A DNA stretch of 64,000 nt. Source: Centroscyllium fabricii (lineage: Eukaryota). The stretch covers positions 41,850,001-41,914,000 of the forward strand of contig JBNRSN020000002.1 of assembly GCA_051313645.2 (NCBI GenBank), in the 5' to 3' direction. Positions 1-64,000 of this stretch are shown one piece after another (position 1 is the stretch's first letter; the number at the start of each line of letters is the position of its first letter). Both the position numbers and the translations under genes were made by a program. The notes beneath the pieces were generated by a model. That model was given only the letters and a program-made list of their open reading frames with translations. It was not told where the DNA came from and did not search any database.

Positions 1-260
1 TTAGGAAGTACAGGCGCTGTTGGGCCTTCTTAACCAGAGAGGAGGTGTTTAGTGACCAGGAGAGATCTTCCGAGATGTGGACCCCGAGGAACTTGAAGCT
101 GGACACCCTTTCCACCTCAGCCCCTTGGATGAAGATGGGGGTGTGTCTTCTGCTTCCAGTCCTCCGGAAGTCCACTATGATCTCCTTGGTTTTCTTGGTG
201 TTCAGTGCCAGGTTGTTGTCGGCACACCAACCCACAAGGCGCTGGATCTCATCCCTGTAG
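1..260 (-). mobile_element. Rex1/Babar-type LINE RT fragment
   Basis: Minus strand reads YRDEIQRLVGWCADNNLALNTKKTKEIIVDFRR...VERVSSFKFLGVHISEDLSWSLNTSSLVKKAQQRLYFL, typical Rex1 RT C-terminal half. Confidence 0.8.
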
Positions 261-1783
261 GAGACGCTCCTTAAAACCAACCTCACAGCTGTCCTAATAT
301 CTCATGTGGCTCGGGGTCAGATTTTGGCTGACAGCATGCCTGTGAAGCATTTTAGCATGTTGGGGAACAAAGAAATGGCAGATCAATTGAACAAGTACTT
401 TGGTTCGGTATTTACTAATGAGGACACAACCAACCTTCCGGACATAAAAGGGGTCAGAGGGTCTAGTAAAAAGGAGGAGCTGAGGGAAATCCTTATTAGT
501 CAGGAAAATGTGTTGGGGAAATTGATGGGACTGAAGGCTGATAAATCCCCAGGGCCTGATGGTCTGCATCCCAGAGTACTTAAAGAAGTGGCCTTGGAAA
601 TAGTGAATGCATTGACGATCATTTTCCAACATTCCATAGGCTCTGGATCAGTTCCGATGGAGTGGAGGGTGGCTAATGTAACCCCACTTTTTAAAAAAGG
701 AGGGAGGGAGAAAACAGGGAATTACAGCCTGACATCGATAGTGGGTAAAATGATGGAATCAATTATTATGGATGTCATAGCAGACCATTTGGAAAGTGGT
801 GACATGATAGGTCCAAGTCAGCATGGATTTGTGAAAGGGAAATCATGCTTGACAAATCTCCTGGAATTTTTTGAGGATGTTTCCAATAGAATAGACAAGG
901 GAGAACCAGTGGATGTGGTGTACTTGGACTTTCAGAAGGCTTTCGACAAGGTCCCACACAAGAGATTGGTGTGCAAAGTTAAAGCACATGGGATTGGGGG
1001 TAATGTGTTGACGTGGATTGAGAACTGGTTGGCACACAGGAAACAAAGAGTTGGAGTAAATGGGCAGGTTTCAGAATGGCAGGCAGTGACCAGTGGGGTA
1101 CCGCAAGGTTCGGTGCTGGGGCCCCAGCTGTTTACATTATATATTAATGATTTGGACGAAGGGATTAAATGTTGTATCTCCAAATTTGCGGATGACACTA
1201 AATTGGGAGGCAGTGTGAGCTGCGAGGAGGATGCTAAGAGGCTACAGAGTGACTTGGACAGGTTAGGTGAATGGGCAAACGTATGGCAGGTGAAGTACAA
1301 TGTGGATAAATGTGAGGTTATCCACTTTGGTGGTAAAAGTAGATAGACAGACTATTATCTGAATGGTGACAGATTAGGGAAAGGGGAGGTACAACGAGAC
1401 CTGGGCGTCATGGTACATCAGTCACTGAAGGTGCAAATGCAGGTACAGCAGGCGGTTAAGAAAGCAAATGGCATGCTGGCCTTCATAGCAAGGGGATTTG
1501 AGTACAGGAGTAAGGAGGTGATGCTGCAGTTGTACAGGGCCTTGGTGAGGCCATACTTGGAGTATCGTGTGCAGTTTTGGTCTCCTAACTTGAGGAAGGA
1601 CATTCTTGCTATTGAGGGAGTGCAGCGAAGGTTCACTAGATTGATTCCCGGGATGGCCGGACTGACATATCAAGAAAGACTGGATCAACTGAACTTGTAC
1701 TCTCTGGAGTTCAGAAGAATGAGGGGGGATCTTATAGAAACGTTTAAAATACTGACCGGTTTAGACAGGTTAGATGCGGGCAG

Positions 1784-2054
1784 TGTGGTAAACCATATAT
1801 CACTGTATATAACGAATCACCTTGTAATACCTTGTAATACCTGTAATACCCTGTAATACCTGTAAGGGATCCCAGGAACATACCTGGCGCCGCCCATGAC
1901 TCCTCCCCCGCTGGAGGAGGTATATAAGCGACTGCTCCCATCCCCCATGCCATTCTGGGGACAGTCAGCTCAGTTGTGTATTGCTAACGTAGTTAATAAA
2001 AGCCTGATTATTATAACCAACTATTCGACTCCGAAGACGTTATTGACGGTTACA
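1784..2054 (+). repeat. 5' LTR of Gypsy A
   Basis: TGTGGTAAAC start, TATATAA near 1921, AATAAA 1995-2000, TTACA end; matches 7165-7435. Confidence 0.95.
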
Positions 2055-2747
2055 ATTTTATTAACTACTGGAAATGGATACTACAATGTTGAAACCATCA
2101 GTGTTCGAAGTTGACCCCTGATCGCCTGGAGCATCAAACGCTTTCTCACACTGGCGAAATGTACTTGAAGGATACGTTAGAGCCAACGCAGCGGTCATAC
2201 TGACCGAAGAGCAAAAACGACGACTCCTCCACGCCCGGGTGGGCCCGCAAGTATATTCGATGATAGTGGACGCCCCATCATTCCAAGAAGCCCTCAGGAT
2301 CCTCGAGGCGGAATACAATCGGGCACCAAACAGAGTCCACGCGAGACATATACTCGCCACCCGAAAACAACAGAATAACGAGTCAAGTGTGCAGTTCCTA
2401 AGAGCCCTCAGAATCCTGGCACGGGACTGTGACTGCAGAGCGCAAACGGCTCTAGTGCATATGGAGAGTCTCATCAGGGATGCCTATGTAACAGGCCTGA
2501 AATCGGACTATGCTAGGCAAAGACTGCTAGAGCAGAATGGCCAGGACTTACAGGCCACTACAGACTTGGGACACGCGCTAGATAGCGCCTCTACGGATTT
2601 ATCATCCTACTCTAGTAACTATACGGCCCCAGCCCCGCAATCTTGGACAGTACTGGCGCAAAGACCGCCAGAGGAACTTCTCACAGCGGCCCACGCTAAA
2701 GCTAAATGCTACTTCTGTGGGCAACCACAGCATCCAAGACGCAGCTG

Positions 2748-3742
2748 TGTAACGGTTGGGTGTATTCGGAATGAAGGCGGGGCCCAAATGCAGAGACACT
2801 GAAACGTTTATAAAACTAAACAACTTTATTCCTAAAACCCCTTATAATACCCTAAACATAACAATATATATATAACACATATTCAACACAAGTCTTATAA
2901 ACAGACCGGCACAAACTTCCAAACAGCGAGCAATGAATAGAGGAGTGCTACGCAATCCAGGCGCGCCATTTTCCCCAAGAGTACCAGTCCTGGCATAACT
3001 GTCCACCCAAAGAGAACCGAGCAAGTCCTCCTCAGCGAGCATGACATCTCATTCCACCCCTCTGCATAGAGGATGTGGGAACAGCTATGCTTCCAGATGA
3101 CCAATGTCCAAACCAGGGTTCGGGTGATGAAATGAATGTCCATGTAGTGGAAATGGGTCCGACCTACTTCTTCTGCTCAGACACAGAGACTTAACCCCAT
3201 GGCAATCAGGCAGTAGCGCACCAGATCCACCGGCAGGGGGACTCCCTTACCAAACAGATGAATGTCCATGTCTGAGTTTCCAATAGCAGGGAGCACTGTC
3301 AAGGCGGAGGGAAATGCGTTCCACCCCAATGCCCCTGTTGGGTAACCCAGCCTGAGCACCAGAAATAGCAAAGAACAAGTACCAGCTGAGTCCATCGATC
3401 TGCAACTTCCTTGTTCCTGACGGTGACTCAGCACAGCAGAAAACCACCTCCTTCCAGTGGCCTGAAGAATGAACAATGGATAGCAGTCCAGTCCCATGAC
3501 GCATTACACTGCAATGATCCAGCATCTGTTCTCAGCCAACCTCCTGATTATATCCTAACCCCAGCAAGTACCCTATTGGGTGATAGCCAATAATCCTGAG
3601 GGGATGAGAACAGAGCACAACTACCACACACATAGATAATTGAACAATTAATAACATAACTAGGAACCTATTCCTTGAAACAGCTGTGGAGAAACAGCAA
3701 AAACTGTTTCTTAATATTTAAAGGAACAGGCCCCCCGTGACA
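2748..3742 (-). mobile_element. 995-bp solo LTR-like insertion in gag of Gypsy A
   Basis: Termini TGTAACGG..CCGTGACA, 5-bp TSD AGCTG (2743-2747/3743-3747), minus-strand AATAAA near 2825; no coding motifs. Confidence 0.85.
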
Positions 3743-3979
3743 AGCTGCCCCGCAAAAGAAGCAATCTGCTCCAAGTGCGACAAAAAGGGACACTATGCGA
3801 AGGTTTGCAAAGGCCCAAACGCTAAATCAAGACTGGGCAGCGCTGCATGTGGAACAGGGGAGCAGCAATATCGGGCTCACCCATCCCCCACTCGGCAGCA
3901 CTCGAGGCAGCAACAGCGGCCATCTTGGGCCCAACAACGCAACACATGGCGGCAGCCATCTCGGGGAGCAGATCTGGAG

Positions 3980-4042
3980 GACTACTCTCCGGATCAAGAT
4001 AACTACTCTCCGGACCAAGATAACTACTCTCCGGATCAAGAC
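3980..4042 (+). repeat. 21-bp tandem repeat x3 (NYSPDQD) in gag-PR linker
   Basis: AACTACTCTCCGGAYCAAGAT repeated in frame. Confidence 0.9.
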
Positions 4043-7000
4043 TTTTTGGAGGACCCGGTGCTAGCATCCGTGAGCCTAGACCAGAGGAAAATCCAGCCAC
4101 TGGAGAGGTCGATGATGCCGGTGGAAGTTAACGGTGAAGAGGTGATGTGCCTGTTCGACAGTGGGAGCACAGTAAGTTTTGTTCACCAGAATACTGTTAA
4201 GCGCCTCTCCCTTAAAGTAATCCCTGCGCGCCAGAGAATATCTATGGCGTCCAAGTCAGAATCCGCTGACGTCACCGGGCGCTGTATTGTAACTCTTAAT
4301 GTACAGGGCGCAATGTTCAATGATTTTAGTTTTTACGTGCTGCCGCAGCTCTGCGCCCCCCTACTTCTGGGACTGGATTTCCAGTGCCATCTTCGGAGCG
4401 TTACAATGGCATTCGGTGGACCCCTTCCCCCTCTCACAGTCACAAACCGCGGCTCAAAGCGGCACCCCCAGTACACTACCTGTGGTCTCTCAACCCTTAA
4501 GGTTGCCCCTCCATCCCTCTTTGCCAATCTCACCCCAGACTGTAAGCCCGTCGCCACCAAGAGTAGGCGCTACAGTGCTGGGGCCATGGCATTTATAAAA
4601 TCCGAGGTGCAGCGCCTCCTAAAAGAAGGAGTCATAGAGGCCAGTAATAGCCCCTGGAGAGCACAGGTAGTCGTGGTGAAAACCGGGGAGAAGAATAGGA
4701 TGGTAGTGGATTACAGCCAGACCATAAACCGGTTCACCCAATTAGATGCCTACCCCCTTCCCCGGATAGCGGACATGGTGAACCAAATCGCCCAGTTTAA
4801 AGTGTTCTCGACCATTGACCTTAAATCTGCTTATCACCAGCTCCCCATCCGCTCAGAGGACCGTCTCTATACTGCCTTTGAGGCTGACGGCCGCCTCTAC
4901 CACTTCCTTAGGGTTCCGTTTGGAGTCACGAACGGGGTCTCGATCTTCCAAAGGGAGATGGACCGAATGGTTGATCGGTACAGGCTGCGAGCGACCTTCC
5001 CGTACCTTGATAACGTGACCATCTGCGGCCATGACCAGCAGGACCATAACACCAATCTCCAAAAATTTCTCCACACGGCCAAAGCCCTGAATTTAACGTA
5101 TAATAAGGAGAAATGTGTGTTTAGCACCACCCGCCTCGCCATCCTCGGCAACGTGGTGGAGAATGGAGTCATCGGTCCAGACCCGGACCGCATGCGCCCC
5201 CTCATGGAGCTTCCCCTCCCCCACTCCCCCAAATCTCTTAAACGGATTTTGGGATTCTTTGCCTATTACGCCCAGTGGGTCCCCAATTACGCGGACAAAG
5301 CTCGCCCACTATTAAAATCAACCTCTTTCCCACTTTCTGCAGAAGCCAACTCGGCATTCTGCAGAATTAAAAATGACATAGCCAAAGCCACAATGCACGC
5401 TGTGGATGAGTCCGTCCCATTCCAAGTGGAAAGTGATGCATCGGACTTTGCCCTGGCCGCCACCCTTAATCAGGCGGGCAGACCCGTGGCCTTCTTTTCA
5501 CGTACCCTCCAAGGCCCAGAAACCCGCCATTCCTCAATTGAAAAGGAGGCCCAGGCCATTGTTGAAGCAGTGCGGCACTGGAAGCACTACCTGGCCAGCA
5601 AGCGTTTTACCCTGTTGACTGACCAACGCTCAGTCGCCTTTATGTTCAACAACAAAGAGCGGGGTAAGATCAAGAACGACAAGATATTAAGGTGGAGAAT
5701 TGAACTCTCTGCGTTCAATTATGATATCTTGTACCGGCCCGGGATATTTAACGAACCCCCAGACGCACAGGCTGACAGTCTCCAAACCCTTCACAATGAC
5801 CTCTGCCACCCGGGGGTCACCAGGTTGGTTCACTTTGTGAAGTCCCGCAACCTCCCCTACTCCATCGAAGAGGTCAAGACCATGACCAGCAACTGCCAGG
5901 TCTGCGCGGAGTGCAAGCCGCACTTCTACCGGCCAGACCGGGCGCACTTAATCAAGGCCACTCGCCCCTTTGAACGACTCAGCGTCGATTTTAAAGGGCC
6001 CCTTCCCTCAGCCAACAGGAACGTCTATTTCCTCAATGTTATGGATGAGTACTCCCGTTTCCCCTTCGCCATACCCTGCCAGGACATGACCTCAGCCACC
6101 GTCATCAAAGCCCTCAGTAGCATCTTCTCCCTGTTCGGGTACCCTAACTATATCCATAGTGACCGGGGGGCCTCTTTTATGAGTGACGAGCTGCGTCAGT
6201 TTCTGCTAACAAAAGGCATCGTGACCAGCAGGACTACCAGCTACAACCCCCGGGGGAACGGGCAGGTAGAGAGAGAGAACGCCACGGTCTGGAAAGCCAT
6301 CCAGTTAGCCCTAAAGTCCAAAGACCTCCCAGTCACCCGATGGCAGGACGTTCTCCCTGAAGCCCTCCACTCTATCCGGTCCCTACTGTGTACTGCCACT
6401 AATGCCACCCCTCACGAAAGACTTTTTGCCTTCCCCAGGAAGTCAGCTTCCGGGACCTCGCTACCATCGTGGCTGTTATCTCCGGGACCGGTCCTGCTGC
6501 GGAAGCATGTGAGGGGACACAAGGCAGATCCCCTAGTCGAACGGGTCCACCTCCTGCACGCCAATCCCCAGTACGCTTACATAGCATACCCCGACGGGAG
6601 GGAGGACACCGTGTCCATAAAGGACCTAGCCCCAGCAGGAGTCCCCAAAACCAGCCCCGCCAGGCAGCCCGAGCTCCCCAAACGTCCTGTGAAGCTCCCC
6701 GCGCCACCGAGGCCGAAGTACACGCCCCGACACGTGGGCCCAGTACCCCAGTATGTCCACAAGGCACCTGCGAGCAGCACGACCCGGCCCCAAGCCTGGA
6801 TCCACAACGCGCGCCCCCTAGAGTCAGAGGACGAAGGAGAGAACGTGGCCCTTGCTGTCAGAATAAGGGCATCACCGCCACCCAGAAGTGATATAACCAC
6901 CACCAGTCGACCGGCAGCAAGGGAACAACCGACACAACCAGCCACTCCACGACAACGAACACCACAGGCACCACCGGCACCACCAGCGGTGCGAAGATCA

Positions 7001-7164
7001 GCGCGGATGACGAAACCGCCTGACAGACTGAATTTATAGTCAAAAGAACTCTGATTGTATATATTGTGTTAATGAGCACCTTGTAATTATTAGTTTTTTT
7101 TCACCTCGTTGTACTTCCGTGTTTTGTTCACCCCGCTGTACTTTTGTTTTAAAGAAGGGGTGAA

Positions 7165-7435
7165 TGTGATAAACCATATATCACTGTATATAACGAATCA
7201 CCTTGTAATACCTTGTAATACCTGTAATACCCTGTAATACCTGTAAGGGATCCCAGGAACATACCTGGCGCCGCCCATGACTCCTCCCTCGCTGGAGGAG
7301 GTATATAAGCGACTGCTCCCATCCCCCATGCCATTCTGGGGACAGTCAGCTCAGTTGTGTATTGCTAACGTAGTTAATAAAAGCCTGATTATTATAACCA
7401 ACTATTCGACTCCGAAGACATTATTGACGGTTACA
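7165..7435 (+). repeat. 3' LTR of Gypsy A
   Basis: Direct repeat of 1784-2054 preceded by PPT. Confidence 0.95.
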
Positions 7436-8029
7436 GGCAGAATGTTCCCAATGTTGGGGAAGTCCAGAACCAGGGGGCACAGACTAAGGATAAGGGGTAA
7501 GCCATTTAGGACCGAGATGAGGAGAAACTTCTTCACCCAGAGAGTGGTGAACCTGTGGAATTCTCTACCACAGAGAGTTGATGAGGCCAGTTCACTAAAT
7601 ATATTCAAAAGGGAGTTCGATGTAATACTTACAACGAGGGGGGATCAAGGGATATGGTGAGAAAGCAGGAACGGGGTACTGAGGTAGCATGTTCAGCCAT
7701 GAACCTGTTGAATGGCGGTGCAGGCTCGAAGGGCTGAATGGTCTACTCCTGCACCTATTTTCTATGTTTCTATGTTTCTATATACATGCAAACTATCGTT
7801 GTTGTTTAATAGGCTGCTTCCGGGCATGCCTCCTCTTCTGGCTGTGGAGTGGGGTTTCCATCTTGGCAGGTGAGGTGGCCCAACTCATCTTTATGCGATG
7901 GCTGTTTGAAACTTTCCTTTATTGAGAAAATCTAAGTAAAATGTCAAAGCCAGTGGCGCAGGATGTTGCCATGGCTGAGAGCAGAAGGAGACATGGTAAA
8001 CCGAGGGGCAGGGATCAGATGATGCCACC

Positions 8030-9265
8030 CTTGTAAGTGTGAGGTGGTGCATTTTGGTAGGAAGAAGAAGAAGGCCACATACTCCTTGGAAAATAAGAGT
8101 CTAAATGGGGTCGAGAAGCAAAGGGCTCTGGAGGGATAGATACACAAATCATTAAAAGTAGCGACGCAGGTTCATAAGGCCGTTAAAAAAATGCAAACGA
8201 AGCACTGGGGCTGATTTCTAGAGGGATAGAAACATAGAAGATAGGAGCAGGAGTAGGCCATTCGGCCCTTCGAGCCTGCTCCGCCATTCAATGAGATCAT
8301 GGCTGATCATCCAAACCCAGCACCCTGTTCCTGCCTTGTCCCCATATCCCTCAATCCTGCACCGACACATATCCCACCCTATCCCCGTAACCCCACATAT
8401 TTAATCACCTGAACACTAAGGGTCAATTTATCACGGCCAATCAACCTAACCCGCACATTTTCGGACTGTGGGAGGAAACCGGAGCACCCGGAGGAAACCC
8501 ACACAGACACGGGGAGAATGTGCAAACTCCACACAAATAGTCACCCGAGGCTGGATTTGAACCCGGGTCTCCAGTGCTGTGAGGCAACAGTGCTAACCAC
8601 TATGCCACCGTGCCGCCCTTGGATAGAGTTGAAAAGCGGAGGAGTTATGTTAAACTTGTCGAGAACCTTGGTTAGGCCACACTTGGGAGTACCAGGCGCA
8701 GTTCTGGTCTCCATACTATAAAAAGGACGTAGAGGCACCGGAGAAGGTGCAAAAAAGATTTACAAGGATGATACCAAAGCTGAGGGGTTATCGTATCAGG
8801 AAAGATTAAACTGGCTGGGGCTCTTTTATTTAGGAAAGGAAAGGCTGGTTGGTGACCTGATAGAGATCTTTAAAATTATGAGGGGGTTTTGTTCGGGTAA
8901 ATGTAGAGAAACTCGGGGTCATAAAGATAAGATAGTCGCTAATAAATCCAACAGGGAATTCAGGAGTAACTCAGTTTCTCTCTCCACAGCTGCTGCATGA
9001 CCTGCTGAGTATTACCAGTATTTTCTGTTTATATTTCAGGAGAAACTTCTTTACCCAGAGAGTGGTGAGAATGTGGAACTCGCTCCCACAGGGAGTGGTC
9101 GAGGCGAATAGCGGAGATACCTTTAAGGGGGAGGTGGAGAAACACATGGGGGAGAAAGGAATAGAAGGATATGCTGACGGGGTTGGATGAAGAGGCGTGG
9201 GGCGAGGCTCGTGTGGAGCAGAAACACCAGTGTGGACCAGTTGGGCCGAATGGCCTGTTTCTGTA
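8030..9265 (+). mobile_element. Degraded CR1 LINE 3' fragment with nested SINE
   Basis: CEVVHFG, TLVRPHL, FFTQRVVRMWNSLP remnants and CR1 3' tail. Confidence 0.8.
8231..8620 (-). mobile_element. HE1-like V-SINE
   Basis: tRNA-like head, V-core GGGTTTCCTCCGGGTGCTCCGGTTTCCTCCCAC, CR1-type tail; TSD GGATAGA 8224-8230/8621-8627. Confidence 0.9.
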
Positions 9266-10029
9266 AGCCTCTCGGAGAAAGCTGAGTTCCATGAGGGATA
9301 TATCCAGTGGTGTGGGACAACTGCTGTTTTGTTCATCACCCGGAGCTTTTCATCACAAGTGTACTACACATATAGATTAGATAAGCACACTTTGGATACC
9401 TGCCAGGAGTTAGAGTGTCAAATTGTCAATTACCATAATTTGGCAGAATAACTACAGGCAAGTGCTATGTTTATTGTCTGCACATTTGGCTCATTGTCTG
9501 TCGTTGGAGGAGATTGTTCCCGTCCTCTATATCTAAATGCAGTGCTCAGGTAACAGCCACATTGGTGAAGACAGCAGAAAATTGCACTTATTTGTACAAG
9601 AAGCTCCTGGGAGGGAAAGTCGAGAGGGAGGGTGGGGGGCGGTGGGGGGGCTGGTGGCGGGGCGGGGGGAGGCGGAACCACAGCGGCCCACAGTATATTT
9701 TGTGGAACCGCTCAACAGTAACAGGGAATTCAATAAGAGTTTTACAACCTTATCAGACTACACTCAAATTGAACCGAATGCAGAATTAGATTCAATTTCT
9801 CTGGAATAAAAGATAAAAGGAGCGATTCGGTTACCAGACTGGTTGATTTGTGATGCCAACAGAATAATCAAAAAATCTGAATGCTGGTTATTTGGAATGA
9901 AAGCCATGCCTCATATATTTCAGCTCAATCGCTTTCCAGGAAGTTGGGGGTCAGGCAGAGGGCGGCCGGTTTGGAGAGGACTGCTCTTGGCTCCACAGAA
10001 AATACTGTGGGCCGCTGTGGTCCCGCCTT

Positions 10030-10230
10030 GAGGTCATCCAAAGCTCTGCTGCCCGTGTCCTAACTCGCACCAAGTCCCGTTCACCCATCACCCCTGTGCT
10101 CACGCTGACCTACATTGGCTCCCAGTTAAGCAATGCCTCGATTTTAAAATACTCATCCTTGTTTTCAAATCCCTCCATGGCCTCGACCCTCCCTAACTCT
10201 GTAATCTCCACCAGCACCACAACCCTCCAG
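10030..10230 (+). mobile_element. L2 LINE fragment
   Basis: SPITPVL..LHWLPV..IDFKILIL..KSLHGL-like decayed motif. Confidence 0.7.
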
Positions 10231-10399
10231 GATCACTGCTACTATCTCATTAATGTGCTGACGGTCTCCAACAGTGTGATTACTGCACGTTAATGCCCGT
10301 TATTCAGGCACCCACCATGTGCTCATTCTCCAGCAAACTCCGAGTGCCTCAATAGTTTGCAGAAGCTGAATGGCTGGATAGCTCTCAGGACCTCTGGGT

Positions 10400-11370
10400 A
10401 CGGTAGTGTAATCTTTATGCTACTGGGCTAGTAATCTAGTAGGCCTGAACTAACAATCCAGAGAACGTGAGTTCAAATCCCACCACGGCAGTTTGTGGAA
10501 CGTAAATTCGGTTGTAAAAAATATGAAAATAATCTGGTATCTGTAACAGTGACCATAAAGTTGTCAGGTTGTCATAAAAAAAACAACTGGTTCACTAATA
10601 TCCTTTAGGGAAGGAAATCGACCATCCTTACCTGGTCTGACCGATATGTGTGTCTAGTCCCACACCAACGTGGTTGACCCTTATACGATAGCAAAATACT
10701 GCAGATGCTGGAAATCCAAAATAACAACAGAAAATGCTGGAAAAGCTCAGCAGGCCAGACAACATCCGTGAAGAGCGGCAGGGTGACACAGTGGTTAGCA
10801 CTGTTGTCTCACAGCACTGGAGACCCGGGTTCAAATCCAGCCTCGGGTACTATCTGTGTGGAGTTTGCACATTCTCCCCGTGTCTGCGTGGGTTTCCTCC
10901 GGGTGCTCCGGTTTCCTCCCACAGTCCAAAGATGTGCGGGTTAGGTTGATTGGCCAGGATAAATTGACCCTTAGTGTTAGGGGGGATTGAATATGTGGGG
11001 TTACGGGGATAGAGTGGGATATGTGTCGGTGCAGCCTCGATAGGGATCGAGGGATACGGGGAGAGGGCAGGGGCGGGGTACTGGGTTTGGATGATCAGCC
11101 ATGATCTCATTGAATGGCGGAGCAGGCTCGAAGGGCCGAATGGCCTACTCCTACTCCTATCTTCTATGAGTCAACGTTTCGGGTCGGGAACCTTTATCAA
11201 AACGGAAGCACGGAAATGAAAGAGATTAGAAGGCCAGTGGGGGCTGGGAGAGATCAAGAGAGAAGAGAGAACTGCTCTGCAAAGTGGCCGAGCAGGCCAC
11301 TCAAGGGCAACGAGGAATGGGCAATAAATGTTGGCCTTGCCAGCGATGCCCACACCCTGAGAATGAATCA
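10400..11370 (+). mobile_element. tRNA-derived SINE (second family) interrupted by a Penelope-related repeat and an HE1 SINE
   Basis: A/B-box-like head GTTCAAATCCCACC; homologous to 38170-38500; tail resembles 3' end of the LINE at 62915-63515. Confidence 0.6.
10775..11169 (+). mobile_element. HE1-like V-SINE, full length
   Basis: tRNA head, V-core, CR1 tail. Confidence 0.9.
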
Positions 11371-11544
11371 ATGAAAAGACCAGAGCTACCCTTTGACGGT
11401 AATGGCGCCTGACCCTGATTCAGAACTCACACAGCAGCAGAGCACAGCGATAGTGACGGTCAGAATACTGCCTGAGTCACTGTGGAGTAAAGAGAAGGCA
11501 GGGATGGAAAGTGGTGATGTGTAAGCAGGGAGAGTGGGTGGACA

Positions 11545-11786
11545 ACATAGACATAGAAGGTTGGAGCAGGAGTAGGCCATTCGGCCCTTCGAGCCTGCTC
11601 CGCCATTCAATGAGATCATGGCTGATCATCCAAACCCAGTACCCCGCCCCTGCCCTCTCCCCATAGCCCTCGATCCCTCTCGAGCCTGCACCGACACATA
11701 TCCCACCCTATCCCCGTAACCCCACACATTCAATCCCCCTAACACTAAGGGTCAATTTATCATGGCCAATCAACCTAACCCGCACA
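11545..11786 (-). mobile_element. HE1-like SINE 3' half
   Basis: Reverse complement of the 3' half of 10775-11169. Confidence 0.85.
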
Positions 11787-11963
11787 ACCCTTGACAAGGC
11801 CCCGTGGAATCCCTAACGTAAGTCCCTGACCCAATAACTAAAAAAGAAATCAATACCAACCCATTTCTTACACTGTGCTCCTAGCCACCTTTATGGAGGC
11901 TGTGCCAGATTTTGCAGCACCTGCCGATTGTGTTGCTGGCCAGCCTCCCTGAGCATGGTAGAT

Positions 11964-12267
11964 TTGTAAGAAGTCACACAACACCAGGTTATAGTCCAAC
12001 AGTTTTATTTGAAATCACAAGCTTTCGGAGCGCTGCTCCTTCCTCAGGTGCATGTACCCGAGGCTGGATTTGAACCCGGGTCTCTAGTGCTGTGAGACAA
12101 CAGTGCTAACCACTGTGCCACCGTGCCGCTCTTCACGGATGTTGCCTGCACCTGAGGAAGGAGCTGCGCTCCGAAAGCTTGTGATTTCAAATAAAACTGT
12201 TGGACTATAACCTGTTGTGTGACTTCTTACAATTGTCCACCCCAGTCCAACACCGGCACCTCCACAT
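11964..12267. mobile_element. Penelope-like 3' insertion with inverted arms and a captured filler
   Basis: Arms 11964-12052 (-) and 12147-12267 (+) match the Penelope 3' end at 23066-23190; 10-bp TSD CATGGTAGAT 11954-11963/12268-12277. Confidence 0.85.
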
Positions 12268-12692
12268 CATGGTAGATGTGGGCAGGCAGCATATGTTTTT
12301 GTGACTGGAAGTCTGTGTCCAGTGGGGTACCGCAGGGATCGGTGCTGGCTCCCTTGCTGTTTGTAGTCTACATTAATGATTTGGATATGAATGTAAAAGG
12401 TATGATCAGTACGTTCGCAGATGACACGAAAATTGGTGGGGTGGTAAATAGCGAGGAGGGAAGCCTCAGTCTGCAGGACGATATAGATGGGTTGGTCAGT
12501 GGCAAATGGAATTTAACCCTGAAAAGTGTGAGGTGATGCATTTTGGAAGGACTAACAAGGCAAGGGAATACACAATGAATGGTAAGACCCTAGGAAAGAC
12601 CGAGGATCAGAGGGATCTTGGTGTGCATGTACATAGATCCCTGAAGGCAGCAGGACAGGTGGATAAGGTGGTTGAAAAAGCATATGGGATAC

Positions 12693-15028
12693 TGATGTAT
12701 CGTCAATTAAAACGCAAAGACGAGTAGTTACCTAAACTACAGGCTTTTATTACCTAACAATGGAGCTGGCCTCCTGATGAGTTCAAAGCGAAGAATGAGT
12801 GGGGGCAGGGCAGCCCTCACCTATATGCTCCGACCTGAGGGGAGGAGTTAGGGGTGTGGCTGACCTGGCCTACAATACAATACCAGATGAGCCATCAACT
12901 ATTTACAGTGGTATTTACACGATTACCACATTCACCCCTTCTTTAAAAACAAGTCCGGCGGGGTGAACGTGCCTTCTGGTAAAAAAATAATTCTAAATGT
13001 CCATTAGCAATTAGCATTGCGTTATTAGTCTCTCCGGCGGTCGCGTCGGCCTGGAGGACCGCCGGGGTGCCGGCAATGGTGGTGCCAGTTGCAGGGCCGG
13101 GATCGAGCTACTGACGGTGAGTGGGGCCAGTGTTCCACCGAAATCCACCATCACGCTCTTCAGGTGACACTGGAAATCCAGTCCCAGTAAGACTGGGGCG
13201 CACAGCTGCTGGAGTACGTACAACTTAAAGTTGCGGTAAATGCGGTCCCTGATCGTGAGCGTGATGCTGCAGTAGCCGGTGGCGTCCACCGTGTGGGACT
13301 TTGAGGCAAGGGAGACTTGGTAGTGCGTGGGCTGGGACTGCAGTGTGTAGCGCCGCACTGTGTCGGGATGTATGAAGCTCTCTGTGCTACCGGTGTCGAA
13401 CAGGCAGCTAGTGGCGTGCCCGTCCACCTTAATCCCCATCATGGAGTTGGACAAGGTTTGCGGCCTAGCCTGATCGACGGTGGCTGAGGCCGAAGTGTAT
13501 GTGTGTGAGTGGGGGCCCTCCGCTATCTGGGGCCCCGGCCGGGGCAGTTGGCAAGATGGCCGCTCAGAAGATGGCGGCGCTGGCGATGCGCACGTGTCCG
13601 GCTGCTGTGGACAAGATGGCGCCGCCCGTGGTTCGCACGCGGCCGACTGCAGTGGACAAGATGGCGGCGCCCGTGGTTCGCACGCGGCCGACCGCTGTGG
13701 ATAAGATGGCGGCGCCCATGGTTCGCACATGGCCGACCGCTGTGGATAAGATGGCGGCGCCCGTGGTTGGCACGCGGCCGACCGCGGTGGACAAGTTGGT
13801 GGCGCCGGGGGTCGCACATGGCCGGTCGCGGTCACGTTTGAAGTGGCAGCGCCTGTGCCGCGCGCGCGGCCGTCCTCCGCCGTACAGTTAAAGGGGATTG
13901 AGGCGCCCACGATTTACCCCCGGCTGACCGCTGCTGGGTCACGCTGCAACACCGTACCTGGAGACATGGAGTGGCATCGCTGTTCACGCAGGCTGCGCTG
14001 TTGGGTCTGGAGGTGGAGGCTGGGCTGGATTTGCACACCTTCGCGTAGTGCCCATTCTTCTCGCACCGCGCGCAGGTCGCATTCTTCGCGGGGCAATGCA
14101 CCTTCGGGTGCTTTCCTTGGCCGCAGAAGTAGCATCTGTGCCCCGCCAGTGTCTTCGCAGTCGCCGCTGCCATCGTGGGGGTCTCGGCCTGTCGCTGTGT
14201 CGCCCAGGGGTCAGGGGTACATTGGGAGCCATGATCTCCGTACGCCTCCAGCTTTCGAAGCGCTCAGTCCACCACATTAGAAAGCGTTACCGCGGACTCA
14301 AGCGACAGTGTGTCCTGCTCCAGCAGCCGCTGGCGGGCCTGGCTGTACCTGAGTCCAGCCACATAGGCATCGCGGATTAGGAGGTTCGCCTCTTCCTCCG
14401 CTGTCCTTGCCTGGCAGTCGCAGGCCCGTGCGAGGGCTTGGAGCGCTAGTAGAAACAGTTCATTTGACTCACCGAGTCGTCTTCTGGTCGCCAGAACATG
14501 CCTGGCATAGACCGAGTGGGCCGGGCGCATGTAGCAGTCCTTTAATTTCGTGGCCGCTTCCTCGTAAGTCTTGAGGCCGCGGATAAAAAGTACACCCGGC
14601 CGCTGATCCGTGATGAGAATACCTGGAGTTTGTCCTCATCACTTGCAGCCTTTACGGCCTTTATGTAGGCCTCGACCAGGCCAAATCAGTGTTCAAAGTC
14701 GTTAGCAGCATCGGGTGCCTGAGGATTTATGTCGAGGCGATCCGGTTTCACTGCGTTATTCTCCATGTTTTAAAATTTAGTTAAGAAAATTGACATATCG
14801 TCAATTAAAACGCAAAGACAAGTATTTACCTAAACTACAGGCTTTTATTAACTAACAATGGAGCTGGTCTCCTGATGAGTTCAAGGCGAAGAATGAGCGG
14901 GGGCAGGGCAGCCCTCACCTATGTGCTCCGACCTGAGGGGAGGAGTTAGGAGTGTGGCTGACCTGGCCTACAATACAATACCAGATGAGCCATCAACTAT
15001 TTACAATGGTATTTACACGATTACCACA
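12693..15028 (-). mobile_element. Gypsy B, internally deleted (gag + protease only)
   Basis: 238-bp LTRs 14791-15028 (5') and 12693-12930 (3'), TSD GATAC, PPT 12931-12944, gag ATG 14766, knuckles CYFCGQGKHPKVHC, LFDTGS; jumps from post-protease to the integrase tail RRSSRPTRPPERL. Confidence 0.95.
13550..13830 (-). repeat. 45-bp minisatellite (SAACEPRAPPSYPQR-like) in gag-PR linker of Gypsy B
   Basis: About 5 units of CTGTGGAYAAGATGGCGGCGCCCGTGGTTCGCACGCGGCCGACCG on the plus strand. Confidence 0.9.
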
Positions 15029-16225
15029 GATACTTGCCTTCATTAGCCGAGGCATAGAATATAAGAGCAGGGAGGTTATGATGGAACTGTTCAAAACGCT
15101 AGTAAGGCCACAGCTGGAGTACTGTGTGCAGTTCTGGTCGCCACACTACAGGAAGGATGTTATTGCTTTGGAGAGGGTGCAGAGGAAATTCACCAGGGTG
15201 TTACCTGGGCTGGAGCGCTTCAGCTATGAAGAAAGATTGGACAGGCTGGGGTTGTTTCCTTGGAGCAGAGAAGGCTGAGGGGGGACCTGATTGAGGTGTA
15301 CAAAATTATGAGGGGCATAGATAGGGTCGATAGAAAGGAACTTTTTCCCTCAGTAGAGGGGATCAATAACAAGGGGGCATAGATTCAAGGGAAGGGGCAG
15401 GAGGTTTAGAGGGGATTTGAGGAAGAACTTTTTCACCCAGAGGGTGGTTGGAATCTGGAACTCACTGCCTGAAAGGGTGGTAGAGGCAGGAACCCTCACA
15501 ACATTCAAGAAGCATTTGGATGAGCACTTGAAATGCCATAACATACAAGGCTACGGACCAAATGCAGGAAAATGGGATTAAAATAGACAGGGCTTGATGG
15601 CCGGTGTGGACACGATAGCCCGAAGGACCTCTTTCTGTGCTGTAAAGCTCTATGACTCTGATGACTCTATATGGATATCGGGAGAGGGGTCACCCTGTAA
15701 AATTTAGTGAGGCCGGTCCTCGACTGTTACTGGCACAGACCCACCCCAAAAAAGAGCCAGCTAATGGTCCAGCCTTGCTAGGAATTAGAACTTGAGTCAC
15801 TGAGGTGAAAGGCCAGTGCCTGTAAGTAGAATTAAAAACACACACAGACTCACCATAACTACAGGTCCGCATCAGAAAGCTTTGCTGAAGATACTTCGAT
15901 GTGAACCTGCATGATACGGCACACTGAAATAATTAAAACAACACAAAATACGCTATCCAGCGTGTCCCAACTTTTGTGCTCAGATGAGTTTCATAGATTC
16001 GTGTCATAGAGGACACATATGAAGGATGAACCTGTATTCCTATCAATTTGCATATATCTCAAGCTGCTGACACAAACCGATCTTATCGTTTCATAGAACC
16101 ATAGAAAGATGCAGCACAGAAACATAGAAACATAGAAGATAGGAGCATGAGTAGGCCATTCGGCCCTTCGAGCCTGCTCCGCCATTCAATGAGATCATGG
16201 CTGATCATCCAAACAGAGTACCCTG

Positions 16226-18965
16226 TGTGGTAAACCTGTGTTATACCACTGTCATGGTACCGTAATGTACCTGTAACTACCTTGCTGTTAACACTGTACA
16301 TATCTGTAAATATGCTGAAGGTCGACCCCCCCCTCACTGTTCGCCAATCTCAGCCCCAACTGCAAACCCATTGCGACCAAGAGTCGGCGATGCAGTGCGG
16401 GGGACCGGGCGTTTATCAGGACGGAGGTCGAGCGCCTGTTAGGGGAGGGGATCATCGAGGCCAGTACCAGCCCTTGGAGAGCCCAAGTCATGGTGATTAA
16501 GTCGGGTGAAAAACTGCGCATGGTCATAGACTATAGCCAGACCATTAACCGCTACACTGGGCTCGACGCGTACCCACTTCCCTGCATCACGGACATGGTC
16601 AATCAGATCGGCCAGTACAAGGTCTTCTCCACCATTGACCTTAAGTCGGCATACCACCAGCTACCCATCCGGGCTGCGGATCACCGGTACACCGCCTTCG
16701 AGGCGAATGGGCGACTCGACCACTTCCTCTGGGTTCCCTTCGGTGTTACCAACGGAGTGTCAGGCTTCCAGTGGGAGATGGACCGAATGGTTGACCAGAA
16801 TAAGTTGCAGGCCACCTTCCCCTATTTAGACAATGTCACTGATGTAATAATGGAGTCTGATACATCAATAACTTAATCCACTACATTATCACTATGTACA
16901 AAGATGGGTTTTACCATGCTTCCAGGTGAAGCGTTCCCCCATACTGAGCAGTTCCAGTATTTATACTAACAGAAAACAGGAAGTGACATGTACAGAGTTC
17001 ACCCCTTAGCCTTCCCCTGGAAGTCTGTTCAATATTACCACAGTCACCATCTGCGGCCATGATCAGCAGGACCATGATGCCAACCTTGCCAAATTCCGCC
17101 GCACGGCCCGGCGTCTGAACCTCACGTACAATGAGGACAAATGTACCTTTAGTACTAACCGTCTCGCCATCCTCGGTTACGTGGTAGGAAACGGGGTCCT
17201 TGGCCCCGATCCCCAACGTATGCGCCCCCTGCAGGAGCTGCCCCAACCCCACAATCTCAAAGCCTTGAAAAGATGCCTGGGGTTTTTCTCCTATTACGCT
17301 CATTGGGTGCCCCAGTACGCGGATAAGGCCCGGGCTCTCCTCAAGGCTGCCGTCTTCCCACTCCTGGTAGAAGCCCAAGCGGCCTTCATCTGGATTAAGG
17401 AAGATATCATCAAGGCTACCATGCACGCCGTTGATGAGTCCATTCCCTTCCAGGTCGAGAGCGACACAGTGCCCAGCTCAACAGGCTGCAGGCCATCCAT
17501 GATAGCCTCCGAAACCCGGGAGTCACCAGACTCGCACACTTTGTCAAGTGCCGCAACCTCCCCTACTCCATTACGGAGATCAAGGCCATGACCAAAGAGT
17601 GCCCTGTCTGTGCTGAGTACAAACCCCAATTTTACAGGCCAGACAAGGCACACCTCATCAAGGCCACCAGCCCCTTCGAGCACCTGAGCGTGGACTTCAA
17701 AGCTCCCCTCCCTTCCACTGACCGCAACTCGTACTTCCTCACGGTCATTGATGAGTTCTCCCGCTTCCCCTTTGCCTTCCCCTGCCCATACATGACGAGC
17801 ACGATGGTGATCAAACACTTCACCACACTCTTCGCGATCTACGGCCTCCCCAGTTACATCCACAGCGACCGGGGGTCGTCGTTCATAAGCGACGAACTGC
17901 GTCAGTTTCTGCTCCAGCAGATGATTGCCTCGAGCAGAACCACCAGTTACAACCCCTGGGGGAATGGCCAGGTAGAGAGAGAGAATGGGACGATCTGGAA
18001 GGCGGTCATCCTGGCCCTTAAATCGAGGGGCCTTCCAGTCTCCCATTGGCAAGAGGGCCTCCCCATGGTGCTACACTCCATTCGTTCTCTCCTGTGCACC
18101 ACAACTAACGCCACACCTCATGAACGATTGTTTTCATTCCCCAGGAGATCGACTTCGGGGACAGTGCTCCCGCCGTGGCTGACCACCCCGGGGCCAGTTT
18201 TACTCGGAAACACGTCCGCGGCCACAAGACGGACCCCCTGGTGGAACGGGTGCAGCTGCTCCATGCCAACCCGCAGTACGCATATGTGGCATACCCGGAT
18301 GGGCGTGAGGACACGGTCTCGATAAGGGACCTGGTGCCTGCCGGGATCACGGACACCGAACCCCCGGCCGAGCCCCAGCTCTGCCAACCGGCACTCACTG
18401 GCCTATGGCCTATACAAACACAACACACACTGGGGCCCTCAACGCCTATACACACACGACACACCGGGGCCCTCGACATCGTCAGCTGACGACTGGGGGA
18501 CTGACACCACGCCGCCAGCACCCGTGGCTGACAACACACCACCGACTCCGCTGCCGGAACCATCGAAACCAGCACCCCATCGGTCCCTCCGACAGGCGAA
18601 ACCACCGGAGAGACTGATCACGAAATGTTGACGGCAGACACTGACATGCATTCACCCCGCCGGACTCATTCTACAGAAGGGGTGAATATGGTAAACCTGT
18701 GTTATACCACTGTCATGGTAGCATAATGTACCTGTAACTCCCTTGCTGTTAACGCTGTACATATCTGTAAATACCTGATTGCAGGAGCCTGCCTCGACTG
18801 ACCCCGCCTCTGACTCCTCCTCTGGGTCTAGGTATATAGGTGGCTGCTTACCATCCCCCGGTCAGTACTGCCCTGAGCTCAGCCGAGACATGCTCCATTC
18901 TTTAGTGAATAAAAGCCTTTAGTTAAGGTAACTCTTCGTCTTTTAGTCTTATTGACGATACGTCA
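16226..18965 (+). mobile_element. Gypsy D, multiply deleted
   Basis: TSD CCCTG; 5' LTR remnant 16226-16312 joined directly to pre-RT sequence (LKVDPP); RT and integrase with frameshifts; most of RNase H deleted near 17466; 3' LTR 18687-18965 after PPT. Confidence 0.93.
16840..17042 (-). mobile_element. 203-bp solo LTR inserted just after the YLDN motif of Gypsy D
   Basis: TSD GTCAC 16835-16839/17043-17047; minus strand TGTGGTAAT..ATTACATCA with TATAAATA. Confidence 0.85.
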
Positions 18966-19116
18966 CCCTGTCCCTGCCTTGTCCCCATATCCCTCGATCC
19001 CTATCGAGCCTGCACCGACACATATCCCACCCTATCCCCGTAACCCCACACATTCAATCCCCCTAACACTAAGGGTCAATTTATCATGGCCAATCAACCT
19101 AACCCGCACATCTTTG

Positions 19117-19435
19117 GACAAGGAGGCCATTCGGCCCATCGTGCCTGTGAAAGTGCTCCCTGAAAGTACTATTCAATTAATCCCACTCCTCCGCTCTTTC
19201 CCAATAGCCCTACATTTTTTCCCTTCATGTATTTATCCAATTCCCTTTTGAAAGTTACTATTGAATCTGCTTCCACCCTTTCAGGCAGAGCATTCCAGAT
19301 CACAACAACTCGCTGTGCAAAAAATGTTTCCTCATGTCGCATCTGGCTCTTATGCCTGTCACCTTAAATCTGTGTCCTCCGGTTACTCACCCTTCTGCCA
19401 CTGGAAACAGTTTGCCTTATTTACTCTATCAATGA
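19117..19435 (-). mobile_element. CR1 3' fragment
   Basis: Similarity to CR1 3' end (RGHRFKV, VVIWNALP). Confidence 0.7.
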
Positions 19436-19773
19436 GGGCTCAATTTTAAAAGCAATCCTTTCCAAGCCTCTCAACCCACAAAGTTCAAAGAACAAAGCAT
19501 TAAACGAGAGAAAAGGGGACTGAGTTACGTTAGCTTAGAGGGGTAGATTGCCAAGGCTCAGGGGCCCGCACGCTCATCATCCCTGCTGTAATCACTTCAT
19601 GATCTCATTTAATTTAATCACTTAATAATTTGCAGGGCTATGGGGAAGGAGCAGGAGAGTGGGTCTAATTGGATCGATCTTTCAGAGAGTCGGCACGGGC
19701 ACGATGGGCCGAATGGCCTCCTTCTGTGCTGTATGATTCTATCTTTCTTACCCCTCTGGCAACAGGACCTATT

Positions 19774-20517
19774 GGGGGAAAAATTGAGTTGCTTGCGCCT
19801 CCCGTTAGCGCCCTAAGAGGGCTGCTAATGGGGCGCAAGCCTGGGCTGGTGCCTCCCGCGATATTCAGTGGGGCGCTGGCGGGGGCGGTAACCGGTAGCA
19901 CCATGCCGCCGGCGATGACGTCATCACCGTGCGCAGTGCCCCGCTCGCGCCCCAGCCGCAAACTTCAGTCGCGCCCGCTGCCGTACCGCCTGACACTATC
20001 ACCGACAGCGTCAGGGGGGCGTACTTGCAGCGGGGAGAGCGATATTTAAAGGGAGGGGTGCCGGGCGGCCATTTTTATTGCTGGCCGACTGCCAGCGCCT
20101 GCCCCCTCTGCCGTCCCCGGCCGTCTCCGATACCCCCCCCCCCCCCCCGCGCGGAGTGCTGGCTGTGCTCCGTGAGCCCGGCACTTCCCTCGAGCGCCGG
20201 GCTCCTTTGGCGGCATTGCGATCCCCGGCGGCCCAACGGGGCTCCGGCCCGAGCCGCGCTAGGCCACTCCCTTTTAATCAGGGGAGGAAGGCCTGCAGTA
20301 CCGCGGCGCGGCACTCTGCAGAGCGTGGCGCAGCGACCCACAGCGGCCGAAATTCAGTGGTAGCGCCTAAAGAACGAGGTGGGGCGCCTGCAGTAGCGCC
20401 CCACCTCCTGCTTGGGGTGCTAAAACCCAATTCCCGGAGGAGCGGCACGAGCGTTATCTGGGCGCTAAAAGTAGCGCACCGCCGAGGTTAATGGGGCGCT
20501 ACCGAATTTTTCCCTTC
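19774..20517. mobile_element. GC-rich non-autonomous DNA transposon (MITE-like)
   Basis: Imperfect TIR GGGGGAAAAATT..AATTTTTCCCTTCC, subterminal TAGCGCC motifs; related partial copy from 57769. Confidence 0.6.
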
Positions 20518-20984
20518 CAGAGATTCATCGCTATTCTTCCAATGTGTAATCCGGTGTGAGTAAAATGTGTCTTCATCTCAGGGCAGCTATTCTCCTTTTA
20601 AATGTTGCCAGGTTTTGTGACCGGGTAGACCAGACTCCCTGCCCATATTGTCCATGTGCAAATAAAGGGGCAGTGCTTATCTCGAAAAATTGCAGCACAC
20701 TGGAGGCGTGGGTGCACAGCCCCAATTTTCCAAGTATAGCAACACCCCGGGCTGTGGAATAATACAAGACGTAATTTTTCTCCTTTTATTTTTCTCCTAT
20801 CACTGATTCCCACTAGAGGACACCAAAACACTTCTTAAAGTGATCAGTCAGTTCAGTGTGGCACATGCACAGTCACTGGCTTTCATGTGCGGTCAGGAGT
20901 TTCCTGCTTGCAAGTCAAATCTACTTCATAGCCCCGATTTTGCAAGTGCATTGAAACCAGGGCTGCGCTGAACCGTGGCGTTGC

Positions 20985-21845
20985 ACGTGTCAGCTGTGTT
21001 TCAGTTGGTAGCGCTCTTGCCTCTGAGTCTAGAGGTTGGCGGGTTCATAGTCCCACTGCAGGAGACTGGAGCACAAAAATCTAGGCTGACACTCCAGTGC
21101 AGTGCTGAGGGCGTGCTGCACTGTCAGAGGTGCCATCTTTCGGATGAGACGTTAAACCGAGCCCCCGTCTGCCCTCTCAGGTGGACGTAAAAGACCCCAA
21201 GGCACTATCTTGAAGAAGTGCAGGGGGAGTTATCCCCAGTGTTCTGGCCAATATTTATCCCTCAATCAACATCACTAAAAAAACAGATTTTCTGGTCATT
21301 CTTCTCCTTCTTAGACAGTCTCTTGGAAACGAGGATGACTTGCTTCCACGCTAAAAATGAGTTCTCAGGTGACTGATGAGTCCAATGGGGAACCTACAAT
21401 CTCTGTCGCAGGTGGGGCAGATGGTGGTTGAAGGGGTGCTTGGATTGATGTGCGCGGCTTCCGCTTGCTCTCAGCGAAGAGACTCGAGGTGTTCGGCGCC
21501 TTCCCGGATGCTTCTCGGGCCAGGGATTCCCAGGTGTTGGTGGGGATGTTGCACTTTTTCAAGGCGACGAGGACTTGGACAACATGGATCACTTTCCATA
21601 CCTAAGGAGCCTACTTGTCAACAAGGGCAGACGTATCTGGTCATTATCACATTGCTGTTTGTGGGAGCTTGCTGTGTGCAAATTGGCAGCCATATTTCCT
21701 ATATTACAACAGATTACACTTCAAAAGTACTTAATTGGCTGTAAAGCACTTTGGGACATCCAGTGGTCATGAAAGGCACTGTATAAATGCAGCATCTGCA
21801 GTATTTTGCTATCGTACTGTATAAATGCAAGTCTTTATTTTTTGT
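20985..21845 (+). mobile_element. Deu-domain SINE (SacSINE1/AmnSINE1-like) interrupted by RTE
   Basis: Deu core GGTGCCATCTTTCGGATGAGACGTTAAACCGAG..CTCTCAGGTGGACGTAAAAGA; L2-type tail ATAAATGCAAGTCTTT. Confidence 0.8.
21301..21635. mobile_element. RTE-clade LINE fragment with 5' inversion
   Basis: TSD TCTGGTCATT 21291-21300/21636-21645; 3' end on minus strand, RT piece LDNMDHFPYLRSLL on plus strand. Confidence 0.7.
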
Positions 21846-21983
21846 TGCAGGCTGGTCTGCACCAGCAACAGTCGAGAAGCAGCCTCACTAAATTTTACAA
21901 GGACGATTTCTGTATGCTCCCTGCATGCATCTCCTGAACTTTGGGAGGCTGGCCAGTAACGCAATTGGCTGGTGGTTTGACAC

Positions 21984-23190
21984 CTACAGACACTGAAAGA
22001 CGCCCTCGTAAAAACGGGATATGACACTCGACTCATCGATCGACAATTCCGACGGGCCACAACGAAAAATCGCATAGGCCTCCTCAGAAGACGAACACGG
22101 GACACAACCAACAGAGTACCCTTTGTTGTCCAGTACTTACCCGGAGCGGAGAAACTACGCCATGTTCTTCGCAGCCTTCAACAGGTCATCGATGACGACG
22201 AACACCTCACTAAGGCCATCCGCACGCCTCCACTACTCGCCTTCAAACAGCCGCCTAACCTCAGACCATCGTTCGCAGAAATTTACCCAGCTTTCAGGAG
22301 AACAGCAACCACGACACCACACAAACCCTGCCACTGCAACCTCTGCAAGACGTGCCAAATCATCAGCACAGATACCATCATCACACGTGAGGACACCACA
22401 CACCAGGTACATGGCACATACTCATGTGACTCGACCAACGTTGTCTACCTCATACGTTGCAGGAAAGGATGCCCCGGAGCATGGTACATCGGCAAGACCA
22501 TGCAGACACTACGACAAAGGATGAACGGGCACCGCACAACAATCGCCAGGCAGGAGTGTTCCCTCCCAGTCAGGGAACACTTCAGCAGACAAGGGCATTC
22601 AGCCTCCAATCTTCGGGTGAGCATTCTCCAAGGCAGCCTTCGAGACACACGACAACACAAAATCGTCGAGCAAAGGCTGATAGCCAAGTTCTGCACTCAT
22701 GAGGACGGCCTCAACCGTGATATTGGCTTCATGTCGTGCTACATGTGACCCCGCCTGATGTAGAGTCATCTGGACTCGAGTCGTCTTTGTCTTGTTCTCT
22801 CTACACTGATGCTGCTGTGATCTCCAGTAAGAAAAATCTTTTTTTTTAAATCATTCTGCGGGTTTTCACACAGACACCAGACTGCAACATTTGACCCTTT
22901 GTGACTACACCTCATTGATCTCCGGCTGGTACCTGATTGATATGTTAAAATATGTTAAAACACCTTTGTTTGCTTTGTATGTCTCTCTGCTGAGGTGTGA
23001 TGTTGGAAAGATTACACTGGTCTCTACCTCCTATATATGCTGTGTTTAAATGAATCTCTCTTAAACACCTGAGGAAGGAGCTACGCTCCGAAAGCTTGTG
23101 GGTTCAAATAAAACTGTTGGACTATAACCTGGTGTTGTGTGACTTCTTGCATTTGTCCACCCCAGTCCAACACCGGCACCTCTACATCAT
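21984..23190 (+). mobile_element. Penelope-like element 3' part with GIY-YIG endonuclease remnant
   Basis: NVVYLIRCRKGCPGAWYIGKTMQTLRQRMNGHR..EHFS..H..GLN motif, upstream CCHH-type linker, 3' pLTR with hammerhead motif. Confidence 0.9.
23066..23100 (+). ncRNA. Minimal type I hammerhead ribozyme motif (Penelope-associated)
   Basis: CAC-CTGAGGA-A-GGAGC TAC GCTCC-GAAA-GCTT-GTG; further copies 12016-12050 (-), 12149-12183, 27022-27056, 54176-54210. Confidence 0.7.
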
Positions 23191-24313
23191 GTTTAAAACC
23201 TGGCACAGCCTCCATAATGTTGACTAGAATGGCCCCGATTTTAACATCAGGTGGATTCTCTGTTCAGGCCTGAGCTAAAATCACAGTCGGGTCTCAATGA
23301 TGTCATCGGGCCGCAACATGCAGATGTGAAGAAGGACCCTGTGCTCCGGGCACGTGTCCCTCCTGCCTGCTCAGGACAGCAGGTTAAAATTGCAGATGTT
23401 GCGATCATGGCGGCTTTTGGACAACAACAAGAACAACTTGTGTTTATCTAGCGCCTTTAACATAGTAAAACGTCCCAAGGCGCTGCACAAGAGTGTTACA
23501 AGATAAAAAGTTTGACACCGAGCCACATAAGGAGAAATTAGGGCAGGTGACCAAAAGCGGACAGGTAAGAGCCAGGGCGATTTTAACCACCAGGTTTCTG
23601 CTGAGCGAGTAGGAGTGTAAGAAATGGGTTAATGTTATATTAATTTCAATTTCTGCCTGCTAAGTGAGTGTCTGTTAGAAGGCTGGAAATGTTTCATTTC
23701 CGTTTTCAACTAAATGGAAAGACAAGGCCAGGGACATGCAGCTGGTAAGAGTTTAGCAGAGGCAAAAACAGACATCCTTTGTCAGGCCGTTGCATCAACT
23801 TCCATGGGTTGTGCAGCTGTGAGAGTGGTGGCGGGCTAATGGTGCCGAGGATGGCCAACTCCTCCGGAAATTATGGCAGATAATTGGATGAGGTCATTTG
23901 GATACGTACAGAATCTCCTGTAGCCAGAGTGAAGGAAAGGTATAAAAGGTGGGTGATTAAATTAGATACTTCAGAATTCGACAAGGCCTGATCAAACATT
24001 CCAGCTTGAAACCTATAACACAGTGAATTCTCCGGTGATTTTATTAGCATAAGTATAATGTTAAGTATATGTGTAATTGTTATTAATAATGGTTATCGTT
24101 GTATGCTTATATTCTATGAAAGCCAATAAATGCCTTTGAACCCCATATTTTGAGGAATTACTTAGAAGTAAGAACATCTAGTATGCTCAGTGAGATGCGG
24201 CATATCAGCAACTTAGATGGGCGTAAATGGGCTCAACCTTGCAGCTCATGACTAGCTTCTGGTGCCAGCTGTCAGCCTAGCAACAGGGCCGGTCTTATGT
24301 GTGGACGACCTGG

Positions 24314-25247
24314 GTGACACTAAGCTTGGAGGGGGAGTATGCTCTGAGGAGGATGTCGGGAAGCTCCAGAGCGACCTGGACAGATTGGGGGATTGGGCGA
24401 ACACATGGCAAATGCACTATAATGTGGATAAATGTGAGATTATCCACTTTGGTAGCAAAAACAGAAAGGCAGATTATTATTTGAACGGCAATAGATTGGG
24501 AGATGGGGAAGTGCAAAGAGATCTGGGTGTTCTTGTGCACCAGTCACTGAAGGTGAGCATGCAGGTGCAGCAGGCGGTTAAAAAGGCAAATGGTATGTTG
24601 GCCTTTATATCAAGAGGGTTTGAGTATAGGAATAGGGATGTCCTGCTGCAGCTGTACACGGTCTTGGTGAGGCCACACCTTGAGTATTGTGTGCAGTTTT
24701 GGTCGCCTCATCTGAGGAAGGGTGTTCTTGCCATTGAGGGAGTACAGCGACGATTCACCAGGCTGATACCTGGGATGGCAGGAATGACTTATGAGGAGAG
24801 ATTGTGTAGTCTGGGCTTATACTCGCTGGAGTTTAGAAGATTAAGAGGGGATCTCATCGAGACTTATAAAATTCTGTCAGGCTTGGACAGGTTAGATGCA
24901 GAAAGGATGTTTCTGATGGCGGGGGAGTCGAGAACCAGGGGGCATAGTCTAAGGATAAGGGATAAGCCTTTTAGGACTGAGATGAGGAGGAAATTCTTCA
25001 CACAGAGAGTGGTGAACCTGTGGAATTCCTTGCCACAGAGGGCGGTGGAGGCCGGTTCATTGAATATATTCAAGAGGGAACTGGATATATTTCTTCAGGC
25101 TAAAGGGATTAAGGGATATGGGGAGAAGGCAGGGACTGGGTACTGAACATGTAAGATCAGCCATGATCTAATTGAATGGCGGAACAGGCTCGAAGGGCCG
25201 AATGGCCTACTCCTGCTCCTATCTTCTATGATTCTATGATTCTATGA
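24314..25247 (+). mobile_element. CR1 LINE 3' end, 5'-truncated, ORF2 C-terminus uninterrupted
   Basis: DTKLGG..KGYGEKAGTGY open frame; (ATTCTATG)n tail. Confidence 0.93.
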
Positions 25248-25504
25248 CCTTGTAATATTTGCATACTGCATTGTGATTGGTTATTAGCCAGCAGGCATTC
25301 TGCAAGGGCAGCTACTGCTGAGAAAGTTCTGGAAACCTTGGGGTCCTGCTGCCATTTTAGTTTTTACTTGAAGTCTGCCACATAGAGCTGCAGTAAAGAT
25401 ATCGTTAGGCCTTTTGTTTATTAAAGAGTCCGTTTATAATACCCCGTTGTCCTAAAATTTATTAGTTTTGTACAAAGTGTGCTAAACAAGACAGACCTCT
25501 GCAA

Positions 25505-25790
25505 AACATAGAAACATCGAAGATAGGAGCAGGAGTAGGCCATTCAGCCCCTCGAGCCTGCTCCGCCATTCAATGAGATCATGGCTGATCATCCAAATTC
25601 AGTACCCTGTCCCTGCCTTCTCCCCATATCCTTTGATCCCTTTAGCCTTAAGAAATATATCCAACTCCTTCTTGAATATATTTAATGAATTGGCCTCCAC
25701 TGCCTTCTGTGGTAGAGAATTCCACAGGTTCACCACTCTCTGGGTGAAGAAATTCCTCCTCATCTCTGTCCTAAATGGCTTACCCCTTTT
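25505..25790 (-). mobile_element. CR1 3' fragment
   Basis: Reverse complement of the CR1 3' end and tail. Confidence 0.88.
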
Positions 25791-26047
25791 CTTTACGACA
25801 ACGGATGAATGGACACCGCACCAGAATCGCCAGGCAGGAGTGTTCCTTCCCAGTCGGGGAACACTTCAGCAGTCAAGGACATTCAGCCTCCGATCTTCGG
25901 GTAAGCATTCTCCAAGGCGGCCTTTGAGACACACGACAACACAAAATCGTCGAGCAAAGGCTGATAGCCAAGTTCCGCACTCATGAGCATGGCCTCAACC
26001 GTGATATTGGCTTCATGTCGCGCTACATGTGACCCCGCCTGATGTAG

Positions 26048-26420
26048 AAACACACAGACACAGAAGATAGGAGCAGGAGTAGGCCATTCGGCCCGTCGAG
26101 CCTGCTCCGCCATTTTGACGAGATCATGGCTGATCATCCAAACCCAGCACCCCCCCTCCTACCCATATCTCCCAACACCCCCAACTCTAAGAACTATATC
26201 TCACACACATACTCATGGGCATTTTTTTTTTAGTGTCTCCAATTCACCTAACCTGCATGCCTTTGGGTGGTGGGAGGAAACCGGAGTACCTGGAGAAAAC
26301 CCACACGAACACGGGGAGAACATGCAAACTCCATGCAGAGAAATCTCGGGCTGAGCAGGATTCGAACCTAGGAGCTCCTTATTGCGAGGCAGCAGTACTA
26401 ACCACTGCGCCACCGTGTCG
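26048..26420 (-). mobile_element. HE1-related V-SINE variant
   Basis: Same subfamily as 41061-41424; tRNA head, V-core, CR1 tail. Confidence 0.85.
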
Positions 26421-26453
26421 TCCAGACTCGAGTCGTCTTTGGCTTGTCCTCAC

Positions 26454-26733
26454 TGTGACCTGAAATAACGACCTCGTGGACGAGTAGTTAGATGAAGAAA
26501 CAATTAGGCTTTTATTCACTACAAGCTGGGACATACACCAGCTAGTCGACTGTTCCCAGGTATGGCCGGGGGATGGGAGGCAGCCACTTATATACCTCCT
26601 CCAGGGAGGGAGGAGTCGTGGGCGGAGCCAACCTGGGCATGTCCCAGTAATCGTATCACTGTACAGGTATTACATCAAATACATGTAGGTTAACTATATA
26701 CATCCAATACTTATGATAAACGGGTTTATCACA
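26454..26733 (-). mobile_element. 280-bp solo LTR of the Gypsy A-type clade
   Basis: TSD CTCAC 26449-26453/26734-26738; minus strand TGTGATAAACC..GGTATATAAG..GTAGTGAATAAAAGCC..CACA. Confidence 0.9.
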
Positions 26734-27567
26734 CTCACTAAGCGGATGCGGCTGCAATTTCCAGCAAGAAAAATCTTTTTTTTTAAATCATTCTGTGTAA
26801 GTTTTCACACAGACACCAGACTGCAATATTTGACCCTTTGTGATTGCACCTCATTGATCTCAGGGTGGTACCTGTCTTATTGACTGATCTGTTAAAACAC
26901 CATTCACACCTTTGATTGCTGTGGATGTCTCTCTGCTGAGGTGTGATGTAGGACAGTTGGAAAGATTACATTGTTTCCCCCCCTCTATATATGCTGTGTT
27001 TAAATGAATCTGTTTTACTTACACCTGATGAAGGAGCTACGCTCCGAAAGCTTGTGATTTCAAATAAAACTGTTGGACTATAACCTGGTGTTGTGTGACT
27101 TCTTACAATTGCCCTTTTCTTCAGACTGTGTCCTCTGGTTCTGGACTCCCTGGCCATCGGGAACATCCTTCCTGCATCTAGTCTGTCCAATCCCATTAGA
27201 ATTTTATAAATTTCAATGCGAAGAACTTGGCTCTCTCCAAACTTCTGTTTCCAATGGACTGTAGCACTCCTCAAGAAGAGCAAACTTCAAGTTTCAACAA
27301 CAAGTTCCCAAACACATGGATAGCACTCAAGATCCTGCTAATCAGGCCCGTATTGGTGGCGAGCAGCGAACAGAACTCCTCAAATTTGAATACTCATAAA
27401 AACATACTTGTGATCGACCATGGGAGACAGCAGGCAATCATCCTGTCTATCGAGAATGATATGGTGCAAAAAATCTTGGCGAAGGAAGTATTTTTATTTG
27501 TTATTGTTATTTATTAGTTTAGTGTTTAATTTAATGTTTTGTTTATTTGTCACTTAGCTATAATAAT

Positions 27568-28331
27568 GGCCCAAAAATTAGGGTGACCGCGGGAGGTTTT
27601 TGAGCCGGGTACTCACGCGTCCGAGCTCGCAATTGCAGGTAGCCGTCGTTTCCTGCTGCTACCTGTAATTACGATGACAGCCAGAGGGGGATCGCGAGCT
27701 GCAGCCGGCTGGATCGCATTCGCCTGCGCACCAGGAGGTGCACAGTGGATTTCCAATTTTTTTCCGAGTGTTTTATCAGGGTAGGTATTGAAGATTTTAC
27801 GCTGAAAAATATTAGCCGTAACGACCCCTTTTTAGCAGGTAAGTCTTTATTTTATAGAGTTTAAGTATTTATTTAACAGGTTTTTAATTTTTTTAAACTT
27901 TAAGGACAGGTAAGTATTCTTTTAGGCCAGTTAAAAACTTTTTTTTTTAATTCTAAATTTTTATTTTTTCTTTAAAATAGGTAATTTATGTTCGTCAGAG
28001 TATTGTTAAGAAATGTGATGTTTTTTTTATTTTCTTTTTGTGTTTAGATGTGTTTTTGAAGCTCTTCCTTTTCATAACTTACACAGATTTCTCCGTGTAA
28101 GTTATGAATGGAGGATTGCTTCCATTCATTGGCTCCCTGCAGATCACGTGGTCCCGTGCGATATCTCCCACTAACTGTGCCGTTGAGTTGCACCAGCAGG
28201 GCGCCTGGAGCTTTCAGCAGCTGTACAACTCGGGATTTCACATCCTAGAATTGCAGAACGGCAGGAGCGCAGGGTAAGTGTATCTTGGAGGCTTACACTC
28301 GCAGGAAGGCTCCGAGGCTGATTTTTGGGCC
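27568..28331. mobile_element. PIF/Harbinger-like MITE
   Basis: TIR GGCCCAAAAAT..ATTTTTGGGCC, AAT/ATT flanks, AT-rich core. Confidence 0.75.
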
Positions 28332-30715
28332 ATTATGTTTTATGACTTATATCATTTATTACTTAAATTATAAAAATACTTTTGAGATTACAGCTTTATT
28401 TCTGAAACTTTCGCTAATACTACGACATACTTAAACTCAAAGAAAGGATGTCAAAATACAAGTTCGCCCAGGGCGCCATGTTCCCTAAGGCCAGCCCTGC
28501 CTAACAAGAACTCGCCGTTTGTTTAATGACTAACCATAACTATTGTGGCCCAAGATGACATACTTGCAATGGAAGTTTAGAGCCAACTTAACCCACGATG
28601 ACAGGCTCGCTAATCAGGTAGCTGAGCTCAGCTTTTGTCCTGTGGCCCTTTTAAAATTCCGCCCGGAAAAGCAGAGCGTTAAGTGTACCGCTTTCGTTTG
28701 AACTCCTGTTTCTGCCGGGCAGTGGGACTTCAAATTCTCCCCTCCGCTCTGCCAATTTTTCAATAGTTTGGTTTGGAGATTCTTCAACACAGTGATAGCC
28801 ACAGACCCGGCCGAGCAAAAACAAAACCCGTCTCCTGAGAGAAGAGGTCACTGTTCACCTACATTGACGAGGGTACAGTAATGCACTGCTCAGGTGCGGC
28901 ACTCATTGTTGCCAGGACTCCCACCGATTTATTGCATTGGTTTTCATAGCTTGTCATAGCCGCAATCCAATAGCACTTTATTTCACTGTGTTAAACAAAG
29001 ATAAGCAGGAACGCATTAGTCACATTAGAACCATATATTATATCAAGCACCGTGTATATACAATACTTTTTCTTGGATTAGCTCAGTGATAGATGGCAAT
29101 GCCGAAACAGAAGCTGTCAGGGCTCCTGACACAGGCATCTTTTTTGGGCAATACAGCACACTGAAAGTTTTACACGGGCATCAGTCTCAATGCAATATAG
29201 AGGCTGCAGAAGCAGCCCAGAAACCACTGGCATTCTGACGAAAGGTCATCGACCAGAAACGTTAACCCTGTTTCTCTCTCCACCAAAGCTGCCTGTCCTG
29301 CTGAGTTTTACGGCATTTTCTGTTGTTATTTCAGCATTCTGTTTTGCTTCATTTAAGAATTATACCTTAACCGGCTATCAAACCTTTTTTTTAAATTCAT
29401 TTATGGGTTGTGTGCATCGCTGGCAAGGCCAGCATTCATTGCCCATCGCTAGTTGCCCTCGAGATGGTGGCGGTGAGCCGCCTGTAAGGGGTGGTGTTTG
29501 TGGTTCTCAGCTTTGCCTCTGACTTATGAGTGGTTCGAATCGCTCCCACTCCCTTTGGTTCTAGACCTGGGGCTTATTTGGGGGCAGTAATGAAAACTGA
29601 GTTGGTGAAAAAACTTTGATTTTTACTTTGAGAAAATATAATTACACAACACAATAATCTTATCACTCTAAAATTGGGGGAACACTTTGGAAATATGCGA
29701 AGGAGAATAACAATAGACACAATACTTCCCCCTTCCAATCCCACTTCACTAACTAAGTTGAGCTCCAAAGGACCAGGGATAATGCTCACCAAAATGACTT
29801 CCTTTGACAGTTGTAGAGGTTCGCGATTTTGGGGTTCTCTAAATGTGGCAGTTGGGGCCTGCCGTACCCCGGACGTGGTAGAGGACTTCACCTGCATTGC
29901 TGTTCAGTCTCCGCGTGTCCGCTGATGCGGTCAGGTGCGTATTGGATCTATCGGGTAAGTACCCAATTTTTTGTGGTCAGAAGTAGGGTTTCGAGTCTTT
30001 TCATTCAAATCTTACCTAGGGGGGTAAGTCAGAATAGATTGTAGAGTGGAACAAACTTGCGAATCTTCGGTTTCTTTCAAGTTGGTTTCTTGTTGGTCGC
30101 TGTGGCCCAATATTACCCAGTTGCTGGTAATATTTTGGTTGTTTGTTTTTATGGGGCCCTTGGTTGCTGCGAGGTGTCCGATGTCTTCTTCTGGCCCTCC
30201 ACTTACAGTGCTTTCGTGACTTCACGTGACTGAGCCCACTTGATGTGGATTTTGAAGTCACCGTTGTTACTGCTCGAATTCCTTTCAACTTGATTTTTTC
30301 TTCTTCACCGAGCCGTGCTGAACCTGAACCTTGAACTGAGTTGACTGTTGATCTCTCACTGTTGTAAAAACAGGTCCTCAATTATACCTGTGGTAACCGT
30401 TATATGTACTTGTATTACCACCCCAATATTGTTACCAATATTACATGTATGTATAGCGGCCGGGTGCATGATGTAACTGCCCTGTATTCCGACACTGTCG
30501 CGGGGTCAGGTCAGCCACACCTCTAACTCCTCCCCTCAGGTGAGTGCCTTATAGGTGGGGACTGACCGGCCCCCATTCATTCTGTACCTGATGTTCGATC
30601 GGAGCGTAGCTCCGTTGTAAGCTAATAAAAGCCTATAGTTAAGGTAACTACGCGTCTTTAGTTTTATTAGACTATTGACGATACGTCAATTTTATTAGCT
30701 TAGAAAAATTCTAAA

Positions 30716-33700
30716 ATGGAGAGCGGCGCTGTAAAACCCGAAAAGCTGGACATTAGTCCACAGGACCCAGCCGCCACCAACACCTTCGAACACTGGTTCG
30801 GTCTCCTGGAGGCCTACATGAACGCCGCCAAGGCTACAACCGAAGAGAACAAGCTACACGTTCTCCGGTCCAGGATCTCCAGCTGGGTATTCTTCTTCAT
30901 CCGTGATGCCACAACGTACCCCGATGCGGTGGCTAAACTGAGGAAATGCTACGAGCGCCCGGTCCACTCAGTCTATGCCAGGCATGTGCTCACGAACAGA
31001 CCACAACTACCGAGTGAGTCAAATGAGCAGTTCGAGCAGGCACTCCAAGCCCTTGTCCGGGTCTGCGGCTGCCAACCACGGACGGCAGAAGAGGAGGCGA
31101 ACCTCCTCGTCCGGGACGCCTATGTAACGGGACTCAGGTCCGCAGAAGCTCGCCAGCGGCTGCTGGAAAAAGACACTTTAACTCTGGAGGAGGCGATCTC
31201 TATCGCCAACGCTGCTGAGGGCGCACGCCGCAAGCTGCAGGCGTACGGCGGCCCAAACCCACAGGCCGTCTACGACGCGTGGGCAGCCCCACAACGGGTC
31301 GAGACCCCCACAATGGCAGCGGCAGCTGTGAAGACGCCGGCGGAGAAGAAATGCTAATTCTGCGGCCAGGGACTACACCCACGGGCGAGATGCCCAGCGA
31401 AGACCGCGACCTGCGAGAGGTGCTCAAAGAAAGGACACTACGCCAAGGCCTGCAGATCAGCCCCGGCGTCCAGCTACAGGTACAACAGCGCGGCCTGCGA
31501 AAGCTCCAACACCAGCCCTTAGCCTCAGGTAAGCTGCAACTGCAGCGCGACCCAGCGACGGTCCGGGGGTAGAGTACAAGCGCCCCCGTCTCCCACCCGG
31601 ATGCGGCAGAGGCCGGCTGCACCCACGGCATGCCAAACTCAGCCACGGCCGGCCATGCGCGAACCCCCAACGCTGGCATCCCGCCCAGCGCGGCTCGCTG
31701 CGTGCGAATCACGGGCACCGCCAACCCAGCCGCCGCGGCCCGCTGCGTGCGAACCACGGGCACCGCCAACCCAGCCACCGCGGCCCGCTGTGTGTGAACC
31801 ACGGGCACCGCCACCGCGTCTACAGCTGCCCGCCGCGTGCGAACCACGGGCACTGCCATCTTGTCCGCTGCGGCCCGCCATGTGCGACCCCCGGCGCCGC
31901 CATCTTGTCTTCAGCGGCCAGCCACGTGCGACTCTCCGGTGCCGCCATCTTGTGTACGGCCCCGACCAGCGGAGGGCTCCCACACACACACACACACACT
32001 TCGGCCTTAGCCATCCCGAAAGTCGATCATGCTAGGCCGCACACCCTATCAAATTCCATGATGGGGATTAAAGTCAATGGCCATGCCACTAACTGCCTGT
32101 TCGACACTGGAAGCACATAGAGCTTCATTCACCCCGATACAGCGAAACGCTACGGACTGCAGATCCTGCCCACGCGCTACCAGGTCTCCCTTGCTTCACA
32201 GTCCCACACCGCAGACGTCACCGGCTACTGCTCGGTCACATTCACAGTTAAGGGCTGCGTGTACCGTAATTTTAAATTGTACATAGTCAAGCAGTTGTGC
32301 TCCCCAGTCTTACTGGGTCTGGATTTCCAGTGCCACCTTAAGAGTTTGACAATGGAGTTCGGCGGGACCCTGTCCCCCCTCACCATCAGTAGCCGGGAAA
32401 ATCTCTTCCCAAAGCGGAGCCCGGCCTGCGGCCTCTCCACCCTGAAAGTCGACCCCCCCTCACTGTTCGCCAACCTCGACCCCAACTGCAAGCCCATTGC
32501 TACTAAGAGTCGGCGGTACAGTGCGGGGGATCGGACGTTTATCAGGTCGGAGGTCGGGCGTATGCTGAAGGAGGGGATAATTGAAGCCAGCACCAGCCCC
32601 TGGCGGGCCCAGGTTGTAGTGGTTAAGACTGGCGAGAAACATCGGATGGTTATCGATTACAGCCAGACCATTAACCGCTACACCGGGCTTGATGCCTACC
32701 CCCTCCCCCGCATCTCGGAAATGGTTAACCAGATCGCCCAATACAAGGTGTTCTCCACAATCGACCTTAAGTCGGCGTATCACCAACTCCCGATCCGGAA
32801 AGCCGACCGCCCGTACACCGCCTTCGAGGCGAACGGTCGGCTCTACCACTTCCTCCGGGTCCCCTTCGGCGTGACCAACGGGGTGTCGGTATTCCAGAGA
32901 GAGATGGACCGCATGGTTGACCAGAATGGGTTGCAGGCCACCTTCCCCTACCTGGACAACGTGACCATCTGCGGCCATGACCAGCAGGACCACGATGCAA
33001 ATCTGGCCAAATTCCTCGACACGGCGAAACGGCTAGATCTCACATACAACAAAGACAAATGTGTCTTTAGTACAGATCGGCTCGCCATCCTCGGATACGT
33101 GGTGGAAAACGGGGTCCTCGGCCCCGACCCACAGCGTATGCGCCCCTTACAGGAACTGCCCCTTCCTCACAACCCTAAAGCCCTGAAGAGATGTCTGGGA
33201 TTTTTCTCTTATCACGCGCAATGGGTTCCCCAGTTCGCGGATCAGGCCAGACCGCTCCTTAAGGCTGCCGCCTTCCCCCTCTCGGTAGAAGCCCAAACGG
33301 CATTCGCCCGGATCAAGGAAGACATTATCAAGGCGACCATGCACGCCGTTGATGAATCCATCCCTTTCCAGGTGGAGAGTGACGCTTCGGACTTTGCCCT
33401 TGCCGCCACCCTGAATCAGGCAGGCAGGCCCGTAGCATTTTTCTCCCACACCTTACAGGGACCCGAGATTCGACACTCTGCAGTGGAAAAGGAGGCCCAG
33501 GCCATCGTGGAGGCCGTGCGCTACTGGCGTCATTACCTGGCCGGTAAGCGTTTTACACAGCTCACCGACCAACGGTCGGTCGCGTTTATGTTTAACAATA
33601 AACAAAAGGGTAAAATCAAGAATGATAAGATCCTGCGGTGGCGGATCGAGCTCTCGACTTACGAGTATGACATTCTTTACCGACCAGGCAAACTCAATGA

Positions 33701-34984
33701 ACCCCCGGACGCACTGTCCAGGGGAACGTGCGCCAGTGCCCAGCTAGACCGGCTGAAGGAACTCCACGATCGCCTCTGCCACCCGGGTGTCACCAGACTT
33801 GCCCACTTCGTAAAATCCCGTAGCCTCCCCTACTCCATCACAGAGATCAAGGCTATGACCCGAGAGTGCCCTGTTTGCGTCGAGTGTAAACCCCAATTTT
33901 TCAGGCCAGACACGGCGCACCTCATTAAGGCCACCCGCCCCTTTGAACGTCTAAGCGTGGACTTCAAAGGCCCCCTCCCCACCACCGACCGCAACTCGTA
34001 CTTCCTCACAGTCGTAGACGAGTTCTCCCGCTTCCCCTTCGCCTTCCCCTGCCCAGATATGACGAGCGCAACGGTGATCAAACACTTCACCACGCTGTTC
34101 GCTATTTTTGGTCTCCCCAGCTACAGCCATAGCGACCGGGGGGGCGTCGTTCATGAGCGACGAACTGCGTCAGTTTCTGCTTCAGAAAGGGGTTGCCTCA
34201 AGCAGAACGACCAGTTACAACCCCCGGGGGAACGGCCAGGTAGAAAGGGAGAACGGGATCGTCTGGAAGGTGGTCAGCCTGGCTCTGAAGTCCAGAGGCA
34301 TTCCAGTGTCCCGTTGGCAGGCAGTCCTCCCTGATGCGCTGCACTCGATACACTCTCTGTTGTGTACGGCCACCAACGCCACACCTCACGATTTAATCTT
34401 TTCCTTCCCCAGGAAGTCGACTTCGGGGACAGCCCTTCCACCGTGGCTCACGATGCTGGGGCCGGTCTTGCTTAGGAAGCACGTCCGCGGCCATAAGACC
34501 CACCCCCTGGTAGACAAGGTGCAGCTGCTGCACGCCAACCCACAGTACGCGTACGTACAGTTCCCGGACGGGCGCGAGGACACTGTCTCCATCAGGGACC
34601 TAGCGCCCGCCAGGAGCACCACAGCAGAGCCCCTGGTCGGGCAGCAGCCCGCCCAGCCACTATATTTCGGCCACCTCCAGCCACTACATATCGACCACTG
34701 GCCGATACACGACCCACAACCCACCAGAGGCTGGCCGCCACTACCGTATGGTTCGGAGCCCCCGCCATTGCCAGCTGAGGCCAAGACTCGGATGACCAGC
34801 TGCAGGCACAGCAGCAACCGCAGGGCTCGGACCCACCGCCACCACCAGCACCTACAGTACCGGCACCAGCGCCGCCGCCACCACCACCGGCTCCAACGCC
34901 GCCAATGCTGCAGGAACCAGAACATTTGACAGAGACCCGGCGGTCCTCCAGACAGACGCGACCGCCGGATAAGCTAATCATGAA
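30716..34984 (+). pseudogene. gag-pol of Gypsy C, disrupted
   Basis: ATG 30716; stops at 31355 and 32118, frameshifts near the (CA)n run 31981-31999 and the G-run near 34140; RT-RH-IN open 32259-34140. Confidence 0.92.
31650..31960 (+). repeat. 45-bp minisatellite (AACEPRAPPTQPPRP) in gag-PR linker of Gypsy C
   Basis: CGCTGCGTGCGAACCACGGGCACCGCCAACCCAGCCGCCGCGGCC units. Confidence 0.85.
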
Positions 34985-36214
34985 CTGCTCTGTCCATTCA
35001 CCCCGCTGGACATGATTTTCAAAGAAGGGGTGAATGTGGTAACCGTTATATGTACTCGTATTACCACCTTAATATTGTTACCAATATTACATGTATGTAT
35101 AGCGGCCGGGTGCATGATGTAACTGCCCTGTATTCCGACACTGTCGCGGGGTCAGGTCAGCCACACCTCTAACTCCTCCCCTCAGGTGAGTGCCTTATAG
35201 GTGGGGAATGACCGGCCCCCATTCATTCTGTACCTGATGTTCGATCGGAGCGTAGCTCCGTTGTAAGCTAATAAAAGCCTATAGTTAAGGTAACTACGCG
35301 TCTTTAGTTTTATTAGACTATTGACTATACGTCAATACCGTTTGAGGCCTGCTAATCTGCCCGCCAAATCAGCTGTCTCTTTGTTACTTTTGGTGGGCTC
35401 GTTAATAATGATGGGTTTGAAATTGTTTAATAGATTTCGGGATTCTCCTATTTTAAGATGGTCCCATTAATTCTTAAATGGTCTAAACGATTGTTTAGCC
35501 TTTTGTTTGATCACACTGAAATTTGTCTTTTCCTGTTGGGCCTTTGTTGGTTGGTGGCATGTTCTGCATTATGTATGCTTTGGATGGTTCTGTAATTTTG
35601 GCGGGAACTGCTCTTCCGTTGGCCTTTTGTCATTATGTAAAACAACTGAGACAGTCCAGATCGTTCCCAGACAGCTTCGCTTATGCCAATTTCCAAACTG
35701 GCCGTTTACAGAGGCCCATCCCAATTCCTTTGTTTGCAGCCTTTTTCCTCCCACAGGCTCGAACATGCTTTTTAAAATAGTCAAAAATCCTGGGGTTTTG
35801 ACTTTAAACCCCCTTTTCGGCCCAATATTCTGATACCTTTGTGACATGGGTTTTTAAACAGTTCATAAATCTCTTCTTTATGGTAATCTTCTTGGTTTTT
35901 GGGATCTGCAGAATTTTGCGAGTCCTACATGCCTTCTTGAATCGCTGCAGTCCGAGTGGAGAAGGTACTCCCATAGTGCTGTTAGGGAGGGAGTTCCAGG
36001 ATTTTGACCCAGCAACGATGAAGGAACGGCGATATTTCTAAATCAGGATGGTGTGTGACTTGGAGGGAAACTTGCAGGCGGCGAAGTTCCCATGCACCTG
36101 CTGGCCTTGTCCTTCTAGGTGGGAGAGGTCACGGGTTTGGGAGGTGCTGCCGAAGAAGCCTTGGCGAGTTGCTGCAGTGCATCTTGTAGATAGTACACAC
36201 TGCAGTCACGGTAT

Positions 36215-37761
36215 TGTTTTTTTTTAATTCATTGATGGGATGCGGGCGTCGCTGGCTGGCTAGGCCTGCATTTAGTGCCCATCCCTAATTGCCCTTGAGA
36301 AGATGGTGGTGAGCCGCCTTCTTGAACCGCTGCAGTCTATATGGTGTAGGTACACCCACAATGTTGTTAGGAAGGGAGTTCCAGGATTTTGGCCCAGCGA
36401 CAGTGAAGGAGCGGCGATACAGGTCCAAGTCAGGATGGTGTGTGGCTTGGAGGGGAACTTGTAGGTGGTGCTGTTCCCATGCATCTGCTGCCCTTGTCCT
36501 TCTAAGTGGTAGAGGTCGTGGGTTTGGAAGGTGCTGTTGAAGGAGCTTTAGCGAGTTGCTGCAGTGCATCTTGTAGATGGTACACACTGCAGCCACAGTG
36601 CGCCGGTGGTGGAGGGAGTGAATATTGGAGGTGGTGGATGGAGTGCCAATCAAGCGGCCTGCTTTATCCTGAATGGTGTCGAGTTTCTTGAGTGTTGTTG
36701 GAGCTGCACTCATCCAGGCAAGTGGAGAGTATTCCATCACACTCCTGACTTGTGCCTTGTAGATGGTGGAAAGGCTTTGGGGAGTCAGGAGGTGAGACAC
36801 TCGCCGCAGAATTCCCAGCCTCTGGCCTGCTCTTGTAGCCACAGTATTTATATGGCTGGTCCAGTTCAGTTTCCGATCAATGGTAACCCCCAGGATGTTG
36901 ATAGAGGGGGATTCAGCGATGATAATGCCATTGAATGTCATGGGGAGATGGTTAGAGTCTCATTTGTTGGAGATGGTCATTGCCTGGCACTTGTGTGGTG
37001 TGAATGTTACTTGCCACTTGCCAGCCCAAGTCTGAATGCTGTCCAGGTCTTGCTGCATATGGACACAGACTGTGTCAGTATCCGACGAGTCTCGAATGGT
37101 GCTGAACAGTGTGCAATCATCAGCAAACCTCCCCACTTCTGACCTTATGATGGCGGGAAGGTCATTGATGAAACAGCTGAAGATGGTTGGGCCTAGGACA
37201 CTGCCCTGAGGAACTCCTGCAGTGATGTCCTGTGGTTGAGGTGAATGATCTCCAACAACCACAGCCAACTTCCTTTGTGCTAGGTATGATTCCAACCAAT
37301 GGAGAGTTTTCCCCTTCATTCCCATTGACTTCAGCTTTGCCAGGGCTCCTTGATGCCATACTCGATCAAATGCTGCCTTGATGTCAAGGGCAGTCACTCT
37401 CACCTCACCTCTTGAGTTCAGCTCTTTTGTCCATGTTTGGACAAAGGCTGTAATGAGGTCAGGAGCTGAGTGGCCCTGGTGGAACCCAAACTGGGCGTCA
37501 GTTAGCAGGTTATTGCTGAGTAAGTGCCGCTTGATTGCACTATCGACGACACCTTCCATCACTTTGCTGATGATTGAGAGTAGACTGATGGGACGGTAAT
37601 TGGCCGGGTCGGATTTGTCCTGCTTTTTGTAGACAGGACACACTTGGGCAATTTTCCACATTGCTGGGTAGATGCCAGTGTTGTAGCTGTACTGGAACAG
37701 CTTGGCTAGGGGCGCAGCTATTTCTGGAGCACAAGTCGTCAGTACTATTGCCAGAATGTGC
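36215..37761 (-). mobile_element. LINE (second CR1/L2-group family), RT and 3' end
   Basis: [39 protein letters not shown]; TSD CGGTAT 36209-36214/37762-37767; poly(A)-like end. Confidence 0.92.
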
Positions 37762-38169
37762 CGGTATGCCGGTGGTGAAGGGAGTGAATGTTTAAGGTGA
37801 TGGATGGCGTGCCAATCAAGCGGGCCGCTTTGTCCTGGATGGTGTCAAGCTTCTTGAGTGTTGTTACTAGTGGATCTGTTTTTATTCAAAATGTGGTGGC
37901 AGCCTAGGAATTACAGTGGCAATGTTGACAGACGAATTTAGGTTTAGACTTTCCTCCCCCATTTCCAGGTAGATCCGGGCCTGCTCACGAGAGCAGGGTA
38001 AAATTGAGGAAAATTGGATGGAAAGGCGTAGCACGCCTGTATGCCGTATAGTTTATACACCTACAAAGAACCCCTTCTTATTACCTTAGAGTAGGGAGAA
38101 GAAAGTGATCAAAGGCAGTCAAGGCTCTGATTGAGAAGAACCTTTTGCCAGTTGTCAAACATGCGGGAA

Positions 38170-38500
38170 GTTACGGTAGTGCAGGAGTTATGTTACTGGA
38201 CTAGTAATCCCGAGAATGTGATTTCAAATCCCACCATGGCAATTTGAAAATTTGAATTCAGTTTAACAAATCAGAAAATAAAAAAGTGACCATGAAACTG
38301 TCAGATTATTGTTAAAAATCCAACTGGTTCACTAATGTCCTTTCGGGACGGAAATCTGCTGTTCTTACCCGGTCTGACCGGTATATGACTCCAGACCCAC
38401 AGCAATGTGGTTGACTCTTAACTGCCCTCTGAAGTTGCCCAGCAAGCCTCTGAGTTGTATCCAACTGTTACCCCACATGGACTGCAAGAAGAAAGCCCAC
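38170..38500 (+). mobile_element. tRNA-derived SINE (second family)
   Basis: Homologous to 10400-10680. Confidence 0.65.
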
Positions 38501-38930
38501 CATCACTGACATCAATCAGTCAGTCATGAAAGAAAGACTTATGAAATAATACTGGGTGGCCTGCGGGTGGCGCTGTCCAGGGAGTGTATAAATACTCGGG
38601 CACGGGCCCAGTTTGCGCAGAACATTCTTAACAGGAACTAGTGAAGGACACAACTAGACCTCCATGTTGAAAAACAGTTGATTAAAGCTTTGTTTAACAC
38701 TTTGACCAAGTGCCTAGTAGTTTTCTTACGTCAATCACCTTCTCAGGATGGACAGTAAATGGCAGCCTTGCTGGTGACACTCACGCCCTGAGAATGAATA
38801 CGAGACAACTCTTACTGTTTTTAGCCACGGTGGTGTCTTGCTCCTTCACCGAGTGAAACAGATATTCCTTTCTGCACACAGCAGTGTGGGGGCATGAGAA
38901 GAAACAAAGGCCATGTGAGGATTGAGGTAC

Positions 38931-39334
38931 TGGCGGCACGGTGGCCCAGTGGTTAGCACTGTTGTCTCACAGCACTGGAGACCCGGGTTCAAATCCAGCC
39001 TCGGGTACTATCTGTGTGGAGTTTGCCCATTCTCCCCGTGTCTGCGTGGGTTTCCTCCGGGTGCTCCGGTTTCCTCCCACAGTCCAAAGATGTGCGGGTT
39101 AGGTTGATTGGCCAGGATAAATTGACCTTTAGTGTTAGGGGGATTGAATATGTGGGGTTACGGGGATAGGGTGGGATATGTGTTGATGCAGGCTCAATAG
39201 GGATCGAGGCATATGGGGAGAGGGGCGGGGTACTGGGTTTGGATGATCAGCCATGATCTTATTGAATGGCGGAGCAGGCTCGAAGGGCCGAATGGCCTAC
39301 TCCTGCTCCTATCTTCTATGTTTCTATGTTTCTA
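38931..39334 (+). mobile_element. HE1-like V-SINE, full length
   Basis: tRNA head, V-core, CR1 tail with (TTTCTATG)n. Confidence 0.9.
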
Positions 39335-39506
39335 TCAGAATATAAGAATTAGGAGCAGGAGTAGGCCATACGGTGTCTCGTGCATGCTCCGCCATTACAA
39401 TAAGATCATGGCCAATCTTCGACCTCAACTCCACTTTCCTGCCCTATCCCCATCGCCCTCAATTCCTCTGGAGTCCAAAAATCTATCTCTCTCAGCCTTG
39501 AATATA

Positions 39507-39602
39507 TGATGTGGAGGTGCCGGTGGTGGACTGGGGTGGAAAATTGGAAGAAGTCACACAACACCAGGTTATAGCCCAACAGTTTTATTTGAATATTGAA
39601 TA
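39507..39602 (-). mobile_element. Short Penelope 3' end inserted in a CR1 tail
   Basis: 13-bp TSD AGCCTTGAATATA 39494-39506/39603-39615. Confidence 0.8.
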
Positions 39603-39679
39603 AGCCTTGAATATACTCAGCGACTGAGTGTCCACTGTGCAGCCATGGATGCAACTTTATTTCCAAGGGACAGACACTT

Positions 39680-40001
39680 AGAGAATCATAGAATCCTAGA
39701 ATCCCTACAGTGCAGATAGAGGCCATTTCGGCCCATTGAGCCTGCACCGACACATATCCCACCCTATCCCCGTAATCCCACACATATTCAATCCCCCTAA
39801 CACTAAGGGTCAATTTATCATGGCCAATCAACCTAACCCGCACATCTTTGGACTGTGGGAGGAAACCGGAGCACCCGGAGGAAACCCACGCAGACACGGG
39901 GAGAATGTGCAAACGCCACACAGATAGTCACCCGAGGCCGGATTTGAACCCGGGCCCCTTGCGCTGTGAGGCAACAGTGCTAACCACTATGCCACCGTGC
40001 T
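39680..40001 (-). mobile_element. HE1-like V-SINE, short-tail variant
   Basis: Same head and core but tail GGGCCGAAATGGCCTCTATCTGCACTGTAGGGATTCTA; also 47414-47667 (-) and 49541-49834 (+). Confidence 0.88.
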
Positions 40002-40349
40002 ACCCTGACTTCTGACGAATGTCCTGAAGGCAATGATTCCTGGTTCCGCAGACATTAGCGCCCGCTAATATCACGCCCAATTAGTTATTGCGTATTGACA
40101 GTAAGTGCCGATGGCTGTTCAACAACAGAGAGCCTCACAGCCAGGCTCAATTCTGTTCTTCCTGACGTCCATACAGGTGCAGCCCCAGCAGGAGTTACTG
40201 TACAATGAGCAGGAACAAGGACCCTGGCTCAATTTGTTTCCCCTCACTAACCCATGAGACTAATTGTAACACCTCTGCTGTCACTATGGCTAAGGTGAGC
40301 TAACCCAGCCTGGTCCACGAACTGAACAAGGGGCTTTTCTGGTCTGAAT

Positions 40350-41476
40350 GGCCCAGAAATGCCGGTTGCCCCGGGCGAGTACGTGCTGGGCACTCACCTG
40401 TAGGCCCATCTGAAGTGCTGGTTTCGTGCATGCCCAGCGCATGCGTGCAAAACCGGCACTTCCGATCCCCTGAAAGAAGGGGTCAAGGGTCGGAACACGT
40501 GCATGTGCACGGCAGTGAGTGTGCAATGTACTTGCAATTTTTTTTACAGGTTTTTATCCGGGTAAGTATTGTAAAAAGTTACGTCTCCTATTTTCAAGCA
40601 CAAAGACCCCTTATCAGCAGGTAAGTGGTGAATTAATTCAACTTTTAAAAAAAATTCCACAGGTTTTTCATTTTTAAATACTTCAAAGAAAGGTAAGTTG
40701 ATTTTTAGCCCCGTTAAATACTTTAATTATTTTTTTCAAAATTTTGAATTTTTGTTTAAAATAGCTAATTTATGTAATTGATAGTTATTTTAAAAATGTG
40801 ATTTAAAAAATATATATTTTAAGATTTACTGAGGTTTTGGGGTTGTAGTATTCATAAATTTGACAGGTCTCCCTGTCAAACTTATGAATAGAGCATTCTG
40901 TGCTCCGATTGGCTCTCCGCGGCCTATGTGATCCCGCGCGATCCCTCGCACTAACTGCGCCACTGGGATCCGGGAGCGCGGCACGCCAGCAGTTCAGGAA
41001 GGCCCAACATCGGACATCCATGCGGGGCACAGCTCAACGGCCGGCGTGCTAGGTAAGTAAGGACGACACGGTGGCGCAGTGGTTAGCACTGCTGCCTCGC
41101 AATAAGGAGCTCCTGGGTTCGAATCCTGCTTGACCCGGGACCCCTCTGCGTGGAGTTTGCATGTTCTCCCCGTGTTCGTGTGGGTTTCCTCCGGGTACTC
41201 CGGTTTCCTCCCACCACCGAAAGACATGCAGGTTAGGTGAATTGGAGATACTAAAAATTGCCCATGAGTATGTGTGTGAGATATAGTTCTTAGAGTTGGG
41301 GGTGTCGGAGGATATGGGGAGAGGGTAGGAGGGGGGTGCTGGGTTTGGATGATCAGCCATGATCTCATCAAAAATGGCGGAGCAGGCTCGACGGGCCGAA
41401 TGGCCTACTCCTGCTTCTGTGTTTATAGGTTGGATGCTTGCACTCGCGGGAAGCCTCCAACCTGAATTTCTGGGCC
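40350..41476. mobile_element. PIF/Harbinger-like MITE with nested SINE (41061-41424)
   Basis: TIR GGCCCAGAAAT..ATTTCTGGGCC, 3-bp TSD AAT. Confidence 0.85.
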
Positions 41477-42402
41477 AATAACTCAGCCACGCATAAACTG
41501 GCCAGCAAGGAACAGATGTATAACAAAATACTGCAGATGCTGGAAATCCAAAACAAAGGGACAAAGGGAACCACCCGAAACGTCGACTCTGTGTCTCTCT
41601 CCACCGATGCTGCCTGAACTGCTGAGTTTTTCCAGCATTTTCTGTTGTTGTTAAGGAACAGATGTACTCACCCAATTAGTCTGAACTTTGCTCGAATCAA
41701 GTTCATTCAGGCTTAAGATTGAATTTCCTGTTTATCATTATTCCAGAATAGAACGTTCTGCTCTATGAATTGCAATAAATTGTGAATCATTTAATGTCAG
41801 GCACCGTTTATAATTCTCAGCTTGATCCCATCTGGTGCAAACTGGGATAGATTTGCAGTATGATGCCAGGGCGCAGTAAGACATAGGAGGTGAAATTCAA
41901 CTGCAGCGGGTGGGGGAAGGGGGGGAGCGTAAAACAAGGGGTAGAGGATCGGCCGTCCATTATACACCCCACGCAATTTTCCTTTCCGTTGGAGCCCAGA
42001 GCTCTAAAGGTGGTGAGCTATCAACCCAGAGCCAAAAGATTGTATGGGGCAATTCATCAACAGACGTCCCGCCAACATTAGCAGGTCATCTGGGAAGTCA
42101 ATGTTTTGTTAATCTACGGCACGTGAGCTCAGAAAGGTTTTCCGTCTGAAGTCAGTTTAAACGTCAATCAGTTAAATGTCAAAAAACGTCAATAACGACG
42201 GGTCATCAACCAGAAATGTTAGCTTTGTTTATCCCTCCACAGAGGCTGCCTGACCTGCTGAGTATTTCCAGCATTTTCAGTTTTTATTTCAATAATTACC
42301 ACTTGTTTGAGGTACTAGAGGGCAACTGGTCACCGTTAATCGGCACCTCTCAGAGAAAATTAGAGGGAAAATATTTATGCAAATATATTCTGGTTATAAA
42401 AA

Positions 42403-43159
42403 CAAGAAATGCGGGTTGGAGGCTTCCCGCGAGTGCAAGCCCCCGACCTGCACTTACCTTGTGCACTGGCCGTTGAGCTGTGGGCCCGCGTGGAATTCTG
42501 ATCCTGGGCCTCCTCCAACTGCCGGCGCGCTGTGCTTGCGTATCGCAGCGGCGCAGTTAGTGCGATGTGTCCTCTGGGATCACGTGGGCCACGGAGAGCC
42601 AATCGGAGCAGAGAACGCTCCATTCATAAGTTTGTCAGGAAGAGCTGTCAAAACTATGAAAACTACAAGCCCCAAAACATCCCTGAAACTTCAAATAATT
42701 TTTTAAAAAATCACATTTGTAAAATAACTATAAATTACATGAAACAACTATTTCAACAATAATTTAAATTTTTGAAAAAATTAATTATTTTTCCTAATGG
42801 GGCTAAAAATGAACTTACCTTTCTTCAAAGTATTTAAAAATAATAAACCTGTGGAAAAAATGTTTTAATTTGAATTAATTCAGCACTTACCTTGTTAAAA
42901 TCAGGCCTTACGGCTGCTTTATTCGTGTCTGGCTTTTTCTCACTTACCCGGACAGAAAAACCTGAAAAAAAAGCGTAAATGCAATGCGCACGCGCTGCCA
43001 CTCCAGCGCATGCGCTTCACCGCGTAACCCTTAGTTTGGGGAATGGAAGTGTCGGTTTCCCGCGCATGCACAGTGCATGCAGGAAACCGGCAACTTTGAA
43101 TGGCCTATGCGTGAGTACCCTGTTTGTACTCACGTGTTCAGAGCCCAATTTCTGGGCCC
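42403..43159. mobile_element. Same MITE family, opposite orientation
   Basis: Reverse complement of 52164-52821; right TIR AATTTCTGGGCC. Confidence 0.8.
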
Positions 43160-44173
43160 AATGTTTGCACTCATCTGTCAAATTGCACAAATTCCTGCGC
43201 TACCTCAGTAGAGGGCGCTAGAGTGCAGTGAAGCACAAAGATGCACAAATGTTGCAAGTAGGCATTTAATTTTCCTTCATTTTATCATCCAATTTCAGGA
43301 AGTTTCAGGCTTGGGAGAGAAAAAATGGCTTGGGAAGGCATGGCGTTGAACCCCAACCAATCCAAAGTGCCCTTGCAATTTTCTTGGCCCATTGATGTTG
43401 GGGCCGAGCGTCGCCTTCCAATGAATGCAGATGGGATGTAGGTGCTCCAGTCAGCTCCCACGTTACATTTCTTTCCCTTGCAGCCTGTGTCCTACTTTTG
43501 TAAATACACCTCACTTTAAAAGAGGCCTTCGGGATTGCTGTGCGGCCTCCAATGGACAGGTGTCGATTTAAAGGCCTCCACTGTTGGATTATGGGCAGTC
43601 AGTCGCCTCCTGAAGGCCTCAGTCCAGTCTGGGTTCACCATGTGAAATTTTTTCAACGAATCTGGGGGTACTTTTGTCCCCTTTAAATGGGCTCCCTCCT
43701 CTTCATGGCGTTCTAGGTAGTGTCCTGCCGCAGCATCACAAGATCTTACGGAGAGGAATTTACCAGAATTTGTTTCACGGAACAAACCTTGTTTTGTTTT
43801 TTTAATCTGTTTCCTTGCCTCTCCCAGGAGATTACATGGCTGCCAGTCAATGGGGTGAGGTGTGGAGGGGGTGGACAAGAGGGGTTGGGTGGGGTGTGCC
43901 GAGGTCATGAATCATGATGATTGTGGGCTTCACGACTGTGTGGGACAGGCTTGATGGACCAGCTGGTCTTTGTCTGTCCATCATAATAATAATAATTCAA
44001 CTTTATTGTCATTATACAATGTGCAAGTACATGAACAACGAAATGTGATCTTGCAAGCTCCCAAGAGTCCAGCAAAGCTGCTGCGTCTGTGCGCGCCGCC
44101 ATTCCATTTTTCTATCACTCCGACAATCTTCAGCCAACTGCCCTTCCCCAGGACTCCTTTCGTGACCTTCTGA

Positions 44174-44238
44174 ACCTGGTATTCCCCAGTGGTCACCCAT
44201 CCAAGTACTAACCAGACCTGGTTCTGCTTAGCTTCCAA
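44174..44238 (-). pseudogene. 5S rRNA-derived fragment
   Basis: Minus strand GGAAGCTAAGCAG..CTGGTTAGTACTTGGATGGGTGACCACTGGGGAATACCAGGT matches 5S box A/IE/box C region. Confidence 0.8.
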
Positions 44239-44672
44239 GCCTTGCCAGTGACCCTGTCCCTAGTCCCAGGAACGATGAAGGAGCAATGCTCCAAAAGCTT
44301 GTGATTTCAAATAAAACTGTTGGACTATAACCTGGTGTTGTGTGACTTCTTGCATTTGTCCACCCCAGTCCAACATCGGCACCTCCACATCATTTGCATA
44401 TGCAACAACAGTGACTGTATTGCAAAGGTAATTCATTGGCTGGCCGTGCTTTGGGCTGCCCTGAGGATATGAAATGTCACAGAATCAAAGAATCATACAG
44501 CACAGATGGAGGCAATTCGGTCCATTGTGCCTCTTTGAAAGAGCGAGCCAATTAATCCTACTCCCTCGGACTTTCCCCATAACCCTGCAAATATTTCCTT
44601 TTCGAGTATATAGCCAATTCAATTTTGAATGTTGCTATTGAATCTGCTTCCAATCCCCTTCCAGATCATAAT

Positions 44673-45407
44673 GGCCCAGAAATTGCAGTGGAGCCTTTCA
44701 TGCGGGTGCAGTGCTGCTTAACGCACTTTAATTGCCCATATTCAGTTTTGCTTTTTTACACTGAGAAATTCCCATTAGCTCCGTGCGAGTTCTGAACGGC
44801 GTAATTAGTGCGAAGTGGCTTTTGAGACCAGCTGATTGGCAGGGAGCCAATCAGTGGAAGCAATTCTCCGTTCAAAACTTCCACAGAGAAATCTGTGCGA
44901 GTTTTGAAAAGGGAGAATCTCAAAAGACACCTAAACACAAAAATAAAATTTTACAAACACCACATTTTTTAAACATTACCCCAACTAACACAAATAACCT
45001 ATTTTAAAGAAAAAATAAAAATTTGCAGAATTTTTTTTTCACTTCCAACAGGTCTAAAAAAATACTTACCTGTCTTTAAAGTTATCAACAATTAAAAACC
45101 TGAAAAAACAACAATTAAAATCAATAAAATATACACTTACCAGATGAAAACGGGTGTTAACGACTGCTTTTTCCCAGCGTTGATTTTTTTCTCTTGGTCC
45201 GTAGAAAAAGTTTAAAAAAACAGTGGAAAGTCTGGGCGGTCCTGTAGTTCGCAGCTTCCTGCGGTGGACCTCGCAGGAAGCACTGACCCCCCCGCTGGGC
45301 GGCACAGGAAAGCCTGAAGCGTGCGCACCGGCAGCTTCCTGTGGGTTTAAGCTCTGGTGCGCTCGCAGAGCTTAAACCCGATATGCGATGAGTGGAATTT
45401 CTGGGCC
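44673..45407. mobile_element. PIF/Harbinger-like MITE in a CR1 fragment
   Basis: TIR GGCCCAGAAATT..AATTTCTGGGCC, TSD AAT. Confidence 0.85.
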
Positions 45408-45548
45408 AATAACCCGCTGCATAAAAGAAATTTTCCTCATCTCCCCTCTGATGCTTTTGCCAGTTGTCTTAAATCTGTGTCCTCTAGTTACCGGCCCTCT
45501 TGCCAGTGTAAACAGTTTCTCCTTATTTACTCTAATATACGTTAAAAC

Positions 45549-46319
45549 GGGCCAGAAATTCGGGTCGGAGGCTTCCCGCGGGTGTAAGCCTCCAACTTGC
45601 ACGTACCTAGCGCGCCAGCCGTTGAGCAGTGGGCCCGCGTGGAATTCCGATGCGGGGCCTTTCTGAACTGCCGGCGCGCCGCGCACCCGGATCCCAGTGG
45701 CGCAGTTATTGCGAGGGATCACGCGGGATCATGTGGGCCACGGAGAGCCAATCGGAGCACAGAATGCTCCCTTGATAAGTTTGACAGGAAGACCTGTCAA
45801 AAGTATGAAAACTACAAGCCCCAAAACATCACTAAATCTTCAAATATATATTTTTTTTAAATCACATTTTTTTAAATAACTATCAATGACATTAAATAAC
45901 TATTTTAAACAATAATTTTTATTTTTGAAAAAATTAATTACAGTTTTGAACGGGGCTAAAAATAAACTTACCTTTCTTTAAAGTATTTAGAAATAAAAAA
46001 ACTGTGGAAAAAATGTTTTCAATTGAATTAATTCACCACTTACCTTCTGAAAACCAGTCTTTGCACATGAAAATATCAGTCGGATCTTTTTCCATGCTTA
46101 CCCGGAGACAGAACCTGTAAAAATATCGGAAGTGCATTGCGCACATGCTGCCCCGCTCGCGCATGCGCACACGTTCCAACCCCTGACCCCTTCTGTCAGG
46201 GGATCGGAAGTGCCGGTTTCGCACGCATGCGCTGTGCATGCACGAAACCGGCACTTTGGATGGGCCTACGGGTGAGTACCCAGCGTGTACTCACGCGTTG
46301 GGACCGGAGTTTCTGGGCC
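45549..46319. mobile_element. PIF/Harbinger-like MITE
   Basis: GGGCCAGAAA..TTTCTGGGCC termini; reverse complement of the 40350 copy. Confidence 0.85.
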
Positions 46320-46451
46320 GTTATTGAGATGCAAGTACTTAGGTGGCACAAAGCTTTGATTTTAAAAGCCTGGAGATTGTATAAAGGAGGTACAGAGGTA
46401 CACAGTCTTGAGGTCCTGAAAGGAGTGAATTAGAGTAGGAGACAATATAGT

Positions 46452-47200
46452 GGCCCGTATTTCCCGATGCCTACTGGTGTGTACGCGCTGTGTACTCACC
46501 CGTAGGGACATCGGAAATGGTGGTTTCAGGCATGCACAGTGTAGGCACTAAAAACTGGCATTACCAACCTGTCAATAATCCTCAACAGATCGGACGCCTG
46601 CCCTGGAGAAGGGGCTCTGTGCGTGGAGCGTTCCGCTTTCTGCAGAACCTCCGCCCGCTAAAGACCCTTAGAAATCTTACGCCTGGTAAAAGCGTAAGGC
46701 CTGTTTTTACCAGCAAGAGAGTTGAAAAACGTTTTTTAAAAATTCACTCATTTATCATTTTAAAATACTTTTAAAAAAGGTAAGTTTATTTTTAGCCCCG
46801 TAAAAAACTTTAATTCTTTTTTGGAAAAATTTTAATTTTTGTTTAAAATATTTCATTTAATGTAATATTAACTCATTTTTTTAAAGTGATTTTAAAAAAT
46901 GCATTTAATGTTTTCGTGTCTTTTTGGGGTGATCTCCATTCATATATTTGACAGGTCTCTCTGTCAATAGTATGAAGGGGGATTCCTTTCTCCTATTGGC
47001 TGGCCTGGCCCACGTGATCCCAGGGACACCTGCGAACTGCCTGCGCCTCTGGGATACGTGGGCCCTGCACATTTCCGACTGTGGAGAGACCCAGGAGTGG
47101 AAGTGTGCAGACCGCAGGAGCCCTCAGGTAAGAACGTAGATTTTTTTTCCCGATAGGAGGCATCCGAATACAGGAAGCCTCCTGTCGGAAATTACAGGCC
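46452..47200. mobile_element. PIF/Harbinger-like MITE, diverged subfamily
   Basis: GGCCCGTATTTCC..GGAAATTACAGGCC termini, same internal layout. Confidence 0.75.
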
Positions 47201-48259
47201 GGTGAGCCTTGATTTCAACACAGTGCGGGAGGAGGAACAGGGTGTACGTCAGTACATCTGGAGCTTAAAAGGAAAACAAAGAAAGCACAGAGCAGCACGA
47301 ACCAAAGTATAACTGAAAAAGTAGGGAAAGGTTTTGTCAGGGAGGGTGGGGGCCAGCTATAAAAGTGGGGGTGCTATAAAGGTGTCCTCAGACATGGGAA
47401 GAATATTTAGGTTTAGAATCCCTACAATGCAGATAGAGGCCATTTCGGCCCATCGAACCTGCACCGACACATATCCCACCCTATCCCCGTAACCCCACAT
47501 ATTCAATCCCCCTAACACTAAGGGTCAATTTATCCTGGCCAATCGACCTAACCCGCACATCTTTGGACTGTGGGAGGAAACCGGAGCACCCGGAGAAAAC
47601 CCACGCAGACACGTGGAGAATGTGCAAACTCCACACAGATAGTCACCCGAGGCCGGATTTGAACCCGTATGGACTGGATATTATTGAGCGCTGAGCTGTT
47701 GGGGGGTTGAAGTAACTGTAATGGGTAAATGTTACTTAAAGGAGGGTTAAAAGTAGAGTGGAAACTTCTTTTCAGTAAATGAAAAGAGGAACTGGATTCT
47801 GTTCCTAGAATCTGCACATTGAGAGCAACTTGCTCCTTCACCAGAAATGTTGTTGAAAACCCTGGATTAGAGGTAAACAATGCAATCAATGACTCTCAAT
47901 TCATGTGTAAAGCCTGCTCACATGACATCCGTTTCACTGCGGCTCGAGAAAGGATGTCATGGAAATTGGCTTAAAACACAGACGGTGACCGACATAATCC
48001 TAAGCTGCAAAAGGAGACATCACGATCCCCAAATAAATGAGCACAGGTTGAATAGGCAATAAAGATTTTTATGACTGTTTTCTTTTAACTGATATGGCGA
48101 GTTGCCATTAACTGTAATGCCAAAACAATAACATAGATTTCTACAGCAGTCCTCGTATACAGAGAGCACTTTACAAACCCCTGGTTAGACACACCTGGAG
48201 CACTGTGAGCAGTCCTGGGCACCACACCTGAGGAAGAATGTATTGGCCCTGGAGGGAGT

Positions 48260-49294
48260 AAGAGTAAGAGTATCCTCCGGACTCAGAGGAAAACCACAAA
48301 CAATGCATGCAGGGCAGAGTTAGGCCGATACCCACTACTAATTAATATCCAAAAAAGAGCAATCAAATTCTGGAAACATCTAAAACTGAGCAACCCCCAC
48401 AGCTATCACTACAAAGCCCTGAAATGCCAAGAAGCGAACATAAAGAGAAGTCCCCTCAGCCAACTGGTCCTGGGACTTAGCGAAGTAACTACTAACACTA
48501 CTGGTAACAACCAACTTAGCGGAGTAACTACTAACACTACTGGTAACAACCAGCCCCAGGACAGTGACATCCTAGCACTCAGAATCCGACCCAACACAAT
48601 TATTACTAAACAAAAGGAAAAATACTTGAATTACTGGACAGAAATGACAAAAACCCAAAACAAACTAGATTGTTATTTGGCCCTAAACAGACAGTACACC
48701 ATGGCTGATTACCTGACCATGGTGAAAGATAGCAAACTGAGAAAAACCCTGACAATGTACAGACTTAGCGAGCACAGCTTAGCCATCGAAAAAGGCAGAC
48801 ACAGAAAGACTTGGCTGCCCAGAGAGGAAAGGCTGTGCTCCCACTGCAGTCCGGGAGCGGTGGAGACAGAGCTGCACTTCCTCACAACTTGCGAAAACTA
48901 TCAGGGAATAAGGGGAAATTTCTTCCCAAAATTTGCAACAACATGCCCTGAATTCAAAAATTTGAACGACCACCAAAAACTCCCATATCTATTGGGGGAA
49001 CAGAGGGACTGTATAAAATTAGCGACAAACTACGTCACAGCTTGCCATAAGCAGAGGGACAACCAGTAACCATTGAAGCTAAGAAGAGCCTACAAGATCT
49101 ATATGCGGGTATATACGTATGTGTTTGCATAGTTATTCATTCAACACGTCTGGTTATGCATTTGTATGTCCAATTGTATATGTTCTTTTATGCATTTGTA
49201 TGTCCAATTGTATATGTTCTTTTTCTGTGCTTTGGCAACATAGGATGTATCTTGTCATGCCAATAAAGCAATTTGAATTGAATTGAATTGAATT
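48260..49294 (+). mobile_element. LINE 3' end, probably RTE-X clade
   Basis: NACRAELGRYPL, RLSEHSLAIEKGRH..CSHC..ETELHFLTTC C-terminal zinc finger, AATAAA plus (GAATT)n tail, TSD GAGT. Confidence 0.75.
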
Positions 49295-49846
49295 GAGTGC
49301 AGCATAAGTTTACCAGAATGATACACGGACTCCAAGGGTTAAATTACGAGGAGAGATTACACAAACTAGGAATGTATTCCATAGAATTTAGAAGGTTAAG
49401 GGGTGATTTGATCGAAGTTTTCAGGATGGGGAACAGGTAGGGTAGATAGAGAGAAACTCTTTCCGCTGGTTGGGGATTCTAGGACTAGGGGACATAGTCT
49501 AAAAATTGGAGCCAGACCTTTCAGGAGTGAAATTAGGAAACACAGCACTAGGGGCCTGGGTTCAAATCCGGCCTCAGTTGACTATCTGTGCAGAGTTTGC
49601 ACATTCTCCCCGTGTCTGCGTGGGTTTCCTCCGGGTGCTCCGGTTTCCTCCCACAGTACAAAGATGTGCAGGTTAGGTTGATTGGCCAGGATAAATTGAC
49701 CCTTAGTGTTAGGCGGATTAAATATGTGGGGTTACGGGGATAGGGTGGGATATGTGTCGGTGCAGGCTCGATGGGCCGAAATGGCCTCTATCTGCACTGT
49801 AGGGTTTCTATGATTCTATGATTCTATGATTTCTACACACGAAGGA

Positions 49847-50679
49847 GGGGATTTTCATGTCCCCGTGAGGCGGGGTTTTGGGCGGCCCAGCCGGCAAAAT
49901 AGCAGAACCAGCAGGTCCCACCCCTCCCCGCCATATCCCCGCCGCTTTCTCATTTTCCCCCGCCCAGATTCCCCGCCCCGTAACCTTCCTGCCGCCGACC
50001 GGCGGGGATGGGTTGTCACCTCGTTGAGGGCCCTTAATTGGCATCTTTAATGCCATTTTAAGGGCCCTCAGCCATTTTGCCCTGTTTTCCGCCCTAACCC
50101 CGCCACCTTAAACCCCACTGGGTGAAACCCAGCGGGAGCACAGCACTGGTTATTACTTTTGGACTATAATCTGGTGTTGTGTGACTTCTTGAATTTATTA
50201 CTTTCTCCTTTAAGGTCTGAAGGACATGCTGCCAAATGCTTGGCATGCCTCCAGCACCTTAGAGGAGATAGTAACTCCGTTCTGGCTTCAGCATCAGCTG
50301 TGAACAGAAACTGAGCAATCTCAGTTCTCACCATGTCATCACAGCCGGTGCGAGCTGTGAGGGATTCGGAGCCCGCCCGCCAACCTGTCAGTCACCAGCA
50401 CTTGGCCTTTCCCATTGGCTCCACTCCACTGCGATGTCACAGTGGAGTGTTGCCATGGGAACTGACAACAACCAGTGCTGGAACTGTCAATCAAAGTGCT
50501 CGTAGCTCCGCTGCAGCCCGACTCGATTGACCTAATTACCTCCCGCTCCCGCCGACGGGGATTTAACAACCTCATTAAACTAAAATTGCATGGGCTTCCC
50601 AGCTCTTTGGGTGGGCGGGACCGGAAGCCGCCCAGACCAATCCCCGTCCGGTTCCCGCCCTTCCGGAAAAATCACCCCC
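49847..50679. mobile_element. MITE-like insertion in CR1
   Basis: GGGGATTTT..AAAATCACCCC termini; CR1 sequence resumes after it. Confidence 0.55.
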
Positions 50680-51324
50680 GAAGCATGGAACTCTCTTCCG
50701 CAAATGGCAATTGATGCAAGATCAATTGTTAATTTTAAATCTGAGCTTGATAGATTTTTGTTAACCAGAGGTATTAAGGGATATGGGCCAAAGTTGGGGC
50801 TATATGGAGTCAGGTCGCAGATCAGCTATGATCTCGTTGAATGGCGGGCAGTACAGGCTCGAGGGGCTGAATGGCCTCCTCCTGTTCCTACGTTCCTATT
50901 ATGGGCACTGAGCAGGAGGGGAGAAGATAGTTTGGAGGGGGTGAAAGCCCAGTCAAACAGAAAAGTCTTTAAGGGTTGCTTTAAGGTGGAGATACAGTGG
51001 GTGCACCAGAGATAATTGTGCTGGCATTGGAGGAGAAACATAGGCCGAAATAAAACACTTCAAATGTAATTCAATATGTGGCGGGTTGAGACATTTCAGC
51101 GCGACAAGGCATGTAAGTATTACTGTATTAGTAACATTGTATGAGTTATTACTTTGGATGTTGTGCTCAAGTTTTGCATGAAAACAAATAGTTCTGTGAT
51201 AAGAAGCAAAAGAGACAATAAAAAAAACTGTATGGTAAATAATATGATGTTCCATAACTAAAATATCATTGTACCGCTTTGCACAGGAACATGGGACCAG
51301 CAAAGGAATGTTCTCTGCTGCCAG

Positions 51325-52163
51325 TAATGCCTCGATTTTAAAATTCTCATCCTTCTTTTCAAATCGCTCCATGGCCTCGCCCCTCCCTATCGCTGTGACC
51401 TCCTCTTGTCATAGGTCGGCTCTCCCTCTCTACCTGGCAACCACCTCATTAGCTCTACCTGGCAACCACCTCATTAGCTCTACCTGGCAACCACCTCATT
51501 AGCTCAACTGCTCTCACCTGATTGTCACTTGTGACTCTGGGCCTTTCAATTAGGATCTGTATTTAAACGCCTGTTTTCCACCCAGTCGCTGCCAGATCGT
51601 CTTGTGCTTTCTGTCTAAGGTACCCTGCATTTGTTCCTGGTTTTCTGATCCTGCCTGTTTGATATACTGACTTGCTTCCTGGACCATGGACTCTCTTCTG
51701 CCTGACCCCCGTTTGGATTCGTCGCTTTCGTGGACTGACTACCTGGTATTGATTTGCTTTTGGATTTTGGATTCTCTTCTGCCTGACCCCTGTTTTGGAC
51801 TTGTTGCCTCCGTGTACTTAACTGCCTGTATATCGGCCCACTGTTACCAGTGTCTTCTACTGCTCATCAATAAAGTAGTTTACTTCGATATCTGCTGTTT
51901 CGGTGTACTGCATTGGGCCCAACCTACACCCGTTACACCTCTAGCCCCACAATGCTCTGCAATCTCTGCCCTCCTCCAATTCTGGCCTCCTGCACACCCC
52001 CGGTTTTAATCGCTCCACCATTGGCGGCAATGCCTTCAGCTGCCTTGGCCCTAAGCTCTGGAATTCTCTCCCTAAACCTCCCTGCCTCTCTCCTTAAAAC
52101 CTATCTCATTGACCTGTCCTAATATCGCCTTATGGGGCTCGGTGTCAAATTTTGTTTGATAAT
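51325..52163 (+). mobile_element. L2 LINE 3' fragment split by a solo LTR
   Basis: DFKILIL..SLHGLAPPY, AFSCLGPKLWNSLP motifs. Confidence 0.75.
51407..51937 (+). mobile_element. 531-bp solo LTR, sushi/V-clade-like
   Basis: TGTCAT..GTTACA, TSD CCTCT 51402-51406/51938-51942, TATTTAA box, AATAAA near 51868, 25-bp tandem repeat x3 near 51427-51502. Confidence 0.88.
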
Positions 52164-54463
52164 GGCCCAGAAATTCGGCTCTGAACGCGTGAGTACGGAC
52201 AGGGTACTCACGCGTAGGCCCATCCGAAGTGCCGGTTTCCTGCATGCACCGCGCATGCGCAGGAAACCGGCACTTCCGTTCCCCGAACTAAGGGGTTACG
52301 CGGTGAAGCACGTGCGCGGGAGCGGCAGCGTGTGCGCATTGCACTTACGCTTTTTTTACAGGATTTTCTGTCCGGGTAACTAATAAAAGTTAGAAATGAA
52401 AAAAGCAGGCATGAGGCCTACTTTTAGCAAGGTAAGTGCTGAATTAATTCAAATTAAAACATTTTTTCCACAGGTTTATTATTTTTAAATACTTTAAAGA
52501 AAGGTAAGTTCATTTTTAACCCTGTCAGGAAAAACAATTAATGTTTTCAAAAATTTAAATTATTGTTTAAAATAGTTATTTCAAGTAATTTATAGTTATT
52601 TTACAAATGTGATTTTTTTACATTTATTTGAAGTTCAGTGATGTTTTGGGGCTTGTAGTTTTCATAGTTTTGACAGTTCTTCCTGTCAAACTTATGCATG
52701 GAGCATTCTCTGATCCGATTGGCTCTCCATGGCCCATGTGATCCCAGAGGACACATCGCACTAACTGCGCCGCTGGGATACACAAGCACAGCGCGCCGGC
52801 AGTTGAAGCAGGCCCCACATCTGTAGGATTCACAAAATTTCCTGCTTTTCCCAGCCCTTGTAAAGAAAACTTGCAGCAAATTGGACACATTTAAAGTGGA
52901 CAAAATGGAGCCTGGATCACATGACTGCAGCCAAAAGCTGGTCATTTTCTCCCTGGCAACAGAGCCAGACTCAGCCTGTTATTTCAAAAGTAAATGTACT
53001 CACAGCTCCAGACAAGAGCATTGAATATGTATGGAGGGCCAGCCTGCAGGCCGGCTGAAACAAAAGGATACTTAATGGGATAACGATCAGCGTTTATTTT
53101 GGGCAAAACATCAAAACAAGTCACTTCTATACAACCACGGAAATTCCAGTGTTCAGGTACGAGTTACACAAAGAGAGGCCGTAGATAAGGCCATTAGTAG
53201 GAAATCGACCACTTTAAAGTCGTTTTACATTAAGTACCAGCCTTTTGTCACACAGTAGCCCGCCAAATTAAACAAAAGATGGACCTGATTTGGCACGAGA
53301 TAAGGCACTGTTCGATAAACTATACCAGTAACGATGAGAAATGAAGCCAAACGGCAAGGACGCAGGCCAAGATGCAGGCAGGCAACCGAGAGGGTTGGTG
53401 CTCCGGTCCGTGTGCAGACACGACCCCCGGGCTGTACTGGAAGTCCGCACTTTTCCCTGGCCATTGCCCGCACCATACCATGAGGCCAGGACCAAACTGG
53501 GGCCAAGTACTAAGTGGGACAGTGAAACACCTCAGTATAGACCGGAGCAAGACTAGACCTTGCCCAGAAAAGTGAGTGACAGATTTGTCGCTCCAAACTG
53601 GTGTCGGACCATGATATTTAAAGTTAATGAGCCGGCATCTGGGGTGACTGGGGTAGGCTCCGAATAAACGGGCCCCCAGCATTCATTCGGCAGAAGAAGA
53701 AGTTCCATCAGCTTGGAAGAAGAAGAAGAAGGTCCATCGCCTCAGCAGCCGTGAGACCACGAGGCGTCCAGCCCTGAGTGACGAGAAGTTTGCGTGGCAC
53801 GTGCTCGCTGCAGCCCTGTTGACCACGTGAGAACGGAACACCTGAAAGACCAGAGCCAAAACTCATGAACCCTGTTTTATTAATCCCGGGCTGGTGAGCA
53901 TAAATTCTGACCCTTGGTAGTTGACCTAGGTTAGGTATAGGTATAGCAGGGTGGGAATTAAGGTTAAGGGATGGCTAAAATTGTCATTCATATCCCTCGA
54001 TGTGTCGTGCGCTTCCAAAACCTGTACCAATGTATAGCGATTGAATTGTTTTTACCTGCAGTGTGCTATCAATAAATTTCTTCTCGACAAAACCTTTAAG
54101 TTTGTTTGACTCACTCAAGTCGTCTGTCTACCTGTGTTATTGCACCATCAGTGGTCTGGCAATGAACTTTTCTTTCACCTGAGGAAGGAGCAGCGCTCCG
54201 AAAGCTTGTGATTTCAAATAAAACTGTTGGACTATAACCTGGTGTTGTGTGACTTCTTGCATTTGTCCACCCCAGTCCAACACCGGCAACTCCACATCAT
54301 GGCAATAAGCCCAGTGTCCAGAATCAGGAGGGGGAGTGGGAGCACTTCGAAGCCGCTCACGGGCAGGTACGGGCCAAACCGACCTCGCACACCACCCAGC
54401 CAAACCCCCTGCACATCGGAATTCCACGTGGGCCCACAGCTCAATGGCCGGCGCGTAAGGTAA
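52164..54463. mobile_element. PIF/Harbinger-like MITE split by a long solo LTR (52164-52821 and 54418-54463)
   Basis: Left TIR GGCCCAGAAATT; GGCCCCACATC|GGAATTCCAC rejoins as in intact copies. Confidence 0.8.
52822..54413 (+). mobile_element. About 1.45-kb solo LTR with a nested Penelope 3' end (about 54164-54299)
   Basis: TGTAGGA..CCTGCA termini, 4-bp TSD CATC 52818-52821/54414-54417, AATAAA near 54071. Confidence 0.8.
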
Positions 54464-54719
54464 ACATAGAAACATAGAAACATAGAAGATAGGAGCAGGA
54501 GTAGGCCATTCGGCCCTTCGAGCCTGCGCTGCCATTCAATGAGATCATGGCTGATCATCCAAACCCAGCACCCCGCCCCTGCCCTCTCCCCATATCCCTC
54601 GATCCCTATCAAGCCTACACCGACACATATCCCACCCTATCCCCGTAACCCCACCTATTTAATCCCCCTAACACTAAGGGTCAATTTATCCTGGCCAATC
54701 AACCTAACCCACACATCTT
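54464..54719 (-). mobile_element. HE1-like SINE 3' half
   Basis: CR1-type tail with (CATAGAAA)n and partial V-core. Confidence 0.85.
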
Positions 54720-54744
54720 CATTCTCCTCGTCTTCATGACATCA

Positions 54745-57413
54745 AAAGGAGGTCCCTTGCCGTCAGAATCAGGGGAATTTATAATGGGTAACAAAGAAAT
54801 GGCAGACCAATTAAATACATACTTTGGTTCACAAAGGAGGACACAAACAAATTCCCGGAGATGTCGAGGAACATGGGGTCCAAAGAAAAGGGAGGAACTG
54901 ATAGAAATCAGCACTTGTCGGGAAATGGTGTTAGAGAAATTGATGGGATTGAAGGCCGATAAATCCCCAGGGCCTGATAATCTACATCCTAGGGTACTTA
55001 AGGAAGTGGCCCGAGAAATAGTGGATGCATTGCTGGTCATCTTCCAAAATTCGATAGACTCCGGAACAGCACCCATGGATTGGAGGGTAGCTAATGTTAC
55101 CCCACTGTTCAAAAAAGGTGGTAGAGAGAAAACGGGGAATTACAGACTGGTAAGCCTGGCATCGGTAGTGGGGAAAATGCTAGAGTTCATTATAAAAGAT
55201 GTAATAGCAGAGTACTTGGAAAATAGTGATCGGATCGGACAAAATCAACATGGATTTACAAAAGGTAATCGTGCTTGACTAATCTACTGGAATTGTTTGA
55301 GGATGGAACTGGTAAAATAGATAAGGGTGAACCAGTGGATGTGGTGTACTTGGTCTTTGAAAAGGCATTTGATAATTCCCGCATAAGAGATTAGCGTGTA
55401 AACTTAAGGCTCATGGGATTGGGGGCAAGATATTGACTTGGATAGAGAACTGGTTGGCAGACAGAAAGAAAGCAAAGAGTTGGAATAAACGGGTCTTTTT
55501 CTGAGTTCCAGGCAGTGACTAGTGGGGTACCACAGGGATCGGTCCTTGGACCCCAGCTATTCACAATATATATCAATGATCTGGACGAGGGAACTAGATG
55601 TAATGGGCCAGAAATTCGGGTGCCTGGGCCTAGCTGCACCCGCACGGAGGGGGGCCAATATGCCCCGTGCGATGATCGCACGGGGCATGCCCATGGATCA
55701 GAGCTTTCCGATGCTGAGGGAGAAGAGGCCTCAGCATGGAACGCACAAAAGAATTGCACCCAAAAATCCCGATGTTTTTGGGTGTGATTCTGTGCGTTCA
55801 TCTGTGGGCAAATGGGCTTCGAGCTGCACGGGAGAAAAGCAGTAGTAACTCATGCGTGAGGGAGAGCAGTACGTTCCTAAACAAGGTAATTGACTTTTTT
55901 ACCTTTAATTTTAAGTATTTATCAATTTTTTTTGAGTAATGTGGCCAGATCACTATCATTAAATTTGGCTGTTAACGTTTTTTTTTTTATTTTAAAAATC
56001 CGAATTTCAATTGCTATACCTATTCCAAATCGTTTATTTTTAAATTTAAATTTCTGAAATTTTTAACTATTTCCTTAATTTAAAAAACTAAGAGAAAAAA
56101 TCGCTGAGACTTACCTCCATTGAAAAGCTGCTCTGGCCGCGGTGCTCACTGCCGAGTCTGTGGGTGCAGCAGTGGGCGTGGTCCTAATAACGGCCTCACG
56201 TCCCTGCTCTCTAAGAAGTCCGACTGTGAAGCAGGGGGCGTTTTTTATTTAAATTAGGGATCTGTGGGCGGGGCATCACTGCTACGCACGCACGACGGCA
56301 GCGCATATACTGCGCTCCTAGCGTGGCTGGACTGCCACGCAGCACAGGAGCGGGGCGGAGCCAACAGGAAGGTCTGGACGTAAAAAAAGTGCAATGATGG
56401 TGCGGTGCTATAGGTGTCCTCATGGTCCTTGCACCCGCACAATCCGGCACACTGGAATTTCTGGCCCAATATCTCCAAATTTGCAGATGACACATAGCTG
56501 GGTGGGCGTGTGTGCTGTGAGGAGGATGCAGAGAAACTCCAGTGTGATTTGGACAGGTTGGGTGATTGGGCAGAAGCATGGCAGGTGCAGTATAACATGG
56601 ATAAATGCGAGGTTATACACTTTGGTGTCAAAAACAAGAAGGCAGATTATTATCTGAATGGCAATAGATTGGGAGTAGGGGAAGTACAACGAGACCTGGG
56701 CGTCCTTGTGCACCAATCGCTGAAGGTAAGCATGCAGGTACAGCAGGTGGTTAAGAAGGCAAATGGTATTTTGGCCTTCGTAGCGAGAGCGTTTGAGTAC
56801 AGGAACAAGGATGTCTTGCGGCAGTTGTACAGGGCCTTGGTGAGACCACGTCTTCTGAGTATTGCGTACAGTTTTGGTCGCCTTATCTAAGGAAGGATGT
56901 CCTTGCCATGGAAGAAGTGCAGCAAAGATTCACCAGGCTGATACCTGGGATGGCAGGAATGACGTATGAGGAGAGATTGGGTCGATTGGGCTTATACTCG
57001 CTGGAGTTTAGAAGAATGAGAGGGGCTCTCATTGAAACTTATAAAATTCTAACAGGACTGGACAGACTAGATGTAGGAAGGATGTTCCCGATGGTGGGGG
57101 AGTCCAGAACCAGGGGTCACAGTCTAAGGATAAGGGGTAAGCCATTTAGGACAGAGATGAGGAGGAATTTCTTCACCCAGAGAGTGGTGAACCTGTGGAA
57201 TTCTCTACCACAGAAGGCAGTAGAGGCCAATTTATTAAATATATTCAAGAAGGAGTTAGATATATTTCTTAAGGCGAAAGGGACCAAGGGATACGGGGAG
57301 AAAGCAGAGACAGGGTACTGAATTTGGATGATCAGCCATGATCTCATTAAATGGCGGAGCAGGCTCGAGGGGCCGAATGGTCTACTCCTGCTCCTAACTT
57401 CTATGTTTCTATG
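54745..57413 (+). mobile_element. CR1 (HER1-like) LINE, frameshifted, split by a MITE
   Basis: [23 protein letters not shown]|ISKFADD rejoin, 3' tail. Confidence 0.93.
55605..56467. mobile_element. PIF/Harbinger-like MITE
   Basis: TIR GGGCCAGAAATTC..GAATTTCTGGCCC, TSD AAT shown by the restored CR1 frame. Confidence 0.88.
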
Positions 57414-58659
57414 AAACATTTGCAGGGTTATGGGGAATGAGCAGGCGAGTGGGATCACTTGGATCGCTCTTTCAGAGAACCGGTACAACCATAAAGTTTA
57501 CGTTGCAGATCGGGATCCCATTATAGGTTGGACACACCTAATTTCGTTGCATTTTACTTGTACTGTGCAATGACAATAAAGCGAATCCAATCCAATCCAA
57601 TAGGAACCATCCAATTTTTCTTTCCATTAGCTGCGTTATGGCATGAATATTACGTTGTATTACAATAATTCTCATTTCCACATTGCACGCTGCAGTTCCC
57701 AAATGAAGCACCAGGAGGCACTTGAAACTGCTTTTCCACCTGTTCATGAGCTCAAGTTCAAGGTCATTGGGCAAAAAATTGGCACCTTAGCGCCGGCCCA
57801 TTAGTGGCAAAACTCGGCGCTAATGGGGCAGTGCAGACGTAGCGCCCAAATTAGCACCGGGCGCTAAATTGGACTAATGGTTAGCGCCGGCTAACGATAT
57901 TGGGCTTAGCGCCTTTCCACCGCCCCCCGTGCTACCAGCGCCAGCTTTTGCAAGCGCTGCAGCGGGTTTGAGTGGCCGCTGCAGCGCTGCTAAAAGGGCC
58001 ACCCTCCCTCTTCAGTCCGAGCGCGGCCAGCTGATGAGGGGAGTCGGCCTGAGCGGCCAATTGATGAGAGAGCGGGGAGGGGGGCCGGCTCTCTGATCAG
58101 TTGCCGCTGGGGGATTGCCCGACCCCCCCGATCGGGGGGTGTTACACTGGAAATCTGAGGGGGCTCTGACTTCCTGAAGATAAATTCTGGAAGAATGAAA
58201 ACGGAACACAGCGTGGTTCCTGACAGAAGACCGCAGATTCGGGGGCCGGCTCTCTGATCAGCTCCCGATCGGTGGGTCGCGGTGACCCCCTCTCGCTGTT
58301 TCATCACTTACGACTTTAGTATTATCAGTCGAAGGGAAATTGTCCAGCTTTTAGTGGGTTCTCAGTTCTCCACCACACTTGTTCTGTGGGTTGAAACCTG
58401 AGCTTTGGCCAAATTGCTACCATTTTCCAGCTGTCCACACATGTTGAATTGGGTGGAGAATTGTTCCCACTCAAAGCTGCAAAATCTGACGATTTAATGA
58501 GTTGCTGGTGAGCAGATGCTGTCCGAGGGCGAGTGGACTACATCTTCTGCCCATGACTAAAGCCTTCCATCGTGTGTGGAATTCAAGAAAAACCACATCA
58601 GCTGCAAGGGAGAACAAAAACATATTTCTTCTCGGAAGTATAAGATTACATTTGATGCA

Positions 58660-58946
58660 GTGAGCAATGTGGAGAGACTGAGGAAACTGGAATTATTCTC
58701 TTTAGAGGTGAGAAGGTTAAGGGGAGATTTAATAGAGGTGTTCAAAATGATGAGGGGTTGTGATAGGGTAAATAGGGAGAAAGTTCTTCTACTGGCAGGA
58801 GGGTCAGTAACCAGAGGACACAGATTTAAGATCATTGGCAACAAAGCCATGGGGAGATGAGGTTTTTTATTTTACACAGAGAGCTGTTATGACCTGGAAA
58901 GCATTGCCTGGAGGCAGACTCAATAGTAATTTTCAAAAGGGAGTTG
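58660..58946 (+). mobile_element. CR1 fragment
   Basis: LFSLEVRRLRGDLIEVFK..TRGHRFK. Confidence 0.8.
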
Positions 58947-59896
58947 TGTGGCGGGTCGCCACCTAAACGGGCGAATCCGCTCTGACGTCCACGGACGCTT
59001 CACCAGGCAACGCGCCTGCAAGACTCTGCTCGCACAGAGTTCGGCTGCCGATGCGCTGATGTCATCACGCAGCCGGGCTGGTATACGCGCTGACGTCATC
59101 GCGCAGCTGTACCCGCTTACAGGCTCACTCGGTACCGCGATGCCATTAAAGTAAGTACTGTTTAAACTCACTCGGTCTCGGCCTCTACTTGTGTCCGTCA
59201 GCAGCCTCAACACTGGTGACCCCGACGCTTGGAATGAATTCCGAGCCCTGCAATGGCGGACACAAACGCAGTTCCGGTCAAACTGCCTGAGTTCTGGGAA
59301 AACCTGGCCGCAGCCTGGTTCCTCCAAGCCGAGTCCAGATTCAGGATACAGCGCATCAACAGAGATGGCACGATGTATGATTACCTCGTCGCCTCGCTGA
59401 GTAGCTCCACGGTCACGAAGGTCTGGACAACGCTGCAGAACCCACCTGAGCACGGCAAGTACGCACATCTTAAGGCCGCGCTCCTTAAAAGATTCACGGC
59501 CTCCCAATATACATGCAACTGCCAGCTCCTCGACCTCCCAGGCCTCGGTGATGCCTCACCGTCAGACCTGCTCTCCCACATGCTCTCGCTCACGGACGAG
59601 AAGCCACCAGGGTCCCTCTTCCGAGCGTTATTCATCCACCAGCTACCCCCCAGCATCCAGCCTACCATCGTGGTGGCTGACCACACGGACCTAGTGGCGC
59701 TGGTCGACGAGACCGACAAGCTCCTGTCCACCCAAGCCAGCCGCGGCACAATTCCCGACATGGCAGCCGCCGCCACGGCGCGTCCCGCCTCACACTTCAT
59801 GCGGCCACAAGGCCCGGCCATGAAGCCCACGTGGCCGAAGCGACCCTCAAGCCCTCTGAACCCGGGGTACTGCTACTACCACGCACAGTTCGGCAT
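58947..59896 (+). mobile_element. CsRn1-clade Gypsy 5' remnant (LTR, tRNA-Trp PBS, gag)
   Basis: LTR TG..CA 58947-59212, PBS TGGTGACCCCGACG 59214-59227, gag 59253 onward (VKLPEFW..AWFLQAE, LGDASPSDL, CYYHAQFG) truncated by a SINE fragment. Confidence 0.88.
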
Positions 59897-60363
59897 CAGT
59901 GCAGTGTTCCCTCAGTACTGCACTGGAGTGTCAGCCTAGGTTTTTGTGCTCACTTCTCTGGATATGGGTTTTAAATCTCAGTTCAAGCAGGACATTAAAG
60001 TAGCAAACAGTCTGTTACAACCTGAGAGAATGGCTAGGGTAGGCAACAAGAGATAGTGACGAGGGAATGGAGTAAGTTGCAGGGCCACATCTGTACAAAC
60101 ATTTCCAAAACTATTGCTGCTCCAAGGCCCCATGAAGCAGTGTTTCTAAAACATATGACCCCCATTGCCACTGTCTTGTGCCCCACGCACAAATCAGTGC
60201 CCTAACCTGAGTGGTGCAACATTAAAATTGATCCATTGCAACTGCAGCTGTTGGCTCAGACTCCATGGATTTATTTTAGATTATGAACATATCCCCTTAT
60301 TGAGAACTGGACAGGCTGTTTGGGGGGAAGCAGTGGAAAACCACTCAAGCTGAAGGTGGCTGA

Positions 60364-61511
60364 CGTAACCAGGTTACATTCGGATGGTAACGAACTGTCC
60401 TTGGGAACAATGTTCGAGTGGCCCACTCCCAAGTCATGAATAATGAGGCTGGTAACTCATTGTTTCTGGAGATGATAAGCTCATTAAGTTAATCGGCTGG
60501 TGTGGTAACCGCTTTGTATTAGCTTACCACTGTAATATTGCCACACTGTTTACAACACTGTCGTGGAGCCAGGTCAGCCACACCTCTAACTCCTCCCTCA
60601 GGTGAGGCCCTTTATAGGTGGGGACTGACCAGGCTCCCTCATTCTGTTCTGGATGTTCGTGCGGAGTGTAGCTCCAAAGTTAGTTAATAAAAGCCTGTAG
60701 TTTAAGGTAACTACTCGTTGAAGTCTTTTATTAAGAGAATTGACGATACGTCAGCTGGGAGATCGAAACGAGGTCTAAACCATCCAAACCTGGGAGGAGG
60801 CCTGGAAACCATTTCCCTGAGGCCATGTGTCCATTAAAACCACAGACAGCGGTCTGTGTATTGTAGGGGTGTATCAGAGAGCAGTTTGGATAGCTCTCTC
60901 TCTCTCTCTCGCCTGCTCTCCACACAATGGAACGTCAAGAGGAGCTGAGCCTTGCTCTTCCAACTGAGACGGACTTCGACTCAGACCGGGATTCGCATGC
61001 CATAAGGCCGGTATGGAGCCAGGTAGCTGAGACAGACGGGAGGAAGCTACAAGCAAGATCAAGGGCAATCTAGGTGAGCATTGCCAAGCCTGCACACCCA
61101 CAAGATCACTTGGCTGTGTGAGTGGGTACCTGTATGTTCCTACCAAACCAGAGGGAGTTTAGTGTTGGAAGGGTTCTGTGATATTTTAGTTCACGGGAGG
61201 GTGTTTTTAGGCCGTGGTAAGTCAGCACGGCAGGGGCTTGTTGGACAAGTCAGGGTTGTACTGTTTTAAACTGTACTGTTGTGTTCACACCGCTCGTACT
61301 GTATGCGAGTGGAGTGGTTTGTCAACCTTAATAAACACTGTACGGTTGAGCCCAAAAACGCTGTCTGTGTTCAAATCTGTCCTCAGTAATCCCTATTATC
61401 CAGAACTTGTAGTAAGGGGGTTTGCGTGCTCGCTATGGGTGGGGCGAAACCACTTACAATAATCGGCAATTCCGGCCCATAGGAAATTGGGCACCATAAA
61501 AACCGGTTACA
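60364..61511 (+). mobile_element. Putative solo LTR (about 0.9 kb) hosting a smaller solo LTR
   Basis: (C)GTAACC..GGTTACA termini, AATAAA near 61330; TSD not clear. Confidence 0.5.
60501..60753 (+). mobile_element. 253-bp solo LTR of the Gypsy B/C clade
   Basis: TGTGGTAACC..TTGACGATACGTCA, TSD GCTGG 60496-60500/60754-60758, similar to LTR of C. Confidence 0.93.
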
Positions 61512-61569
61512 TAACAGTTACTTGAAAACCAATAAACCTCACCACAACCAGCCTGCTCGGCTATCCATA

Positions 61570-62312
61570 AGTGGAGAAATGTGAAGTTATCCATTTTGGT
61601 AGGAAAAATTGAAAGATGATGTCCTTGCACACAAATTCCTGAAAGTCAACATGCAGGTACAGCAAGCAATTAGGAAAGCAAATGGTACGTTGGCCTTTAT
61701 TATATATAAAAGTAAAGACGTCTTACTGCAATTATATAGAGCCCTGGTGAGACCACACCTGGAGTATTATGCACAGTTTTGGTCTCTTTACCTAAGGAAG
61801 GATATATTTGCCATAGAGGGAGTGCAACAAAGGTTCACCAGACTGGTTCCTGGGATGGGGGGATTGTCCTTTGAGGAGAGGTTGAGTAGACTAGGCCTAT
61901 ATTCTCTCGAGTTCAGAAGAATGAGAGGTGATCTCATTGAAACATACAACACTCTTACAGAGCTTGACAGGGTCGATGCAGGGAGGATTTTTCCCCTGGC
62001 TGGGGAGTCTAGAGCCGGGGTCACAGTCTCAGGATAAGGGGTCGGCCATTTAGGACTGAGATGAGGAGAAATTTCTTCACTCAGAGGGTGATGAATCTTT
62101 GGAATTCTCTACCCCAGAGGGCTGTGGAGACTCAGTCGTTGAGTATATTCAAGACAGAGATCGATAGATATTTGAATATTAAGGGAATCAAGGGATATGG
62201 GGATAGAGCAGGAAGTGGAATTGAGGTAGAAGATTAGCAATGATCTCATTGAACGGCAGAACAGGCCTGATGGGCCGAATGGCCGACTCCTGCTCCTATT
62301 TCTTATGTTCTA
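61570..62312 (+). mobile_element. CR1 3' fragment
   Basis: QQAIRKANG, LVRPHLEY, FRRMRGDLIE and CR1 tail. Confidence 0.9.
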
Positions 62313-62914
62313 AGTCTCTGTACCTCTGCGATACGTACATTGAATAATGCATGCTGTACATTATGCCAACACTATATAAATGTATGACTATCTGTGGTAA
62401 CAATTACCAATTGCATTTTTTAAAATTCCAACACCATGAATAATTTGCGTGGGGGCAGGACAATGGAAGAGGATTGTATTAATACACAATGTGGCAAGAA
62501 TACAATGGAAAACTGCCTCACAGCTGTGGTCAAATGTGTCTGGAAGCGAGTCAGAGTTTCCATTAAATGCGGTCCGATGTTGCTCCCTGTTACTGCTTTC
62601 TGCCAATTGTGAAAATGGACCTATTCACTAAGACACTCAAATGGCAGTCTAACCACCCTGTAAAGCTTATTTACATGCAGCTTCAATGCTGGACAAGCAT
62701 TTAATAGATGGCTGACATCCCAGTTAACTGCCATGGAAAGGATAACCTGCCAAAAGTAACATTGACTATCAATCAACAGAAAAATTAGCCCATCAGTTAA
62801 AAGAAATTAAAAGTTGTGCTCTACTGATAATCTACCACTATCGGCCCCGAGTACATTTAATATCTCCGAGCCCCAAACACCTCAGGAGTTCTATCAGTCC
62901 CCACACATCACTCT

Positions 62915-63520
62915 CGCAGGCCAGAAGCTGGGAATTCTGCGGCGAGTGTCTCACCTCCTGACTCCCCAAAGCCTTTCCACCATCTACAAGGCACAAGTCA
63001 GGAGTGTGATGGAATACTCTCCACTTGCCTGGATGAGTGCAGCTCCAACAACACTCAAGAAGCTCGACACCATTCAGGATAAAGCAGGCCGCTTGATTGG
63101 CACTCCATCCACCACCTTCAACATTCACTCCCTCCACCACCGGCGCACTGTGGCTGCAGTGTGTACCATCTACAAGATGCACTGCAGCAACTCGCCAAAG
63201 CTCCTTCAACAGCACCTTCCAAACCCGCGACCTCTACCACTTAGAAGGACAAGGGCAGCAGACGCATGGGAACAGCACCACCTACAAGTTCCCCTCCAAG
63301 CCACACACCATCCTGACTTGGACCTGTATCGCCGCTCCTTCAGTGTCACTGGGCCAAAATCCTGGAACTCCCTTCCTAACAACATTGTGGGTGCACCTAC
63401 ACCATATGGACTGCAGCGGTTCAAGAAGGTGGCTCACCGCCATCTTCTCAAGAACAATTAGGGATGGGCACTAAATGCAGGCCTAGCCAGCCAGCGACGC
63501 CCACATCCCATCAATTAATA
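62915..63520 (+). mobile_element. LINE 3' end, same family as 36215-37761
   Basis: AGQKLGILRRVSHLLTPQSLSTIYKAQVRS near-identical to the minus-strand copy. Confidence 0.9.
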
Positions 63521-63876
63521 CATTTTTTATTTTTTTTAAACACCAGAAAAACCCCTCGCTGAACAAGGGAGACCATCACTTTCAAGACTGTCAGCGATAG
63601 ATTTTGTTTAGGTAAGGGTATTAAGGGAAATGGAACAAAGGCAGGCAAATGGAGTGGATGTACAGATCAGCCACGATATCATTAAATGGCAGAACAGGCT
63701 CGAGGGGTTGAATGGCCTATTCCTGCTCCTAGGCGGCCAATTTGCGCACAGCAAGCTCCCACAAACCGCGATGTGATAATGACCAGATCATGTTTTTGTT
63801 ATAACAACAGAAAACGCTGGAAAAACCTCAGCAGGCCAGGCAGTATCAGTGGAGAAAGAAACAGAGTTAACATTTT

Positions 63877-63923
63877 AGGTCGATGACCTTTCTTCAGAAG
63901 TTCTGAAGAAAGGTCATCGACCT
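63877..63923. repeat. Perfect inverted repeat (23-bp arms) of a Penelope-type hammerhead motif
   Basis: AGGTCGATGACCTTTCTTCAGAA-G-TTCTGAAGAAAGGTCATCGACCT. Confidence 0.85.
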
Positions 63924-63931
63924 GAAACATT

Positions 63932-64000
63932 GGCCCAGAAATTAGACTCTCCCGTTTGGTGCGGGTGCTAGGACCATGCGGACCCCTATCGCACCACACC
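63932..64000. mobile_element. Start of another Harbinger-like MITE
   Basis: ATT then TIR GGCCCAGAAATT at window end. Confidence 0.65.

Follow-up and report, generated by a model that had tools for sequence, protein, structure and literature searches.

A Ty3/gypsy retrotransposon lineage of Centroscyllium fabricii with a natural YxDN reverse transcriptase, probably autonomous and recently active

Main finding

The window analysed here, a 64,000-nt stretch of the Centroscyllium fabricii genome, contains LTR elements whose reverse transcriptase (RT) carries Asn in place of the second Asp of the YxDD motif. We read them as members of an autonomous and recently active Ty3/gypsy lineage, which likely has a two-carboxylate polymerase and is likely self-primed, and we put the probability of this reading at roughly 0.8. 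A wider reading is tentative and the chances are somewhat against it: a whole pan-animal clade would have a two-carboxylate RT in which the third Asp switches freely between Asp (D) and Asn (N), and would use a primer that a cut at the poly(A) hexamer, past the transcript start, releases out of its own RNA, as a second self-priming route independent of Tf1.

The motif and its elements in the window

The motif was found at the following three sites.

5003..5014, plus strand: YLDN motif of the element A RT, TACCTTGATAAC, translated, with Asn on the second Asp of YxDD
16823..16834, plus strand: YLDN motif of the element D RT, TATTTAGACAAT, translated
32949..32960, plus strand: YLDN motif of the element C RT, TACCTGGACAAC, translated

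Translation at these positions bore out the initial annotation, which had reported YLDN in all three pol copies, and the context is FPYLDNVT at each of them. When the element A RT was aligned with the Ty3 RT, the Asn fell opposite the second Asp of the Ty3 YLDD, which is the equivalent of Ty1 D211 and Ty3 D214. In the stretch of 165 codons that has the motif at its end, dN ranges from 0.08 to 0.13 among A, C and D, while dS is either saturated or, for the C-D pair, 0.985 (dN/dS of 0.078/0.985). Such low dN relative to dS agrees with the earlier proposal of selection rather than decay. Among the best 120 of 1507 homologs (E<=1e-20), 97 have YxDN and 23 have YxDD. Judged from this proportion and from the C-D ratio, the YLDN in A, C and D is not a chance occurrence.

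The elements and their parts are given below.

1784..7435, plus strand: element A, Ty3/gypsy, within a LINE, 5-bp TSD GGCAG
1784..2054, plus strand: element A 5' LTR, 268/271 match to the 3' LTR
1989..2001, plus strand: element A LTR segment with the AATAAA hexamer plus A at its end, exact complement of the PBS and candidate self-primer
2056..2068, plus strand: element A PBS, 13 nt, starting 2 nt past the LTR and without a TGG start
2748..3742, strand not assigned: TG..CA insertion of 995 bp in the gag of A with a 5-bp TSD, likely the solo LTR of another family
3743..7039, plus strand: element A single frame with the end of gag (zinc knuckle), PR, RT, RNase H and IN
7165..7435, plus strand: element A 3' LTR, with the polypurine tract just before it
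12693..15028, minus strand: element B, a member of the same clade with LTRs matching at 227/238, with gag and PR but without RT
16226..18965, plus strand: element D, TSD CCCTG
16840..17042, minus strand: solo-LTR-like insertion of 203 bp in D, TSD GTCAC, 5 nt past the D motif
30389..35334, plus strand: element C, TSD ATACC

The initial annotation had treated A, C and D as copies of one family. Since their LTRs are only 56-62% alike (A-C 56%, A-D 62%, C-D 61%) and their synonymous sites are at or near saturation, sequence comparison makes them three separate Ty3/gypsy families. The near-identity claimed for the LTRs of A and C is found within each element (268/271 in A and 295/300 in C) but not between the two.

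A, C and D are all broken copies, so that the window alone is no proof of viability, for which the evidence comes from the genome-wide data. Element A has an early gag stop (2119-2121), the 995-bp insertion and, close to the end of RNase H (about 5760-5775), a deletion of 27 nt. In element D the 5' LTR is cut and joined to pol, the 203-bp insertion follows the motif, and RNase H is partly deleted. Element C, with its LTRs at 30389-30688 and 35035-35334, has stops in gag and PR and an IN frameshift near 34140.

Some other features of the window were also recorded. CR1-type LINE fragments with FADD motifs are located at 261-1783, 7436-7760, 36285-37844 and other places, and A and B are inserted in LINEs of this kind. 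The AATAAAAGCC signature of the clade is present in further LTR segments at ~60687 (plus strand) and ~26515 (minus strand), which the B and D families probably left as solo LTRs. The ORF at 58920-59939 contains DUF7041 (PF23055) and probably represents the gag of a different family of LTR elements. Elements B (13523-13812) and C (31663-31960) have tandem repeats (45-nt and related) that lie between the zinc knuckle of gag and the protease, and in element A this site has short DNYSPDQ repeats.

Classification

By domain content element A belongs to Ty3/gypsy (Metaviridae): Pfam gave PR, RT, RNase H and integrase in the Ty3/gypsy order. The TG..CA LTRs, the polypurine tract and the short TSD are also Ty3/gypsy features, and the best solved-structure sequence match of the RT is Ty3 (E 1.8e-57). 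The usual YxDD is absent here (YxDN, and D or N clade-wide), but it is not a classifying feature. No chromodomain hit was obtained with Pfam in element A. Membership in Bel/Pao (Belpaoviridae) was rejected; the A integrase has HSDRG..QVEREN with a 35-residue spacing, and there is one gag zinc knuckle.

A search of the viral contig collection gave no relative, and the protein atlas search returned only generic RT/RNase H clusters. Cigr-1, a candidate relative, reportedly has short LTRs (about 245 bp) and a single ORF with about 1200 codons; these sizes fit the LTRs of 150-300 bp and the ORFs of about 1170-1350 aa of our clade. No Ciona name appears among the homolog matches listed, and the part of PMC6238403 available to us mentions neither the motif nor the PBS for the Cigr-1 clade of Ty3/gypsy. 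Identity with Saci2/lennie was considered and not adopted (4-bp TSDs, and nothing on the motif in the available part of the source).

The Asn form in the genome

The motif was counted in the 7.2-Gb genome with a degenerate 35-nt pattern, and the counts cover the elements that match this pattern. YxDS, which like YxDD arises by an A-to-G change, was taken as the neutral control. There are 206,811 matches for YxDN, 277 for YxDD and 426 for YxDS; with a narrow pattern for family A, the corresponding counts are 10,232, 1 and 3. As for the density of the clade, 206,811 RT-motif matches amount to about one per 35 kb, and the clade may make up a sizeable share of the genome.

The best 150 genome matches to the A RT are 99-100% identical to it, and YLDN is present in 30/30 close loci that were fetched. 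Eighteen full-length copies were chosen for long plus-strand frames, and every one of them has a single gag-pol ORF of 1327-1345 aa with YLDN. Their LTR pairs differ by 0-5 bases (two pairs are identical, and three have in addition a 9-10-nt indel), and their TSDs are exact 5-bp repeats in 13 copies, mismatched in 2 and unscored in 3. Because Asn is found in ~200,000 copies, young intact ones included, the YxDN RT very likely works. The viable natural YxDN enzyme that the initial annotation had put forward is thus supported by the 18 intact young copies together with the genome-wide counts, and an autonomous Ty3/gypsy lineage replicating naturally with a selected YxDN RT is, on this genomic evidence, very likely.

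Distribution of Asp and Asn across the clade

The closest named proteins, with 75-84% identity, are those of catsharks and rays. From 150 representatives at 50% identity, the 104 in-clade rows comprise 54 with DN, 47 with DD and 3 with other residues, while DD is present in 44/44 distant rows; two rows lacked coverage of the motif. With an insect member as the query, 118 new rows were obtained, 111 of them with D and 7 with N. In the long-protein search [YF]xDD was found in 113/113 distant Ty3/gypsy proteins, and overall DD is present in 157/157 outgroup matches. Glu was never seen at the second YxDD position in the homolog sets examined. Considering the members that cover the motif, 10/10 clusters are uniform for D or N, and therefore D and N are both family traits. 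The named hosts with N are sharks, rays, hagfish, an anemone and corals, and those with D are Trichuris, Trichinella and insects. As far as the homologs tell, the trait is the property of a pan-animal clade (sharks, hagfish, corals, nematodes, insects) in which the position is either D or N.

On the RT-RNase H tree of 122 rows there are 11 D/N changes, 8 of them forced, and the number is still 11 when the motif column is removed. A rooted thinned set with 54 ingroup rows gave 14 changes, 9 of them forced, and the clade is separated from the outgroup with a support of 100 in the rooted trees. The RT-only tree of representatives also has 11 changes on the best tree, of which only 2 are forced by well-supported branches. 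These trees point to repeated D/N switching within the clade, at least 8-9 times on the RT-RNase H trees and with 2 forced changes on the RT-only tree.

The host pattern raises the possibility that Asn is selected in some hosts and not just tolerated, through a slower or more faithful RT or through marine ion and solute conditions. N is found in 10/10 named shark and ray proteins, in hagfish, in an anemone and in three coral-bearing clusters, while D is found in Trichuris, Trichinella and 20/20 named insect proteins (from an insect-centred set); moreover, no D family has expanded among the about 207,000 copies, though only one transition separates the codons. On the other hand, most of the records are unnamed, sister families with D and with N are intermixed in the tree, and hosts and elements are related, which leaves few independent D/N-host events. 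We consider such selection in some hosts unlikely.

Primer binding site

The PBS starts 2 nt past the LTR and is without TGG. For the PBS survey, 80 metagenome loci were taken, of which 33 had flanking direct repeats; 7 with unclear ends were skipped, and the other 26 were analysed together with A, B and C. In 25/29 elements, from about 14 families, the PBS is the exact complement of a segment of the LTR over 11-19 nt, which is a PBS of the Tf1 type, and at most 2 of 1000 shuffles paired as well. Element C, for example, has a 13-nt PBS complementary to its own LTR segment. The pairing is absent in four elements, namely B, where the PBS is one base off the complement of its LTR segment, and three with doubtful LTR ends. 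The paired LTR segments differ in sequence by family, and nearly all end in (A/T)TAAA followed by GCC or ACC. In A and C a TATA-like box precedes the segment by 68-69 nt, so the segment probably lies inside the transcript. The pairing makes self-priming likely. The primer would come from a cut after the poly(A) hexamer, as made by RNase H in Tf1, irrespective of D or N, and it is possibly the 3' copy of the LTR segment that acts as the primer.

In the partly available PMC4600332, the self-primed elements Tf1, Tj1 and sushi are described as having a PBS complementary to their own LTR and no tRNA PBS, and the elements here are similar in both respects. When compared to Tf1, however, the paired segment here has the poly(A) hexamer at its end, and its location seems to be about 35-40 nt past the predicted start instead of the RNA 5' end, and no chromodomain hit was found.

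Within family A, none of 19 PBS variants has a compensating LTR change (against 3,042 exact matches), so copying of the self-primer into the PBS was not observed. Whole-strand folding gave z-scores of -0.92 for A and -2.80 for C, and only the 13-bp helix is common to both. Two further observations concern this region. At position 11 of the family A PBS, 9/14 variants are transversions, compared with 5 variants in all at the neighbouring position, and the site is possibly an RT error hotspot. Also, the gag start codon lies within about 5-15 nt of the PBS (2069-2076, 30703-30720), similarly in several metagenome relatives, and this leaves hardly any space for a leader or a packaging signal.

The pairing of PBS and LTR could instead mask the 5' poly(A) signal without being the primer. 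The paired segment does end in AATAAA or ATTAAA in most families, and its distance from the TATA-like box means that it is probably not the RNA 5' end as in Tf1. Nevertheless, the elements lack a TGG-type PBS, the pairing begins in every case 2 nt past the LTR end with primer geometry and strict Watson-Crick pairs, and several families have a non-canonical GTTAAA. We regard masking as improbable and retain self-priming as the likely function.

Active site and possible compensation

The motif-A Asp, the Tyr, the first YxDD Asp and the D-E-D-D residues of RNase H are invariant or nearly so in both the N and D groups. In the AlphaFold model (pLDDT 83) the RT-RNase H fold is an ordinary one, and it matched the Ty3 RT (TM 0.69), the CaMV RT (TM 0.74) and also the MLV RT.

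The two-carboxylate polymerase would work as follows. The motif-A Asp and the first YxDD Asp would hold the metals, and the second YxDD position would need only a side chain of Asp length with a carbonyl oxygen. This length requirement is suggested by the occurrence of D or N but never E, as in engineered Ty1, in which N but not E is functional in vitro. The rate loss would be made tolerable by a background that the clade shares as a whole, for which the motif-B Val in place of Pro is one candidate.

The motif-B stretch adjoins the YxDD loop in retroviral structures. Val is found there in 85/101 ingroup rows and Pro in 37/44 outgroup rows; Pro at 406 is present in 37/44 outgroup rows compared with 3/101 ingroup rows. 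The residue before the Val position is Gly in 47/54 N rows and 24/47 D rows. Going by these alignments, the motif-B Val (NGV or NAV for NAP) is a candidate for the permissive background; the difference correlates with one clade and thus counts as a single event. If a rate loss like that of Ty1 is present, motif B would be one candidate for an offsetting feature. The phylogeny-aware covariation scans, of low power with at most 9-10 independent pairs, gave no significant column that tracks D or N.

The initial annotation had cited the Ty1 mutant correctly. In the available part of PMC2148107, D211N keeps its polymerase activity in vitro with a kpol 223-fold lower, its transposition is blocked and is partly rescued by RNase H suppressors, and D211E is dead. 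Ty3 D214N is active in vitro and lethal for transposition, as given in the part of PMC5371799 available to us. The change in these mutants is at the same position as in our elements, it leaves polymerase activity in vitro, and Ty1 accepts N and not E. The difference is that the mutants do not transpose, whereas the natural elements have amplified and no RNase H change tracks N.

From the Ty1 case, the initial annotation had proposed that Asn is possibly co-adapted with unusual priming or RNase H use. The partial rescue by RNase H suppressors (PMC2148107, seen in part) speaks for it, as does the self-complementary PBS in all N families with good LTR ends. However, the mapping of YLDN against this PBS, while giving the expected PBS in those N families, also gave it in 3/3 D-bearing elements (L075, L086, L104), two of which are likely family-level, L104 being old with its D possibly due to decay; PBS pairing is thus independent of Asn. 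The RNase H part of the proposal is not sustained either, as the catalytic residues are identical in the N and D groups and no column tracks Asn at the low power stated. The best lead, residue 496 in the thumb region, goes with N in about 5/10 independent pairs, but it is the strongest result out of 1074 tests and does not reach significance, and a lead at residue 323 is at an indel and was not reproduced. Co-adaptation is therefore quite unlikely.

The YxDD matches in the genome

The YxDN copies could still be defective and mobilised in trans by a YxDD element, as all three window copies are broken and 277 DD matches exist, with the frame open across the 3-kb locus in 1/21 of those inspected. 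Yet the DD matches are outnumbered by the DS control and stand in codon contexts that the N families also have, the N-bearing RT is under strong purifying selection, and young intact copies have N. A YLDD master was rejected, as 18/18 full-length copies with near-identical LTRs carry YLDN, and no D-bearing master was found within the 35-nt pattern in the genome, with YxDD (277) below YxDS (426). Mobilisation in trans, the outcome that the initial annotation had named as fatal to its proposal, is very improbable. Equally so is recoding of the Asn codon to Asp by A-to-I RNA editing, conceivable because the codons are a single A-to-G change apart; RNA edited in this way would come back into the genome as DD, which is below background.

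Relation to prior reports

A natural YVDN is known from the nematode Bel/Pao elements Cer7-Cer12, for which the part of PMC554778 (2005) available to us leaves open whether activity is retained, and from Atlas, an intact nematode Bel/Pao element (PMC9094657, also seen in part). As far as these sources go, the nematode elements are like ours in that the second YxDD position is naturally Asn in LTR elements that are intact. They differ in belonging to the Bel/Pao superfamily, from which an independent origin can be inferred; here there is no env, D/N switching is repeated, and about 207,000 copies are present in one vertebrate genome. In the literature search, which lay outside subscription journals, Repbase and GyDB and saw some sources in part, no report of YxDN in Ty3/gypsy was found, with Bel/Pao as the only precedent, and no description of a PBS pairing with an LTR segment at the poly(A) hexamer. 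The principle of a natural YxDN is thus already known; for Ty3/gypsy it is apparently unreported, though a prior mention is possible.

Significance

The second YxDD aspartate is treated as essential, as Asn there blocks Ty1 and Ty3 in cells. The viability of natural YxDN enzymes was left open in PMC554778, as far as its available part goes, and the genomic evidence that they do work is strong, with about 207,000 YxDN copies, young intact ones among them, and no D master. For annotation, YxDN should not be taken as the mark of a dead RT. The natural D and N sister families are matched enzymes for studying the role of the carboxylate in chemistry, processivity, fidelity and pyrophosphate handling, and the self-complementary PBS found clade-wide is a separate lead on priming.

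What the first reader, a model, noticed from the sequence alone, without database searches (positions are those of the whole stretch)
7127..7164. Conserved anti-PPT hairpin sequesters the plus-strand primer in all four elements
Seen: TTCACCCC lies about 22 nt upstream of the PPT end GGGGTGAA in A (7127-7134/7157-7164), C (about 34996-35036, extended to CATTCACCCC/GGGGTGAATG), D (about 18650-18687) and B (minus strand, about 12931-12967), while loops and neighbouring 3' UTR diverge. It survives the large deletions in B and D. Inference: a cis-acting RNA or ssDNA stem for PPT processing, packaging or strand transfer; together with the PBS duplex, both priming sites are base-paired in cis.
Basis: partly seen in the sequence, partly recalled or inferred. 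Interest (0 to 1): 0.7.

Follow-up and report, generated by a model that had tools for sequence, protein, structure and literature searches.

The report
RNA stem over retrotransposon plus-strand primer
In one very abundant group of jumping genes in this shark- or ray-like genome, a short upstream stretch matches the end of the second-strand primer site and is predicted to fold over it as an RNA stem, as reported for HIV, where it likely stalls the copying enzyme briefly at the primer boundary; no function has been tested.

Summary
The inverted repeat is real: 4 matches, 0 in 100 shuffles. The four elements are Ty3/Gypsy LTR retrotransposons, and 77,295 of 91,490 matching PPT/LTR junctions genome-wide carry the exact arm. 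The variation fits a plus-strand RNA stem of about 10 bp. About 12,000 copies have arm A>G opposite the PPT's U (a G•U pair), while the arm T opposite PPT A changes in only 339. The arm also persists in or out of the ORF. Limits: no two-sided covariation, and 0 of 12 more distant lineages show significant pairing. The loop is as conserved as the arm. Neither deletion comes near the stem. The stem must be unwound before the primer exists, so it cannot sequester it. The same architecture is published for HIV/SIV PPTs (PMC4439019), where its function is disputed. Best guess: an RT pause at the PPT/U3 junction; a protein-binding loop or a by-product are close rivals. No earlier scan note on this hairpin was found. 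Verdict: new variant of a known kind, modest interest.

The parts
1784..7435 (+). Element A, Ty3/Gypsy LTR retrotransposon (LTRs 1784-2054 and 7165-7435; 5-bp TSD)
   Evidence: Pfam PR-RT-RH-IN order; LTR pair 98.9%; flanks
7126..7134 (+). A: anti-PPT arm (7127-7134, plus 7126 pairing G•U with the first LTR base); non-coding, 88 nt after the stop at 7039
7135..7150 (+). A: conserved loop motif and T-tract (U-box-like)
7151..7164 (+). A: purine tract up to the LTR boundary; its last 8 nt are the 3' arm
7100..7107 (+). A: partial upstream duplicate of the arm (one C>T)
12693..15028 (-). Element B (LTRs 14791-15028 and 12693-12930), internal deletion of RT-RH-IN with junction near 13108
12927..12971 (-). 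B: 12-pair stem (arm 12971-12960, purine tract 12944-12931, first LTR bases 12930-12927)
16226..18965 (+). Element D, 5'-deleted (LTR remnant 16226-16313 joined to RT; 3' LTR 18687-18965)
18650..18687 (+). D: 9-pair stem (arm 18650-18658; purine tract 18673-18686); non-coding
30389..35334 (+). Element C (LTRs 30389-30688 and 35035-35334)
34995..35036 (+). C: 10-pair stem (arm 34995-35004, read as the last integrase-ORF codons in this family; purine tract 35021-35034)
1989..2068 (+). A: 13-bp duplex between the AATAAA-containing LTR segment (1989-2001) and the non-tRNA PBS (2056-2068); context, not the finding itself

Best explanation
An upstream arm complementary to the G-rich end of the polypurine tract is conserved in one Ty3/Gypsy subclade and is predicted to form a roughly 10-bp stem in the element's RNA, which likely pauses reverse transcriptase at the primer/LTR boundary during first-strand synthesis and so would help RNase H define the second-strand primer. 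Shown by sequence and counts: the complementarity, its conservation across families whose UTRs differ, its independence of reading frame, and substitutions that keep G•U pairs on the plus strand. Predicted: the fold (stem closing over the last 8 nt before the LTR and 2-5 LTR bases, leaving the A-rich PPT half in a loop). Inferred from established LTR replication: RT arrives from U3, meets the stem base just before the PPT and must unwind it. Inferred and untested: the pause, and any effect on RNase H cleavage. I put about 0.75 on a selected RNA stem and about 0.35 on this function.
For: (1) 77,295 of 91,490 exact PPT/LTR junctions have the exact arm 10-30 nt upstream. In an integrase-anchored, position-chosen sample, 17 of 26 elements with a junction have the exact 8/8 arm and 3 more have 7/8 (32 integrase hits, 6 without a junction; the 26 include 3 window elements). 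(2) Wobble pattern: 12,576 copies have a non-A at arm position 4; 94 of 100 listed are G, and 99 of 100 keep the PPT's T. The G state sits in two separate parts of the integrase tree. Arm position 2 (T opposite A) is changed in only 339 copies, mostly scattered. In 46 representatives, the two pairs that reach into the LTR are C/U:G in 43 and A/G:U in 40. (3) Duplex energy beats composition-preserving shuffles in 8 of 12 core-clade representatives, including all four window elements (p 0.001-0.015). The stem keeps pair probability 0.87-1.0 in a 530-600 nt context. (4) The arm lies after the stop in 25 clusters and inside the ORF in 17, in different frames; 11 of 53 were undetermined. It persists when a variable poly-C run shifts it from the loop motif and where the loop motif is lost. 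(5) The stem straddles the PPT/U3 junction, as does the lentiviral PPT helix for which RT pausing was proposed (PMC4439019, section 15 read).
Against: No pair has a change on both sides, and the covariation score equals its shuffle control (0.109 vs 0.110). The PPT side is invariant, partly because many rows were selected by a PPT pattern. All the wobble toggles are transitions, the commonest mutation class, and the C:G pairs almost never go to U•G. T>C at arm position 1, which breaks the plus-strand pair, recurs in several small families (1,217 copies non-T). RNAalifold keeps only 5 pairs at -2.7 kcal/mol (poly-C rows are misaligned). Shuffled upstream regions already pair the PPT end with mean probability 0.7-0.8, and whole-segment MFE is not significant for A, C and D (p 0.12-0.23). 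0 of 12 lineages outside the clade pass the duplex test (Fisher p 0.83), and arm/PPT specificity across 13 lineages is not significant (p 0.23), so relatives replicate without it. The extension into the LTR beats random flanks in only 9 of 37 rows. Nothing here measures pausing or cleavage.
Confidence: 0.35

Rival explanations
1. The same RNA stem is real but serves as a scaffold that displays the conserved loop motif for a protein (Gag/nucleocapsid packaging, export, or a host factor); its overlap with the PPT is economy, not primer control.
For: The loop motif is as conserved as the arm. Its A shows no family-level A>G toggle in the 46-row alignment, whereas the arm's two A positions do. A weak inner helix is predicted in several families, with one two-sided change between L129 and L238 (by inspection).
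Against: The loop motif is missing in a few small families that keep the arm (L077, L211, L212, L213). Its spacing from the arm varies with a poly-C run. It has no consistent palindrome across families, so a kissing loop is not supported. No Rfam match.
Confidence: 0.3
2. The 38-nt block is conserved as sequence (for example an RT/RNase H specificity element on the hybrid, or a relic of the integrase's last codons), and pairing is a by-product of a G-tract next to C/U-rich RNA, as argued for HIV/SIV.
For: No two-sided covariation. High background pairing in shuffles. In some relatives the integrase's final codons abut the PPT and resemble the block (L118, L202, L238). PMC3616985 (passages read) argues that PPT helices may be by-products of G content.
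Against: An exact 8-10 nt complement at the junction beats same-composition shuffles. The large fixed arm variant is the one that keeps the pair. The within-element test for a duplicated coding end was positive in only 7 of 50, and the coding-abutting families are nested, not basal.
Confidence: 0.22
3. The hairpin works in the single-stranded minus-strand DNA, where it would compete with the RNA primer and help release it or suppress re-priming (compare the small DNA hairpin of duck hepatitis B virus; recalled, no call).
For: The canonical arm is a perfect inverted repeat, so it can fold on either strand (mean minus-DNA MFE -7.7 kcal/mol). T>C at arm position 1, a G•T pair in minus DNA, recurs in small families.
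Against: The A>G variant in about 12,000 copies becomes an A·C mismatch in mid-stem of minus DNA; the fold drops to -1.9 to -5.6 in four of those families.
Confidence: 0.08
4. The arm is made and refreshed mechanically by RT template switching at the PPT (quasi-palindrome correction) and has no function.
For: Short duplications and deletions are common here: family A's second arm, tandem hairpins in L105 and L125, a loop deletion in L138.
Against: Copying would give perfect Watson-Crick complements, yet G•U variants are fixed in large families. PPT point mutants are almost never matched in the arm.
Confidence: 0.05

Closest known systems
PPT and cPPT helices of HIV-1, SIVcpz and SIVmac (PMC4439019, passages and section 15 read; PMC3616985, passages read)
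   Same: The G-rich 3' end of the PPT is in a helix that bounds a mostly single-stranded A-rich 5' half, next to the RNase H cleavage site. RT pausing was proposed there, and a by-product reading was also argued.
   Different: [quoted passage not shown] Here it is only predicted, is a local hairpin with a dedicated arm 20-22 nt upstream that is non-coding in many families, and can be followed over about 10^5 genomic copies.
Ty3 PPT in genomic RNA (PMC11381356, passages read)
   Same: A Ty3/Gypsy PPT modelled as base-paired in the RNA.
   Different: The Ty3 pairings were low-probability with reactive ends, and the passages read describe no conserved complementary arm.
U-box/T-box upstream of retroviral, Ty1 and Tf1-type PPTs (PMC10085805, passages read)
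   Same: A conserved T-rich tract directly 5' of the PPT is present here too.
   Different: The U-box is a sequence element of the RNA/DNA hybrid; the C-rich arm and loop motif lie further upstream and are additional.
Tf1-type self-priming PBS duplex (PMC10085805, passages read)
   Same: The 5' end of these elements has a PBS complementary to its own LTR rather than to a tRNA.
   Different: That duplex is primer plus template and covaries freely; the PPT stem would have to be melted and shows no two-sided covariation.

Membership tests
Ty3/Gypsy LTR retrotransposon | PR-RT-RH-IN domain order | tested here: met
   Pfam on A and C
Ty3/Gypsy LTR retrotransposon | Paired TG...CA LTRs, target-site duplication, purine tract before the 3' LTR | tested here: met
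   LTR pairs 96-99% and 5-bp TSDs
Cigr-1 clade (label taken from an earlier scan note) | Monophyly with the Ciona Cigr-1 founder in an RT/IN tree | not tested
   No reference sequence was held; the clade name was seen only in note e1-9160346 and in PMC6238403 passages
Lentivirus-type PPT helix | G-rich 3' end of the PPT paired, A-rich 5' half mostly unpaired | tested here: met
   Predicted only: at least 7 of the last 8 nt paired in 42 of 46 representatives
Lentivirus-type PPT helix | Experimental probing pattern (unreactive G, reactive A) | not testable with these tools
   Needs SHAPE or DMS data
Covariation-supported RNA structure | Pairs kept by changes on both sides | tested here: not met
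   0 of 12 pairs; cross-lineage specificity p 0.23
Covariation-supported RNA structure | One-sided changes restricted to pair-preserving (G•U) states | tested here: inconclusive
   True for the large fixed variant and the LTR-reaching pairs; T>C at the terminal pair breaks the rule; all toggles are transitions
Known Rfam family | Covariance-model match | tested here: not met
   0 matches at E<=1 for window 6900-7450
Tf1-type self-priming element | PBS complementary to an LTR segment instead of a tRNA | tested here: met
   36 distinct perfect 11-13 bp variants
Tf1-type self-priming element | Self-primer at the very 5' end of the RNA | not testable with these tools
   Start site unknown; in A the segment lies about 70 nt after a TATA-like box, later than a typical start (inference)

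The most novel reading that the evidence does not exclude
This clade evolved a dedicated anti-PPT RNA arm, kept by selection even when non-coding, that gates reverse transcriptase at the PPT/U3 junction. It would be the first case where a PPT helix is shown to be a functional part of plus-strand primer definition rather than a by-product, settling by analogy the open question for HIV/SIV.
Probability: 0.2. Interest if true: 0.65.

Novelty: new variant of a known kind. Interest (0 to 1): 0.38.

Why it matters
Whether the helix over the lentiviral PPT does anything is disputed (PMC4439019 against PMC3616985) and is hard to test because those PPTs lie within coding genes. Here the pairing arm is non-coding in many families and its variation can be read over about 10^5 copies, which favours selection for a plus-strand stem and offers short natural templates for an in vitro pause and cleavage test. 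The feature is confined to one subclade and its function is unknown, so it is a useful test case rather than a new mechanism.

Tried and rejected
1. Apparent A-U to G-C compensation (L149 and three similar rows): rejected. One search shows these are sporadic PPT changes inside families whose arm already has G. 2. Hairpins seen by eye in distant relatives (L090, L119/L123, L120, L125, L105, L252) and in a tRNA-primed outgroup (L136, L141, L069). With shuffles, only L125's second repeat (p 0.03) and L136 (p 0.04) passed the pairing-probability test, and none passed the duplex test. I do not count them as covariation. The duplex test is weak for arms next to the PPT. 3. Origin by duplication of the integrase's last codons: 7 of 50 within-element tests at p<0.05; kept only as a lead. 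4. B as a non-autonomous family: junction found once (exact 18-mer, so diverged copies could be missed); one search was void because the pattern was mistyped. 5. Kissing-loop palindrome: not consistent across families. 6. Viral contigs: no relatives. 7. Sequencing runs: no RNA holder listed; not used as evidence. 8. Literature: searches listed no paper describing this arm in this clade; two found nothing on the RT motif; 23 and 67 did not place the clade. The library lacks most subscription journals, and no supplements were read. 9. Rows left out: for the alignment, 9 of 53 clusters represented only by copies picked for a mutated PPT were dropped and window B and D were added; one mis-called junction (F47), one near-duplicate (F01) and the non-core clusters were excluded earlier. 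Clusters are not independent lineages.

Full report
Observation. The pattern occurs four times in the window, at 7127-7164, 12931-12967, 18651-18686 and 34997-35034, against 0 in 100 shuffles. Each 3' arm ends at the first base of a 3' LTR. The elements are Ty3/Gypsy LTR retrotransposons with PR-RT-RH-IN order, short LTRs and 5-bp TSDs, in a 7.2-Gb genome. Among the named protein relatives, the closest by identity are from sharks and rays, with further relatives in a cnidarian and a nematode; the host label is an inference. An earlier scan note calls the clade Cigr-1; I did not test that.

How general it is. The exact 17-nt PPT/LTR junction occurs 91,490 times, and 77,295 of these (84.5%) have the exact arm 10-30 nt upstream. 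To avoid selecting on the PPT, I anchored on integrase in position-chosen stretches. Of 32 hits, 26 had a junction; 17 of these had the exact arm, 3 had 7 of 8 matches, 1 had an intact arm with a mutated PPT, 1 belonged to a family with a shortened arm, 2 to a family with a 6-pair arm and 2 to a sister family. That clade also holds one long-branch relative from another host, L117, which has no arm.

Corrections. The loop does not diverge: over 46 representatives the upstream UTR columns are about 0.3-0.5 identical, the arm 0.89-0.98 (0.72 at the A/G position), the loop motif 0.74-0.96 and the T-tract 0.89-0.93. The unit is a conserved block of about 38 nt. The deletions do not test it. B's junction is about 140 nt away and unique in the genome; D lost its 5' end.

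Evidence for an RNA stem. At arm position 4, 12,576 copies have a non-A; 94 of the 100 listed have G and 99 keep the PPT's T. This makes a G•U pair on the plus strand and an A·C mismatch in minus-strand DNA. The G state occurs in two separate parts of the tree. At position 2, where a transition would break the plus-strand pair, only 339 copies differ, mostly as scattered singletons of all three kinds, with one small family. The anchors of these patterns differ, so the ratio is approximate. The two pairs reaching into the LTR toggle between C/U opposite G (43 of 46 paired) and A/G opposite U (40 of 46); the next pair out is unpaired in 29 of 46, which sets the stem at about 10 bp. The duplex beats dinucleotide shuffles in 8 of 12 core representatives and holds in a longer context. 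The arm is after the stop in 25 clusters, inside the ORF in 17 and undetermined in 11; window element C is among the coding ones. It also survives displacement by poly-C runs and loss of the loop motif. In family A the proximal arm is intact in 27 of 29 parsed copies, while an upstream duplicate is exact in 7 of 29 (largely one inherited change).

Evidence against. No pair changes on both sides and the covariation score equals its control. An apparent compensation dissolved. All toggles are transitions. T>C at the terminal pair recurs in small families; by inspection these can re-pair with the LTR start in a shifted register, but the extension test passed in only 9 of 37 rows. RNAalifold keeps 5 pairs. 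G-rich tracts pair easily with shuffled upstream RNA (0.7-0.8). Outside the subclade, 0 of 12 lineages (two sister families in this genome and ten from other hosts) pass the duplex test, and cognate specificity is not significant (p 0.23 for 13 lineages; 0.076 for 9 hand-picked ones). By contrast, the PBS duplex shows 36 perfect variants, as expected if the PBS is recopied from its primer (inference).

Mechanism. By established LTR replication (reviewed in PMC5371799, passages read), the PPT becomes a primer as an RNase H-resistant RNA/DNA hybrid after minus-strand synthesis has passed it. A stem in the genomic RNA cannot sequester that primer; RT must open it first. RT comes from U3, so the stem base, 2-5 nt inside the LTR, is the first obstacle before the PPT. 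A pause there, promoting RNase H cuts near the junction, is the mechanism proposed for the lentiviral PPT helix (PMC4439019) and is my best guess (0.35). A scaffold for the conserved loop (0.3) and a by-product of G content (0.22; PMC3616985) are close. A minus-strand DNA hairpin (0.08) and mechanical generation by template switching (0.05) fit the fixed G•U pairs poorly. The true primer end may lie two bases before the LTR's TG, as recalled for MLV; this was not tested.

Comparison and novelty. A helix over the G-rich PPT end is published for HIV-1 and SIV and, weakly, for Ty3; a T-rich box before the PPT is also known. There is no Rfam match. Literature searches listed no description of this arm in this clade, within a library that lacks most subscription journals; no supplements were read. 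Look-ups of earlier scan notes returned none on this hairpin. PMC10886601 and PMC3362945 (passages) added nothing. What is new is a local, often non-coding, dedicated arm with population-scale wobble evidence in one Gypsy subclade.

Verdict. Real feature, probably a selected RNA stem, function untested, interpretation partly supported. New variant of a known kind; interest 0.38.

Noticed in passing
window 1989-2001 with 2056-2068; 36 variants across loci: The PBS pairs with the LTR segment that contains the AATAAA/ATTAAA signal, so the 5' duplex could both prime first-strand synthesis and hide the poly(A) signal of the 5' LTR. It covaries perfectly and is present in distant hosts.
   Followed up: partly
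window ORF 3722-7039 (P0001): The RT catalytic motif reads YLDN rather than YxDD; also noted earlier in this scan.
   Followed up: no
window about 2747-3743: A roughly 1-kb TG...CA insertion with an apparent 5-bp duplication interrupts gag of element A; probably a solo LTR of another family.
   Followed up: no
L073/L105-L116 and L251-L280: Two sister families with a different purine tract. One is very young (150 of 150 listed integrase hits at 100% rounded identity) and usually carries a tandemly duplicated pyrimidine/purine hairpin before the LTR.
   Followed up: partly
L221-L250: A group of families has an unstable poly-C run of very variable length between the arm and the loop motif.
   Followed up: partly
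L238, L202, L203, L118: Families in which the integrase stop codon abuts the purine tract; their last codons resemble the arm-plus-loop block of the window families.
   Followed up: partly
L069, L136, L141: A distant Gypsy group (about 29% integrase identity, tRNA-like PBS) also has a pyrimidine arm able to pair with its G-rich PPT; mostly not significant against shuffles.
   Followed up: partly
L117-L126: Relatives of this animal retrotransposon sit in contigs labelled as bacterial MAGs, probably host contamination.
   Followed up: no
window 59238-59939: A DUF7041 gag-like frame of another LTR element.
   Followed up: no
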